From: Paramoeba atlantica
Lineage: Eukaryota > Protista > Discosea
DNA: 64,000 bases
Assembly (NCBI GenBank): GCA_977017575.1
Contig: CDRNVI010000091.1
Location: 1 to 64,000, forward strand
Reading direction: 5' to 3'
The notes under the pieces were generated by a model. The model searched no databases. It worked only from the letters and a program-made list of their open reading frames with translations, and had not been told where the DNA came from. Within the stretch, counting starts at the first letter, position 1, and every line of letters starts with the position of its first letter. Both the position numbers and the translations under genes were made by a program. Below, in pieces: positions 1-64,000 of this stretch.

Positions 1-1
1 A

Positions 2-420
2 AACTTTACTCCAAAGGAGAACTCCAGTCCCAACCATCTCAACCCTAGAAACACAACCCACAAGGACCTTAACCCCAACGATCTCGTCCCTACGGAACTT
101 ACCCCTAAAACATTCACCCCAAGGGAGAACTCCCATCCCAAGGATCCAACCCCCAAGGCCTTTAACCCTACGTATCCCAACTCTAGGGACACAACCCCCA
201 AAGGTCTTAACCCTACGACTCCAAACCCTAGGACACAACCCCCAAGGGCCTTAACCCCACGACACCGGGTCCAAAGGAGAGCTCCCCTCCTCACCACCTT
301 AACCCCAGGGACGTCACCCCCAAGGGCCTTACCCCCACGTATCCCAACTCTAGGGACACAACCCCCAAGGGGCTTAACCCTAGGGCCTTATCTCCAGGTC
401 CAAAGGCGGGCTCCCCTCCC
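2..420 (+). repeat. degenerate coding repeat (DTTPKGLNPT-like), probable N-terminal extension of PFKFB
   Basis: Repeated GGGACACAACCCCCAAGGGCCTTAACCC-like units. Open in frame 2 from 2 to ~231 and in the PFKFB frame from 232. Confidence 0.55.
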
Positions 421-486
421 CCTCCCCTCCCCCCTCCCCCTCCCCCCCGCCGCCCCCCCCGTCCCCCCCACCCCCTCCGCCCTCTC

Positions 487-1815
487 ATGCTGCTCGTCAT
501 GGTCGGCCTCCCGGGCCGCGGCAAGACCCACCTCGCGCACAAGCTCTGCCGCTACATCACCTGGCTCGGGATCCGTGCGGAGGTGTTCCTGGTCCACCAG
601 TACCTCCGCGGCCTCGTCCCCCGCGGCACCGACCCCGGGGAGAGGCTCAAAGGGGCCTACTTCGCCCGCGACAACGCGGTGGGGCGACGGGAGCGGAGAG
701 CGGCGCTCGGGGCCGCCCTGCGCGACGTGCTGCAGTTCCTCGTGGGGGCCGTGGGGGGGGGCGGGGGGGCGGTGGCGCTGCTGGATGGGGAGGCGGCGTC
801 CAGGGAGCACCGCGGGTTCGTGGAGGACACCGTGAGGGGGTTTGAGGAGGGGCAGAGGAGGGGGGGGTCCGGGGTGACCTCGGTTTTTCCGATCCAGGTG
901 GTGTATTTGGAGATTGTGACCTCGGATGCGCACGCGAGTGAGATTTTTACGTATGAGTACCGACACCAGACGTGGAGGAATGATTTGGAGGGGAATACAA
1001 AGGCGGTGTTTGAGGCGGAGGCGGAGGCGTTGGAGGATTTTGGGCAGCGCGTGCGGCGGTGTAGGGAGGATTATGACCCGCTGGAGAGTGGCTCGTTTAT
1101 TCGTGTCGAGGATGAGAAGGATGAGTTTGTGATTCGTGGACTGTCTGGGTTTCTGCCGGCACGGCTCGCGGGGTGGATGCTCAACCTCCGTGTCGTGAAC
1201 TGCCTCCGTCATGAGATTTTGTTCTGCCGGCACGGACAGACGTCGTATAACCTGGATAATCGTATTGGTGGTGACCCGGAGGTCACGTGTGAGGGGGAGA
1301 GAGATGCCCGGGCGCTGCGTTCCTACATCCGCTGCCAGGGCTACACTACAGAAGGGCTCGTAGTATGGACCTCCCGGCTAAAGCGCACGATCCAAACGGC
1401 CGGGCCGTTGGAGCGGGACGGTTTCCCATGTCTGCGGTTCCGTGAGCTCAACGAGATCCACGCCGGGATCTGTGAGGGGATGACATACAGGGAGGTCGGG
1501 GAGACGTACCCCGCGATAGCTAAGTGGCGCAGTGCCGCCAAGTACACGTTTCGCTACCCCGGCGGCGAGAGCTACCAGGACTTGGTGTCACGGCTGGAAC
1601 CGATTATTATGGAGCTGGAATCCGCGAAGAAGTCCGTGTTGGTGGTGGCGCACCAGGCCGTGCTGCGTGCCCTGTTTGCGTATTTCTTTAACGAGGCCGC
1701 GCAGGATAGTGTGGGGATGGAGATTCCGCACGGGACGGTGTGGCGCGTGCGGGGAGCAGGTGGGCCAATGCCGAAAACGGAACGGGTCTCGCTTCAGTTG
1801 TTTCGGGATGAATAG
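487..1815 (+). CDS. PFKFB: 6-phosphofructo-2-kinase/fructose-2,6-bisphosphatase
   Basis: P-loop GLPGRGKT, histidine-phosphatase RHGQT, ELNEIHAGICEGMTY, YPGGESYQDL, VVAHQAVLRAL. The frame is open upstream to 232 (Pro/Thr-rich), so the true start may lie further 5'. Confidence 0.93.
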   Translation: MLLVMVGLPGRGKTHLAHKLCRYITWLGIRAEVFLVHQYLRGLVPRGTDPGERLKGAYFARDNAVGRRERRAALGAALRDVLQFLVGAVGGGGGAVALLDGEAASREHRGFVEDTVRGFEEGQRRGGSGVTSVFPIQVVYLEIVTSDAHASEIFTYEYRHQTWRNDLEGNTKAVFEAEAEALEDFGQRVRRCREDYDPLESGSFIRVEDEKDEFVIRGLSGFLPARLAGWMLNLRVVNCLRHEILFCRHGQTSYNLDNRIGGDPEVTCEGERDARALRSYIRCQGYTTEGLVVWTSRLKRTIQTAGPLERDGFPCLRFRELNEIHAGICEGMTYREVGETYPAIAKWRSAAKYTFRYPGGESYQDLVSRLEPIIMELESAKKSVLVVAHQAVLRALFAYFFNEAAQDSVGMEIPHGTVWRVRGAGGPMPKTERVSLQLFRDE

Positions 1816-2147
1816 GTATGGTTACTCATCAAAGGGGGCGTGTTTACTCGTTTTTCAGACGCAAATTGACTCCAAGTATTATCTTTGGAGTTTTTTACAT
1901 CTTTTTTACGGTATACTTTTGTGGGTTCAACTATGCGATCCAAGTCCGTCACCATACTTCTAAATTTTACGAATTTGTTTTGTGTATAGGCATTTCGTGT
2001 ATTCTTGTTTCTCCACTTATTGTTGGGACTCTTTAGATCTTTAATACTCAGAACGCGCAACATACTGTGCATAACGTCTGGAAATGCAGTGCTAGAAATT
2101 AGGTCTTAATCCTCACTTATGGCTAACTATTGATAAATATTTACTCC

Positions 2148-2894
2148 ATGCTTTTTATTTGCTTTCTTGCTGACTTCGCAGAGACACAAACTGTGCGTAC
2201 AGCAAGAGTACGGTTAGAAAATTTACCTCCCGAGTACGAACTCGATCGACTTGTAAGGAATTTACAAAACAGGCATAGTTCATGGAGTTTGAACACTCCA
2301 CTATCAGAGTGGAGAGGCGTACAATACAATGAACGCGCGCAAATATCGATCACCTGGCGTATGATGCAACTTGCTGGGACACTAGAATTGTCCCATCTTA
2401 GCTGCACCGTCGAAGAGTTTGACACGTGCGGAAATTTTATGAGTGGCGATATTGCGCTAAATAGTCTTCCGCTTAGTCTTCGACATTTGAATCTTGGGTT
2501 CAATAATTTTTCTGGGCCAATAGATTTAACAAGTCTTCCCCCCAACTTGGAGTTGCTTTGTCTATCTAACAACGGATTTAGCGGCGAAATATGTCTAACA
2601 CAGCTACCGCCAAAACTCCTTAAACTTTACCTTCAAGGCAATGCTTTTTCGGGTGCGATATGTTTGAGTGAATTACCGCCAATATTAACGTATGTTAACC
2701 TTGAAAATAATGCTTTTTCAGGGGCCGTCTATTTTGAAAATTTGCCTTCATCTCTCAGCACTTTAATTTTGTCTACTAATGAGCATCTTTACGGGGAAGT
2801 TACGAAGGCAAATTTACTTTTTATTAAGATAGATAGAACAAACATAACAATAGACAAATCTGTTTCCAGACAAGCTCTGGGTCTACATACTTAG
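2148..2894 (+). CDS. leucine-rich repeat protein, putative secreted family
   Basis: LxxLxLxxNxFSGxIDLxxLP repeats, SWxxxxPxxEWxGV cap, hydrophobic N-terminus. ORF track starts at TTG 2130; first ATG is 2148. Confidence 0.85.
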   Translation: MLFICFLADFAETQTVRTARVRLENLPPEYELDRLVRNLQNRHSSWSLNTPLSEWRGVQYNERAQISITWRMMQLAGTLELSHLSCTVEEFDTCGNFMSGDIALNSLPLSLRHLNLGFNNFSGPIDLTSLPPNLELLCLSNNGFSGEICLTQLPPKLLKLYLQGNAFSGAICLSELPPILTYVNLENNAFSGAVYFENLPSSLSTLILSTNEHLYGEVTKANLLFIKIDRTNITIDKSVSRQALGLHT

Positions 2895-3198
2895 TGTGTG
2901 GGCCTCGTATTACTAGCTCCATACTTTGAAAAAATGCAACTACCTATATCATCTATAACATTAGTTTTCAAAGCCACTTTTCGGAGCTACACGACACAAA
3001 CTTTGCTCTCCCTCGTACCACAATCTCACTCTTAAAACTAAGGGCAAGTTATTTCATTTGCGACATTAAAAATATGCAGGTGAATTAAATTATAAAAGAA
3101 GTTGTATTAATTTGTTCTTTTGCAACAACCTTCACACTCCACTCCTTTCACACATTTTCTTATTCCTCCCCTCCTCTCTCCTCCCCTTTTCTCCCCCC

Positions 3199-3996
3199 AT
3201 GTTCCTTCCCCCCACCCTCCACGCCCTCACCCCCTCCGACACCCCCCTCCCCCCCCACCCCCGTATTGGAAAAGTCCACCACTCCGTCCTCTCCCCCGAG
3301 GACCTGCTCTGGCGCTTCACCGGGGGCCTCGAGACCCGCCACCCGACCTGGAAACGGTTCCAGCCCCCTCGCTTCTTCCGGCTCTTCTCCCCGCCCCGGG
3401 CGGTGTCCGTGTGTACGTGGGAGGGGGTGGAGTGTCCCACCCGCCCGGAGGTCGACACCATCGACTGGACCCACGAACGCCTGATGAACTGGGACCTCTC
3501 CGGGGCGTTGCGCTGGTCACAGCTCCCCCCATCCCTGCGTGAGCTGCACTTAAGTCACCACCCGAAGCTATGTGGCCGGGTGGACTTCGCGGCCTTACCC
3601 CCGGGGCTGCGTGTGTTCCGCGCGGAGGTGTGTAGTTTCTCCGGGGAGGTCGACCTCACGGTGCTTCCCCCTTCGTTGGAACACCTCGCGTTGTCGAGAA
3701 ATGATTTTAAAGGGGGGATTGATTTGTCTTCTCTTCCGGCCTCTCTGAGACGGTTGGATTTGAGAAATAATTATTTGACCGGGGAGGTTGCGTTGGATTG
3801 TCTTCCCGCGTCTTTGGAACAACTTTTGTTGTATGATAACATGTTTTTTGGGGAGGTGGATTTAAGTGCGCTCAATGTTCAAAAACGTATTCGTATTCAT
3901 TTAAATTTGGGGGCAAATTCTTTTACGAGGTACATACCTCAAGGGGAACTTCCATTTGGTGTCTTTTACGGAATTCAAAGGGATTTGCCATCCTAG
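3199..3996 (+). CDS. leucine-rich repeat protein
   Basis: VCTWEGVEC cap and LPPSLxxLxLxxNxFxGxVDL repeats. ATG 3199 (ORF track 3112). Confidence 0.85.
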   Translation: MFLPPTLHALTPSDTPLPPHPRIGKVHHSVLSPEDLLWRFTGGLETRHPTWKRFQPPRFFRLFSPPRAVSVCTWEGVECPTRPEVDTIDWTHERLMNWDLSGALRWSQLPPSLRELHLSHHPKLCGRVDFAALPPGLRVFRAEVCSFSGEVDLTVLPPSLEHLALSRNDFKGGIDLSSLPASLRRLDLRNNYLTGEVALDCLPASLEQLLLYDNMFFGEVDLSALNVQKRIRIHLNLGANSFTRYIPQGELPFGVFYGIQRDLPS

Positions 3997-4148
3997 ATAC
4001 GAGTTTTGAATACATGTTCATAAGAGTACATACAGGAGGGGCTTCGGGTGAAACCTCAGAAAACTACGAAGCCAAATCCCGAGCCAAATCTTTGTTACTG
4101 GGGGTCAGCCGAAAAAGGGTCAAATCTTTGTTACTGGGGGGGTCCATT

Positions 4149-4400
4149 ACTGGGGGGTCTACGGTATGTCAACAAAAGTCGTGTTAATGCGAAAAGGGTG
4201 GTAACGAGCAAAAGTATGTTAAAAAATAGAATTGTTCTTAATTTTTAGTAAAAGAGGTGCATATTCTCTCTTTTCCCTTGAAGCGAAGGTCACTTGATCA
4301 TGGAGAGTGCGGCTTCATGGGTACTGCATGACGCCCTGGAACTGCCATCTCACGGGTGGAGGGGACATAAGTAACTTATGTCCACAACTTAATCCCCCCT
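4149..4400. mobile_element. possible degenerate TA-flanked MITE
   Basis: Ends ACAACTTAATCCCCCCTG|TA like the end at 49702 and carries TGTCAACAAAAGTCGTGTTAAT, shared with 49633-49655. The left end is poorly matched. Confidence 0.35.
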
Positions 4401-4434
4401 GTATCTTGTTTTGGAAAATATTATCATGCACATA

Positions 4435-5194
4435 CAGGGGGTGGCACGAAAATATGGGGGGGGTCAAATTTTTTATAACTAGTCCAATTTTAGAAAATAG
4501 CACCGCATTCGAGAGCTCTCTCAGAGATACGTGTCACCTGCTATTGCGTTTCCCGTGTCCAGGGGGGTAGGTCCCTATGCCAAAGGGGCTGAAAATAGCA
4601 ATTGCAAGTTTGAAATTATGAAAAATATGTCATTTAGTATCCACAATGACCTCCATGTTTTTGTAATGTAATATTAATACAAGTTGGAACAGTCTTCAAA
4701 GTGTTTAAAAATGTTTTGTTCTGTTCTCCTTTCAACAATTCGATCCAGATGCGATCGCCGAACGCAATTATGACCAATTCGTGGGGCATAATGAGCTTGT
4801 GGGGCATAACGGAAGAAAAGGACCCCGTTTCTTCATACTTCTTTACTAAAAGTATGCGCTGGGTGACTTTAAGCTGTCCTCGAGGACTGTAACAATTCCG
4901 ATCACGGTGCTTTGCACCCTTGTTATTGGAACAAGCCCGTTTCTGTGGCATAACGCGGCGGAAAGATTAAAAATAGAAGGAAAATACCTAAAATATCGAA
5001 AAAATCGATGAAATTGAAGAAAATAGCAAGTTCCGAAAACGTATTTTAATAGAAAATAAAAAACAATTAAAGCACGGGAAACGCCATAGCAGGTGACACG
5101 TATCTCTGAGAGAGCTCTCGAATGCGGTGCTACTTTCCAAAATTGGACAATTTATAAGATTTTTGACCCCCCCATATTTTCGTGTCACCCCCTG
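4435..5194. mobile_element. Tc1/mariner-type non-autonomous deletion derivative (760 bp)
   Basis: ~123-bp TIRs (4435-4557 and 5072-5194) starting CAGGGGGTG, with TA on both sides (4433-34, 5195-96). Internal minus-strand QRILLVKKYEETGSFSSV resembles a Tc1/mariner N-terminal HTH. Confidence 0.85.
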
Positions 5195-5343
5195 TATACA
5201 AAGGTGCTAAATACAAAAGTCACATGTTTTTGGACCCCAATTATGTTTTTGGAATTTATTCAAAGATGCCAATAGCCATGTTTTTTAATTGAATTACTTC
5301 ATCTACCGCATGACGCCTCGTCAAATTTCCGATATATCCACAA

Positions 5344-7185
5344 ATGTTTGCCCCTTCGCTGAGTAGCCTGGAAAGCCGCCTTGGGAAAGCGAATTCATGC
5401 ACTACACTCAGAGAAGAATTTGACTCTTATTGTCCGAACACTTCTCATTTTCCATCGGAATCTTTGGATTTCCAAAGTTCTGCATTAGCTGCGCTACATC
5501 AAGAGCGTCTACAAGAAGTGATATGCGATCAGCGCGAGCAAGAACAGGCTTTGGAAAGCACAGAACGCAGACTGTTACAAAATTTAAAAGAACATGATCG
5601 TCTTATACGTGAATTAGGGGATCAGATCATAGCTGTAAATGATCAAAGAAGCGACGAAAGCGATGAAAAAGGTACAGCTACTAAAAAGGGAAAGAACGAA
5701 TTAGCAATCCTTGAAGCGCGCGATAAAGATTTAGCGCTTTGCGTTCGATTTTCTGCAGTTGAAAAGCATATTGACGAAGTCCAACATATATACGATAAAT
5801 TAAAAAATAGTGAAGATTCGGAAAATAATAGATTTTGCGAACTAGAAGAAGCAAACAACGCCCTACGAAGCCAAAGCACTTTGATGTGTCGCAAATGGAA
5901 TTCTTCAAAGATCACATATGCAGACAAAAAATCTAGAATTGAAGAATTAAGAAACCTTTTGGCAAGGGAGCTTTTGGAAAAAGAATCACTACTTTCTGTT
6001 CATTCAAACTTCTTGAAGTCTGTTACGAAAGCGGAAGAAAGCACCAAGCTTTTCTTTGCGGGAAATAGCAACAATCATGGTGAGCTCCAAGCTCGTAGCA
6101 GACAGCTAAAAAGGTCAGTTGACACTATAAAAGCAAAATTCATCGATCTGCATTTGATAAAGAGCAAAGCACTAGAGAAAGAGATGAATTTATACGAAAG
6201 TTCTGATGCCGCCGATTCTGTGCATAATGAGGAGAGCACGCGACTTGCGAATCTTGCCACTTCTGAGGAGCCATACACCCGGTCAAAAACTTTCAACATT
6301 GATTCACTAGAGCTACAGCATGCTATCCGCTGTCCTGAAAGTATGGATTCATTTCTTCTTTTATGTCATGGTCAATTGTACGTGAATGCGTTAGAGCAGC
6401 GAAATGCTGTAATCTTGGATATCTACCGAAAAATCGCACAGGATGTGACACGTCACTTAGCTTGTGGTGAAGACCGTGCACGAAATGATCTTCAACTAAA
6501 GTGTTATCTGCTTCAATGCCAAACCGAGAAACGAATTATAACAGAATCACTTCAAATTTTACAACTGGATGTCTCCAAGTTGAGAGAACGGGCCATTAAT
6601 ATAGACAGTGAACTTTCAGCACTTCGAGTAGACAACGTAGAGCTTAAGCTAGAGTTGCGTCAGGCTCAGAACACTTTACTCAAAGAGCAGCAATCCAAAG
6701 TTCCAGTGCATTGCGTTTCCGATAGAAAGGGGAAAAGAGTATGTCCTATAGAATCAGCATCTACAGCACAAGATCAGAGGAAGCGTTCAGAAAAACCCGT
6801 TACGAAAAGTTCTCGAGGCTACCATCTTGTACAAGTAGCTCCGTTGAAAGATTCAAAGAAAACAAAGAATCTACAAATACATTCGACGGTTTCTCCTAAA
6901 AGTGGAAGTAAGGACATGTCGCTGCCTACGGACAGCTCGGATCCGACAAACTCAAATACACGTCCAGGCGATATTGATGTATCACGAGTTGAGCTATCTG
7001 GAAAAGATCCGTGCTCTTCGGTAGAGAGTGTGTCAAATATTCACTTCGGAAGCAAAGAAATACACACTACTGCTAAGAGATCGCGTCGTATTTTAACGCT
7101 GACTCCGATGAACGAAAACGAAGACATTTGGACCTCATGGAATAGAGATGTCTCAGGGACGTCTAAATTGACATCTTCAGATTAA
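5344..7185 (+). CDS. coiled-coil protein of unknown function
   Basis: 613-aa ORF with heptad-rich E/K/L/Q segments and a Ser/Thr-rich tail; no motif recognised. Confidence 0.75.
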   Translation: MFAPSLSSLESRLGKANSCTTLREEFDSYCPNTSHFPSESLDFQSSALAALHQERLQEVICDQREQEQALESTERRLLQNLKEHDRLIRELGDQIIAVNDQRSDESDEKGTATKKGKNELAILEARDKDLALCVRFSAVEKHIDEVQHIYDKLKNSEDSENNRFCELEEANNALRSQSTLMCRKWNSSKITYADKKSRIEELRNLLARELLEKESLLSVHSNFLKSVTKAEESTKLFFAGNSNNHGELQARSRQLKRSVDTIKAKFIDLHLIKSKALEKEMNLYESSDAADSVHNEESTRLANLATSEEPYTRSKTFNIDSLELQHAIRCPESMDSFLLLCHGQLYVNALEQRNAVILDIYRKIAQDVTRHLACGEDRARNDLQLKCYLLQCQTEKRIITESLQILQLDVSKLRERAINIDSELSALRVDNVELKLELRQAQNTLLKEQQSKVPVHCVSDRKGKRVCPIESASTAQDQRKRSEKPVTKSSRGYHLVQVAPLKDSKKTKNLQIHSTVSPKSGSKDMSLPTDSSDPTNSNTRPGDIDVSRVELSGKDPCSSVESVSNIHFGSKEIHTTAKRSRRILTLTPMNENEDIWTSWNRDVSGTSKLTSSD

Positions 7186-7488
7186 GGAGAATATATCGTG
7201 AGTAAGTCCGCAATAATACATGTCATTGAAATATGTTTTTTAAATTTGTTTTTTAATCTTTTCTGTATAATTTCTTTCTTGATTCTTGCCTGGCATTAGT
7301 ACTTTTCATGCACTCCAATGCATTCGACGTGAAAAATAACAATATTTCTGAGCTTCTTGCTGATATGAAAACATTCTCATATAGGAAGTTGTATAGCCAT
7401 GTTCTTGAAGACATCTTGTAATCGAGTTAATGGAAAGAAAGAGACCCTACATAATTTTCTTGAATTTTTTTTTGAATTCTTTTGTTTA

Positions 7489-9777
7489 ATGGCAGGAAGC
7501 AAGATTTTGTCCTCTCGTCGAAAGCGTGGATCTACTGATGAAAAGTCAGCAATCTCTTCTCGACCTCGCCAACAAAAAAAGATTTCTCGTCAACAGATCT
7601 CGTCCTCTTTGAATGTAGAAAACACCACTGACATTTCCTTAAACATTGAAAACAACATATTTGAGCACTCAGAAGATGAAGAAAAACCGTCCTTCCTCCT
7701 ACCTCAACCCCATCCACCCGAAACCGTATCTCCAACCCACCCAAGCCCCAAAACAACACCCCCACCACCTCCAAAACCTACACAAAAATCTGCCCTCAAA
7801 AAGCGCCCCGACCCTATCGAAACCACCCAACCCCCCGGCGCCTCCCTCCCCAAACTCCTGCAAACGTCCCACCACCTCATGTCCCACGCCTCCTCCTCCC
7901 GGGTCCAAACCATTGCCGACGAGCACGTCCTCCCCAGCCCCGTCGCCGTGAGCTCCACCCTCGAGGCCGCCCATGACCGCGCCCACACCCGGGAGCTCGT
8001 GTCCCAGGACCTTAAGAAGTGGAACTACTTTGTGAGTCGTCTGCGCACCGCGGACCACCTCACCTTCCCGCTACGCTCCTCCAAGGACCTGAGCTCCGGT
8101 CACAACCTCGCGGCCCTCACTACCGCACTGGAGCCCACCACGGAGCTGGAGAAGCGCATGCACGCGGTGTACGCGGCCACAGGGTTGCTGGATAGTGCGG
8201 AATCCCCACAAGATGGGGGACGCGAAGATATTTTGTTTCAAAAGGGGGATGAGGAAGGGGAGGGGACAAAACGATCTTTTGAAGCTATGAAACATGCGAG
8301 TACGAGTATGACAACTCCCGTAGAGGACACGACCCGTCCCACAGCCGGGTACCTTGCGAAACTTAAAAGCATCATGTCCCAGAATGTACAAAAACGAAAA
8401 CGTATGAATCAAATCAAATCGCGTGCCTACCACCGTATGAGGCGAAGGGAAGAGGAGAAAACGGCCAACGCCGCGTTGCAGCGGTTGCATGAAATCGACC
8501 CCGATGCCGCGGCCTTGAAACGGCAGCAGCGTATGGAGCGGCTGCGTGCGATCGAGAGAGCCACCATGCGACACCGCAACACAAGTAAGTGGGTGAGACA
8601 TGTGAAGAGGTTCGCGTCGTGGGATGCCAACGCCCGGGACGCGATGCATAAAGATGCGAGAAGACATGAGGAGTTAACGCGAAAGTGGGAGCAGGAGGGG
8701 GTGCTGCGCTCGGCTGAGTATGAAACAGAGCGACAGGTGCAGCGGGAGGAGGAGGAGAGTAAACAAACCGACGCGTTGGTGGATGCGTTGCTGGATGGGG
8801 AGGGGAGTGACGCGGAGGTTGGGGCAGGGGGGAGAAAGAAAAAAGGCAAAAGTCTTACGGCTGTGTTGGGGGTGGAATCTTCGTCGGATCCGACGCAGAA
8901 TGCTAGGGAGGGACTCGCAGGAATGGGGTTTATGCGCCGAGCACAGCAGCGGAAGGAGATGGAGATGTTGCGCGAGGTGGAGGAACTGGAGCAGCAGGCG
9001 ATGGAGTGGAAAAATGGTAAACATGGAGATGGGGAGGAACAATGTGGTTCCGGGACTCAAAATACAGAACATGACCTCCATGTCACGACCAGTCGAACCG
9101 GAGGCCGTAAAAAATTTTCCCGACCTTTAGTAGACGAGGAAAACGGAAATTTTCCGAAAAGTACGCCAAACACTTCCTCATCAAACACTGCTCAAAACCC
9201 TTTATCTTCTTCAGCACCCCAAACCACCCACTCTTTAAACACCACCCGAAACTCGGCTCCCACCCAGCAGCAACAGCTCATCTCCGCAGCCTTCGCCCCG
9301 GACGAGCTGCTGCTGCGTGAGCTTGAAAAAGAAAAGACTGCGGCACTGCAATCCGACCTCACCCCTCTGGACCCTCAATCCGCTCTCCCGGGGTGGGGGG
9401 AGTGGGGAGGGGAAGCTCCGGAGCGTAACCGAATCCAGCAAGCTCGTCTCTCCCGGTTGAAAGCCAAACAGCAGCTCGAGCTGCGTGTCCTCCAGGCCAA
9501 GCGCAGGGATGCGGGTCTCGAGCATGTCTACCTTAGCGAGCTCTCGGAGAATGTCTCGGAGAAGTACCGGTTAAATAAGGTGCCGTACCCGTATGAGAGT
9601 GAGGAGCAGTACAACCGAGCGATGCGCATGCCGCTCGGGAGGGAGTGGAATACTGAGATGACGGTGTTCCAGAATACCCGACCTCCGGTAGAGGTAATCC
9701 CCGGGTGCGTGATCCGACCGGTGGATCTGGAGGCTGGGAACCAGAAGAAGACCCCTCAGACGAAATTGCGCAGGTAG
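7489..9777 (+). CDS. UTP14: U3 snoRNA-associated protein 14
   Basis: KRKRMNQIKSRAYHR, RAIERATMRHRNTSKW, LPGWGEWGG, VPYPYESEEQYNRAMRMPLGREWN. Likely ATG 7489 (ORF track 7399). Confidence 0.9.
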   Translation: MAGSKILSSRRKRGSTDEKSAISSRPRQQKKISRQQISSSLNVENTTDISLNIENNIFEHSEDEEKPSFLLPQPHPPETVSPTHPSPKTTPPPPPKPTQKSALKKRPDPIETTQPPGASLPKLLQTSHHLMSHASSSRVQTIADEHVLPSPVAVSSTLEAAHDRAHTRELVSQDLKKWNYFVSRLRTADHLTFPLRSSKDLSSGHNLAALTTALEPTTELEKRMHAVYAATGLLDSAESPQDGGREDILFQKGDEEGEGTKRSFEAMKHASTSMTTPVEDTTRPTAGYLAKLKSIMSQNVQKRKRMNQIKSRAYHRMRRREEEKTANAALQRLHEIDPDAAALKRQQRMERLRAIERATMRHRNTSKWVRHVKRFASWDANARDAMHKDARRHEELTRKWEQEGVLRSAEYETERQVQREEEESKQTDALVDALLDGEGSDAEVGAGGRKKKGKSLTAVLGVESSSDPTQNAREGLAGMGFMRRAQQRKEMEMLREVEELEQQAMEWKNGKHGDGEEQCGSGTQNTEHDLHVTTSRTGGRKKFSRPLVDEENGNFPKSTPNTSSSNTAQNPLSSSAPQTTHSLNTTRNSAPTQQQQLISAAFAPDELLLRELEKEKTAALQSDLTPLDPQSALPGWGEWGGEAPERNRIQQARLSRLKAKQQLELRVLQAKRRDAGLEHVYLSELSENVSEKYRLNKVPYPYESEEQYNRAMRMPLGREWNTEMTVFQNTRPPVEVIPGCVIRPVDLEAGNQKKTPQTKLRR

Positions 9778-10656
9778 AGTGGCGAGGGGGAGAGCGGGCC
9801 TCTTCTCGTGAAGAGGCATTTCAGGTAAGAAACAAAGACGCAGGGATGCATTTTTGAGGTGTTTGGCGTTGCTATTATCGATGCAGTAAGTTAAGGGGAG
9901 TACAACGGGTTTGATGAGGCAAAGAGGGCATGTTCTTTGCAAGGAGATGAGGTATCGTTCATGTGGAATCAACGAATAGTAATATTCTTTCTGTTTTTCC
10001 GAATGCTTTATTCATTTACATTCGCACTTTTTTTGTTTGTTTTCCCGACTGTGATACACTTTTCGTTATTAGAGAAGAATTTTTGTGATACCATTTGTAA
10101 GTTTTGCGTACGATGCTGCTGTTCTGCTTCATTGGTTTTTTCGTTCACGTTCTAACGTTACACGCAGCAGATGATACACCAACATCTAGCAGTCCTCCAA
10201 GGAAACATCGATGCTACGGCTCCAAAACGACTTCTGCAAGCACCTCAGATGATTATCAAGTGCGAGTCCTTACTCAGTACTTGAAGAATCGTCCTGCGAG
10301 TTGGTGCCCCTGTATGCTCCTGGGAGGGTTTCGTATGTGACAAGGGGCAAAGGGTAATAGAAATTCTTTTTCATGTGCCTGCAACTTGTGGAAATTTGTC
10401 ATGGGAGTTCTGTCCACTTCACGTGGTCAGAATAGCGCGTACATCTTACTTTGGTGTAACGAAATTCGGTGGTCAACTTCCTACCGCTGCATTAAGTCAT
10501 ACTCTAATTAATCTGCGATTAAGTGCAAATGAACATGTTGGGGCGGTCGATCTGACTACTCTTCCACCGAATATGACTGACTTGTTTATAGATCGCAACG
10601 AGTTTAGTGGATCTCTTAACCTAACAATGCTTCCTGGCTCCTTGGTAAACTTGGAT

Positions 10657-10682
10657 AAAGATACAGTTTCTGTACCTTGTTG
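10657..10682 (+). other. spliced-leader (mini-exon) 3' segment, not followed by a GT donor
   Basis: AAAGATACAGTTTCTGTACCTTGTTG contains the conserved kinetoplastid SL core (GATA)CAGTTTCTGTAC plus 7 nt ending TTG, followed by CCC. Confidence 0.7.
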
Positions 10683-11501
10683 CCCTTCCTTTCTTTTCCC
10701 GGAAACGGGCATATTCTTACTTTTAAATGCCCGTTTCCGGCTGAAGGCTAGCTGGAACTGTCCCTCTTTGTCGCGGAAGTAGGGGACGCACTTCGCACTC
10801 TTCACCCCTCCCCGGCTCGCTCTCTTCGAGTGAGCTTTCTTCCCTCCCCGGCTCTCTCCTTCTCGTGCTTTCTTCTCCCGGGAGCTATGCGCCATGGTGG
10901 CCTCCCTTGAGGACCACTGGGCGTGCTACAGCGGGAGGACACGTTGTATGCGTGTATAGGGGATGCGAACTTGCACCCCTCTCTCCCTACATGCTGTAGC
11001 GAGTGCGGCGGTAAAGGACCTCCCCATGATGCATCATGATCCACGATAGACCATCTGACAGCATGAACCCACGGCTTGACCGTGTTGCAGCATGAACCAT
11101 GGCTATACGTGCTGTAGCATGACCGATGGGCGACTCGTCTCCTACCTCGCACTCCACTCTCTGTGTGACACCCGTCGTATGCGGGTCATGCGCTGATGGT
11201 ATCGGCCGTCACACAGAGAGACGTATCTCTGCGCCACGAGCGTATGATCACAACCTTTGTGTTTAAATAGATTTGAGGGACCAATAGACCCGGATTGTCA
11301 TACTCAGTGCACCACCCTTTTGTCATACTCAGTGCACCAAAGATACCCAAAAAATCAACCCTTCTGAAATGTCGACATTTTGTCATACTCAGTGCACCAA
11401 GAAAAAGCAATGGGCATGTCACCGCGTACGAACGTGTGTGCTACTGCTGCATAACACCTGAGAGTGTAAAAGTATAAAAAAGTGCACTTAAAAGTATAAA
11501 T

Positions 11502-11647
11502 GTGTTAATTTGAATAATATAGTGTTAAATTGAATAATATAGTGTTAATTTGGATAATATAGTGTAATTTGAATAATCTGAATAATATAGCGTTATTGAA
11601 TAATATACGGTCCAACTTATCCTTCTGCTCCAACTTATCCTTCTGCT
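11502..11647. repeat. 20-bp (GTGTTAATTTGAATAATATA) and 18-bp (TCCAACTTATCCTTCTGC x2) tandem repeats
   Basis: Directly visible tandem copies inside the IS30-like element. Confidence 0.85.
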
Positions 11648-11668
11648 TTCAACTTGTCTTTACCTACT

Positions 11669-12163
11669 TCAAAGCAGGAATAACTCTCGAAATTTCTGAG
11701 GAATCTCCCAGTTGAGACATTTTCGAGGTCGATTATTCAGCCTGTAGGGGCGCTTTCCTCTAAAGCGTAGAGCCTTGTGTACGCTACCGCCTGCATCCTT
11801 ATCCCTTCGGACGAAACGATAAATCGTGGAAGTAGGCGGGGAACCCTGTGAACCAACGATTAATGTATGGGCCACTTGTTCTGGGATATGAAATTTTTTG
11901 AGCCGAGCTTTAACTTTTGCTTCGACGGCTCCACGAATAATCTGAGGCCTCGTCCCTTTTTTACTCAGGCGATTTCGTGCGACACGATTCGCACGGCCAG
12001 CCAAGTAATACTTGCCCGTTTTCTTGCTTCGTACCAACTCTCGGCAAACAGTGCTGTGAGATTTTTTTATAGAACGGGCAATTTCTCTGCGTGTCGATCC
12101 GCTCTCATGCATCGTCTGAATGTCTTGCCTCTCCTGAAGAGTTAATCTTCGATATTTAGGCAT
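11669..12163 (-). pseudogene. IS30-family transposase, N-terminal HTH part only
   Basis: YRRLTLQERQDI...REIARSIKKSHSTVCRELVR...PEQVA...TIYRFVRRDK.AGG.VHKALR matches the IS30 N-terminus; the DDE core is missing. Confidence 0.8.
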
Positions 12164-12744
12164 ATAAAGTGCGAGTTTCGATTAGAAAGAAAAGCTACTA
12201 ATTATGATAAAATATGTACCTCTTGGTGCACTGAGTATGACAATCCTATAAATTGTGGTGCACTGAGTATGACAATTTGGTGCACTGACATTGACAATCC
12301 ACCAGATGTTACAAAGCTTCCCTCGGGGTTGAAGTACCTTAATCTTCATGCCAATCGACTCACGGGAGTTGTGGATCTGTGTCATCTCCCAGGAAATTCA
12401 AGAGGATTTGAAATATCGTTGCACAACAATGATTTTACAGCATATTTAAGCAAACAAAAATATGCTCCTACGGCGTGGATTGAACGCGATGTGCCGCGAA
12501 TGTCCAAACGTGAATATGAAAAAAGCTTAAAAACGTAGATTCTGGGCGTCCTGTTTCTCCATGTATTTTTTCGTGCTTTAGTTAGATGCGCAGTCTTTTC
12601 TCTTCTGTGCTTCCTCCCTAGCCAATGTCGGAAACATTCCATAGCGAAGCTGTTTTTTTATGTGTGTTGAAATCGTGTAAAACCCTTGCAAATACATTTT
12701 TACAAAATCTTTTTTCTATATTTTTACCCTCTTCTTACGTAAAA

Positions 12745-13677
12745 ATGAAATCGCTACACCCCTACTTCACTCGCGCCATCATTCCCCCACCCCACCCTGG
12801 CCTCCTCTTTCTCCAAACCCCCAAAACCAAATCTCTCCCTTCCCAAAACCCTTCCCCCATCCGTTTCTTCTCCACCTCTACCCCCTCCCCACCTTTCCCT
12901 CCCCCCTCCCCCCTCCACCCCTCTCCTTTTCTCCGGTCCCCTCCCCCACCCGCTCGTCCATTCTCCTTTCCACCCTCCCCAGCGTTATCCCGCAGCACCC
13001 GGGGACTACCCTCTTCCCGACCCCCCTCTTTCTTATCCCCCCCCTCTTTTTTATCTCCCCCCTCTTTTTTATCCCCCCCCTCTTTCTTATCCCCCCCTCT
13101 CCTCCACACCCCCGCGCGTGCGCTCATCACCGAGGCCTACGGCCGCATCACCGACGAGGACCGCCGCTGGTGGAAGCTCCACCTCGAGGCCCACCCCGAC
13201 GTCACGCTCGGCACCTTCACCGCCTTCCTCGACAGCTGCTCCGTGCACACCCAGAAGCGTCTCCTCGAGCGCGACCTCTGGACCATCGAGCAGGTCTCCC
13301 AGCTGACGGAGGACGAGGTGGAGGAGCTGCGCTACAAGGAGGGCTGCGGGGCCATGGAGGTGGTGTGGGAACACGCCCGCGCGATCGCCCCCGAGCTGCG
13401 GAAACGGGAGCACGGCGTGGGGCGCGGGGATGAGGAGCTGCAGGAGAGGCTGTTTGCGCTGAGGAAGAAACGGGAGCTGGAGAGGAGGAAGCAGGAGATT
13501 TTGCAAGGCAGGGCGAGGGAGGTGGAGGAGAGGGAAAGCCGGCTGACCGCGATGAGGGAGGAGATTGAGAAGAGAAAGGAGGCGATGCGGAGGAAGCAAA
13601 GGGAGAGGGAGGCGTTGCTGCGAGAGGAGGCGGGGAGAAGCCGTGCGTCGGCACGGACATCAGATGATGGTATATAG
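12745..13677 (+). CDS. hypothetical protein, possibly mitochondrial, with C-terminal coiled coil
   Basis: Presequence-like N-terminus (IRFFSTS), PPSFLS x4 encoded by 18-bp repeats at 13021-13092, globular middle, E/R-rich tail. ATG 12745. Confidence 0.7.
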   Translation: MKSLHPYFTRAIIPPPHPGLLFLQTPKTKSLPSQNPSPIRFFSTSTPSPPFPPPSPLHPSPFLRSPPPPARPFSFPPSPALSRSTRGLPSSRPPSFLSPPSFLSPPSFLSPPSFLSPPLLHTPARALITEAYGRITDEDRRWWKLHLEAHPDVTLGTFTAFLDSCSVHTQKRLLERDLWTIEQVSQLTEDEVEELRYKEGCGAMEVVWEHARAIAPELRKREHGVGRGDEELQERLFALRKKRELERRKQEILQGRAREVEERESRLTAMREEIEKRKEAMRRKQREREALLREEAGRSRASARTSDDGI

Positions 13678-13847
13678 AGGTAGCCATACGTAATTTTTAG
13701 GCAAACATCACGTATTTCTATGTGTTTCTATTTTGTGAATAGTGCATTTCTACGCATAAAATTCTTTTGTTTTAAATGAAAGTAGAAAAAAGATTACAAA
13801 ATGTCTAAGATCGATCGTTTTCTAATACAATTTGTGATCAAGTCACT

Positions 13848-14426
13848 ATGGACGACCAAGTAACGTACGCGGCGCATAAATCCACGCATCTTTCTCTTCC
13901 TCAGGAGTATGACCTCGCGCGCTTTATTTCGGGGATTACGAATCCACACCCGTCCTGGAACACCAGTGTCCCTGCCTGTAAGTGGTTTGGCATCAGCTGC
14001 TCGGACTCACTCAATGAAGTCACGGAAATAAACTGGAATGCACTGCCCATTCATGGAACTCTGCAATGGCATTATCTACCCCGAACCTCGCTACTTGTTA
14101 GCGTATTTAAAAATAGTCTTCGGGGCTCTCTTGATCTTTCTGACTTGCCAACACAATTGACATCCTTGCGTTGCTCACGCAACAAATTTTCAAGTTCCAT
14201 TGATCTTAGCTCTCTTCCCCTTTCTATGCTTCGATTAATCGTGTCCTCCAACGATCTTAAAGGATACGTGGAGATAGCTACACTGCCACCTTCCCTGGAG
14301 TGGCTCTTCTTAAGAGATAATCCAAACCTAAGCGGAATCATTGATTGCTCAAAGTTTCCTCCCAGTCTTGTTCGTTTTAATTGGTCAGAAACAAAAATTA
14401 GGGAAGCGAGCATCTTGGTAACATGA
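13848..14426 (+). CDS. leucine-rich repeat protein (short)
   Basis: SLPQEYDL, PACKWFGISC cap, four LRRs. Confidence 0.8.
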   Translation: MDDQVTYAAHKSTHLSLPQEYDLARFISGITNPHPSWNTSVPACKWFGISCSDSLNEVTEINWNALPIHGTLQWHYLPRTSLLVSVFKNSLRGSLDLSDLPTQLTSLRCSRNKFSSSIDLSSLPLSMLRLIVSSNDLKGYVEIATLPPSLEWLFLRDNPNLSGIIDCSKFPPSLVRFNWSETKIREASILVT

Positions 14427-14562
14427 AGTTATTCAATGTTTGCATTAAAAAAACCATATCGTTAACATGATTGCTTGTACATTTTTCTCATACTACAGGC
14501 GGAAAACTTACCGTCGAAGTTTTTATTAACGGGACAAAATTCATTAAAATAAATTAAAAGTA

Positions 14563-17550
14563 AAGGGGGGCTCGTTTATTGTTAACATTCGTTTATTGTT
14601 AACAATGAATTAATTCATTTATTGTTAACATTCGATTATTGTTAACATTCGATTATTGTTAACATTCGATTATTGTTAGCAATGAATTAATTTCGGTTTT
14701 TTCGTGTGGCTTTCGAATTTTTTTGTTCCTTATGGTCATGTTTTATATCGTTCATGATAAGGAAAATGATACGCTTAACGATATGCGAAACAATGCTATT
14801 GAAACAACAGACTTTCAGTCGCCCGACGATCGCAGCCTCCAGAGATAAAACGTTGAGAAGTCAAGTAAACTGTACCTCACCCGACATCGCACTTCGAATC
14901 CCATAACTCAGTTTTGGATAAAACTGTATGGCAATTGAAAACTGCGTAGTTCCCTAAAGAGGTGTCATTGGAGAGTCGTTAGTAGCTCCGGCGATTACCA
15001 GTGACCTTCAGCAACCTCCAGAGAGTGCCCAAATACTTCTCATTGTTAACAATATTCGAACTTTCATTGCAACTCGTGTAATGTTGACATTGGAGGGTAA
15101 AAGTTCGATTATTGTTACAGTGTACACAATTATTAGTGTAACAATAATTAGTAAAACAAAAATTAGTAAATTTTTAATTAGTAAAACATTTTGCAAAATT
15201 CAGGTTTTACACCTTACATTTTTTTTTTTTCGGAATTCTATTTTTTTTTACGAAAAGTTTTCAGATTACTATGTCGCACGACATCGGAGAAATGATATTG
15301 CTCAGCAATCTGATAAGTGCTTCGTCTAGCAACACGCCCTCCGGAACTTCCTTAACAGATGAGCAAAAGAATTGGTTATTCGAACACACTCGTGGTGTTT
15401 TTCGGGGCGAAGATGTTCGACGAAAGTTTGAGCTGAAATTTCATCGAAGTCTCAGTTCAGCCGCTATCACCAAGTACAAGCGCATTGCGCGTTTGGATGA
15501 CGTTGGTTCTAGTGGTCGAAAGAGTCTTCTCACGGAAGACGAAGAAGCTCAGTTGTTAAAAGCTTTTTTGCTGATTCGACGAACTGGCGTTGCCGTCGAC
15601 GCAGCTCGCGTAGCCAACATTGCGAAAGGTATCAGAGAACAGCGACAGACGGGATCTACAGTGCTGAACGGTGGCACGTTGAAGTTTTCGATTTCTTGGG
15701 CAAATTCTTGGATGCACCGCAATGGCATTAAGGTGCGACGGGCAACTACAACTCGAACTGTGACACCTATTGAAGTTGCACAGGCAGCTAATGTATTTTT
15801 TTCTCATCTACGTGGCCTAAAATCTTTCGGTGTTCGAAAAGAGCTTGTTTTTAACGCGGACGAGTTTTTCGTTGGTCTTTCTCCAGAAGGCTCAAACATG
15901 AAGTGGACTTGGGAGCGAATTGACGTCGGAGAAAGTAGAAGTGTTGCAATCCAGAATCGCAAAGGGGGTTTCACTTGTACGGTGCTAACGAATGCTGCTG
16001 GTGATTTGAATCTTCTACAATTCATTTTTCAGGGTACCTCCCGCATGTTTGTCGACATTGAACACAACGATCGAGTTCTACAGTGCGCTCGGACAGGATC
16101 TCACTTTCAGGATTCAAGCACTTGGGCCGAATTTCTCGAAAGATTTCTTGATATTGTTGATGTGGAGAGGAGCAAACTTTCAGACGTTAACACTCCCGCT
16201 CTCCTTATCATAGATGGTGCAACACAACACAAAGACTCTGCCCCGGCGCTTTCCTCCAAAAACTGCAAGTGTGTAGAAATTCCGCCTAAAATGACTCACG
16301 TTTTTCAGCCGGCGGATCAGTTTGTGATATCTGGGTTGAAAGTCAAGGCTCGAGCACTTTTCAATGATTATGTTGCTCGCATTTTTGCCCGTCAAAATGT
16401 CGAAGATGCCGTCCATGAAATGGTTATGTCTTCCGCTTCACATCTCCGAACGCAAAAAGTCACGCTAATTACCAAAGCTATGCGAGAAATTACTCGTGCT
16501 CAAGTCATTGCTTCTTGGAAAGTTAGGGGTATAACTGCCGCTCTTTTTGATGAAACTGAGATGTGTACTCCGACACGAGCCGACGCGTACGCATCCTTGC
16601 TCACCGACAGCGAACGTGAAACAGTCAGCAGACATGGAGATGAGCTACAAGAAATGCACGTAAATGTTAACGTTGATGAAATCGAACCCCCCGAAGACCA
16701 AGATATTCGACAGGAAAATATTCAGCATATTGTCTCTCTTCAACGCAAGAAACGAGGTCGTCCTCCCAACCCCAGTCTTTCAGAACGGCTTGAGTCAAAT
16801 AGAATTGAGAAGGAAAAAAAGAATCAAGCTCGTGAGGAAGGATACAAACTGAAAGAACAGACAAAAGGCATGAGTCGAGCTCAGAAGAAGTTATTTATTT
16901 CTCAAAAGAAGTGTGCAAAACTAGATCTATGGGGTTTCGGGAAGACTTCTTCTGAAATTGAGACATCCGCCAGTGCAGAAAATACATTTTTCTCTGAAGC
17001 TACGTCTATATGCACGCCTATTCGTTCAACTCCTCGAAAGGTCCAGTCAGATAAATACAAATGCATGCACAATAATCACATTGACTATAGCAGCGATTAT
17101 GAAGACAGTTCGGAATTTGAAGGGGAAAGTGAAACGGAAAGCGAGCAAGATTTCTGTGAGCAATATTTCTATGAGCAAGATTTTTATTAATATTATTTTT
17201 TCTGGGTGTTTTTTACTCTGTGCTACAGACACATATTACTTTCCCCGCTCCTGATTTTTTTCTGAATCTCTGACTTTCTTGTTCGTTGTATTCCTATTTT
17301 TAAAAAACTTTCTTCGCTCCTCGAACGCGAAACATCGCTCTCTTGTATTTAAGACATTTTATCAAGTTGGCAAATTTTTTGGGGGCAGCGCAAAAATTAG
17401 TAAAACAAAAATTAGTGAATTTTTAATTAGTAAAACTTTTTTATTATTTTACAATAAAAGTTTTACTAATTTTTGCGAGCACTGTAACATGCGATTATTG
17501 TTAGCAAAAAATGCTCGAAAAATTTGATAACAATAAACGATCCCCCCCTT
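14563..17550 (+). mobile_element. pogo/Fot1-like DNA transposon (~3.0 kb)
   Basis: TIRs AAGGGGGG(G)(C/A)TCGTTTATTGTTA, TA at 14561-62 and 17551-52, subterminal 17-bp repeats at 14575-14690, one long ORF. Confidence 0.85.
15271..17190 (+). CDS. pogo-family transposase (CENP-B-type HTH plus DDE_1 domain), uninterrupted
   Basis: EEEAQLL...FSISWANSWMHRNGI HTH; VFNADE, LLIIDG, IPPKMTHVFQPAD catalytic motifs; acidic tail. Confidence 0.88.
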   Translation: MSHDIGEMILLSNLISASSSNTPSGTSLTDEQKNWLFEHTRGVFRGEDVRRKFELKFHRSLSSAAITKYKRIARLDDVGSSGRKSLLTEDEEAQLLKAFLLIRRTGVAVDAARVANIAKGIREQRQTGSTVLNGGTLKFSISWANSWMHRNGIKVRRATTTRTVTPIEVAQAANVFFSHLRGLKSFGVRKELVFNADEFFVGLSPEGSNMKWTWERIDVGESRSVAIQNRKGGFTCTVLTNAAGDLNLLQFIFQGTSRMFVDIEHNDRVLQCARTGSHFQDSSTWAEFLERFLDIVDVERSKLSDVNTPALLIIDGATQHKDSAPALSSKNCKCVEIPPKMTHVFQPADQFVISGLKVKARALFNDYVARIFARQNVEDAVHEMVMSSASHLRTQKVTLITKAMREITRAQVIASWKVRGITAALFDETEMCTPTRADAYASLLTDSERETVSRHGDELQEMHVNVNVDEIEPPEDQDIRQENIQHIVSLQRKKRGRPPNPSLSERLESNRIEKEKKNQAREEGYKLKEQTKGMSRAQKKLFISQKKCAKLDLWGFGKTSSEIETSASAENTFFSEATSICTPIRSTPRKVQSDKYKCMHNNHIDYSSDYEDSSEFEGESETESEQDFCEQYFYEQDFY

Positions 17551-17658
17551 TACGTATGACAAGTCGAAAAAAACAAAATATTTTTGCGAGCAACGGCGGT
17601 TGATCTTGTTAAATCTTCCTGGATTCTGCGCCCAATATTTTTTAAATGGTCTTGTAAA

Positions 17659-18564
17659 ATGATCCTGTTCCTATTTTTTTTATCCTGTGCGGATACGGAT
17701 ACTTCTGTCGTCCGCAGAGGAAAGGTACGCGGATCTGTTTTGCCCGTTCATATGTATCTTTCCAAATTTGCTTCTGTGTCGAATCCACACGCCACATGGG
17801 CTACTTACGAGAACGTCTGTACCTGGTTTGGAGTCAAATGCAATGCACACGAAAAAGCCATTTCGATAGACTGGTCTCACAAAGGACTCCGTGGCAACAT
17901 TTCTTGGGAATACACACCGGAAACCCTGCAAGCTCTAATTCTTACCTCAAATGTATTGAAAGGAAATATCCAGAGTAGATACTTGGGTCCCGAGTTAAAG
18001 AATCTACACGTTTCCAGGAATCTTTTTAGTGGTCCGATGGAATACGATGCTCTCCCTTTATCCCTCAAGTGTATAGCCATAAGTCACAATCCTATCGGAG
18101 GAGAGTCTAGTTTTTCAGCACTACCTCAAGGATTGAAAAGTTTGCTGGCAGCGAATATTGGTATACGTGGCCGTCTGGCTGTATCTTCTCTACCTCGCAC
18201 CCTAGAGTACGTAAATTTGTTTGAAAATAAATTATCCGGTTCACTTGATCTTTCAGAACTTCCCGTGACTCTTCTTGAGTTCATTGTTGGAAGGAACCAC
18301 TGTTCTGGTGTTGTTCATCTTGATCGGCTTCCTTCCGGACTTCGGCAACTTAATCTTTCTGAAAATGAATTTTATGGAGATCTTGATTTGCGAAATTTGC
18401 CAAAACAAATGATTTTTATTCGACTCAATGGAAATATGTTCTCGGGCAAACCATACTTTGGTTCTTTACCTCCAGGGTTAGCAGCTCTACATATTAGCGT
18501 GAGTCCGGACCTCGAGCTGCCGCTCGCTGGAAACCATCCTGCCTCAGTACATATACACGTATAA
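17659..18564 (+). CDS. leucine-rich repeat protein
   Basis: MILFLFFLSCAD signal-like start, GKVRGSVLP, VCTWFGVKC cap, ~8 LRRs. ATG 17659. Confidence 0.87.
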   Translation: MILFLFFLSCADTDTSVVRRGKVRGSVLPVHMYLSKFASVSNPHATWATYENVCTWFGVKCNAHEKAISIDWSHKGLRGNISWEYTPETLQALILTSNVLKGNIQSRYLGPELKNLHVSRNLFSGPMEYDALPLSLKCIAISHNPIGGESSFSALPQGLKSLLAANIGIRGRLAVSSLPRTLEYVNLFENKLSGSLDLSELPVTLLEFIVGRNHCSGVVHLDRLPSGLRQLNLSENEFYGDLDLRNLPKQMIFIRLNGNMFSGKPYFGSLPPGLAALHISVSPDLELPLAGNHPASVHIHV

Positions 18565-19080
18565 AAAACGATAATTTTCCCCTAAAAAAAATAGCTAGCT
18601 GGCCACCTCGTGGGAAAGTGACCAGGTGGCCATTTTTTTATGCTGTTCCGATTGATCTGATACGAAATACAAACTGTGTTTTTGGTAGCCAGCTAACCAT
18701 TTTTTCTGGAGGTGGCCGGCTAGCCAATTATTTCAGAATGTGGCCAGCTGGCCATAAAAAGGTGTACTTTTTTTCGTTCATTCGTTATTCCCCCGGTCAC
18801 TGGAACGCGTTTTGATAAAAACAATGGATCTGGAACTTAGTTATACTAGTTACATAGTAAGTTATACTAAGAGCTGAAAAATATTCCTCAAACTCTTAAA
18901 CAGTTGTGGTTTGTAAATTCGGGGAACAGAATCAATCATTTATTATCAATCATTTAGAGGGCTGAAATCACCTGGGTTTGCCTAGGTTTGCCTGGGTTTG
19001 CTAATTTTCTATATTGTAGTGGTTTCAAAATGTCTTCCCCCCTGCGGAAATTTTTCGCCTTGTTTATGTAACCCGGGGTG

Positions 19081-19207
19081 CGGATTAATATTTAAATGCG
19101 GATTAATATTTAAATTCGCTTTAATCTTTAAATTGCAAGTTAATATTTAAATTTTATTTAAATATTAACCTGTTTGCACATTAATATTTAAATGCAGATT
19201 AATATTT
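19081..19207. repeat. AT-rich 18-bp tandem repeats (CGGATTAATATTTAAATG-like)
   Basis: Several degenerate copies just outside the Merlin end. Confidence 0.6.
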
Positions 19208-19232
19208 AACCCCCTCTTATACGCAATTTTTT

Positions 19233-20457
19233 GGCTAAACTGAAGCAAAATTCGTTTTTTTCGTTTTTTTCATAAATCCGTTCAAAAATTGCTCAAAAAA
19301 TGTTGAAATATTTAAACTCACAACTTTAGACTTAAAAAGCGGACACTATACGTATACGCAAGCGCAGTGCTCTTTTAAATTTTCAAGCACGCGCAACAAA
19401 GCATCCCCCCCATTACACTTCAAACTTCCGCTTCCCTGCTCTGCGTAGGCCTGCACCCGATCTTCTCTCCGGGCGGCTTTCCGGCCCAACACACCACCTT
19501 CACGCTTTGAACGCTTCTTGACGATTGAGTTCGCACATTCCACAGTGTTTGTGTGCACACCTTCCTCTGTGACCGACTGTCGACGGTGGTTGACGCTTTC
19601 CCACTTGTAGTACTGCCCGAGACGAACATTGTGACGAGCGCCGTCTGTTCAAATTCTGGTACGTTCTCCTGCGGCTAGTTCTGTAATTCCGGGGACAAGA
19701 GAACCAGCAGTGCGATCTGGTACTACTTGCATTAAAATTTCGGATAACTTGTTGTTTCGAGTCGTCACCGCAACCGTTTGGGCTACTTGCGTACCTTCTG
19801 CGCGCACGCGCCTCGAACCGTGACTACCTCGGTGACGTTTCCGAACCGAGAAAAAAGTTTCATCACCCTGCATCGAGTGGACGCTCCCTCTTTGTCGGGC
19901 GCGTCGACGCAAATGACAAGTTGCCATGATGGAATCAATCCACTGACGTAGTGATATAATTGTTTTCTCACTGAGCTCCGTCTCTGCAACAGACACCTCA
20001 TGTTTATTCCCCCGAACGTAAAGTACAATGTACTTCAGTGTTTGTTTAGCGCTTCGCTGCGCCCTGCCCGGCAACAGTGGACCCGTCTTCTCATATATCC
20101 CTTTGCAAGACTTCGTGCACTTCCATTTTTCACCATTCATTTCCATAGTGTGGTCACTCGTGTGATTTCGCTTGCAACATATGACCTTTTGTGCCACTAA
20201 CTTATGATCTTGTAGCCACTCCACACACTGCTTTTCAGTCCAAGTTGCAATCTTACTTATTGTCAGCTTTCGCCGACAAGAAAACCCAACACACCCCGTG
20301 CAAGGCATGGAAAGATAGACCAAGTAACTGGAAATGGCGAAAAGAATAGCGAAAAACTCAAGAAAATATGAATACGATCTCTGGAGAAGTATTTTCTACA
20401 ATCAGAGAATTTGATAGACAAAAGCTGAAAAAAACCGAATTTTGCTTCAGTTTCACC
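19233..20457 (-). mobile_element. Merlin (IS1595-related) DNA transposon, 1225 bp
   Basis: TIRs GG(C/T)(T/G)AAACTGAAGCAAAATTCG and a perfect 8-bp TSD AATTTTTT (19225-32 and 20458-65). Confidence 0.92.
19346..20308 (-). pseudogene. Merlin/IS1595-type transposase with one in-frame TGA
   Basis: GDETFF..RKRHRG, VVPDRTAGSL, RI*TDG, SVNH, GVHTNTVE are all in one frame. The stop is at 19649-51. Confidence 0.88.
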
Positions 20458-20941
20458 AATTTTTTCCACGCTTGTGCACTTCCGAGCCTCGTTCCGAGTC
20501 ACTTTTTTATTAAACGGGTTCTAAAAACTGCGTACTGTACTCGACTTTTTGATGCAATACGGAGATTAGTATACGGAGTAGTGAAAAAGACCTGTACTTT
20601 CAAAGTAACCTTAGTAGGCGATTTAGTACGCACCGTGTCTCCCTCAATAAAAGATCATAGTTACAGTGTATGTCGAATACCTCATGCAGAGGTATTGCGC
20701 TAATCTCAGGGGAATGCGCTAAAAAACGTTAATAACACAATAACAAACTTCTTTTTTTAATCCATTCTCATTTTCAACGCTCTTTTTGAGTTGAACGTTG
20801 ACACAATAATTTGTCATTCTTGAGATGGTCATTCTTATTTTCGTGACTCTCAGATGGGTGACGACAACTGTTCATCAAGGAAAGAGTATCAATTATCACG
20901 TCGTCCTCTAGCATCATATTTTACCATATCTCCTATTTTTC

Positions 20942-22186
20942 ATGAAAGCCATCGTGTTACCGAGAAAAAATCTAGCAAGCAAATACGCTACATTCCGTTT
21001 TTATACCTCTCTTGGAACGCCAAAAGAAGCATCAAAAGAACTACTTGCCGAATTCCTTCGGGAAAAACGAAACGCACTACAGGTAGAAAACATAAAACTT
21101 CTGAATTTTATCTCTGAAGCCCGCCGTCGTTCATTGCAGCTACGAAATAACCTGAATCGCTACCCTTCCGAGAAAAAACAACCTATATCTTCAAACATTC
21201 CCACATGTGTCATAAGAAAAAGGTCCTCCCTAGTAGAGGGCAGCGCGATTGTCTCATTTACAGGTATTGTTGAATCCGTACGCAAAGGTCTGTCCCTCCA
21301 ACAAGAGACTTCAAATCAAAAAAAACACAAAAATGTCCCTACCTGGGAAATCCCAGACACCTCTTGTCCATCAGCATCAAATGCTACACCTACGTCTCCA
21401 ATTCGTCACACTCTCCCCGACGAGTGTTGCATCCTTACCCTACGTATTCCCAGTTTCCTCCCTGGCTTAGGCACCCCGGACCTCACGTGTGTGCTCCAGG
21501 ACGCCTACAACACGGGTCACGAACCTCCGAGTCACGCCGTCGACTCTATTTCACATTTTTCTTCTTCATCTTCTCGCCCAAATTTTTCTTTTTCTTCTTT
21601 TTCCTTATCTTCTTCTTATGCTTCTTTCACCCCTCCCTCGTGCTACGGTCGAGCGGAGTATGAAGTAGTCCGCTACGTGGTATATACCTTTGGGGTGTGT
21701 GCCAGACTCGCACTCCAGGAGGTGCGTCGCCGGCACGTGGTGAGTGTCACCGGAAACCTTCACACGGGGATGTACGCACAAACCCACGCACGAGCCCAAG
21801 TCAACGCCTATCGAAATTATTGCCTACAAAAGGTAAGGGAAGAAAAAGCGAAGGGGGGCCAAGAGAATCCAGGGGAAGTCTCCTCCGTGGGAAATACTAT
21901 AGGAGAGGGACACGCCCCTGCTTATTGTTTTCCAGAAACAGAGCAGGAGATACAACAACGGTTGTACTCTCTTCCTCTTGAGTATCCTAAAGAGGGTTTG
22001 CCGTTAAGTCTAACAAAAACCGGGGAATTCTACCCCGAGGGGATACAACCCTTGGATGGGGAAAGCCGCAAACCAGCTCTTCACGAGCGGCATGGTCACG
22101 TGATTGTGTCCCACCCCCAGGGATCTGTAATGGTCCTTGGAGGGGTCACGAGGGAGGAGGAACAGGAGTTAGTGGGAGAGGGTTAG
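20942..22186 (+). CDS. OB-fold (SSB-like) protein, KREPA editosome family-like
   Basis: AIVSFTGIV, YVVYTFG, RHVVSVTGNLH and C-terminal VIVSHPQGSVMVLGG resemble the KREPA OB-fold strands, separated by long low-complexity inserts. Confidence 0.55.
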   Translation: MKAIVLPRKNLASKYATFRFYTSLGTPKEASKELLAEFLREKRNALQVENIKLLNFISEARRRSLQLRNNLNRYPSEKKQPISSNIPTCVIRKRSSLVEGSAIVSFTGIVESVRKGLSLQQETSNQKKHKNVPTWEIPDTSCPSASNATPTSPIRHTLPDECCILTLRIPSFLPGLGTPDLTCVLQDAYNTGHEPPSHAVDSISHFSSSSSRPNFSFSSFSLSSSYASFTPPSCYGRAEYEVVRYVVYTFGVCARLALQEVRRRHVVSVTGNLHTGMYAQTHARAQVNAYRNYCLQKVREEKAKGGQENPGEVSSVGNTIGEGHAPAYCFPETEQEIQQRLYSLPLEYPKEGLPLSLTKTGEFYPEGIQPLDGESRKPALHERHGHVIVSHPQGSVMVLGGVTREEEQELVGEG

Positions 22187-22388
22187 TTATAGGGTCACGA
22201 ATGGGTCATACAATTTCCAGAGATTAGTGTCTTAAGTGGTATGTACAGTGTAGCATAGAGTATGTGTTGCTTTATTTCGCGACAGTTTCGTTTTATTTCT
22301 TGTAGCTTTTCCTTGGTAAAAAAATGAATTTTTCTCTTTCTCTCTTTTGAGTTTCTTTCCCGACATACATATACATGTATGTATTTCT

Positions 22389-23249
22389 ATGTTTGTCTCG
22401 TTAAGTGTACGTTTAACATGTGCAAAGGATCCGTTAGCCAAAGTTGATGCACTGCATCCTGCGAGGGTTCGTGGGGCTGTTCTTCCTCAAGTGTATGACA
22501 TGTCTCGGCTTATCGAAAACGCTACATTTGACTCATGCCTCAACTGGAGAATAGATGTTGAAGTATGTAAGTGGGACGGCCTCCACTGCAACAGTAGGGG
22601 GGAGATATATTCCCTTGGTTGGTCATTCAGTGATCTTGAGTATTTACATCCCGCATTGCGGTCAAGTCAAAGTCTTAAAGGCACAATGAACTTTAAGTGC
22701 CTTCCTCGAACCCTAGAGACTGTGGACTTTCAAGAAAATCAATTAACCGGGGAAGTGTGTCTGGTAGATCTGCCACCAAACATGCAGGTTTTTGCCCTTA
22801 GTAAGAACTGTTTTACCGGTTCAATCGATTTGACGTCTCTTCCGGAGAGTTTGGAACACCTCTATCTGGACGAGAATCGTTTTTCTGGTGAAATTTGTTT
22901 GAACAAGCTTCCGGCACAAATGGATTTTCTTTGCCTTGGAGGAAACGCTTTAACGGGTCACGTTGATTTACGTTCCCTCCCGCAGGGAATGACGAGACTG
23001 AATTTGGATAGAAATCAATTTTCAGGGCCACTATTCTTGAATGATCTTCCACCTAATATGGAAGAACTTCTTCTTGACAATAACGACTTTTCTTCTATTG
23101 ATTTAAGACGACTTCCATGTAATTTGTGCACGTTCACTTTATCCAATAATAAAGAACTTCGTGGTGAGATTCAGAAATCAAATCTTCCAAGGAATTTAAA
23201 GCACCTGATGTATACTTCTTTTGGTACCAAGCTTAAATTTATCGATTAA
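22389..23249 (+). CDS. leucine-rich repeat protein
   Basis: ARVRGAVLPQ, VCKWDGLHC cap, seven LRRs. ATG 22389 (ORF track 22347). Confidence 0.87.
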   Translation: MFVSLSVRLTCAKDPLAKVDALHPARVRGAVLPQVYDMSRLIENATFDSCLNWRIDVEVCKWDGLHCNSRGEIYSLGWSFSDLEYLHPALRSSQSLKGTMNFKCLPRTLETVDFQENQLTGEVCLVDLPPNMQVFALSKNCFTGSIDLTSLPESLEHLYLDENRFSGEICLNKLPAQMDFLCLGGNALTGHVDLRSLPQGMTRLNLDRNQFSGPLFLNDLPPNMEELLLDNNDFSSIDLRRLPCNLCTFTLSNNKELRGEIQKSNLPRNLKHLMYTSFGTKLKFID

Positions 23250-23517
23250 CTATGACTAACCCCCCCCTCGCTTATACACTTGCTGTATATACACTTACGG
23301 TTATAAATCCCTCGACAATAATAAGGCACCCCCCCTTGTTTTACAACACTATATACACTTACACTTATATATACACATATTTGCTACCTTTGCTTGTATA
23401 CACTTACACAAGTGTTTCCGGCATAAGAAAAACAAAGATACGGAGCCACACAGTGTGGGTCACACAGTACTTCCACCTTTCCATGTCGGATATTTTTTAA
23501 TCAAACCAAGTACTCAA

Positions 23518-24447
23518 ATGAACTCCGCAGACTCGGATGATGAGCTTGACAGCGTTTTGGATACTGCCCTTAACTCCTTTGACATCAAACAACAGGAAGA
23601 GAAGGCGAAGAGAGCACAAGCAGCGTCGCACTCCCCTTCTCCCACACTTCCCGGTGAGGAGGAAGAAATGCTTCACCTTGTGCAGCAACTTACCACACAG
23701 CTACTGCAGAACCCCGATCAGGAACCCGCACTCAGCGCGGCGCAGGAGAAAAGGTTAGAAGCGTACGTTGCACGTGAGATGCGAAACACTCCGGAGCTTT
23801 CCAGCGTCCTTCCCACCGATGCCCCTCTTGAGCATATCTCCGAGGAGCAGCTTCTCGCCTCCTTGGAGCAGCTTCAACAAATGTGTGACGAAATGGGAGA
23901 AACAAAAACAGCGAAAGGTAAGATCTCCTCAAAGAAACCAGAGGAGGGCTCAATCAAAACTCTAGAGGGGCTACATGAAGCAGAAATGGTCTCGGGGACC
24001 GAAGACAGTCTCTCGCCTCTTCCAGACGTTTCACCTTCTATTTCAGAAGCTACAGGCTCGGCCACGAAGTCACAGTACGAACGTTTCGAAAAGAAATTAC
24101 TCGAAAAAACGATCTCCTTGGATAATTTTGCAATACCGTTTTTACGGCTTCAAAAAGCGTGTGAGCGGTGGGAGGAGACCCGTGCGGGGAGTGCATCCGA
24201 AAATGAGGTGATCTGTGTGAATCACCACCGTACGGTGCTGACCCAATTGTGTGAGCTGCTCTCGGGATCTGCGTCCTCCGTATCGTCTCCTTGCGCAGGT
24301 AGTGAGGTAGATGAGGCACGTGTAGCTTCGGCACTGGGGGCACATAGTCCGGAAATTTTTACTGTTTTAGAGCGACTATATGATAAGGGGGAGCCTCCAT
24401 CGAGCTTGCTGGATCTTCTTCAGGAAATCGAAAAGGAGGGGCAGTAA
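23518..24447 (+). CDS. PEX19: peroxin 19-like protein
   Basis: N-terminal DSDDELDSVLDTALNSF resembles the PEX3-binding segment of PEX19; acidic helical body. ATG 23518. Confidence 0.55.
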   Translation: MNSADSDDELDSVLDTALNSFDIKQQEEKAKRAQAASHSPSPTLPGEEEEMLHLVQQLTTQLLQNPDQEPALSAAQEKRLEAYVAREMRNTPELSSVLPTDAPLEHISEEQLLASLEQLQQMCDEMGETKTAKGKISSKKPEEGSIKTLEGLHEAEMVSGTEDSLSPLPDVSPSISEATGSATKSQYERFEKKLLEKTISLDNFAIPFLRLQKACERWEETRAGSASENEVICVNHHRTVLTQLCELLSGSASSVSSPCAGSEVDEARVASALGAHSPEIFTVLERLYDKGEPPSSLLDLLQEIEKEGQ

Positions 24448-24614
24448 GCGTTTTTCAGAGTCAAGACGCGAACAGTATCCATGCATGGAGAGTTTATTAT
24501 CGTGAAACCTTTAAATTCCATTTTTTTATGGGGAATAGAGTTTGAACCTGCTTCTTCTTCTTCTTCTTTCACCTCTTCTTTCTTCCACCTTTTCCTTCCC
24601 TCCCCCACCCCTCC

Positions 24615-25217
24615 ATGGCCTTCACCCTCCCCCCTCTCCCCTACCCCACCGACGCTCTCGTCCCCAAGGGCTTCTCCGTCGAGCAGCTCACCTTCCACTA
24701 CGAAAAGCACCACCGCGGGTACGTCACGAAGCTCAACGCCGCCGCGGCCGCCTCCCCGCCCCTGGCCGCGTTGGGCTCCGTCGAGGCCGTCATCCGGCAC
24801 GAGCCCGAGGGGGGCGCGCACTACAACCTCGCGGCCCAGATCTACAACCACACGTTCTACTGGAACGGGCTGAGTCCCCGCGGCGGGGGGCTCCCGTCCG
24901 GGGCGCTCGCGGCCCGCATCGAACACGACTTCGGCTCGTTCGAGGCGTTTCGCGAGAAGTTCACCGCCGCCGCGACGAGCCACTTTGGCAGCGGATGGGC
25001 GTGGCTGGTGCAGGAGAGTGAGGGGAAGACGCTCAAGGTGGTCTCGACCCATGACGCGGGGTGTCCGCTGTCCCGGGAGGGGATGGTGCCTCTGCTGGCG
25101 TGTGATGTGTGGGAACATGCGTATTATATTGATTACCGGAATGACCGGGCGTCGTATATTGAAAGTTTTTGGAGTGCGGTGAATTGGGATTTCGTGGCGT
25201 CGAATTTGTTGAAGTAA
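24615..25217 (+). CDS. FeSOD: iron superoxide dismutase
   Basis: FTLPPLPY, HYEKHHRGY, AAQIYNHTFYW, FGSGWAWL, DVWEHAYYIDYRN. Confidence 0.97.
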   Translation: MAFTLPPLPYPTDALVPKGFSVEQLTFHYEKHHRGYVTKLNAAAAASPPLAALGSVEAVIRHEPEGGAHYNLAAQIYNHTFYWNGLSPRGGGLPSGALAARIEHDFGSFEAFREKFTAAATSHFGSGWAWLVQESEGKTLKVVSTHDAGCPLSREGMVPLLACDVWEHAYYIDYRNDRASYIESFWSAVNWDFVASNLLK

Positions 25218-25691
25218 GGCGAGGTGAGAGGTTGCTTTTTTTGGTGCTGTTTATACAAAGGATTCGCGGGTGAAAAGTTGGTGTTTAAAGTGGTTGATTG
25301 TGTAGCAGAGTAAGAAATTATATTTTATTCGTTTTGCCTTTGCAAAAAAGAAATAAGAACACTTTTGTTTCGTTTTTCTTTTGCCATGCTTGAAAAATAA
25401 AGTGATAATTACATGACGTTGAATCAAGTTGCTATTTTTCTTACATTACACGCAATGAATCGATGATTTATTAAATACTTTGGCATGGATAGAGACGGAG
25501 AGAATTTTTCTTTACAGGATATAGTTTTTTCACCCAGGTGACTCAGCAGTAAAAAGGTCAATAAATTGGTCATCTAATGAATCGTTGTTTTCCACCACAA
25601 ACTAAGCGAGCAACATGTAATTTTTCTGTTCAGCATTTTTTCTCTTAATACTATTTTATTGTCATTGCTCCAACTCTTTCGAGCCATTACA

Positions 25692-26303
25692 ATGTCACGC
25701 GGTGTTTCATGCGCAGATCAATCTCCAATAGCCCTGAAACCAGGCAAAATACGTGGCACATCACTACCACAGGAGTATTACCTCTCCATTCTAATCCAGC
25801 ATATGAGTGATAATAGGTGGTTGGGCAAAGAAGGCCACGCCTGCGAATGGAATGGAGTTGGATGCAATGCTGAACGTATCATTACTGATCTGCGGTGGTC
25901 GGGATGTGGGCTGCGCGGCACTGTACCATGGGAACATATACCAGAAACCGTCCTCTCACTAGATTTCGGTAAGTCGGAATTTGAATTCGGGGAAAAATTT
26001 TCTCGTAATAATCTACAGGGAACAGTGAATTGGGGTGCGTTCCCTCGTATGCTACGAGAACTTTCTCTGTCGCACAACAAGTTTGAGGGCGAAATTCTCT
26101 TCGCTGAGCTTCCCGCGACGTTGCGAAAACTAAATTTAAAATCCAACCGCTTCTCCGGGGTTATTTGCTTTGAAACAATTCCTAAGGATCTCGTTTTTTG
26201 TGATTTGACAAAGAACAGGGATCTGAGAGGGAAGCTCGACCAAACTAAACTCGGGGGATCTGTTCGTTTCAACGTAGCGCACACTATGATTGCTGTACTA
26301 TAA
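25692..26303 (+). CDS. leucine-rich repeat protein
   Basis: SCAD, GKIRGTSLPQEYYL, ACEWNGVGC cap and LRRs. ATG 25692. Confidence 0.85.
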   Translation: MSRGVSCADQSPIALKPGKIRGTSLPQEYYLSILIQHMSDNRWLGKEGHACEWNGVGCNAERIITDLRWSGCGLRGTVPWEHIPETVLSLDFGKSEFEFGEKFSRNNLQGTVNWGAFPRMLRELSLSHNKFEGEILFAELPATLRKLNLKSNRFSGVICFETIPKDLVFCDLTKNRDLRGKLDQTKLGGSVRFNVAHTMIAVL

Positions 26304-26849
26304 TCTTTTTTTTACAATTTTCTTTTTCGACTTGATTTTTTTCAAAAATAGGACGCGTATACAATCTATGTATGACGCAAGAAATCAATCTTTGGGAGAA
26401 GCCTCCGAGCGTTTAGTGATAAAATCAAAAATCTTAAACAGCTCTGCGACAAATCTTGACTGAAGTACGCAATTTCTGTTTCTCTTTTTAGAACACTCTC
26501 AAAACTACAACATTAATTTCATTTACCATACATTTTCTTTGTAAGATAGGGTTGGGCTCGTCGGGGGCTGACTCAGAATACGATGAGTCGGTCTAAAATG
26601 CTGTGCAATATACAAATTTCGTGCACGAGGAAATATCCAAGTATTCGGGTCATAAGGGATGAATTACAAAATAGTTAAAACGTTTAAAAACATTACGGCT
26701 TCACTTATTTAAAAGAAGAAACACCGAGCTTTTTGAATGTGTGTACTATCCATTTTAATGATGTACATACACGCTGTACGCTCGTAGATTTCCGTGTTAC
26801 AAAGCAAAAAACGTATTTTGGGGGATGCTCTTCGTGCTTGATATTTACA

Positions 26850-27320
26850 CTCAACACAATTATTAGTGTAACAAAAAACAGTAAAACAAAATTCGTGAAT
26901 TTTTAATTGTACAACATTTTTAAAAATGGAAAACTATTTATCTATTTTTTGCCCGAATTCTAAAAACAAACTGTTTTTTAACCTAAACGAGGGTCCGGTT
27001 TAGCATACCTGTGAGCTCGTACCATACCGGAGGGGGTATGGTATCGTGACCCAGGGCTGATAGCATACCCCACCTGGTTTTTAGCGGTTCTCCCTGGTTC
27101 TCTTTAGCAGTTCTGAATGGTTGTGCCTAAATCCTTTTTTTTTGTGTTTAACTTTCTTTTCAAACGTCCTTACCACACGTCCGAATACACGCACATTACT
27201 ATTCATACCGAATTACCCGCATACCATTACTATTCCAAATCTATCTGTGAATGGTCTGGCTTACCAGTGACCTTCCGGAGCAATCCGGAATGATTCGGAT
27301 TGGATTGGATTTATTCATAC
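26850..27320. mobile_element. possible remnant related to the pogo element
   Basis: 26855-26920 resembles 15126-15200 (CACAATTATTAGTGTAACAA...); TTACCAGTGACCTTC is shared with ~14995. Confidence 0.4.
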
Positions 27321-27546
27321 CGCCTACATTTCATGCACTAAAGTTGTCTGTTCAATAACTACCCTCGTGCTAGTTACTATTGTACACCATACAATGTTAT
27401 GGAATTGTCGCGCTTTCAATGACGCATTTATTTTTTCCATTTTATCGTGTACAACAGATCTGTTGGAATTATAGATGTTCTTTTTGCATTCTTTGTAATT
27501 CCAACTGTTTATGGGCTTCACTGCCAAATTTTAAGGCATTGTTTTA

Positions 27547-28641
27547 ATGCAAGTGTCACCCGCATCTCAAGGTCTGATTCACATTCGCTCACGAGAACCA
27601 GGCTATGATACAGTTCCAAATATTTTTCCTTTTGAAGGGTCGTTGTGTAATGTTGAATCGCTCCGCAACTTTATTCACAGTTCTCTTCAGCTCTCTACTC
27701 ATGTGGAAGTCGTTCTGTACAACACACAGGATCAAATCCTAAGTTATAGTTCAGTTCTTTCATCCTACAGCGTGGTATCGTACGAACTTCGTCGACTAAC
27801 GCCAGAGCAATATGCATCAAAGATAGCCAACGAAAACGCTGTTGAGTTATCAGCACTACTCATACCCGATTTGGATCTTTTTGGTAGGAATCAAGAGAGA
27901 CAAAGCAACTTCAAAATATTCAAAATTTCTGATGCGGCGCGTTTGCTATCAGTTATAAAGTACCAGAGTGCATCCAATTTCAAAACAGGTGAAATTGTGA
28001 CAATCGCATCTGAGAAAAGTTTGGAAGACGCGTCACAACCATCAAACACGGTCAGGACATTGTTAGATAAAGATACAAAGGAAGCTAGCGAAAAAAAATT
28101 AAGTGTTCCAGATCACTTGCGATGTGAACTATGCACATTTATTTATAGCAACCCACGTAAAACAAATTGCTGCAATTTTTGCGGTTGTGATAGCTGTCTT
28201 CTTTTTAGTTTCGCATATTTTCGACGATGCCCAAAATGTGATACGAAGCAATTTGATTTAAGGTTGCAAGAAGCTCCTTCTGAGTTACAGAAGGAGTTGA
28301 AGTCCTTCACCATTCAAAGTTCTACATGCCTTCAAGAGGACCATCCGGAAAATCTAACTATTAATGCCGCGTGCTCAAAAATCTCGAAGGATACTCAAAC
28401 AACTCGGAATAGTGTTCAAAAAGAGAGAAACGTCATCGTGTCTCGCGATTTTTTTGACAGTCTTAAATCTTTAGATTATTTGGTTGAATCGCGCAAACGA
28501 GTGCGCGCAGAGAAATCCAACTTCGATTGGTCTGCTGAAGAAACAGCATTGCTCCATCGCGTGCGACAAGCAAAGGAGGGTCGGGCACAGATGCCTGTGT
28601 TGAATGAATATCAAAGGCGCAAGTTTTCAAAATATCTTTAA
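27547..28641 (+). CDS. DWNN plus RING protein, RBBP6/Mpe1-like
   Basis: Ubiquitin-like N-terminus and VPDHLRCELC...TNCC...CDSC...CPKC RING. Confidence 0.6.
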   Translation: MQVSPASQGLIHIRSREPGYDTVPNIFPFEGSLCNVESLRNFIHSSLQLSTHVEVVLYNTQDQILSYSSVLSSYSVVSYELRRLTPEQYASKIANENAVELSALLIPDLDLFGRNQERQSNFKIFKISDAARLLSVIKYQSASNFKTGEIVTIASEKSLEDASQPSNTVRTLLDKDTKEASEKKLSVPDHLRCELCTFIYSNPRKTNCCNFCGCDSCLLFSFAYFRRCPKCDTKQFDLRLQEAPSELQKELKSFTIQSSTCLQEDHPENLTINAACSKISKDTQTTRNSVQKERNVIVSRDFFDSLKSLDYLVESRKRVRAEKSNFDWSAEETALLHRVRQAKEGRAQMPVLNEYQRRKFSKYL

Positions 28642-28865
28642 AAAGAAAATTATTTTGAAACATCCTGAAGAAACGTACTTCCCAAGCTTTCGGCGTTCGC
28701 CACAATAAAAAAATATTTATTTATCAAAAAGTTTGATAAAGTCTTGAAATGTTAATGATTGTTTTGTCATCCGTTAAATACACATGTATTTTCGGTCTTG
28801 ATATTTCTTCGGCCAGCTTCTAAATCAATCTTCATCTCTCCTTTTCTAACATCCGCACATCACCC

Positions 28866-31268
28866 ATGGGAAAAGGCCGCGACAAACAAAAGCGGCGCGA
28901 AAAAAACAACTTAGAAAAGGCACAACAGCGGCGCGCGCGCATCGCTTCCAAAGAAGCGAAGCATCAAATGAAACGTTCGGTCTTTGATCCAAGTGAGTCA
29001 CATCACAACGATCTCTGCTCCGAAGAGCTGGACGAGCGTCGACACGAGGCGCAGGAAGCGCAAACGTTCGCTCGCAAAGTACAACGCATGCTGACGCGCA
29101 CACAGGAATCGGTCGGCAAGCTCTCTGCCGTCTCTTCCACATCCTCCGTGTTACGTGTCGTTCCCTGTGCTTTCCCCTCGGCTCGGGTCTCCGCAACTCT
29201 GACACCCTATCGCAGCCGTGAAAACGATCACCTCGTGCTCTTTGGTGGGGAGTACTGGGATGGAAAGCGCACCTCCACCTACGACGACCTTTACGTGTAT
29301 ACCATTTCCACCCAGGCCTGGTCTCAGGTACTTCAGGAGACGACAACGGGTCAAGGAGCGGTGAGCGCATTTCCCCCGCCTCGAAGTGCCCATCAGGCGG
29401 TGGTCTGTGACACATTTTTGATTGTATTCGGTGGGGAGTTCACTTCCCCCAGCCAGAGCTGTTTCTTTCACTATGGCGACACCTGGCGCCTGGGTTGTGA
29501 AACGTCCCCTTCCGTATCCGCTTCCCATGGCAAAGCGGAAACCCCCACAGACTTCATTCGTTTTACGCAATGGGAGCCCATAGCATCGAAGGTTTCCAAA
29601 TCTGGAAGTCAAAAAAGTGACAAAGCAACGGAATGCGATTCCTCCTCCACGATTTCACTTCCCCTTGTCCCACTCTCCTCCACACGACATGCCCCGTCCC
29701 CTCGCAGTGGCCACCGAATGGTCTCCTGGCCTTCCCAGGATGCCGTTGTGTTGTTTGGGGGTTTCTACGACCCCTCAAGCCTACAACCCGGGGCGAAGGC
29801 CAATGCTTTACACTCCTCCCAGGACACCCCGCTGCAGTACCTGGATGACCTCTGGGTGCTGCTCGAGGCGAACGCCGCACGCCCACAATGGCGTGAGATT
29901 CATGTTGGGACCTTCTCCGAGAGACCCTGCGCGCGCAGTGGTCATGGTCTCGCGCTGTACCAGGATGCGCTGTGGCTGTATGGTGGGTTTAGTCTAACCC
30001 CCCAGGGGGGTTCGGTGATGCACAGTGATTTATGGCAGTTCTCGCTTACGCTTGGGCGATGGCAAAGGATAAAGTGTGAGGGGACTCCTCCTTCCCCGCG
30101 TAGTGGCATGGCTGTGGCGCAGCATGAGGGGAAAATATATTTTTTTGGCGGTGTCCGAGACGGTGACAAAGAAATGTCCACGGATGATGCTTTGCACAAC
30201 TCTGTAAATGCAGAAACCCAAGAAGATCCATACAGCAACGCAACTGTGGGCCATTTCTACAACGACTTACACGTCTTCGACTGCACTTCCCAAAAATTTT
30301 ACGCACTACACATTCCCGCCGATAGCAACATGAAACGAAGCGACCCCCACACAACACCCTCTCCCACAGAACCCCAAACCTCACCTTCTCCAACCTCCCC
30401 ACCGCTCACCAACCTCCCTACCCCCCACACCCTCCCCTCCAACACCCCACCCCCCCTCTCCCACAACCCTTCCCCTTCTCCCCCACACCCACCCCTCAAC
30501 CCCTCCACAGAAGTGTGGTCCCATATTTGTCTTCCTTCTTCTTCTTCTTCTTTTACTTCTTCTTCTATGCTCCCTTCGGCTGCTGCTGCCGCTGCGTCCT
30601 CTCCCCCCGTACTCCCCTGTGGCCGCATGAACCCCATGGTGGCTGTGTCCACCGCCCTCTGCCCCCTCTCCCTCTCCCTCCTCCCACGGGAGCGCCCCGC
30701 CCGTCGCCCCACCCTCTTCCTCCTCGGCGGGTCCCGGGAGCTCACCCCCACCCGGGAGCTCACCCTCTCGGACCTCTACGCCCTGGACCTGCGACGGGTG
30801 CGGGCGTACGCGTTGCTGGGGCGGATGGACCTCAGCGCCCAGCCGTGGTGGGGGGAAGAGGAGGGGGGAGGGGGGAATGGGGACGGGGGTACGGAGGACT
30901 GGGAGACCCAGGTGTCCCAGGGAGGGGGAGACCTGAGAGAGGGGAGGGGAAGGGGGACGGGGACGGGGAAAAGGGTGGGGCAGCCTGTGGGGGGTTGTGG
31001 GGGGGAGAAGGGGGGTGGGGGGAGGGAGGGGGTGGGGGTGGACCCGAGAAGGGGGGTAGAGGTAGGGGATGGGGGTGGGGAGGGTACGGGTTCTGTGGGA
31101 TCTTGTGAAGATTTTTCTTCTGTTGAAAGGAAGGAGGAGAGCCTTTCGGAGGAGGAGTCGGATGATTCCGAGGACTGTCCAAAACTTGTGGATGCAAATA
31201 CTCCTAGTGCGCTAACCCTGGAGAATTTAAACCTGAAGGCGTCTCGTGAGAGGAGGTTTTTGCGCTAA
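28866..31268 (+). CDS. KLHDC4: kelch domain-containing protein 4-like
   Basis: MGK...K-rich start, LVLFGGEYWDG, PPPRSAHQAV, FGGEFTSPSQ..FHYGDTW, PSPRSGHRM, acidic tail. Confidence 0.82.
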   Translation: MGKGRDKQKRREKNNLEKAQQRRARIASKEAKHQMKRSVFDPSESHHNDLCSEELDERRHEAQEAQTFARKVQRMLTRTQESVGKLSAVSSTSSVLRVVPCAFPSARVSATLTPYRSRENDHLVLFGGEYWDGKRTSTYDDLYVYTISTQAWSQVLQETTTGQGAVSAFPPPRSAHQAVVCDTFLIVFGGEFTSPSQSCFFHYGDTWRLGCETSPSVSASHGKAETPTDFIRFTQWEPIASKVSKSGSQKSDKATECDSSSTISLPLVPLSSTRHAPSPRSGHRMVSWPSQDAVVLFGGFYDPSSLQPGAKANALHSSQDTPLQYLDDLWVLLEANAARPQWREIHVGTFSERPCARSGHGLALYQDALWLYGGFSLTPQGGSVMHSDLWQFSLTLGRWQRIKCEGTPPSPRSGMAVAQHEGKIYFFGGVRDGDKEMSTDDALHNSVNAETQEDPYSNATVGHFYNDLHVFDCTSQKFYALHIPADSNMKRSDPHTTPSPTEPQTSPSPTSPPLTNLPTPHTLPSNTPPPLSHNPSPSPPHPPLNPSTEVWSHICLPSSSSSFTSSSMLPSAAAAAASSPPVLPCGRMNPMVAVSTALCPLSLSLLPRERPARRPTLFLLGGSRELTPTRELTLSDLYALDLRRVRAYALLGRMDLSAQPWWGEEEGGGGNGDGGTEDWETQVSQGGGDLREGRGRGTGTGKRVGQPVGGCGGEKGGGGREGVGVDPRRGVEVGDGGGEGTGSVGSCEDFSSVERKEESLSEEESDDSEDCPKLVDANTPSALTLENLNLKASRERRFLR

Positions 31269-31439
31269 CGTTTTGGCAGGGTCGAAGGTTCCTTGTTTGG
31301 TGTTTTCTGGCTACTTTGACTCGTTCGAAATAAAAAAGAGTTACAAAAAAATAGTATGCTGTAATCCTTGGCTCAATGTTCACTTCACTCTTTTGTTTTC
31401 TCTTTTCGATTGATATTTTTTTGTTGATAGTTTATTCTG

Positions 31440-34400
31440 ATGAACCGCAGCAACGTGAAGTGGAGACTACTACATGAACGGTCCGGTTATGCTGTAACCT
31501 CTCAACCCAGGAACGCCCTTTTGTCTTCTGCCGTACATGAGAGCGTTTCGCTCACAGGGGAAAAGCACATTATTTCTAGGGTGCGAAGCTGTTTAAAACT
31601 TTCTCGGCCACGCATTGGAAGAATGATGCATTCTTTCGGGGTTTTGCGAGTGACAACGATCCCTCTTTTTCTTGCTTCTGGGCTTAATTCAAGGCAAACA
31701 TTCTTGTCTTCTTCACGTCACTGTTCCTCTCATGAAGAAGGTTTCGTTTCGAAGCCTAACACCGTGAGTTCTCATCCAGTAGGGGATGCTGAAAACTCCG
31801 GCGAGGATTCAGCGCAGGGCGAAGCGTCTCGGAAAGGAGAATGTGTAGATTGCGAAACTTCTATGGCAATGATCCGAACCATCTTACAGCATCTCACTCA
31901 CGGGCTTCAAAATGAAATATGCGAGACGTCAATTTTGGGTTCAAAGATGAACGAATTGAATTTCCTTAAAGAAGATAAATCGTTTTCTGGTGATATGACA
32001 GCATCGGAACCTTTGGTGGCAGTCCGCGTTCTGCAGTCACCTCATTCTGACTCAGAAGCGTTAAAAGAGTCGGGTAATAGCGATGATTCGTCCGCACGCA
32101 CAGTACTTCTTCCACTGCGAAAACTCGCACACTACCTTCTATCTTGCGTCTCAAATGTTACTTTACAAGCAAGTCGAAAAGAAATTTCTGCTACCACCGC
32201 TTCCCTACTTTCACTGATTCACCAATTGGATCCTGCAACCCTTCTCGGACATGAAAACCTTTGTACCCTAATAGAAATATTGAATGACACGGACCACTTC
32301 ATGCACGCAGTTTTACCTACCACAAGTGATCCTACGATCGATCAGGAACCGAGAATACTCTCCGCCTCTCGATCCGTATTACAAACGAATGGTGAGGGCT
32401 TCCGTGCCTTGTCGCGGCTACTCACCACGAAGGCCTACCATTTGCTAAAATCGCTTCGTGTTGTGGAACGATTCGCAGAGTGCTCCGTCACTCCGGCCTC
32501 TTCCTGGGTCCCTCTCAAACACATCACTGCAGCACATATCCAGGAAGCTAGTGTTTTCATACATACAATCCGTACGCTACGTCGCCCACAGCATAATAAT
32601 TTGGCCTACAGTATGAAAATAAATGACGCTCGAGATCCGTGTAGCCTACCGGATTTCGTTAACGAAGCTAACTCAGTTGCACTGGCAAAGGTTCCGCAGT
32701 TCACGCAAATAGATTTGCTCCACTCTGCTCTAGTGGAACGACATATGATCCCATTTCTGTTTGAGAAGACTCCTTCGAATACCGCTGCACGCTCGTTTGC
32801 ATATTTTCGTGCTATCATTTCCGCCCAACTACTGTCACTCTATGCGCAGTTCCCAGAACTAGGGAAAACGTCTATCCCGCTGCTTCCAAAGTGTGTGCGC
32901 GTGGAGAACTTGGTCCTCATGCGAACGCAGTTACAGGAGAGAGGTCTGGTCAAATCTGGTCAAACGGAAGAGCCAACGCTTACCAGTCACACGCTCGTCA
33001 GTGCCATTTTTTTACAATACGCATCCAATTTGGACGTCACGGAGGTGGATGCCAGTATTCTTGAAATAGTTTGGTCTCATCTTCCGTCGTTGACTTTAGG
33101 ACTGTCCCGTACTTCGGAGATAGTAGTTCCAGAGACTCTCGCTTCATTGCTTGGGGTTTCCGCTTCGTCGTTGTCCGAAGCTGTTACAAGAGCAATGGGC
33201 AATATTGGTTCTCTGGCAACCCGCTTTGCCAAGCGTATCGTGAAGTCTAGCGATTTTCCATCCAGCAATACCCTTCCTATTGTTTTTTGGCATGTGACAC
33301 AAACACTTGAAGAACTCTCCGGTAGCAAACTTTTTAAAGCGGTCAATCAATCGGAATCGGAATTAACCCCTTCTCAAAACATCTTCTCCGAAAGTTTTAA
33401 ACCTTTTACTCAAACTTTGTGCCGGTTTCTGTTATCTCTAACGGTATCTCTGTCGCCCATCGCCAATTCTGAATGCCCTCAACCGTCCACGTGGTTCGGC
33501 GAGTCACGTAATGCCCTCAATTCACTTGGGGTTTCACTTCACCCTTCTCAGAAGAGTGCAGAGCTCTTTCATGTCCACCCTTCTTTGCTACAATGTATTC
33601 GAAGTATGACCAACCTGATACAATTTCAACCCTTCTTACAGGCACTAAACGTGAAACCTGAATCGGCATCGATTGTTCTGAAACAAACGTGCGCTCATCT
33701 AAAGCGTTATTTAGGTTACGCAAACTCTTTGCATAAGTCAAGTTCCAATTTAGAATTCATAAAGCTTTCGACCCAGATTCTCGTATCTCTTGGAAAGGCG
33801 GGAGTATGGGTGAAAAAGAATTCCGCCGAGACTTTCGACGAACTCAGTCGTCCAATGGGTGAATTGGCAGAACATATTAGCAGCTGTCTCGCGGCATCAA
33901 GCTGTGCTAAATGCTGGTGGGCAATGACAGACACTAATGCCGACTTTAAAATTATTCTAGGAGACTTAAGCAACGTGCTTCCTGAAATACAGTCGTTATT
34001 TCTTGGAAGCAAACATGTATTCCTAAAAGATTTACAGGAACATCTTGTTGTGAGCTCTGAACCGTCCGACGAGCATTCTTTGACGCTGAATCAGGTTCTG
34101 GAATCTTTCTCCACCGATGACGCAGATGCTACTAATGAGCTCCTAGAGAAACAGTGGGCTCAGCTTCAACCACAACTTACGATACCAATGGTTCTAAAAT
34201 CGAACGCGGAGGACGTCTTCTCTCTGATCACTCGACTTCAAAAAATTCACCGTGCGTTAAGTGAGACAGATGAGGGATTTCAGTCTCTCTTCCAAGGGGT
34301 GTTTTGCATTTTTCTAAGGAAAAATTTTGGTGATGTGCTTCTCACTAGTCCCCCTGAGGTTGTTTCGGAGAGCCCCTCTTCGGAGCCCGTCCTGCATCAA

Positions 34401-37400
34401 CTTGGACATTTGGTGGAACTTGGAGAGTGCTGTGTTCTTTTTAGAGACCGTTCGCGTTTTCTGCGCTTTATCCTCCCCCGTGTCCTCCGTGGAGTCTCGA
34501 CCATCACACTACCGCAGGTAGAGAGCGTGCTTCGTCAGCTCTACCAGCTCGGTATCACGGACGAGGACTTTGCTGGATGCAGCACTCAAGCGTTGCTCCC
34601 CGCCTGTCTCTCCCCTGAACTCACAGAGAATATTGCTGAGAAAACCCCACAGAGTTCGCTTGTGTCCTTTTCTTCCCTTTTACAAACGCAAACCACTCAA
34701 GAGTGTAACCTCGTGTTGTGTTCCCCTTCGCTCTATCCTGGGGTGGAAGACGTGTTTTGTCAACGACTGCTGGCACTAGGGCAAAGCCTTGGACCTTCCT
34801 CGGCGCTGGGTCTTCTACTCCATTTTTGTGCGGTGTTTCACAATCGCTTAAGTCTGCCTCGAGAACGTCTGGATGTGATTGCATTGGCTGCGCTGGAAGT
34901 CGTACGTCGTCCCACCGTGTTGGACACCGCACTTGGGGTTCTTCATGAGCGTTTGTGCGCGGCTCGGTTGGGAGAAGGGGGAAAGGTGTCTGCTTCCTCG
35001 TCTGGCGGGTCCACGTCCTCGTCTGATGCTCCCTCCTCACGTGAAAAGCCGCATCAACCGAACGCAGAATTAATTCCGGAGACGGAAGCGGAGTTAGCGA
35101 CGATAGCGTATGCCAACCCTCCACGAGCGACGCTTTATGTGTTGTGTCGCGCCGCACTGTCTGATCCTACTGCACTTGCAGAACCCTTTACGGATCAAAA
35201 CAGTGAAGGGATAGAAGATAACGACACGAATTCTGCGGGTATTGCACTCTCCGAGTCTCAACTTCGGATTTTAAAAGTGGTGGAATGCGTAACACACTTC
35301 TACGTGCGTACGGATAAGAGTCTTCTCGAAGCATTGGTGGTGAACCTCGGGGAGAGTCTGGAGGGGCTGGTCGCGGCAAGAAGGTTGGAGGCATCGTCCT
35401 TGGAAAACGCTCACAGCAAGTTTGTTCCTGCTTTGCGATGGGTACTGACTACGCTGCACGCTGTAACTCACGTCGACACCTCCGCATCTCTGCACTCCAT
35501 AGCGCTCCCTGAGGACATTCCCAGTACCACTTGGATTGGATGGAACTACAGCCTCTATTCTCGAGCGCAATCTCTTCTTCCCTCTGATCTACGCGCGAGA
35601 CTCCTTGGGGCGGTTCTACCTTCCCTCGCGAAGGTACTCGTGGAATTTCCTCCCAAAGACACGCACTTCGCGATAGAGACCTTGACCTCTCGTGAGTGGG
35701 TGATGCTGTGTGTGCTGCTAAACTCATACAACCCATGGGAGGCGCTTCCCACTAGAGCATCCTCGGACGACGCTCTATCAGTTTCATTACACACCTCACT
35801 GGGCCCCGTGGAGATGAGTCACTTAGCCGAGGCCACGGCGCGGAGTCTTTCTGCGTTACTTGATCGCGGCACCCAACTCACCGGAGACTCCTCCCACACC
35901 CTTTCCCACCTCCACTTTGAGCTCTCCCAGCTCGTTCAGCTCAACCCCTATCTGGCACACTCCATCCTGTACGCTCAACCCACAGGGGCTACCCAACCCG
36001 CCCACGGTGCCCCCACAACCGCGCCCTCGCTCCTCTCTTGGGCACTCTTCCTCCGAGCTCTCGGACCCTTCTACAAACCCCTCAGCAACCCTTCCTCCAT
36101 TCAACCCTCCAAGCCCTTTACCAACGTGTTTCCATCCCCCCCTCCCGAGTCTTCTTCTTCCCTCTCCGCCATCGTCTCCCCGGATTTTCTGGTACGGCAA
36201 CTCTGCCACCTCTCCCACCCTCCACCGGTACTCCTGGAGGTCGCCGCGCTGCTGCGTCAGGCGGTTTACGAAGTCCCCCCTCCTGTGTTACTCCACCTCG
36301 CCGCGGCACTCACCCACACAGCGCTGGAGCAACACGCCCCCGCCCTCAGCCCCTCCGGGGAGTGTCCCCAGCCGAGGAGAAAAGAAACAGAGGTGCTGGG
36401 CCGCACGGCGGGGTCAGAGGGAATGGCAAGCCCAACCGGGTCAAAGGATTCCGGGGAGACGGCATCCCGGGAGGGGCAGCTCATGGAAGAGCGATCTCCG
36501 ACACAGTCCATGTTTCGCTCTCTCACCTCCGTGGCGCTGGGTAAAACTGCGCAAGAGGATGTGCCTAAGACTGGACAATTCGCCTTTCTTGCGGGCACCG
36601 CACTGGGGTTACTCCAGCCCGGGTCTCGTGCCACCACGCTGTTCTCGGCGTTCCTGGAGGACTGGCTTGATGTGTTTGCTTCGGTAATCGAGCCCCACCT
36701 GGAGGAACTCACCGCAGGGGAGTTTGTCGTCTTTTTACGTGTGATGACGAGTGCACGGATGAGTGACAAGGAGTCGCTCCTTCACGCTGCTGTGAAAAGT
36801 GTGAAACGGCGGTGCCCGACGCACTACGGAGACTATTTCAGGAGAGGTTTCACTTCCAAAGACACCATTCCGGTACGACGGTACACACTTATTCCCTCGG
36901 AGCTCATTGACGTGTTAAAGTGTCTCACAGAGTTGCGTCAGGAGTGTCATGGTTTGCTACAGACCGCACTGCCAGCGTTACGGGTGGCACTGCGACTGTC
37001 CGTTCCTTCCGAGAACAGAACGAATGTGGGCGGCGGTCCACCGTACTACGCAGCCCCCGCCCTCACCGCGCTCTCCCTGCATAACCTTGAGAGTTTGCTC
37101 TTTGTCGCGCACTGTGCCTCGCTGCGGGATGTCTCTCTTCTGGTCACAGTGATTACCCGTGTAGGAGAGTGGCTCCAAGCTGGGGTCCCGATTGCACCTC
37201 GTCAAATTACCTACACCCTCTGTTTGCTCGCGAGTAATGCCTCGCTACTGGCCGCATTTACGCGAAAAGTACGTGAACAATCCAACGACCCAACCCCCTC
37301 GGAAAACGAACCCCACGAGGACGAAAAACAACCCCAGCCCGTCTCCACCCCCCTCACCCCCGAGCAACCCTACCACCCCGACGGCACCCTCGCCCCCCAC

Positions 37401-38594
37401 CTCGCCTCCCAGGCCCTCCACAACCTCCAAGGCGCCATCCTCGACCTCCTGGAGTGGCTCACCGACATCGCGGACTCCCTCCAAGCCGACGAGTCCGTCC
37501 TCCTCCTCGACGCCCTGGCCCGGCTCAGCAAAGGCATCGCCACCCTCCTCCACCTCCCCTCCCCCGCGGAGTCCACCCAGGTCATCCAAACCGCCGTCGA
37601 GGCCGTGCTGCGTCGTGTCGAGGCCCTTCTCCCCGTCCTCCCCCCCGCCCCCCTCTCCGCGATCTGCGCCGCCCTCTCCCGGCTCCACCCCCTAAGGTAC
37701 GAATCCACCCTGGCCGCCCTCGCGGACCGCATCCTGGAACACCCCGAGGGCTTCGTCCGCGGGCACGACATCGTGCGCGTCCTGCACGCCTTTGGGCGGC
37801 TCCGGGTCCCCCACAAGGGGCTCTTCGCCGTCCTCGCGGACCGGCTGAGGCTGCGCGCGACCCGGGCCTCGTTGAGCCCCACCGACGCGGTGCTCGCGAT
37901 CCAGGCCTTCGGGGAGGCCCGGCACCTGGATGAGCCCCGGGTCCGGGAGCTCGCCTCGGCGTGTGTGGGGGAGAGGGGGCGGCTGGGGCACGTGGACGTG
38001 TTGGTGGCACTGACCGCGATGGCCAAGCTGCGGGTGCACCATGAGGGGTTCTTTCGGGCCATGGCGGAGAGGGTGGTGGAGCTGGTTCAGGAGTTCAGTC
38101 TGCCGCAGCTGGCACTGCTGTTGCACGCGTTCGCGAGGATGAATCTGACGCATGGGGAGATGGTGGCGGCGGTGATGGGGAGGATTACGGAGGAGATGGA
38201 GGAGATTGATGGGAAGACGACGGCGAATGTGTTGGTGAGTCTGGGGGAGATTGAGTATGCAAGGATAGAGGTGTGGACGGCGTTGGCGGATCATATTAGT
38301 TCGTCCCCGGCGAACACCGCGACGTTGACGGTGCGGAATGTGGAGGATTTGTGTACGCTGTGTCAGCGCACGAACTGGTGCCACGAACCGCTGTTGATGA
38401 GTCTCGCAGAGCACTTGGCGAACCTTGCGGAGAATCAGCCGGAGAGCTCCTCGGGGTTGTCGAATATCGTATCCCCGGCGGTGGCGCGGCTGTTGCTCGA
38501 CACGTTGGGCATATTCTTGCTGAATCATCCCCACGCGCGTAAGGTGCTGTCCCCGCTGGCCAGTGCGGCCTCGTTAGAGAACAAGGGATTATGA
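31440..38594 (+). CDS. 2384-aa alpha-helical protein with C-terminal OPR/FASTK-like repeats, possibly organellar RNA-binding
   Basis: Long uninterrupted ORF; repeats such as [45 protein letters not shown]. Confidence 0.6.
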
Positions 38595-38877
38595 GTGTAA
38601 GAAAAGTGTTATACGGTGTACACGGGTTAGTTTCAAAAATAAATGGAATGAAAAGAGAGTAAGAGGAGCGAATGTTGTCTATTAACTTTACTAACTAATC
38701 ACTACTTAAAGTTTACTACGAGTGTACTTACTATGCTCAATCTTCGTCGCTTAAAGGGGGTGTACGAATTTAAATTGTGCATCTTTATTTGTGGAAGTGT
38801 TTCACGCGAAAATTATTTTATTCCCCCACAGACTTTTTTTAAAGTTTTTACACTGTTTTGAGCATCCTATAACCCGT

Positions 38878-39723
38878 ATGTCAGACAATCAAACTGTGGG
38901 AAAGCATCAACAGGATGTAAGGAGTACATCTGCTCAAAGTTTCAGTAGTCGTCGCGGAAAAGTTTCTCGAGCATCTTTTCCTCCGGAAATAGAACTTTTT
39001 CGATTTATAGAGGGCTTGACGAATACAGATCCAACTTGGAATGCATCGACGCCTGCTTGCAAATGGTCTGGAATACGTTGCTGTGATCCAACTCGACCAC
39101 AGGACGTCACAGACATCGTATGGCAGCGACTTGAGCTTTGCGGGACTCCAAATTGGAAGTATTTACCCGAATCCGTGCTTTTTCTGAACTTGTTTCGAAA
39201 TGCTTTGACGGGTAACTTACCGCTTAACGTTCTCCCTAGAAATCTTGGGATTCTGTGTTGTGGTGAAAATGAACTCAATGGTGCTTTTGAAGTAGAGCAC
39301 ATGCCGGATCTCATGGTTCAAGCGTATTTGTTTATAAACAATTTATGTGGGACTCTGGACCTCTCTCTTTTCCCTTCAAGTCTTGAAAACCTTTCGCTAT
39401 CTCAAAACCATTTGTTCGGGCCTCTCGATTTTTCTTTGTTAGCAACGAACCTCATAGAGCTAAACTTATCTATCAACAAGTTTACGGGGACTATTGATCT
39501 AGGTCATCTCCCCTCATCCTTGGTTTCTCTCTATTTGGACAATAATCGCTTTGTGAGTATAAAGGGGCTAAATTCATTGCCCGAAGCCATGGTTGTTTTG
39601 CACCTGGCATACAATGAGGATCTTAAGGGGGAATTTCGTATCTCATCGTTGCCTTTATCTCTTCGTCGCCTTACAGACACAAATTTTGACATACGTGAGA
39701 CACAAGTAACGTACTTGCCTTAA
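38878..39723 (+). CDS. leucine-rich repeat protein
   Basis: GKVSRASFPPEIEL, PACKWSGIRC cap, ~7 LRRs. ATG 38878. Confidence 0.87.
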   Translation: MSDNQTVGKHQQDVRSTSAQSFSSRRGKVSRASFPPEIELFRFIEGLTNTDPTWNASTPACKWSGIRCCDPTRPQDVTDIVWQRLELCGTPNWKYLPESVLFLNLFRNALTGNLPLNVLPRNLGILCCGENELNGAFEVEHMPDLMVQAYLFINNLCGTLDLSLFPSSLENLSLSQNHLFGPLDFSLLATNLIELNLSINKFTGTIDLGHLPSSLVSLYLDNNRFVSIKGLNSLPEAMVVLHLAYNEDLKGEFRISSLPLSLRRLTDTNFDIRETQVTYLP

Positions 39724-39873
39724 ATGTGAGAAGACTTTTAAAGGACAGCGTGGTCTTTTTGGTGCTCTTCATGTAAATAGTGAAGTTTTCGGTTCAATCT
39801 TGTGCCATCCTGCACACTTGTACTCATGCACTTTTTGTTTTTTTGCGGTAGCTGTATACAAGAAAGCAATTTA

Positions 39874-40575
39874 ATGAGTCGCATAGCAAGTGAAGTTCCG
39901 TGTGAGACAGAGAATGGCGATTTTCAAACGCATGAAAATAATTCTGAGTATTGTTGTCGAGTATGTGGCTTTATTCTTTTTACAGAGACACAAGTCGCCT
40001 CTCATTCTTACACGTACTGTACAAAGCCACGCTCTTACACTCTGTCGAGCGAAAATAATGAGCGATTTGTTCAGTCCTCTTCTCAACCTAAAGCATTTCG
40101 ACATAAACACTATCATCAAGCCCGTGAGTACTCACCAAACTGTAGTTCCATCTTTATTTCATGGAATAATTCTCACGATGAACCTCCCCGTGCATCAGAA
40201 GACCTCCAAATTCAGTCGGACACAGAAACAAATGGATCGACTACCGTTTCTTCAAGCAGAAACTCGGTTTTCGGTGCACCAGAAAGTGAGAACTGCGCAA
40301 ATTTAGAGCCTTCAGCAATTCTTTCTTGGGTGCGAAATTACGTACACGCGCGTACCTTGAATGGACAACTTATGGGTGATTTGTACTGTCCGTCTTCAGC
40401 ATGCAACTTAATTGTCCCTACTAAAGCCGATGTAAAAAATGGACAACCAGCGCGCTCTTCCGCAGTTAAGGTGGGAAGGTACAATTTATGTGGCGCACAA
40501 TGCTCCTGTGGATACTGGGTGTGTCCTGCCGTCCAGTTTACGCGCTCTCGAATTGAAAAGCGCTGCGTCACGTAG
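39874..40575 (+). CDS. stand-alone YVH1/DUSP12-type zinc-binding domain protein
   Basis: YCCRVCGFILF...H, CSSIFI, GDLYCP..C, KVGRYNLCGAQCSCGYWVCPA; no phosphatase domain. ATG 39874. Confidence 0.72.
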   Translation: MSRIASEVPCETENGDFQTHENNSEYCCRVCGFILFTETQVASHSYTYCTKPRSYTLSSENNERFVQSSSQPKAFRHKHYHQAREYSPNCSSIFISWNNSHDEPPRASEDLQIQSDTETNGSTTVSSSRNSVFGAPESENCANLEPSAILSWVRNYVHARTLNGQLMGDLYCPSSACNLIVPTKADVKNGQPARSSAVKVGRYNLCGAQCSCGYWVCPAVQFTRSRIEKRCVT

Positions 40576-40967
40576 GTGCTACAGTGGAGAGACTAGCGTT
40601 CTCCTGTATATACAATGTTGCGCGTGGAAAAATCAGACCGTCGGTCAACGAACGAGTCGTTTTATAGAACCTGCACAGCAAGAACTCTTTCCTGGGAGAA
40701 CGTCATGTATTGTGACACAGGCCTGTTTCGTGTCGCTTGTGTTGACAAAAACAACTCTCTTCAACTCTTTTAATCCGCAACCCATGAAGTTCGTTAATCG
40801 AACGTCGGCTCCAGCGCCTCAAATACTGGACTTTCCTTCGTTTTTCCTCTTCGTTGTATATTCTTCCTTTTCATCGCCATTTCCCTTTCTTTTCTCTCGC
40901 ACTCCACTATTCAACTCTCCTTCCTCCCACCTTTCCACACCCTCTCCCCTTCCCCCTCCCCTACCCC

Positions 40968-43900
40968 ATGCCCTCCACCCACCCCCCTTCTCCTCCCCCC
41001 GTCCCCCTCCCCCACAACCCCTCCCCCCCTCCCCCCCACTACACCCTTCCCACCACCTCCACCCACACCCGAACCCGATCCGCCTCCTCCTCCCGTCCCA
41101 CAACCACAACCACCACCTCATCACACCGTCCCTCCCGTCCCCTATCCTCTCGTGTCGTCCCAACTCCCCCCACCACAAAACCCACCAACCACACCGTCAC
41201 CTCGACCTCACGGGCAGCAGCAACCACCACAGCAGCAACCACCACAGCAACCACCACCACAGCAGCAATCACCACCACAGCAGCAACCACCACCACAGCA
41301 GCAACCACCACAGCAGCCACCACCACCACAGCAGCAACCACCACCACCCTACCCCCTTCCCACCCCCCTCGTTCCCTCTCCTCTCCCTCCGTCCCCCCCC
41401 CTTTCCCCTCCTCCCCCTCCTCCCCCCTCGCCCCCGACCCCCTCCCCACGGCCTACGACCGCAACACCGCCGCCCACCCCCGCCCCCCGGGCTTCACCCA
41501 TCGCACCCTCCTCTTCGTCCGCCGCCACGCCCCCCGCCCCCCCCACGAGCTCCCCGCCGCGGCCTACTTCACCGGCACGGGGGTCGTCGACACCCACCCC
41601 GCCGTCCACGCCAGGGCCATGGCCCTTGTCGGGGACGTCGTGTGGGTCGCGGACCGCACCGGGGCCCTGCGCCTGTACGACTTCGCCACCGGCAACCCCC
41701 TCCGCACCACCCCGGGGAAGCGCAGCATGTTCGTGCTGTGCCTGCTGGAGGTGGGGGTCCACGTGTGGGCGGGGTTCGCGGACGGCATGGTGCGGGTGTT
41801 CGACCGGAGCACGCTGGAGGTGCTGAAGGAGACCCGGGAGCACGCCGAGGGAGGGGGGGTGCAGGTGATGTGCCACGCGCTGCGGGGGAGGTGTGTGTTT
41901 ACGGGGAGTTTGGATTTTTTGATCACCATGTGGGATGCGGTGTCGTGTGAGCGGATGAGGATTTTGCAGGGGCATCGGGGGGCGGTGCGCGCGTTGCAGG
42001 TTCACGGGAATGTGCTGTACAGTGGCGGGGATGACTGTAGTATTAAGCTCTGGGATCTGTTCTCCGGGTCCTGTTGTGGGAACTGGGAAGGGCATCGAGG
42101 GGCGGTGCGTGCGCTGCTCGGGAGTGGCTCCCAGCTCTGGTCCGCGAGTGAGGATGGTACGGTGCGTATTTGGGATATTGCCACCCCGGATACAGGCTCC
42201 CGCGGAGGGTGTTGTGTGCATCGCATACAGGACCCTCACACGGGGCCTGTGACAGCTCTGCTGCTGGTCGGAAGCAAGGTGTGGAGCGTGTGTCTTGCGA
42301 CGGTGTTTTTGTGGGATCTGCGCACGTTTGAGCTCCAAGGCCAGTTTTGCGCCCACACCGGGTATGTCACCGTCTCCGCGGTGATTCACCAAAGTGTGTG
42401 TAGTCGGCTGTGGACCTGTGCGGCCGATGGGGAGCTTAAGGTGTGGAATGCAGAGAGTGCCTGGGGTGGAGCATTGCACGCTGCCACAGACCAACATGCT
42501 CAGGAGACGGAGCTTCATCTGGAGCAGAGTTTAGCGCAGTGCGTGGCAATGCGCGACCGTGCAGGGGAACTCGGGACCGAGCTGCAACGCGTGCGCACAC
42601 AGCACGCAGCGTCAGTGGAGGCCGGTCGCCTGTTAGAGAAGGAAAGGAATGCGGCACTGGAAAAGGCAAATACTTTTCATCAAGAATTGACACTGTTGGG
42701 GGGCTTGGAGCAAAAGGCCTCGGAAGCGTTTCAAACGAAGGAGAACGAATGTAAAAGTTTACAACAGCATTTGGACCGACAACAAAAGGAATTGAAAAAG
42801 TTTCAAAGGGGAGAATTGATTTTTTCGGAGCATTCTACGCGGTGTTTTCTTGAACAAGATGAGCAGCGAGCAATGCGTCTCTGTTGGGAAGACTGGAATA
42901 ACGGGCTATTGAAAAAATTATGTGATGATCAAAAATTTCACGATGCCTACGTTCGATCTGTTGAAAAGGTTAGACAACATTTGGAAGACGAAAAGCACAT
43001 GAATAAGGAACTGCACAATGTCTGTGTAACGGCGCGTTGCGAAAATACTGAACTTTTAGCAAAGATAGCCGATGCAGAGCACTCTATTGTCATAATGAAA
43101 GGTCACAAGGAGGAATGTGAAGGGGTACGTGCCGATTTGAAAAACGTTGAAAAACAATTAGAGGAAAAAAACGTTGAGGCTACCCATTTCAAACACGAAT
43201 GTGAGATCTTTACTATTGAAAGGCATGAGCTTACAGATGCTATACGGAATCTAAAAAATGTTTTGGGCGAGAAACAGAGACTTTTAGATCAGCAAGAGGC
43301 TACAACATCCTCTTTTCTAAAATTAAAAATAGAGCACGGAGAGCAGGCTAGACTCTTCGATAAAACTTTAAAAGAAAATGAGGCATTGCGTGCTGAAAAT
43401 ACAACACTCCAAACTAAGGCAACAGATTTGCAAGAACTCACAATGACTACGAAGCAAGAATACCATGTAGAGCGGGAAATGTCTCATTCAAAGTTGATGG
43501 AGTTACAAAAAGATAATTGTACACTATCGGACACGAAGGGAGTTTTGCAATCGAGAATTAACAATCTTATTGAAGAAAATGAAGAGCAACGCACATGTAT
43601 TGAAGCACTCATGCACACAATCGATGAAGATAAAAAAGAACTCATTGCCCTGAATATAACGAAAGAATCTCAAGATGAAGCTTTGTCAACCGTTTCAAAA
43701 ATCGCTGTGCAATATGTTTCTGAAATAAACTCTGGCCGAGATTCCGTTTCCAGTCGCACATTCGATGAGACTGAAGAGCCTTCCGAAGAACAAACGAAAA
43801 CAAAGGAAAAGAAAAACAATTTTGGGGACATTGCGATACAACGTGTCACAGAGCTTGTTTCATCCCTATACCTGAGGGGAAACAGCGGCGGCCATGCACA

Positions 43901-46832
43901 AATTTCTCTTTCCCGAAAGAATATCTCGTCCACATCTGTCTCTATTCCTGATCATACAAATAGAATGGATCCCCTTCATACGAAAATTGATACAATGGAG
44001 ACAGACGAACAGACGCTTAATGAGTATGGCGCGCCTATAACTGTTGAATCTATAAAAAACGAACCGAGTGTCTTCGTGACTGAACAGCAACAATCCATTC
44101 TACCCAATGCGCGCATTTTCACGCAGGGCAGTATTGTTCCACAGTCAGAAATTATGTGTTCTTGTCGATTCGAATCAATCTACGACAAACCTCCAACACT
44201 TGTTTCACAGTCACATGATGGTCTGAAGGCTATATTCAAGCGTGAGAGGCACTTTGATGAATCTCCAATGGATACAAATAGATCTGAACCATCCACATCA
44301 AAGCTTACGCATCGAACCTTTCGTCGCGTACGAAAGACGAATGTTACGTCCCTACCCGATTCAAAGGAATCACCCTCCTTGATAATCTCGGATCCCGGTT
44401 CCGAGAACACGAACATTTCAAATGTGCAGCTGCAGGAGAATTCATCGACGAATGCGTCGATTCACGCTTCCTTACTTCAGATTCAAAATCTTCAGCACCT
44501 ACTTTGCTTTGGCCTAAAGCTATGCCACGCCGAAAATAACTCTCTTTCCACATGTATTGATGCAGCGACACAAGAGGGTATGAATTCGTTGCATCACTTG
44601 ACAAAAGCACTACAGGAAGTCTTACATCCAGCTGCTACATCTTCATTACCTTTACAGTCTATTCACTCCCCTTCCGAGCTTCAGCTGCACCTTTCCGACT
44701 CCATTGACATACCAAAACAAGATTTGGAAGACGCGGAGGAACGTCTGGAACGTTTGAGCGCGGAGAACCAAAAACTTATCCGAACCTTAGAACAACACCG
44801 AAAGGAGTGGCGCGAAGTCTCTACCCAACGTGGCAGCGAGTCTGCTTATCTTGCACCCCAACCTAAGATTGTCTCCGAGTTGTACAAAGAAATAGAAAAT
44901 CTTCGTGCGCAATGCACATCCATTGAATCATTCCTAGAAGGCACAATGAACGGAGCAACACGAAAGCTCCGCGAGGCAGAGGCTCGAGAGCGACAGTTTT
45001 GTCAGCAATTAGAAGCGGCACGCCCGAGATCAGTTTCCACAACGGAAGAGAACAGAAAATTACCATCTCCTTCGCTTGTGCCTACACAAATCGAGACTCT
45101 CTTCTCGTCGCCTCCTGACGCTTCTCAGGGCGTTGCCCTCCCCTCTGGCTTTGACTCCGTCTCCTTCACGGGTGGGAAGTGGGAAGAGCTCCTCTCTCAA
45201 GATACTTCCTACACTTTATTGCGTGCCTTGCTAAAGGATACCGCACTACGCACCGCACACGCCAGAGAGAAGGCTACCCAAGCGGAGAATGACGTTTTGC
45301 GTACCCAACTTTCCTTGTTGGAACATTCTCACGTCAGTTCTGACGTTTCCTCTGTGTGTTTAAATGCCGCGGGCCGATGCAGACTTGTGCGAAATTGCAT
45401 GTATGACCTGACACCCCATGAGGAGAGTGAAGAAAACCTTCCCGGCTCTCCTGAGTTTATCTCTCGCGACTTGGGATTCACCACACCCGATGAGGCTCTC
45501 TCTGAAAGCATGAAGAAAACAAATAAAATTCGTTCCTTAGCTACGCCCTCTAAAATGGAATGGGTCTCCCAGCCTGCTGCTGTCCCCTCTCTTGGGGGAA
45601 AAACCACCCACATTTCGACTCCTCTTAAATCGCTTCACGAAAGCGATACTCACCGCGTGCTCCCGATGCTACCTGAGGCCGAAACAAGTCACGTTCCCAC
45701 CCCTAACAAACGATTTGCTACCCGACGTGCTCCCACGCGGCCCGATCTTACCCCCTCCGTGTTACAGCAACAACTCTCCGAGCTTCGGAAGGAGAATCAA
45801 CGGCTAGCACAGGAAATCGACACCCACCGAGCCGCACATGACGCGCAGCTCGCGGAACACAAACAAGCCCTGGAGCATAGCTACGAGCAACGTATTCAGT
45901 TTGTGGAGGAGCATAAAAAGGAGGAAGTTGCTGCGCTGCATAACCTCGTGTCACAGCTGGAGAAGGATTTGACCGCTCAGCGCGTGGGGTCTGAGGCGAC
46001 GGCTCAGCTCGTGTCTCGCATCTCACGGATAGAACGTGAACTGCAGATTGAGCGATTTAAAGCGAGTCCAGAGGTTATCGGGGAGGTCAAGATAACGCAT
46101 GGGGAACCACATCATAGCAAAGGGAATACGGCTGCACAATCTACTCAATCATCCAACACGAAACTTTTACCCGCCAATACGGCACATATACAGACGTTCT
46201 ATCAGAATCGCGAGGCAAAGTATCAAACTCTGCTGGAGCTAAACCGTGAGTTAGTGTCGCAGCAGCAAGTACAACTCCATCAGACCTCCTTGGAGAAGAC
46301 GACAAAACCTTCCCCCGCACACGCTCGCACAGCGCTCTCCAGCACAATGACCGAAACGTTGACCATGGTGAAAAAACTTCGCGCGCTGGTGTACTACTTT
46401 GAGACCCGCCCCACTTTGCTGCGTTCAATCTACGAGATTCACCAAAGTCTACGAATGCTTCCGAAGTCGCTACACGCTTTTGCACGCGTCGCCGGAGTTC
46501 GCCCTTTGAGCCGCACCGAGGCACTTTCCCAGATTCAGGAGTTCCAGACTCAGGTGGAAGGAATTCGCCAGGGCTCCTGCTGGGTTCTTGGGAATCTCTT
46601 CACGTCGTACGAGTTGCAGCACATTGGCGCCTCCCCGGCTGTATTTCAGCCACAAGGGTTGCGCCCGACGTGGCGGGATATTACCCTCCCGGAGCGAGTA
46701 TCGCGTATGGTGCATCAATCGGTGCTACCCATCGCGCAGTCGGCATCTCAGGCGCACATCTCGGCTCGGAGTGAGCGCAGTGTCAGTACTCAAAGTGTCC
46801 GTAGTCGATCTCACTCGAGTGCGAGGAGATAG
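40968..46832 (+). CDS. WD40-repeat plus long coiled-coil protein
   Basis: GHRGAVRAL, LYSGGDDCSIKLWD, LWSASEDGTVRIWD followed by extensive heptad repeats. Likely ATG 40968 (ORF track 40854). Confidence 0.8.
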   Translation: MPSTHPPSPPPVPLPHNPSPPPPHYTLPTTSTHTRTRSASSSRPTTTTTTSSHRPSRPLSSRVVPTPPTTKPTNHTVTSTSRAAATTTAATTTATTTTAAITTTAATTTTAATTTAATTTTAATTTTLPPSHPPRSLSSPSVPPPFPSSPSSPLAPDPLPTAYDRNTAAHPRPPGFTHRTLLFVRRHAPRPPHELPAAAYFTGTGVVDTHPAVHARAMALVGDVVWVADRTGALRLYDFATGNPLRTTPGKRSMFVLCLLEVGVHVWAGFADGMVRVFDRSTLEVLKETREHAEGGGVQVMCHALRGRCVFTGSLDFLITMWDAVSCERMRILQGHRGAVRALQVHGNVLYSGGDDCSIKLWDLFSGSCCGNWEGHRGAVRALLGSGSQLWSASEDGTVRIWDIATPDTGSRGGCCVHRIQDPHTGPVTALLLVGSKVWSVCLATVFLWDLRTFELQGQFCAHTGYVTVSAVIHQSVCSRLWTCAADGELKVWNAESAWGGALHAATDQHAQETELHLEQSLAQCVAMRDRAGELGTELQRVRTQHAASVEAGRLLEKERNAALEKANTFHQELTLLGGLEQKASEAFQTKENECKSLQQHLDRQQKELKKFQRGELIFSEHSTRCFLEQDEQRAMRLCWEDWNNGLLKKLCDDQKFHDAYVRSVEKVRQHLEDEKHMNKELHNVCVTARCENTELLAKIADAEHSIVIMKGHKEECEGVRADLKNVEKQLEEKNVEATHFKHECEIFTIERHELTDAIRNLKNVLGEKQRLLDQQEATTSSFLKLKIEHGEQARLFDKTLKENEALRAENTTLQTKATDLQELTMTTKQEYHVEREMSHSKLMELQKDNCTLSDTKGVLQSRINNLIEENEEQRTCIEALMHTIDEDKKELIALNITKESQDEALSTVSKIAVQYVSEINSGRDSVSSRTFDETEEPSEEQTKTKEKKNNFGDIAIQRVTELVSSLYLRGNSGGHAQISLSRKNISSTSVSIPDHTNRMDPLHTKIDTMETDEQTLNEYGAPITVESIKNEPSVFVTEQQQSILPNARIFTQGSIVPQSEIMCSCRFESIYDKPPTLVSQSHDGLKAIFKRERHFDESPMDTNRSEPSTSKLTHRTFRRVRKTNVTSLPDSKESPSLIISDPGSENTNISNVQLQENSSTNASIHASLLQIQNLQHLLCFGLKLCHAENNSLSTCIDAATQEGMNSLHHLTKALQEVLHPAATSSLPLQSIHSPSELQLHLSDSIDIPKQDLEDAEERLERLSAENQKLIRTLEQHRKEWREVSTQRGSESAYLAPQPKIVSELYKEIENLRAQCTSIESFLEGTMNGATRKLREAEARERQFCQQLEAARPRSVSTTEENRKLPSPSLVPTQIETLFSSPPDASQGVALPSGFDSVSFTGGKWEELLSQDTSYTLLRALLKDTALRTAHAREKATQAENDVLRTQLSLLEHSHVSSDVSSVCLNAAGRCRLVRNCMYDLTPHEESEENLPGSPEFISRDLGFTTPDEALSESMKKTNKIRSLATPSKMEWVSQPAAVPSLGGKTTHISTPLKSLHESDTHRVLPMLPEAETSHVPTPNKRFATRRAPTRPDLTPSVLQQQLSELRKENQRLAQEIDTHRAAHDAQLAEHKQALEHSYEQRIQFVEEHKKEEVAALHNLVSQLEKDLTAQRVGSEATAQLVSRISRIERELQIERFKASPEVIGEVKITHGEPHHSKGNTAAQSTQSSNTKLLPANTAHIQTFYQNREAKYQTLLELNRELVSQQQVQLHQTSLEKTTKPSPAHARTALSSTMTETLTMVKKLRALVYYFETRPTLLRSIYEIHQSLRMLPKSLHAFARVAGVRPLSRTEALSQIQEFQTQVEGIRQGSCWVLGNLFTSYELQHIGASPAVFQPQGLRPTWRDITLPERVSRMVHQSVLPIAQSASQAHISARSERSVSTQSVRSRSHSSARR
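41215..41348 (+). repeat. coding (CAC/CAG/AAC)n low-complexity repeat
   Basis: AGCAACCACCAC-like units, read as poly-Thr/Ala in the WD40 frame. Confidence 0.85.
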
Positions 46833-47209
46833 AGGCTGCTTGGGCTTCGTATTTTTTGGGTCGCTTTTCATAATGTTCTAGCAATACGTTTTTAGCAATA
46901 GATACACATGTAGACAAGGAATAGAATAACTTTTTAGAGGCACATATTTTCCTGTGCCGTGTAGGGTCTTACTTGCGTAGAGGTCTCTTGTGATATATTA
47001 CGTGGTGGTCTATCGTATAGAGTTTTACTGAATCACGTATTTGAGAAAACATGAAGTGGTACGGTTTTTTTTGACCCCCTCCATCTATTAGCGTTGCTTT
47101 TTAGCAAGATCTGGCAACGCTAAGAGGGAAGGATGCCTCTCTTTCTTAACCTCTTCCTCCATCTTCATCTCTCGTTCTACTTATTTTTTTGTAAAATACC
47201 GCCTATCTA

Positions 47210-47968
47210 ATGCCCCTCCTTGTACGCAGCTCTGATCGCCCTCCCCGACGCTCCGCTCCCAGCCGTGTTGATCGAACGCTCCTCCCCATGGAGATACGTC
47301 TCGAGGCCCTCATCGCTCCTCTACAAACCCCCCACCCTAGCTGGAAATCAACCACCTCCAAGCTATTCTTTGGCACAGTCCCTGTTTCGATCTGCGCATG
47401 GCATGGTGTGGTTTGTGAATCCGATAAAACCCCGGTCTCCATGGATTGGAGCTTTCTGCAGCTCCAGGGGAACCTCTCTTTGGGTTACCTCCCGCTGAGC
47501 ATTCATACACTGTATCTCATGGGAAACGAGCACCTCTCCGGGGATATTCCTTGCGCGCAGCTCCCGCCCTCGCTACGGCATCTCGAGGCGGATAAGTGTG
47601 CATTCGTGGGAGAGCTCGATTTGTCGTGTCTTCCACAGTCCTTGGTGAATTTCTCCGTGGAGTGTAATTACCTCTCCGGCACGGTGGTGTTGTCCCACCT
47701 ACCTGTCTCGCTTCGAAGGCTAGTGTTACGAAACAACGAGTTTCACGGTCCCATCTCCCTCGCCCATCTGCCCCCGCACCTTGAGGTTCTCCGTCTGGAC
47801 ACGAATCACTTCAATGGAGTGGTTGATTTGACTCCACTACTCCGTCGGGGGGCGGTGCGACGGCTTATTTATCTTCACCAGAACAACTTTGCGGGATACA
47901 CCCCAGAACTAGAAGAGCTTCCGGAAGGGGTGTGTTGGAAACCTCAGACGGTGTCCATGTGTACTTGA
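47210..47968 (+). CDS. leucine-rich repeat protein, last host-type gene in the window
   Basis: SRVDRTLLPMEIRL, ICAWHGVVC cap, LPPSL-type LRRs. Confidence 0.87.
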   Translation: MPLLVRSSDRPPRRSAPSRVDRTLLPMEIRLEALIAPLQTPHPSWKSTTSKLFFGTVPVSICAWHGVVCESDKTPVSMDWSFLQLQGNLSLGYLPLSIHTLYLMGNEHLSGDIPCAQLPPSLRHLEADKCAFVGELDLSCLPQSLVNFSVECNYLSGTVVLSHLPVSLRRLVLRNNEFHGPISLAHLPPHLEVLRLDTNHFNGVVDLTPLLRRGAVRRLIYLHQNNFAGYTPELEELPEGVCWKPQTVSMCT

Positions 47969-48589
47969 CCCACAGTGTGGTCATACAAACTAGTTTAAAT
48001 TGAGGGAGATACTACCCCCTCGCTACCGTATATTAATTCACACCCTGGGGGTAAGTGGACTTATTGTCGATGAAAGTAATCAAAGGTGCTATTGCAATAA
48101 ACTAGCTTTTTGTCAAGTCTTCAACTGTTATACCTTATCCTTGATGATGATGAACTGGGCCGTTTGACTCCGAAGAGTTATGGGCCCTCGACTCTCCAAG
48201 TGGGAAGGTCCGATAAATCGGTCGAAGTCAGCCACAGCAAGCTGTGACTGGCGCTCCACTTGGAGAGGAGAAGTTCTTCCCGTAGGGAATCCAATGAACA
48301 AAGCTCGGATAGGTGGGGTTCGCTACTCCCCAACGTGGCTCAAGAAAGTTGAACCACGACCCTGCCTAATATTTTGGCTGTGCATGGATTTTACCCTAGT
48401 TTCTTGGCGTCTTTTTTTGTTGACACCGGGTAACTCCATGCGCGGGAAATACCTCTGCCCTAGTTGTTTAGCACTTTGTTGTGTCGGTGCCGGGCAGTTT
48501 CTTTCCGCGATATTCCTCACACCCTAGTTCTGTAGCGCCTTGTTTTATTGGCGCCGGGTGCGGGAATAAAAGGGCGGGAGGTAACACAA

Positions 48590-48680
48590 GGGGCGGCACA
48601 GAGAGCGCAAGAGAGGGCGGCACAGGGGGCGACGCAGGGAGCGGAAGAGAGGGCGGCACGGGGAGCGGCACAGGGGGGGG
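48590..48680. repeat. G-rich short tandem repeats (GGCGGCACAG...)
   Basis: Several GGCGGCAC and GAGAGGGCGGCAC copies. Confidence 0.6.
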
Positions 48681-49703
48681 AATGTTAAAAAACGCATGTC
48701 CCATGGCGACGTTTTAGACGGATATAGGCCACTGTGCAAGTTTACCCTCCCTGTGGGTGCCACAGGATGGCACGAAATGGCACAGGATGGCACGACGAGT
48801 CTAGTTTTAGGAATCTTCATCCTCCTAAGTAGCATTTTAAATTGGAGTAAATTTTCGGATGCTCTTTTGCACTGTAGTTTTGCATATTGTCTGATAATTC
48901 ATAATTTGGGGGTGTATTTACGTCACGAGTGTGGAGTTAAGTAAGCACAATCTTCCAGCTACCCTAATCTTCTCTTGCGAAAAAAGCGCGGTTGTAGTGA
49001 TGATGACCATTTCTACTTAGACCATTTCATTGTTTATGATAAGAATTGTACGGAAAGAACGGCTTCTTCTGATTCTCTTCACCTCACTATCATGACTGAA
49101 CAATGGAGAGAGTAGAATTTACAAGACTATTGTCATTTCGACCATGAAATACATATATACAACTGTATGTACAACTACAAGGCGGGATATAGAATTGGTG
49201 ATACTCACACTAAATTTTTGGACTAGCAGATAATTACACTGAACAATGTAGTAATCGGTAGTAATTTACCACATCGAATACTCCAGGGCATGTAAATCCG
49301 ACATTTGCGTGCGGGAAATCACTCGTAGGCATGAATGAAAGCCTACCGAACGTATTGGGTAGAGAATACGACTCCAACCGCACCATTCTTTCAACACGAA
49401 AAGGCCTTCTTCTCCTAGGGGAAAAGGTCATGATGACACAAATGGCGAAAAGCTTGGGTCCGAGCAAAGCTTCTCGCGAATGGGAAAGAGTTCATGGTAC
49501 GTTTCACTCAATTTTCTTTGTGAAATGAGTGACTAAATGAAACTTTTCTTCAATGGGCGTGTTTTTTTAGCAAACAGTAAGAATTGGCAAAGTTTGGTAA
49601 AAAAGTGAACATATGTTGTGGCAACATACGTTGTGTCAACAAAAGTCGTGTTAATCCCAGAAATTAACACGACTTTTGTTGACACAACTTAATTTCCCCC
49701 CTG

Positions 49704-50732
49704 TATCGCTATTGCGAATGTTGCACTTTCTTTGAAACAAAGAAAGGAAAGAAAAGGGCATGTGTTACCCTCAAGCACAGTGCTAGCAAGCACAAAAGTG
49801 AAGCTCAGATTTACGAGCAATGGCAACATTGTGTTGCTAAAGAAGGTGAATTATACACCTGCAAAGAATGTGCAAAAGCGAGCATTCGGGTGGAACTGAC
49901 AGTTCCCCTGATGAAGCGGCACTTACAGGAACATTCAAAAGGATTACACACCATTTGTGAACTTTGTTCCTTTTTTCAAGAATTCATGGGAAAACCCCCC
50001 GTTTTGAGCGTACCGTATCACAACAAGTGCGTGAAACACAAGCGTGAAAAAGAAATTTTTGACGCATGGAAAAACCTTCGAATTGAAGGTGACATTGCCA
50101 ATGGCTTTCGATGCACAGCATGTGCAGGAACATATGGCGATCAAAACCCTGAGAGTCACATTTTCAAGTATGACGACATGCGTAAACATGTTTTAGAACA
50201 TAGGCGCGGGGATCATTCCCATTGCAAAGAATGCTCCTTCTTCGAGGAGTTGCAAGGGAAACCTCCCATACGATGTACTCGAAATCACCTCTCTAGTAAG
50301 AATCACCTTACCGAGAAGGCATTGTATGACATGTGGATGGACCTTGAGGTGCAAGGTACCATGTCTGCAGGCTCTCAATGCACGAAATGTGCTACAACAC
50401 AGGATCGAAACCCTTCGTCATACACGTTTATGTACGACTGCATGCGCAAACATGTTTTCGAACATGGGCGCGGAGACCACGACATTTGTGAAGCATGCTC
50501 CTTTTTCGTGGGTACGCAAGGACAACGTCCTATCTTGAAAACTCGAGATCATATTTCGAGTATCAGCCACGAACACGAACAGCAACTGTTCGAACTGTGG
50601 AACGAGCTTCCCATAGCTCACGCAAGCTCGGGCACGGAAGCCGGTTACAAGTGTCTTGCGGATGCTTGTTCCGGTGAAGTGATGAGCCTCGGCGCTGCAA
50701 GAAAGCACGTCGAAAAAAGCAGGGGTCCCTAA
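49704..50732 (+). pseudogene. 5'-truncated tandem zinc-finger repeat ORF related to the Helitron N-terminus
   Basis: About four ~70-aa units CxxCxFF...H..SxxH...W...CxxC...MRKHVxxH. The frame is open back to ~49704, where it abuts a CCCCCCTG|TA element end. Confidence 0.65.
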
Positions 50733-50775
50733 AACTTTAAAAACTTTATTATAGTACTTTTATAGTACTAGAAAC

Positions 50776-52146
50776 TTTTTTAGGCTCTTCGTTAAACGCG
50801 GTGGTTGTTTTCAACTTAGAAGTCACTCATGCTATGCGCTTCACGTTGAAAACTACCACCGCGTTTAACGAAGAGCCTAAAAAAGAAAAATATCCAAAAG
50901 ATCATGAATAATCTACTTTTTTGGAGGTAAAAGCTCGATTTTTCGGCAAAGATTGCGAAAATTTACACCGAATTTGGGCTATTTTGGATGCCTTCCCAGT
51001 AGGGGCAGGAGTCGAATCTGTCGATAAAAACGTCGTAGAATGGTAGCTGAGGTCCCAAACTCTTAAAATACGATTTAGGAGTCGATTTGGGAAAAATAAT
51101 ATTTTTACTTTTTTTGGGTCAAAAAATCTTTTGGGTCAAAAATCTTTTTTGGTCACCCTAAAAATTTCGGAATTTTTGACCTTTTCGGACCCCTCCTGCG
51201 CGTACCAGGCGGGGGGGGTACCCCCAGGGGGTATGGAAAATTGCGGTGGTTGTAAAACTACCGCTCTACACTCGATTATTGAAAAAAAAGTGAACAAAAA
51301 CAGTGAAAATATAAAGAGGAACACAGTAATATAATAGAAGAAAAAAATATAAAAGGGGGCTCCGGTGGTCCAAAACTGAAAAAAAAATTTGAAAAAAATG
51401 GGGGGTCCAGGGGGGGGGTCCAGGGGGGGGGTCCAGGGGGGGGGGGGCATGGTCGAGCAAATTTTTTCGAAAAAATTAGTTTTCGAAAAAAAACCGCAGA
51501 AAGGGTAGCCGGGGTCTTGGCGCGCATTTTCCACCCCCCTACCCGGGGGTGACCCCCCCGCGTATCCGCAGGACGGGTCCGCCAAGTTCGGATTTTTTCG
51601 GAAAAAATTTTTTGAAAAAAATTTCAACTTGGCGAAAAAAATGACAAAAAAAATATTTTTCCAAAATCGTTTCCCCTATTGTATTTTGATAGTTTGGGAC
51701 CTACACTAGCTTTCTACGCAGTTGTTTTCGCAAGGTATCACTTCTTCGAACTGTGGTGCGCCCCCCAAAATGACCCATTTTTGACTAAAAAAGGTGAAAA
51801 AGTATTTTTCGGACCTAAAGGGGCATTTTTGTGTCGAAAGAATGGTATGGTTGGAGTCGCATTCTCTACCCAATACGTTCGGTAGGCTTTCATTCATGCC
51901 TGCGAGTGATTTCCCACGCGCAAATGTCGGATTTAGTGCTCTGAGAGCAAAAATATGCGAAAATGACCCCATTTGTACCCGAAATTCGGCTATTTTTGGC
52001 TATAATGTTTCCGTTTTCCAGGCTAAATTTTCTTTTTTAGGCTCTTCGTTAAACGCGGTGGTGGTTTTCAACTCGGAGAGCGTAGCATGAGTGACTTCTA
52101 AGTTGAAAACAACCACCGCGTTTAACGAAGAGCCTAAAAAAGAAAA
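50776..52146. mobile_element. foldback-like element with cruciform hairpins at both ends
   Basis: 40-45-bp stem/29-nt loop hairpins in opposite orientation at 50776-50884 and 52028-52146; inner IRs at ~51188-51244 and ~51524-51580; imperfectly inverted arms. Confidence 0.6.
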
Positions 52147-52379
52147 TATTGAAACTTCCATCTTTCGATGTGTCATGTTCGACAATTTCTGTAAAACTAA
52201 GCACTCTGTGCTCTGAATTCAGATCGCCTTTGAAGGTGGTCATTGGCTGCGCGAAGTGCTGGCACAATGTACACAGGTGGACCAATGTCCTTGCTCATGT
52301 CGGTGTGCTAGCTGCTTCGTTAAAAAGCGGGGGTTGTTGTCAAACGGGGCTTCGCAAATTCCTTCCCACTAACGACGCC

Positions 52380-52570
52380 GGGGCCTTCGCTACTACACAT
52401 GTATTGCATCTTACGCAAGCAGTGAGTGTTTCATTTTATGGAACGGTGATGTATCCCCATTTAGTGTCTTGTGTCGGGCCCTGGTTATTGCGCAGAAGCA
52501 CAATCAGAGACCGTTCATCAAACACTGGCCAAATGGTATCATTTTTAATCGGCCGTGTTGGAGGCTTGAG
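52380..52570 (-). pseudogene. degenerate Helitron Rep-domain segment
   Basis: GYITVP*NETLTACVRCNTCV resembles the Rep motif xxxYNxxLxxxxRCNxD. Confidence 0.45.
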
Positions 52571-52869
52571 CCGGATCTGGCTCTTCTTGAGCTAGTTCAG
52601 CTCTTTACTTCTTTACGCTGACAATTCCTGCATAGGAGAAGAACTGCACAATCATTTTCGGTGATCATTAGATGGGCCTCTACGATACCGTTGTCGAACT
52701 CTATATCAGAGTCTTGAGATGTTTGCCAGGAACTTCATTACACCGTTCATATTGATCCATGTGAAGCTATGGCTCATGTACTCGGAGGGTTGGCCGAGAC
52801 AAAAGGCAGTTGCCATTTCGATTGAAATTTCCATCTTTCGATGTGTCATGTTCGACAATTTCTGTAAAA

Positions 52870-54378
52870 CTATTCGGTAAGAAGAGTACGGATTTGCCGT
52901 TTGAAAATTCTAGTGGATCTGACAGGATACCATGGCACAAGCTCAGACCGCTTGAGAAGGTTGGCCCGCATTTCCTGCATTTTCTCGCTCTCATCATTCG
53001 TAAAGATTCTTAAATCTAGAACGTTATCGTTCATGTTTGGACTCACTGTGATCCAGTAAGTTGGCAGTCCGCATCGCCTGTATAAGTCGTAGATCTGACT
53101 TTGTGATGCCTTTCGCTTTGCTGGCGAAAAGGGTATCGTTTTTGCGCATACTTGCACAAATGGCAGAAACTTTGTTTCCAGAAGTTTCGCCTCGGAACTG
53201 TTTGGGTTCCTTATAGCCTGTTGTACAATGTGATGGAAAGCATCAGCCTTGCAAAAATTCATGAGGCTTCTGTGCGTATCTTTGTTATACTTCAGATTTT
53301 GCACTACTGCTGATGAGACTGCACGGCGCCGAAGCACATCGTAGCAGTAAAATATGAATCCAGCATTCTTTGCAAATCGGGAATCCGATTGCTCTAGAAT
53401 TTCCTTGATTTCATATAGTTCAAACGTTGAACCCTTAAAAGGGTACTTTTGCATCAGCGTCGGAAATGCTCCGAGCAAGATGTTTTCCATGTCGGTATAC
53501 TCATTGAGTAAACCTTCTTTTTGTTTCAGTTGCATCGCCACGGCATGCGTAATTTGCGCACCCGCCGGCGCATTGCTTACAGGGCTGTGATCAGTTACAA
53601 AAGATCGTGTGATCTCACCGCGAGGATCGCGATGTAACGTATCGGAAGCCACTGCTTGGGTGACCATACTGTTGATGGCGTTTTCACCCTCTTGGGAAAC
53701 AGATCTATCCCAAAGATGTGAGACAACGTCTCTACAATGTTGCTCGGTAACAACGTTGATCTTTCCTTCCTCTTTCAGTTGAGCATACACGTGGTTATGC
53801 TCACAGAGGAAGTGTACCCAGGTGTTCGGAGTCTCTGATTTCACCCCGAATATGCCACTCAGCTGTGCAGAACATAGTCTTTGACTACGTTTCGTTCTCC
53901 GTTCGTTGGCTATCCAAACAATTTGGATGTTCTTAATCGCGCCCTCGAGATCAGGAACTCTTTCGAGTTGCAAGAGCTCAAGGGTTTCGCGTGCTGTAGC
54001 CGTCACGTGTCCAGTGAATTTCGTGTCTGGCCTTAAGGATGCGGCATATGCGCCACCTTTCCTATATACACTGATGATTGTGCAGTGTAAAAACACCTTT
54101 TGAAGAAGGATCTCTTCTACCAGCGTGGGTATTGGAAGGTGATTTGTAGAAGGTTGTTCTACTGGACCGCGGGGAATTCTCCCTTTTTTGTCCATTATTC
54201 TTTGATCCCTTGCACAAAGTTGCGCTTCGGGATTCGGAATGTCACTTTCGAGAAGAATAACTTTACAAGAATCACAACTTGTATCACAACTTGCGATACG
54301 TTGATCGTCGTTCATTCTCTTTTTGTACCTTTTCATGCACTCTTCTTGAGCTTCCGTACTGACTGAAAAATCTTCCAA
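52870..54378 (-). pseudogene. Helitron Rep-Hel fragment (DUF6570-like plus Helitron_like_N region)
   Basis: PTLVEEILLQKV...GHV; AFPTL...SDSRFAKNAGFIFYCYDVLRR; QIYDLYRRCGLPTYWITVSP. Confidence 0.75.
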
Positions 54379-54936
54379 AGGAAGACGATCAATGTAGGAA
54401 GTCTCATAGAAGTATTTGAGTGCGTCTTTTGGATTGCGCTCAATGTCAAAACGTGTTCGACGTGAGCCATCTCCATTGACTTCGTATGTGTCAAAATTGA
54501 CAATACGTTTCGCGATGCAACATCGTTCAAGCCAGCACCGAAGTTCATTGGCTGAAGATTCTTTTCATATTTCGTTTGTGTGAAAGATGGTATTTTCACA
54601 CATCTAGCATATGCTGCACTGTCAATAGTGCTAGCATTCGTCACATTCGTGACAGTTGCAGGAGAAAAAAACGCACCTTTAGGACCACTCGAGCGCCCCC
54701 TCTTTTTTTTGCAAAGCGATTTGCAAACCCCAATTTTCCAGAGGGAACATGTTTTGACTATGTAACCCAGGTCGAAGGGGACGAGGGCGATACCAATAGT
54801 GTAGGTGCGACAGTTTCCCACAGGAAATACGGTATCTCCCTTATGGCATGAAGGCAAGGCTCCGAAAAAGGTGGAGATGCCGTTTTTCCCGAGGGAAACT
54901 GCCGCACTTGCACTATTGGTATCTCCCTCGTCCCCT

Positions 54937-56040
54937 TCAACCTGGGTCACGTTCTGTCCGTTTCGGCCAATCACGGTCTTGCGTGATAGTGTAGGCTATG
55001 GCTCCAAGGGTGAGCTCAACTTCATCGTTTCCTACTAAAGGAACTGGCGTAGTAGCCATGCTTCCAATATTGTAGACTGTTCGAATTGCCGCTATCTGTG
55101 TTTCCATAGAAGATGTGCAATTGTATGTGAACACTCGTCGTTTAGTCAGACATACCATGGCGAGAGTATCGCCATTGCCTTTGACGTAAACGACGTTATG
55201 TCCATCATGATATCTCTGAATAGAGCATCTTTTATCTCCATCGTTTTGGAGGATTTCATCACAAACAATGTGTGAATTGATGAGAATATTCTCAATCAGT
55301 TGAAAAGATGTGAGCGTTAGCGTGGAGCATTGCTTCACACGTTCCAGCTCATCATCCTGTGATATTGCATGAACTCTGTTACGCTCAGCTTGTGTGATTC
55401 GAAGTCGGAAAGCCCGAGCTTCAGTATGCCGCGGATGACGGTAAAAATGCTTTTGAAGCCCCTTAAACGTGAACATTTGTTCGGTAGCGCACAAAGTGCA
55501 CTTGAACTTGTTCTGTTCGCAGGGGAGGGCAAATTCGATCCAGTCGACTTTTGTTTGAACATAACGTGTATGCTCGCTTGATAACAAATGGTATTCATCT
55601 GCTGGGATAATACCCGTTGTTCCCCGAATCTGTGCGAAATACGCACATACTTCGCACACAGGAACATTCGTATCAGTCGGGGGCACCTGTGAAGGGTGTC
55701 CCATACTGAGTATGTGTCGCATCATAGATTTGACACTTTGCTTACGTATGGCGTGGGGTGCACATACATACATTCAGCACGATCCAATGGAGAAACTTAC
55801 GTGAAGCTCCCGTTTAGGATGCAGATACGCCATTTCCCGATGTTTCAGAGAATTCGCGTGAGTCGTATCCACCATGACTGGCGGAAATTCTTGCAAGATA
55901 GCAAAGTAATTACAAGGAATGCATAAATGCATTCCTTGGCAATGTTGTGTTACATGCTTGGTCATAGCCTCTTTTTCAAGAGGTGTTTCGGAACACCCAG
56001 GCAGTCTTCCTTCTTCTTCTTTTTCTTCTTCTTCTTCAAA
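54937..56040 (-). pseudogene. zinc-finger-repeat N-terminal region of a Helitron-like ORF
   Basis: MTKHVTQH..GMHLCIPCNYF...HANSLKH; CEVCAYF...HLLSSEH; FKCTLC...LQKHFYRH. One internal stop at 55774-76. Confidence 0.55.
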
Positions 56041-56045
56041 GCTAG

Positions 56046-56990
56046 ACTTTTCCCGGTTCCGGGGCCACCGAGCAGAAACATACATTTCCGCTCGGGGTCT
56101 AGTTTTCCGTTAAATCTTCAATTTGATTTACGCACTGTTTCTGTGCTTGATTCAGTTCAATAGAACTGTTGTCTTCGCGCAATACGTAGCTGCGATCGAA
56201 CGTAATCTCTTCGTATTGATTACTGCGAGCCATTGGACGATCCTCATTAAAATGAGCTCTGTCCACCGGTGCACTTGGCTCAGATTGAGCCGAAGTTGCA
56301 AGTCGTTCGTTTTGAATCATTTCAGCATAGCGCTCTCCCGAATTTATGACTGAAATATTGGACCTCGTCCTTGTCATTGCCGATGCAAGATCAACATTTC
56401 CTTCAGAGGAGTTCTCAGTAGAACCTCCTAACGCGGCCGTTAAAGTTCGCATTTGTAGTTCGTAGTGTGCATTCTGCTGAACCAATCGCTCTTCATTGAC
56501 CACTGCAGTGTTCTGCTGTGCTTCAAGAGCATCTTGAAGATGGGGTTCAACCCCATCTTCAAGCTCATTCTCGCACTCCAAGCTCATTTTCGTACGCAAT
56601 GTTGCGTGCTAATCTTGTTTCTTCCAGAGTGCAAGCACCTTTGCGTCGAAACAAATTTGCCGCGTTCTCTGTATTCTTCGAAGCATTTTCAAACCCTTCT
56701 AGGGTCATTTCATGGCTCGGTGAGCCTTCCTTCCATGGGGAAAGCAATACCACCATGTGTTTCGCTACTCGAAGCTGGCTTCGAGCTCGTGCCCCAGGTT
56801 CTTTTGAAGAACTCAATATGGGAAAACCTGGTATAGCTGGCGCAGTGTGCAAAGAGCGCAACTGTTGTTCAACAATATCTCCAGGCTCAAATTCCGGGAG
56901 GCCTTCAATGTTCTCAAAGGCGTATCTCCCATTAGCACGACGTCCGCGACGACGTCTTCGATTTGTCCCGCACTCAAAATCTGAATCATG
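56046..56990 (-). pseudogene. Helitron linker and start of Pif1 helicase, frameshifted and truncated
   Basis: VVLLSPWK, ELNQAQKQCV, then Walker A MFLLGGPGTGKS (GGPGTGKS at 56046-56069) in a shifted frame. Confidence 0.7.
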
Positions 56991-57299
56991 ATCCGGCTCT
57001 TCTTGAGCTAGTTCAGCTCTTTACTTATTTACGCTGACAATGCCTGGGGTCCAGGTGGGGGGTCCAGTCATGGTCGAGCAAATTTTTTCGAAAAAATTAG
57101 TTTTCGAAAAAAAACCGCAGAAGGGGTAGCCGGGGTCTTGGCGCGCATTTTCCACCCCCCTACCCGGGGGTGACCCCCCCGCGTATCCGCAGGACGGGTC
57201 CGCCGTCCTAGAGGAATATCACTAGAGGTATCGGGCAGAACATTTCCTTAAATTACTTTTACTGATGTTATGGCATGTTCGGCCCTCTTATTGGGTATG

Positions 57300-57661
57300 T
57301 TGATTGGGGTGTTCTTATTGGTTCTTATTGGTTGGGGTGTTCTTATCGGATGTTCCTTTCTAAGTGTCCTGATCTCTGAACTCCTGAGAAGGCCTTCGAA
57401 ACCCAGTTTCACTGCTCCCGCGTAGGTTCCCCTTCTTTGTTCCACGCATGTGAGAAGTAACTCCCGCAATTTCTGACCAAAAATCGGGACTCGTGTTCCT
57501 GCTTCTTCTGAGTTGGTATTATGCTTGCTCTTTGTGATGCATTTCACGCGTCGCTCGCATTCACTGATGAGCCCTCGGAACGCAATTCTGAATTTACTAT
57601 CCTGAGTCCACCGGCAAATCCATTTCGGACTCCGGCAAATCCAGAGTTTGTCGGTGAACAA
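57300..57661 (-). pseudogene. tyrosine-recombinase fragment (DIRS/VIPER/TATE/Crypton-like)
   Basis: RVPIFGQKLRELL...LGFEGLLRSSEIRTL resembles YR box I with the catalytic Arg. Confidence 0.5.
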
Positions 57662-58009
57662 GGGCCGATCTCACCTTTTCAAGTCTGTAGGGACTATAGT
57701 GCTCAGCAATAATTGCCAGTACATCAATAAACCTAGACATTGTGATTTCAGATACGTGTTCTATGCTAAGTCCCTAGTAGAAACTAATTTTTTCGAAAAA
57801 ATTTGCTCGACCATGTCCCCCACCCCTGGACCCCCCCCCTGGACCCCCCATTTTTTTCAATTTTTTTTTTCAGTTTTGGAGCACCGGAGCCCCCTTTTAT
57901 ATTTTTTTCTTCTATTATATTACTGTGTTCCCCTTTATATTTTCACTGTTTTTGTTCACTTTTTTTTCAATAATCGAGTGTAGAGCGGTAGTTTTACAAC
58001 CACCGCAAT

Positions 58010-58268
58010 TTAAGCTTCTTTAGTATCCCTCTTCGCTCAACAAAGGTGAGAAAGAATCCGCTGTGTCTTGTGCCTTCTATAAGGTCACATTCCAAATCGC
58101 CGTATCGCTCCCGATTGTTAACAATATTCGGTCGCTCCTCAATGTCGGTGTGGTTCGGAATACCGGTACGGTTGGTTCCCCGACGGCGACGTTGACCACG
58201 TCTTCCTCCACGGTGCAGACAACTCTCCAAGTTCCCATGTTGACCATCATCCCGCTTGATAAACCCGT
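58010..58268 (-). pseudogene. IS30-family transposase fragment (linker plus first catalytic Asp)
   Basis: YGFIKRD..GNLESCLHR...IPNHTDIEERPNIVNNRERYGDLECDLIEG...LTFVER matches the IS30 pattern IxERPxxVxxRxxxGxWExDxIxG...TLVER. Confidence 0.8.
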
Positions 58269-58382
58269 ATTGCGGTGGTTGTAAAACTACCGCTCTACCC
58301 TCGATTATTGCGGTGGTTGTAAAACTACCGCTTTACCCTCGATTATTGCGATGGTTGTAAAACTACCGCGCTACCCTCGATC
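58269..58382 (+). repeat. 38-bp tandem triplet containing a mini-hairpin
   Basis: ATTGCGGTGGTTGTAAAACTACCGCTCTACCCTCGATT x3. Confidence 0.85.
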
Positions 58383-59374
58383 ATTGAAAAAAAGTGAACA
58401 AAAATAGTGAAACTATAAAGAGGAACACAGTAATATAATAGAAGACAAAAATATAAAAGGGGGCTCCGGTGGTTCGAAACTGAAAAAAAAAATTGAAAAA
58501 AATGGGGGGTCCATGGGGGGGGTCCAGGGGGGGGGTCCAGGGGGGGGTACAGGGGGGGGGGTCCAGGGGGGGGGGGTCCAGGGGGAGGGGTCATGGTCGA
58601 GCAAATTTTTTCGAAAAATTTAGTTTTCGAAAAAAAACCGCAGAAAGGGTAGCCGGGGTCTTGGCGCGCATTTTCCACCCCCCTACCCGGGGGTGACCCC
58701 CCCGCGTATCCGCAGGACGGGTCCGCCAAGTTCGGATTTTTTCGGAAAAAAAAATTTAACTTGGCGAAAAAAATAGCAAAAAAAATGTTTTTCCAAAATC
58801 GTTTCCCCTATTGTATTTTGATAGTTTGGAACCTACACTAGCTTTCTACGCAGTTGTTTTCGCAAGATATCCCTTCTTCGAGCCGTGGTGCGCCCCTCAA
58901 AATGACCCATTTTTGACTAAAAAAGGTGAAAAGTATTTTTCAGACCTAAAGGGGCATTTTTGTGTCGAAAGAATGGTATGGTTGGAGTCGCATTCTCTAC
59001 CCAATACGTTCGGTAGGCTCCCATTCATGCCTACGAGAGATTTCCCACGCGCAAATGTCGGATTTAGTGCTCTGACAGCAAAAATACCCAAAAATGACCC
59101 CATTTTTACCCGAAATTCCGCTATTTTTGGCTATAATCTTTCCGTTTTCCAGGCTAAATTTTCTTTTTTAGGCTCTTCGTTAAACGCGGCGGTAGTTTTC
59201 AACGCGAAGCGCGCAGCATGAGTGACTTCTCAGTTGAAAACAACCACCGCGTTTAACGAAGAGCCTAAAAAAGAAAATTGCGGTGGTTGTAAAACTACCG
59301 CTCTACCCTCGATTATTGAAAAAAAAGTGAACAAAAACAGTGAAAATATAGAGAGGAACACAGTAATATAATAG

Positions 59375-62300
59375 ACTCGATCTTTACAAAAAACTCGATC
59401 TTTACAAAAAACTCGATCTTTACAAAAAACTCGATCTTTACAAGACATTCGATCTTTACAAAACACTCGATCTTTGCTAAAAACTCGATCTTTACAAAAA
59501 ACTCGATCTTTACTAAAAATTCGATCTTTACAAAACACTCGATCTTTACAACAAACTCGATCTTTACAAAACACTCGATCTTTACAAAAAGGTCGATCTT
59601 TACAAAAAACTCGATCTTTACAAAAAACTCGATCTTTACAAAACACTCGATCTTTACAAAAAACTCGATCTTTACAAAAAGGTCGATCTTTACTAAAAAC
59701 TCGATATTTACGAAACACTCGATCTTTACAAAACACTCGATCTTTACAAAAAACTCGATCTTTGCTAAAAACTCGATCTTTACAAAATACTCGATCTTTA
59801 CAAAAAGGTCGATCTTTACTAAAAACTCGATATTTACGAAACACTCGATCTTTACAAAACACTCGATCTTTACAAACAACTCGATCTTTACAAAACACTC
59901 GATCTTTACAAAAAACTCGATCTTTACAAAAAACTCGATCTTTACAAAACACTCGATCTTTACAAAAAACTCGATCTTTACAAAAAGGTCGATCTTTACT
60001 AAAAACTCGATATTTACGAAACACTCGATCTTTACAAAACACTCGATCTTTACAAAAAGGTCGATCTTTACTAAAAACTCGATATTTACGAAACACTCGA
60101 TCTTTACAAAACACTCGATCTTTACAAAATACTCGATCTTTACAAAAAACTCGATCTTTACAAAACACTCGATCTTTACAAAAAACTCGATCTTTACAAA
60201 AAGGTCGATCTTTACTAAAAACTCGATATTTACGAAACACTCGATCTTTACAAAACACTCGATCTTTACAAACAACTCGATCTTTACAAAACACTCGATC
60301 TTTACAAAAAACTCGATCTTTACAAAAAACTCGATCTTTACAAAACACTCGATCTTTACAAAAAGGTCGATCTTTACTAAAAACTCGATATTTACGAAAC
60401 ACTCGATCTTTACAAAACACTCGATCTTTACAAAATACTCGATCTTTACAAAAAACTCGATCTTTACAAAACACTCGATCTTTACAAAAAACTCGATCTT
60501 TACAAAAAGGTCGATCTTTACTAAAAACTCGATATTTACGAAACACTCGATCTTTACAAAACACTCGATCTTTACAAACAACTCGATCTTTACAAAACAC
60601 TCGATCTTTACAAAAACCTCGATCTTTACAAAACACTCGATCTTTACAAAAAACTCGATCTTTACAAAAAGGTCGATCTTTACTAAAAACTCGATCTTTA
60701 CAAAAAGGTCGATCTTTACTAAAAACTCGATCTTTACAAAAAGGTCGATCTTTACTAAAAACTCGATCTTTACAAAAAATTCGATCTTTACAAAACACTC
60801 GATCTTTACAAAATACTCGATCTTTACAAAAAACTCGATCTTTACAAAACACTCGATCTTTACAAAAAACTCGATCTTTACAAAAAGGTCGATCTTTACT
60901 AAAAACTCGATATTTACGAAACACTCGATCTTTACAAAACACTCGATCTTTACAAACAACTCGATCTTTACAAAACACTCGATCTTTACAAAAACCTCGA
61001 TCTTTACAAAAAACTAGATCTTTACAACAAACTCGATCTTTACAAAAAACTCGATCTTTACAAAAAACTCGATATTTACGAAACACTCGATATTTACAAA
61101 TGATTCGATCTTTACAAAAAAACTCGATATTTACGAAACACTCGATATTTACAAAATATTCGATCTTTACAAAAAACTCGATCTTTACAAGACACTCGAT
61201 CTTTGCTAAAAACTCGATCTTTACAAAAAACTCGATCTTTACAAAAAACTCGATCTTTGCTAAAAACTCGATCTTTACAAAAAACTCGATCTTTACAAGA
61301 CACTCGATCTTTGCTAAAAACTCGATCTTTACAAAAAACTCGATCTTTACAAGACACTCGATCTTTACAAAACACTCGATCTTTGCTAAAAACTCGATCT
61401 TTACAAAAAACTCGATCTTTACAAAAAACTCGATCTTTACAAAAAACTGGATCTTTACAAAACACTCGATCTTTACTAAAAACTCGATCTTTACAAAAAG
61501 GTCGATCTTTACTAAAAACTCGATCTTTACAAAAAACTCGATCTTTACAAAACACTCGATCTTTACAAAAACCATGATCTTTACAAAAAATTCGATCTTT
61601 ACAAAACACTCGATCTTTACAAAATACTCGATCTTTACAAAAAACTCGATCTTTACAAAACACTCGATCTTTACAAAAAACTCGATCTTTACAAAAAGGT
61701 CGATCTTTACTAAAAACTCGATATTTACGAAACACTCGATCTTTACAAAACACTCGATCTTTACAAACAACTCGATCTTTACAAAACACTCGATCTTTAC
61801 AAAAACCTCGATCTTTACAAAAAACTAGATCTTTACAACAAACTCGATCTTTACAAAAAACTCGATCTTTACAAAAAACTCGATATTTACGAAACACTCG
61901 ATATTTACAAATGATTCGATCTTTACAAAAAAACTCGATATTTACGAAACACTCGATATTTACAAAATATTCGATCTTTACAAAAAACTCGATCTTTACA
62001 AGACACTCGATCTTTGCTAAAAACTCGATCTTTACAAAAAACTCGATCTTTACAAAAAACTCGATCTTTGCTAAAAACTCGATCTTTACAAAAAACTCGA
62101 TCTTTACAAGACACTCGATCTTTGCTAAAAACTCGATCTTTACAAAAAACTCGATCTTTACAAGACACTCGATCTTTACAAAACACTCCCTCTTTGCTAA
62201 AAACTCGATCTTTGCTAAAAACTCGATCTTTACAAAAAGGTCGATCTTTACAAAAAACTCGATCTTTACAAAAAACTCGATCTTTACAAAAAACTCGATC

Positions 62301-63698
62301 TTTACAAAACACTCGATCTTTACAAAAAACTCGATCTTTACAAAAAGGTCGATCTTTACTAAAAACTCGATATTTACGAAACACTCGATCTTTACAAAAC
62401 ACTCGATCTTTACAAAAAACTCGATCTTTGCTAAAAACTCGATCTTTACAAAAAATTCGATCTTTACAAAACACTCGATCTTTACAAAATACTCGATCTT
62501 TACAAAAAACTCGATCTTTACAAACAACTCGATCTTTACAAAAAACTCGATCTTTACAAAAAGGTCGATCTTTACTAAAAACTCGATATTTACGAAACAC
62601 TCGATCTTTACAAAACACTCGATCTTTACAAACAACTCGATCTTTACAAAACACTCGATCTTTACAAAAAACTCGATCTTTACAAAAAACTCGATCTTTA
62701 CAAAACACTCGATCTTTACAAAAAACTCGATCTTTACAAAAAGGTCGATCTTTACTAAAAACTCGATATTTACGAAACACTCGATCTTTACAAAACACTC
62801 GATCTTTACAAAATACTCGATCTTTACAAAAAACTCGATCTTTACAAAACACTCGATCTTTACAAAAAACTCGATCTTTACAAAAAGGTCGATCTTTACT
62901 AAAAACTCGATATTTACGAAACACTCGATCTTTACAAAACACTCGATCTTTACAAACAACTCGATCTTTACAAAACACTCGATCTTTACAAAAACCTCGA
63001 TCTTTACAAAACACTCGATCTTTACAAAAAACTCGATCTTTACAAAAAGGTCGATCTTTACTAAAAACTCGATCTTTACAAAAAGGTCGATCTTTACTAA
63101 AAACTCGATATTTACGAAACACTCGATCTTTACAAAACACTCGATCTTTACAAACAACTCGATCTTTACAAAACACTCGATCTTTACAAAAACCTCGATC
63201 TTTACAAAAAACTCGATATTTACAAGAGATTCGAGCTTTACAAAAAACTAGATCTTTACAACAAACTCGATCTTTACAAAAAACTCGATCTTTACAAAAA
63301 ACTCGATATTTACGAAACACTCGATATTTACAAATGATTCGATCTTTACAAAAAAACTCGATATTTACGAAACACTCGATATTTACAAAATATTCGATCT
63401 TTACAAAAAACTCGATCTTTACAAGACACTCGATCTTTGCTAAAAACTCGATCTTTACAAAAAACTCGATCTTTACAAGACACTCGATCTTTGCTAAAAA
63501 CTCGATCTTTACAAAAAACTCGATCTTTACAAGACACTCGATCTTTGCTAAAAACTCGATCTTTACAAAAAACTCGATCTTTACAAGACACTCGATCTTT
63601 GCTAAAAACTCGATCTTTACAAAAAACTCGATCTTTACAAGACACTCGATCTTTGCTAAAAACTCGATCTTTACAAAAAACTCGATCTTTACAAAAAA
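59375..63698. repeat. 18-bp satellite, ~240 units, consensus ACTCGATCTTTACAAAA(A/C)
   Basis: Continuous tandem array with recurrent variants and higher-order duplications. Confidence 0.97.
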
Positions 63699-64000
63699 GT
63701 TTGCGCCAAAAAAAGTAAAAATATTATTTTTTCAAAATCGACTCCTAAAATGTATTTCGAGAGTTTGGGACCTCAGCTACCATTCTACGACGTTTTTTAC
63801 GAAAGATTGGCTTCCTACCACTAGTGGTAAGGCATCAAAAACGGCCCAAATTCGGTTAAAAGTTCGCAATTTGTGCCGAAAAATCGCGCTTTGTCACCCA
63901 AAAGAATAAATTTAGAATATTTATGATCTTTTGGCGAAGTCATTCATGCTGCGCGCTTCGCGTTGAAAACTACGACCGTGTTTAACGAAGAGCCTAAAAT
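63699..64000 (-). repeat. inverted copy of the foldback left arm plus half cruciform
   Basis: 63700-63937 is an approximate reverse complement of 50890-51115, followed by loop AGTCATTCATGC and arm GTTGAAAACTAC...GAAGAGCCTAAAA. Confidence 0.75.

Follow-up and report, generated by a model that had tools for sequence, protein, structure and literature searches.

Site-specific retrotransposons are known for rDNA, spliced leader (SL) genes, telomeres, and microsatellites. In mechanism, R2 and its derivatives come closest to the elements described here, which comprise a non-coding retroposon with an SL-derived head and a set of R2-like retrotransposons. R2 and the animal SIDEs resemble them in carrying a single ORF with RT, CCHC, and a C-terminal restriction-like endonuclease, in showing strict specificity for a repeated target, in lacking poly(A), in duplicating the target little or not at all, in having 5' junctions that vary, and in supporting non-coding hitch-hikers that use the 3' end. 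R2 is unlike them in its target, which is rDNA rather than an LRR codon boundary or, for another family, (TG)n. Furthermore, the 5' end of the present elements is a copy of the host SL, and no HDV-like ribozyme was detected here with Rfam. Unlike a SIDE, the retroposon is no internal-deletion derivative of any autonomous copy that was read, and only the head and a tail module of ~30 nt are common to both.

The closest systems with respect to host and the link to the SL are CRE1/CRE2, SLACS, and CZAR, which are likewise kinetoplastid non-LTR elements with a restriction-like endonuclease and a tie to the SL (PMC12278014; PMC5814959). CZAR and SLACS insert between SL nt 11 and 12 (PMC5814959), and the insertion point of this group adjoins SL nt 13, where the retroposon head starts, which can be taken as a lead only. 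The CRE clade lives inside SL RNA genes and usually ends in poly(A), whereas the present elements have part of the SL as their own 5' terminus and occupy LRR genes or microsatellites. Judged by the two CRE criteria of insertion at SL nt 11/12 and poly(A), these elements do not qualify, as their copies are found in LRR genes, (TG)n, and other sites and lack poly(A). Any kinship of the R2-like proteins with the CRE clade is conjectural, with no CRE sequence having been compared.

In dinoflagellates, DNA-encoded SL remnants, sometimes in the form of tandem partial SLs, mark reverse-transcribed trans-spliced RNAs (PMC5585692; PMC6050394). The same pattern of SL remnants is seen genome-wide here, and these retrogenes are the closest system in what the SL tag means. 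They differ in that the SL-tagged sequences here are mostly retrotransposons and the non-coding retroposon, not cellular genes, that the host is a kinetoplastid, and that the head of the retroposon has been cut back to nt 13 and adjoins a fixed target. In their effect on a gene family, the nearest cases are RIME/ingi in RHS genes and TcTREZO in MASP pseudogenes, where members of a multigene family are hit again and again at an equivalent position and become pseudogenes; together with NARTc/L1Tc they also resemble the present system in that short non-autonomous elements are partnered with autonomous non-LTR elements (PMC7563717; PMC5814959). However, these trypanosome systems work with an endonuclease of the APE type and show the Pr77 5' hallmark, poly(A) tails, and target duplications, and an SL head or LRR target is not found in any of them.

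Reviews of kinetoplastid retroelements list only INGI, CRE, VIPER, and TATE, with CRE confined to SL genes (PMC12278014). A limited literature search yielded neither a report of an SL-headed or LRR-homing retroelement in kinetoplastids nor a report of DNA-encoded SL tags of retroposed RNA in these organisms. Such tags are established in dinoflagellates, and here they are encountered at ~900 sites in a kinetoplastid.

The window considered here is a stretch of 64,000 nucleotides, in which an insert at 10657-11256 interrupts an LRR gene. The LRR frame on the 5' side ends with TTG GTA AAC TTG GAT (LVNLD) at 10656 and resumes from 11257 with TTG TGT TTA AAT AGA TTT GAG GGA (LCLNRFEG, then PID). 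Window positions 9900-10656 align over their full length to G000:C83:63270..62511 (97%), and positions 11257-11460 do so to C83:62510..62307 (99%). Because the two flanks are adjacent in C83, exactly 600 bp are absent from that second copy of the locus, save that a single T at the boundary can be assigned to either side. The C83 locus is known from these alignments rather than from a reading of its letters. An initial annotation had proposed that removing this segment restores an in-register LRR and that an empty allele should be sought; the flanking frames and the C83 copy, with its 97-99% identical flanks, bear out both. The filled junction between insert and flank was found only once in the genome, in the window, and a paralogue at C83:107127-107887 (80% identical) carries neither the retroposon nor the IS30-like insert beside it. 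Overall, the best explanation, and one that is considered probable, is a recent and still polymorphic insertion of a non-autonomous non-LTR retroposon. Its presence and absence within one assembly shows that the family is active now and hence experimentally tractable.

The gene that received the insert is broken. Its 5' part (10114..10656, plus strand), delineated by ORFs and repeat pattern, has a signal-peptide-like start, a Cys-rich cap, and LRR units. A 35-nt piece of LRR coding sequence beginning LCLNRFEGPID (11257..11291, plus strand), recognized from the sequence and the C83 alignment, separates the retroposon from a second insert, and the 3' part of the gene follows at 12301..12541 on the same strand (ORF 12269-12538). 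The N-terminal ORF at 10104-10340 and the LRR ORF at 10375-10782 lie in different frames, and the gene thus apparently carries a frameshift besides its two inserts. When the broken pieces were scanned separately with Pfam, without being joined, no LRR was detected in the short 5' piece, and the 3' piece gave only weak, sub-threshold hints of LRR_4 and LRR_1, whereas LRR_1 exceeds the Pfam cut-off in the sister gene. The LRR status of the window gene therefore rests on its visible repeat pattern and on that sister gene.

The second insert (11292..12300, no strand assigned) is an IS30-like DNA transposon remnant with HTH_38 in a minus-strand ORF at 11669-12163. Its ends are built of repeated 20-mers (TTGTCATACTCAGTGCACCA), for which there are ~30 end-matches genome-wide. 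The remnant is present in both copies of the locus, the C83 version being ~870 bp longer, and must therefore be older than the retroposon insertion. Thus, the target gene was already dead when the retroposon arrived, and the new insertion would have been neutral. Another DNA transposon of this kinetoplastid-type genome is represented in the window by a 639-aa ORF at 15271-17190 with a DDE_1 (pogo/Tc1-like) transposase domain.

The insert belongs to a non-coding mobile family, of which it is a very young copy. A first look at the genome gave 367 candidate copies; those that were scored are 95-100% identical, and the window copy (plus strand) is 100% identical to the copy in L004 over 545 aligned columns. 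Copies are frequently 5'-truncated and share a fixed 3' end, either ...GAGCGTATGATCATAACC or a variant ending ...ATGATATCATAT. No credible ORF is present in the insert, its spurious ORFs being without a Pfam match, and the element matches nothing in Rfam, be it a ribozyme, a tRNA, 7SL, or any other family. Copy number, the lack of an ORF, 5' truncation, and the fixed 3' end together point to a non-autonomous element that is copied by reverse transcription. The 5' domain contains a perfect 14-bp hairpin (inverted repeat I3, 10699..10740), and the 3' domain contains a long hairpin with 18-bp arms (I1, 11157..11220), both recovered by repeat search and in predicted folds. The 3'-terminal module (11226..11255), defined by tail alignment, consists of a TCTCTG box (11226-11231), a spacer, and an ATGAT box (11244-11248), and ends in AACC.

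The window insert lacks poly(A), and a search for terminal inverted repeats and target duplications revealed neither, as the first reading of the sequence had stated for poly(A) and a clean target duplication. That reading had also offered an SL-headed, SINE-like element as one of two alternatives and had called for a search for further SL-headed copies. Such copies exist, the family having 61 with a common junction and seven, the window copy included, of a rarer variant, and the high copy number and identity of the family support the alternative. By being short, non-coding, interspersed, and present in many near-identical copies, the family meets the description of a SINE-like or SIDE-like element. 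It does not meet that of a canonical SINE, with a head derived from a Pol III gene and an internal promoter, as its head is derived from the SL and no Rfam family was matched.

Canonical trypanosome SL patterns (T. cruzi/T. brucei type) are absent from the 45.7-Mb genome, and the SL RNA gene was found via the core of the element itself (CAGTTTCTGTAC). The gene has a 38-nt exon (L036:1482-1519) followed by GTATGAGAAGC (GTATGAG). There are 38 SL RNA genes in the assembly, with arrays at ~2.56 kb spacing on C97 and C107, and some are linked to a 5S rRNA gene on the opposite strand in a 1454-bp unit (L036:1-3021, equivalent to G000:C3:779248-782268). Two variant SL exons (GTCCC, GGTACAG) are also present. 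The host is a kinetoplastid protist. The first 26 nt of the insert (10657..10682, plus strand), AAAGATACAGTTTCTGTACCTTGTTG, are identical to nt 13-38 of the host SL exon (L036:1494-1519), including the species-specific 3' end CCTTGTTG. The head had originally been recognized as the 3' 26 nt of a kinetoplastid-type SL, a claim that would have failed had the organism's own SL differed in the core. Instead, all 26 positions agree, and on the strength of this identity the match is not attributable to chance.

Most copies of the retroposon are flanked by LRR coding sequence in one register, L-x-x-L-x|L-x-x-N-x-F-x-G. The LRR frame starts immediately after half of the 3' junctions (15/30), compared with 8% for positions drawn at random from the window (P=2e-9), and a few more junctions lead into degenerate LRRs; roughly one-third of the copies lie outside recognizable LRR sequence. 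On the 5' side, AT precedes 19 of 22 full-length heads, whereas among 144 uninterrupted LRR units the corresponding codon ends in AT in only 21% (P=9e-11). SL nt 10-12 read GAT, and the C83 empty allele assigns the GAT at the window's junction to the target. The AT bias and the sequence of SL nt 10-12 are thus read as an overlap of 1-3 nt used in making the 5' junction, although this overlap is an inference. If true, homing of a lineage to one codon boundary of a protein-coding repeat would represent a new kind of target, and it would erode or diversify a family of LRR surface proteins.

Autonomous elements that could serve such a retroposon are present in the genome, which holds elements with RT, CCHC, and a PD-(D/E)xK nuclease and gave 98 scored C-terminal matches; most of the R2-like families are known by their location only, without their sequence having been read. 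The example at L056:2190-6773 encodes 1528 aa with an RT recognized by Pfam and resembles R2 proteins of solved structure over a stretch that spans both the RT and the C-terminal nuclease (E=4e-32); its motifs include a CCHC knuckle (CPIC...H...C) and the nuclease signature RPD...ELT...K. A search of protein databases gave no named match for the R2-like ORF. The N-terminal half of the L056 protein (L056:2190-4500) has no Pfam match and displays three Cys/His repeats (C-x-H-x-C...C-x-H-x-C-C-K), which may be a DNA-binding part. Likewise, Rfam found no ribozyme or other family in the 5' regions of the R2-like elements, and a self-cleaving ribozyme at the 5' end would be pure speculation.

Some of these elements and the retroposon have the same target position, as judged from L056, L005, and L013 against the retroposon copies. 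The L056 element has the same SL head and the same LRR position, with ~2 codons lost on its 5' side, and L005 holds a 99% identical copy that ends directly at TTG AGC AGA AAT CAG TTT TCT GGT (L S R N Q F S G). A second R2-like family, with 58% protein identity, ends 0 nt before a retroposon copy in L013, and a third does so in L044. Another assembly of this organism in the public domain (ENA ERZ24900291) yielded four more R2-like families, and these, too, have SL nt 13-38 at their start. One of the four is a sister family with another target, an element headed by SL nt 13-38 (L061:2418-7200; ctg3877l) lying in a long (TG)n microsatellite and carrying a duplicated unit of ~55 nt in its 3' UTR. 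A segment of ~65 nt ending ...CATGATAAAAAACATAAAA lies between the normal 3' end of the L056 element and its LRR target (L056:6876-6938) and may be a very short tandem hitch-hiker.

The 3' ends suggest a further connection. Of the 11 element tails that were aligned, seven belong to R2-like elements; most of these seven, like the retroposon, have a TCTCTG box, 11-14 nt, an ATGAT box, and then 7-12 nt, and this module was found in eight element families. Tail variant B of the retroposon and the R2-like family of L013 have 11 nt of terminal identity, the longest match found. However, the terminal 13-mer of the retroposon, TATGATCATRACC, occurs in no autonomous element and, outside the retroposon, only in five unrelated matches. 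When the retroposon was compared by BLAST with the first 20 RT-bearing loci (L037-L056), only the 26-nt head matched. Because the autonomous tails share only a short motif and the 13-mer is private to the retroposon, no specific partner family can be identified.

From the SL head, 3' module, and target that the two kinds of element share, the best-supported mechanism is that R2-like elements mobilize the retroposon in trans by target-primed reverse transcription, with cleavage and use of the template both inferred. The R2-like elements would supply proteins in trans, and their endonuclease would nick LRR coding DNA at L-x-x-L-x|L-x-x-N-x-F-x-G. Reverse transcription, primed by this nick, would start at the 3' module of the retroposon RNA, and the far end of the cDNA, complementary to the SL, might then be joined to the upstream target at the 1-3 nt overlap, with (G)AT preceding SL nt 13. 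A nick-primed route of this type would leave neither poly(A) nor a target duplication. What the initial annotation had called an unusual integration route can thus be explained by R2-like elements with a restriction-like endonuclease, for which neither feature is needed.

The junction between the head and the body of the retroposon (10682..10683 in the window) exists in two forms. The initial annotation observed that the head continues with CCC rather than with the GT donor of an SL RNA gene, which is correct for the window and the other copies of the 600-bp form (SL-CCC, seven in all) and incorrect for 61 copies of a 614-bp form in which GTACATTTTGCTAG stands between the SL and CCC. This 14-mer, located directly behind the SL exon end, starts with GT, ends in a pyrimidine-rich run and AG, and has no flanking direct repeat. 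The common form is therefore the kind of parent that the initial annotation had asked for, with polypyrimidine-AG at the junction. An SL end joined where the parent has polypyrimidine-AG is the mark of a retrocopy, and this criterion is met (...CATTTTGCTAG|CCC versus SL|CCC).

The arrangement suggests a route from one form to the other. In a transcript of a 614-bp copy, the pyrimidine-AG that the element itself provides 14 nt after the head would act as the trans-splice acceptor. A fresh SL would thereby take the place of the old head and the 14 nt, and the spliced RNA could then be retroposed. Because the sequence upstream of the AG is itself SL, trans-splicing onto this internal acceptor would give exactly SL|CCC. 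In the absence of RNA data, trans-splicing of the element transcript at its own AG followed by reverse transcription remains an inference, to which slightly better than even chances are given. To that extent, the other alternative first offered for the insert, a reverse-transcribed copy of a trans-spliced RNA, gains support from SL|CCC and the parental AG, and it is supported that the two alternatives are true together. Removal of the 14 nt as a cis-intron would be sterically implausible.

Whether the 600-bp form arose once or repeatedly is relevant to this proposal. The 600-bp copies carry diagnostic bases of at least three sub-lineages, and a tree forcing them together was rejected (lnL difference 30.4, p-AU 0.0007), with six of the seven copies having been read. 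Copies differ by just 0-10 substitutions on very short branches, and recombination or template switching could mimic polyphyly. A retroposon copy in L005 lacks 12 nt instead of 14, which is not explained by an AG acceptor. In predicted folds, the 614-bp form has z=-5.7 and the 600-bp form z=-4.2, and loss of the 14 nt removes one strand of a helix (GCUAGCC) and the head hairpin of the 5' domain. A 5' domain damaged in this manner could explain why the 600-bp variant is rare, a link that is untested. No AG|GTACA source locus was found in the assembly, and no source was found in which GTACATTTTGCTAGCCC is preceded, two positions earlier, by an AG or by a base other than T. The 614-bp form thus cannot regenerate SL|GTAC by canonical trans-splicing, and how this common form keeps its head is unexplained.

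SL junctions are not limited to these elements. The SL exon end, GTACCTTGTTG, is followed by a non-intron base (not G) at 929 sites, compared with 26 for the control, and the sequence that follows is often a T-rich 5' UTR and sometimes tandem partial SLs. The SL core together with 12 upstream bases is present at ~585 sites, and among 100 of these that were listed, ~89 reach back at least to SL nt 8, most of them to nt 3 and some to nt 1. These counts and far-reaching heads mean that this organism routinely reverse-transcribes spliced RNAs bearing the SL. Among the elements with such heads, those that home to LRR genes are the ones whose head starts at SL nt 13. SL tags bear on which RNAs are reverse-transcribed, on how 5' junctions form without target duplication, and on a possible role of trans-splicing in the life cycle of a mobile element.

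The most serious competing explanation dispenses with trans-splicing. The SL head would be an inherited 5' module, perhaps left by an ancestor that lived in SL RNA genes like CRE/SLACS/CZAR, and the 600-bp form would be an ordinary 14-bp deletion that spread and recombined. Such a history is in keeping with the identical head and 14-nt junction of 61 copies, with the lack of an AG|GTACA source locus, with copies so similar that recombination could mimic polyphyly, and with the 12-nt deletion in L005 at the same spot. A head that starts at SL nt 13, when CZAR and SLACS insert at nt 11/12 (PMC5814959), is a suggestive coincidence in the same direction. It is harder to reconcile with the precise loss, on several backgrounds, of a 14-mer that has no flanking direct repeat. 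Moreover, heads with 26 of 26 positions identical to the species' SL are found across R2-like families with only 45-55% protein identity, whose adjacent 5' UTRs cannot be aligned. The R2-like copies in L056 and L057 are 99% identical but differ in their SL/body junction, and some copies of sister subfamilies have heads that begin at SL nt 6 or 8, beyond the reach of any 26-nt parent. Along with slippage-like duplications at heads (AAAGAT AAAGAT...), several of these points argue that heads appear to be renewed rather than merely inherited, as far as sequence comparison alone can tell. Thus, purely inherited heads are still possible but are regarded as unlikely.

Renewal can be taken further, to the proposal that the R2-like superfamily and its non-coding hitch-hiker take the 5' end afresh from the SL in each round of copying, by trans-splicing or by a template switch of the RT onto SL-bearing RNA, and that LRR-homing members trim or join the SL at nt 12/13, next to the CRE/SLACS/CZAR cut point. 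In this full form the proposal is tentative and its truth is doubted. If true, a lineage once specific for SL genes would have been re-targeted to a protein-coding repeat while keeping its SL 'handle'. Segments complementary to the SL in the 5' region may assist in acquiring it. Significant anti-SL segments were found in L056 and three sister subfamilies, but the main family shows only a weak one and others none, so that the feature is not universal.

Three other explanations, each judged to have almost no chance of being correct, start from real features of the insert. An orphan SL locus, meaning a unit of an SL RNA gene that was displaced or has degenerated, would account for 26 nt of SL exon and, in the common form, for the GTA that follows as at the start of the SL intron. 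This reading is refuted because the insert has SL nt 13-38 but lacks nt 1-12, the intron (GTATGAG...), and the tandem 5S-linked unit; also, the other 574 nt are unrelated to the SL repeat, and hundreds of copies are dispersed at LRR sites. Direct joining of the SL to downstream sequence would suit a one-off processed pseudogene of a cellular trans-spliced mRNA, which is refuted by copy number and is at odds with fixed 5' and 3' ends, site-specific insertion, and the lack of poly(A) and coding capacity. A DNA transposon, MITE, or intron-like element (introner) would fit the precise boundaries, the length divisible by 3, and the GT after the head in most copies, but not the lack of terminal inverted repeats and target duplication, the tandem element-element junctions, the missing AG at the 3' end for an in-frame splice, or the 5'-truncated copies and variable head starts, which are typical of reverse transcription.

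Some smaller irregularities were noted at the SL-derived ends. The bases corresponding to SL nt 1-2 are variable in heads, often giving ATC instead of AAC, which might reflect reverse transcription through the modified nucleotides of cap-4. Tandem partial SLs are common (TACCTTGTTG, CTTGTTG). Fragments of the SL head are also repeated just upstream of full heads, as at L057:2700-2770 (AAAGATACAGTTTCT..CACTGTAT) and in L021 upstream of position 2106 on the minus strand, and these look like the products of abortive or multiple template switches at 5' junctions.
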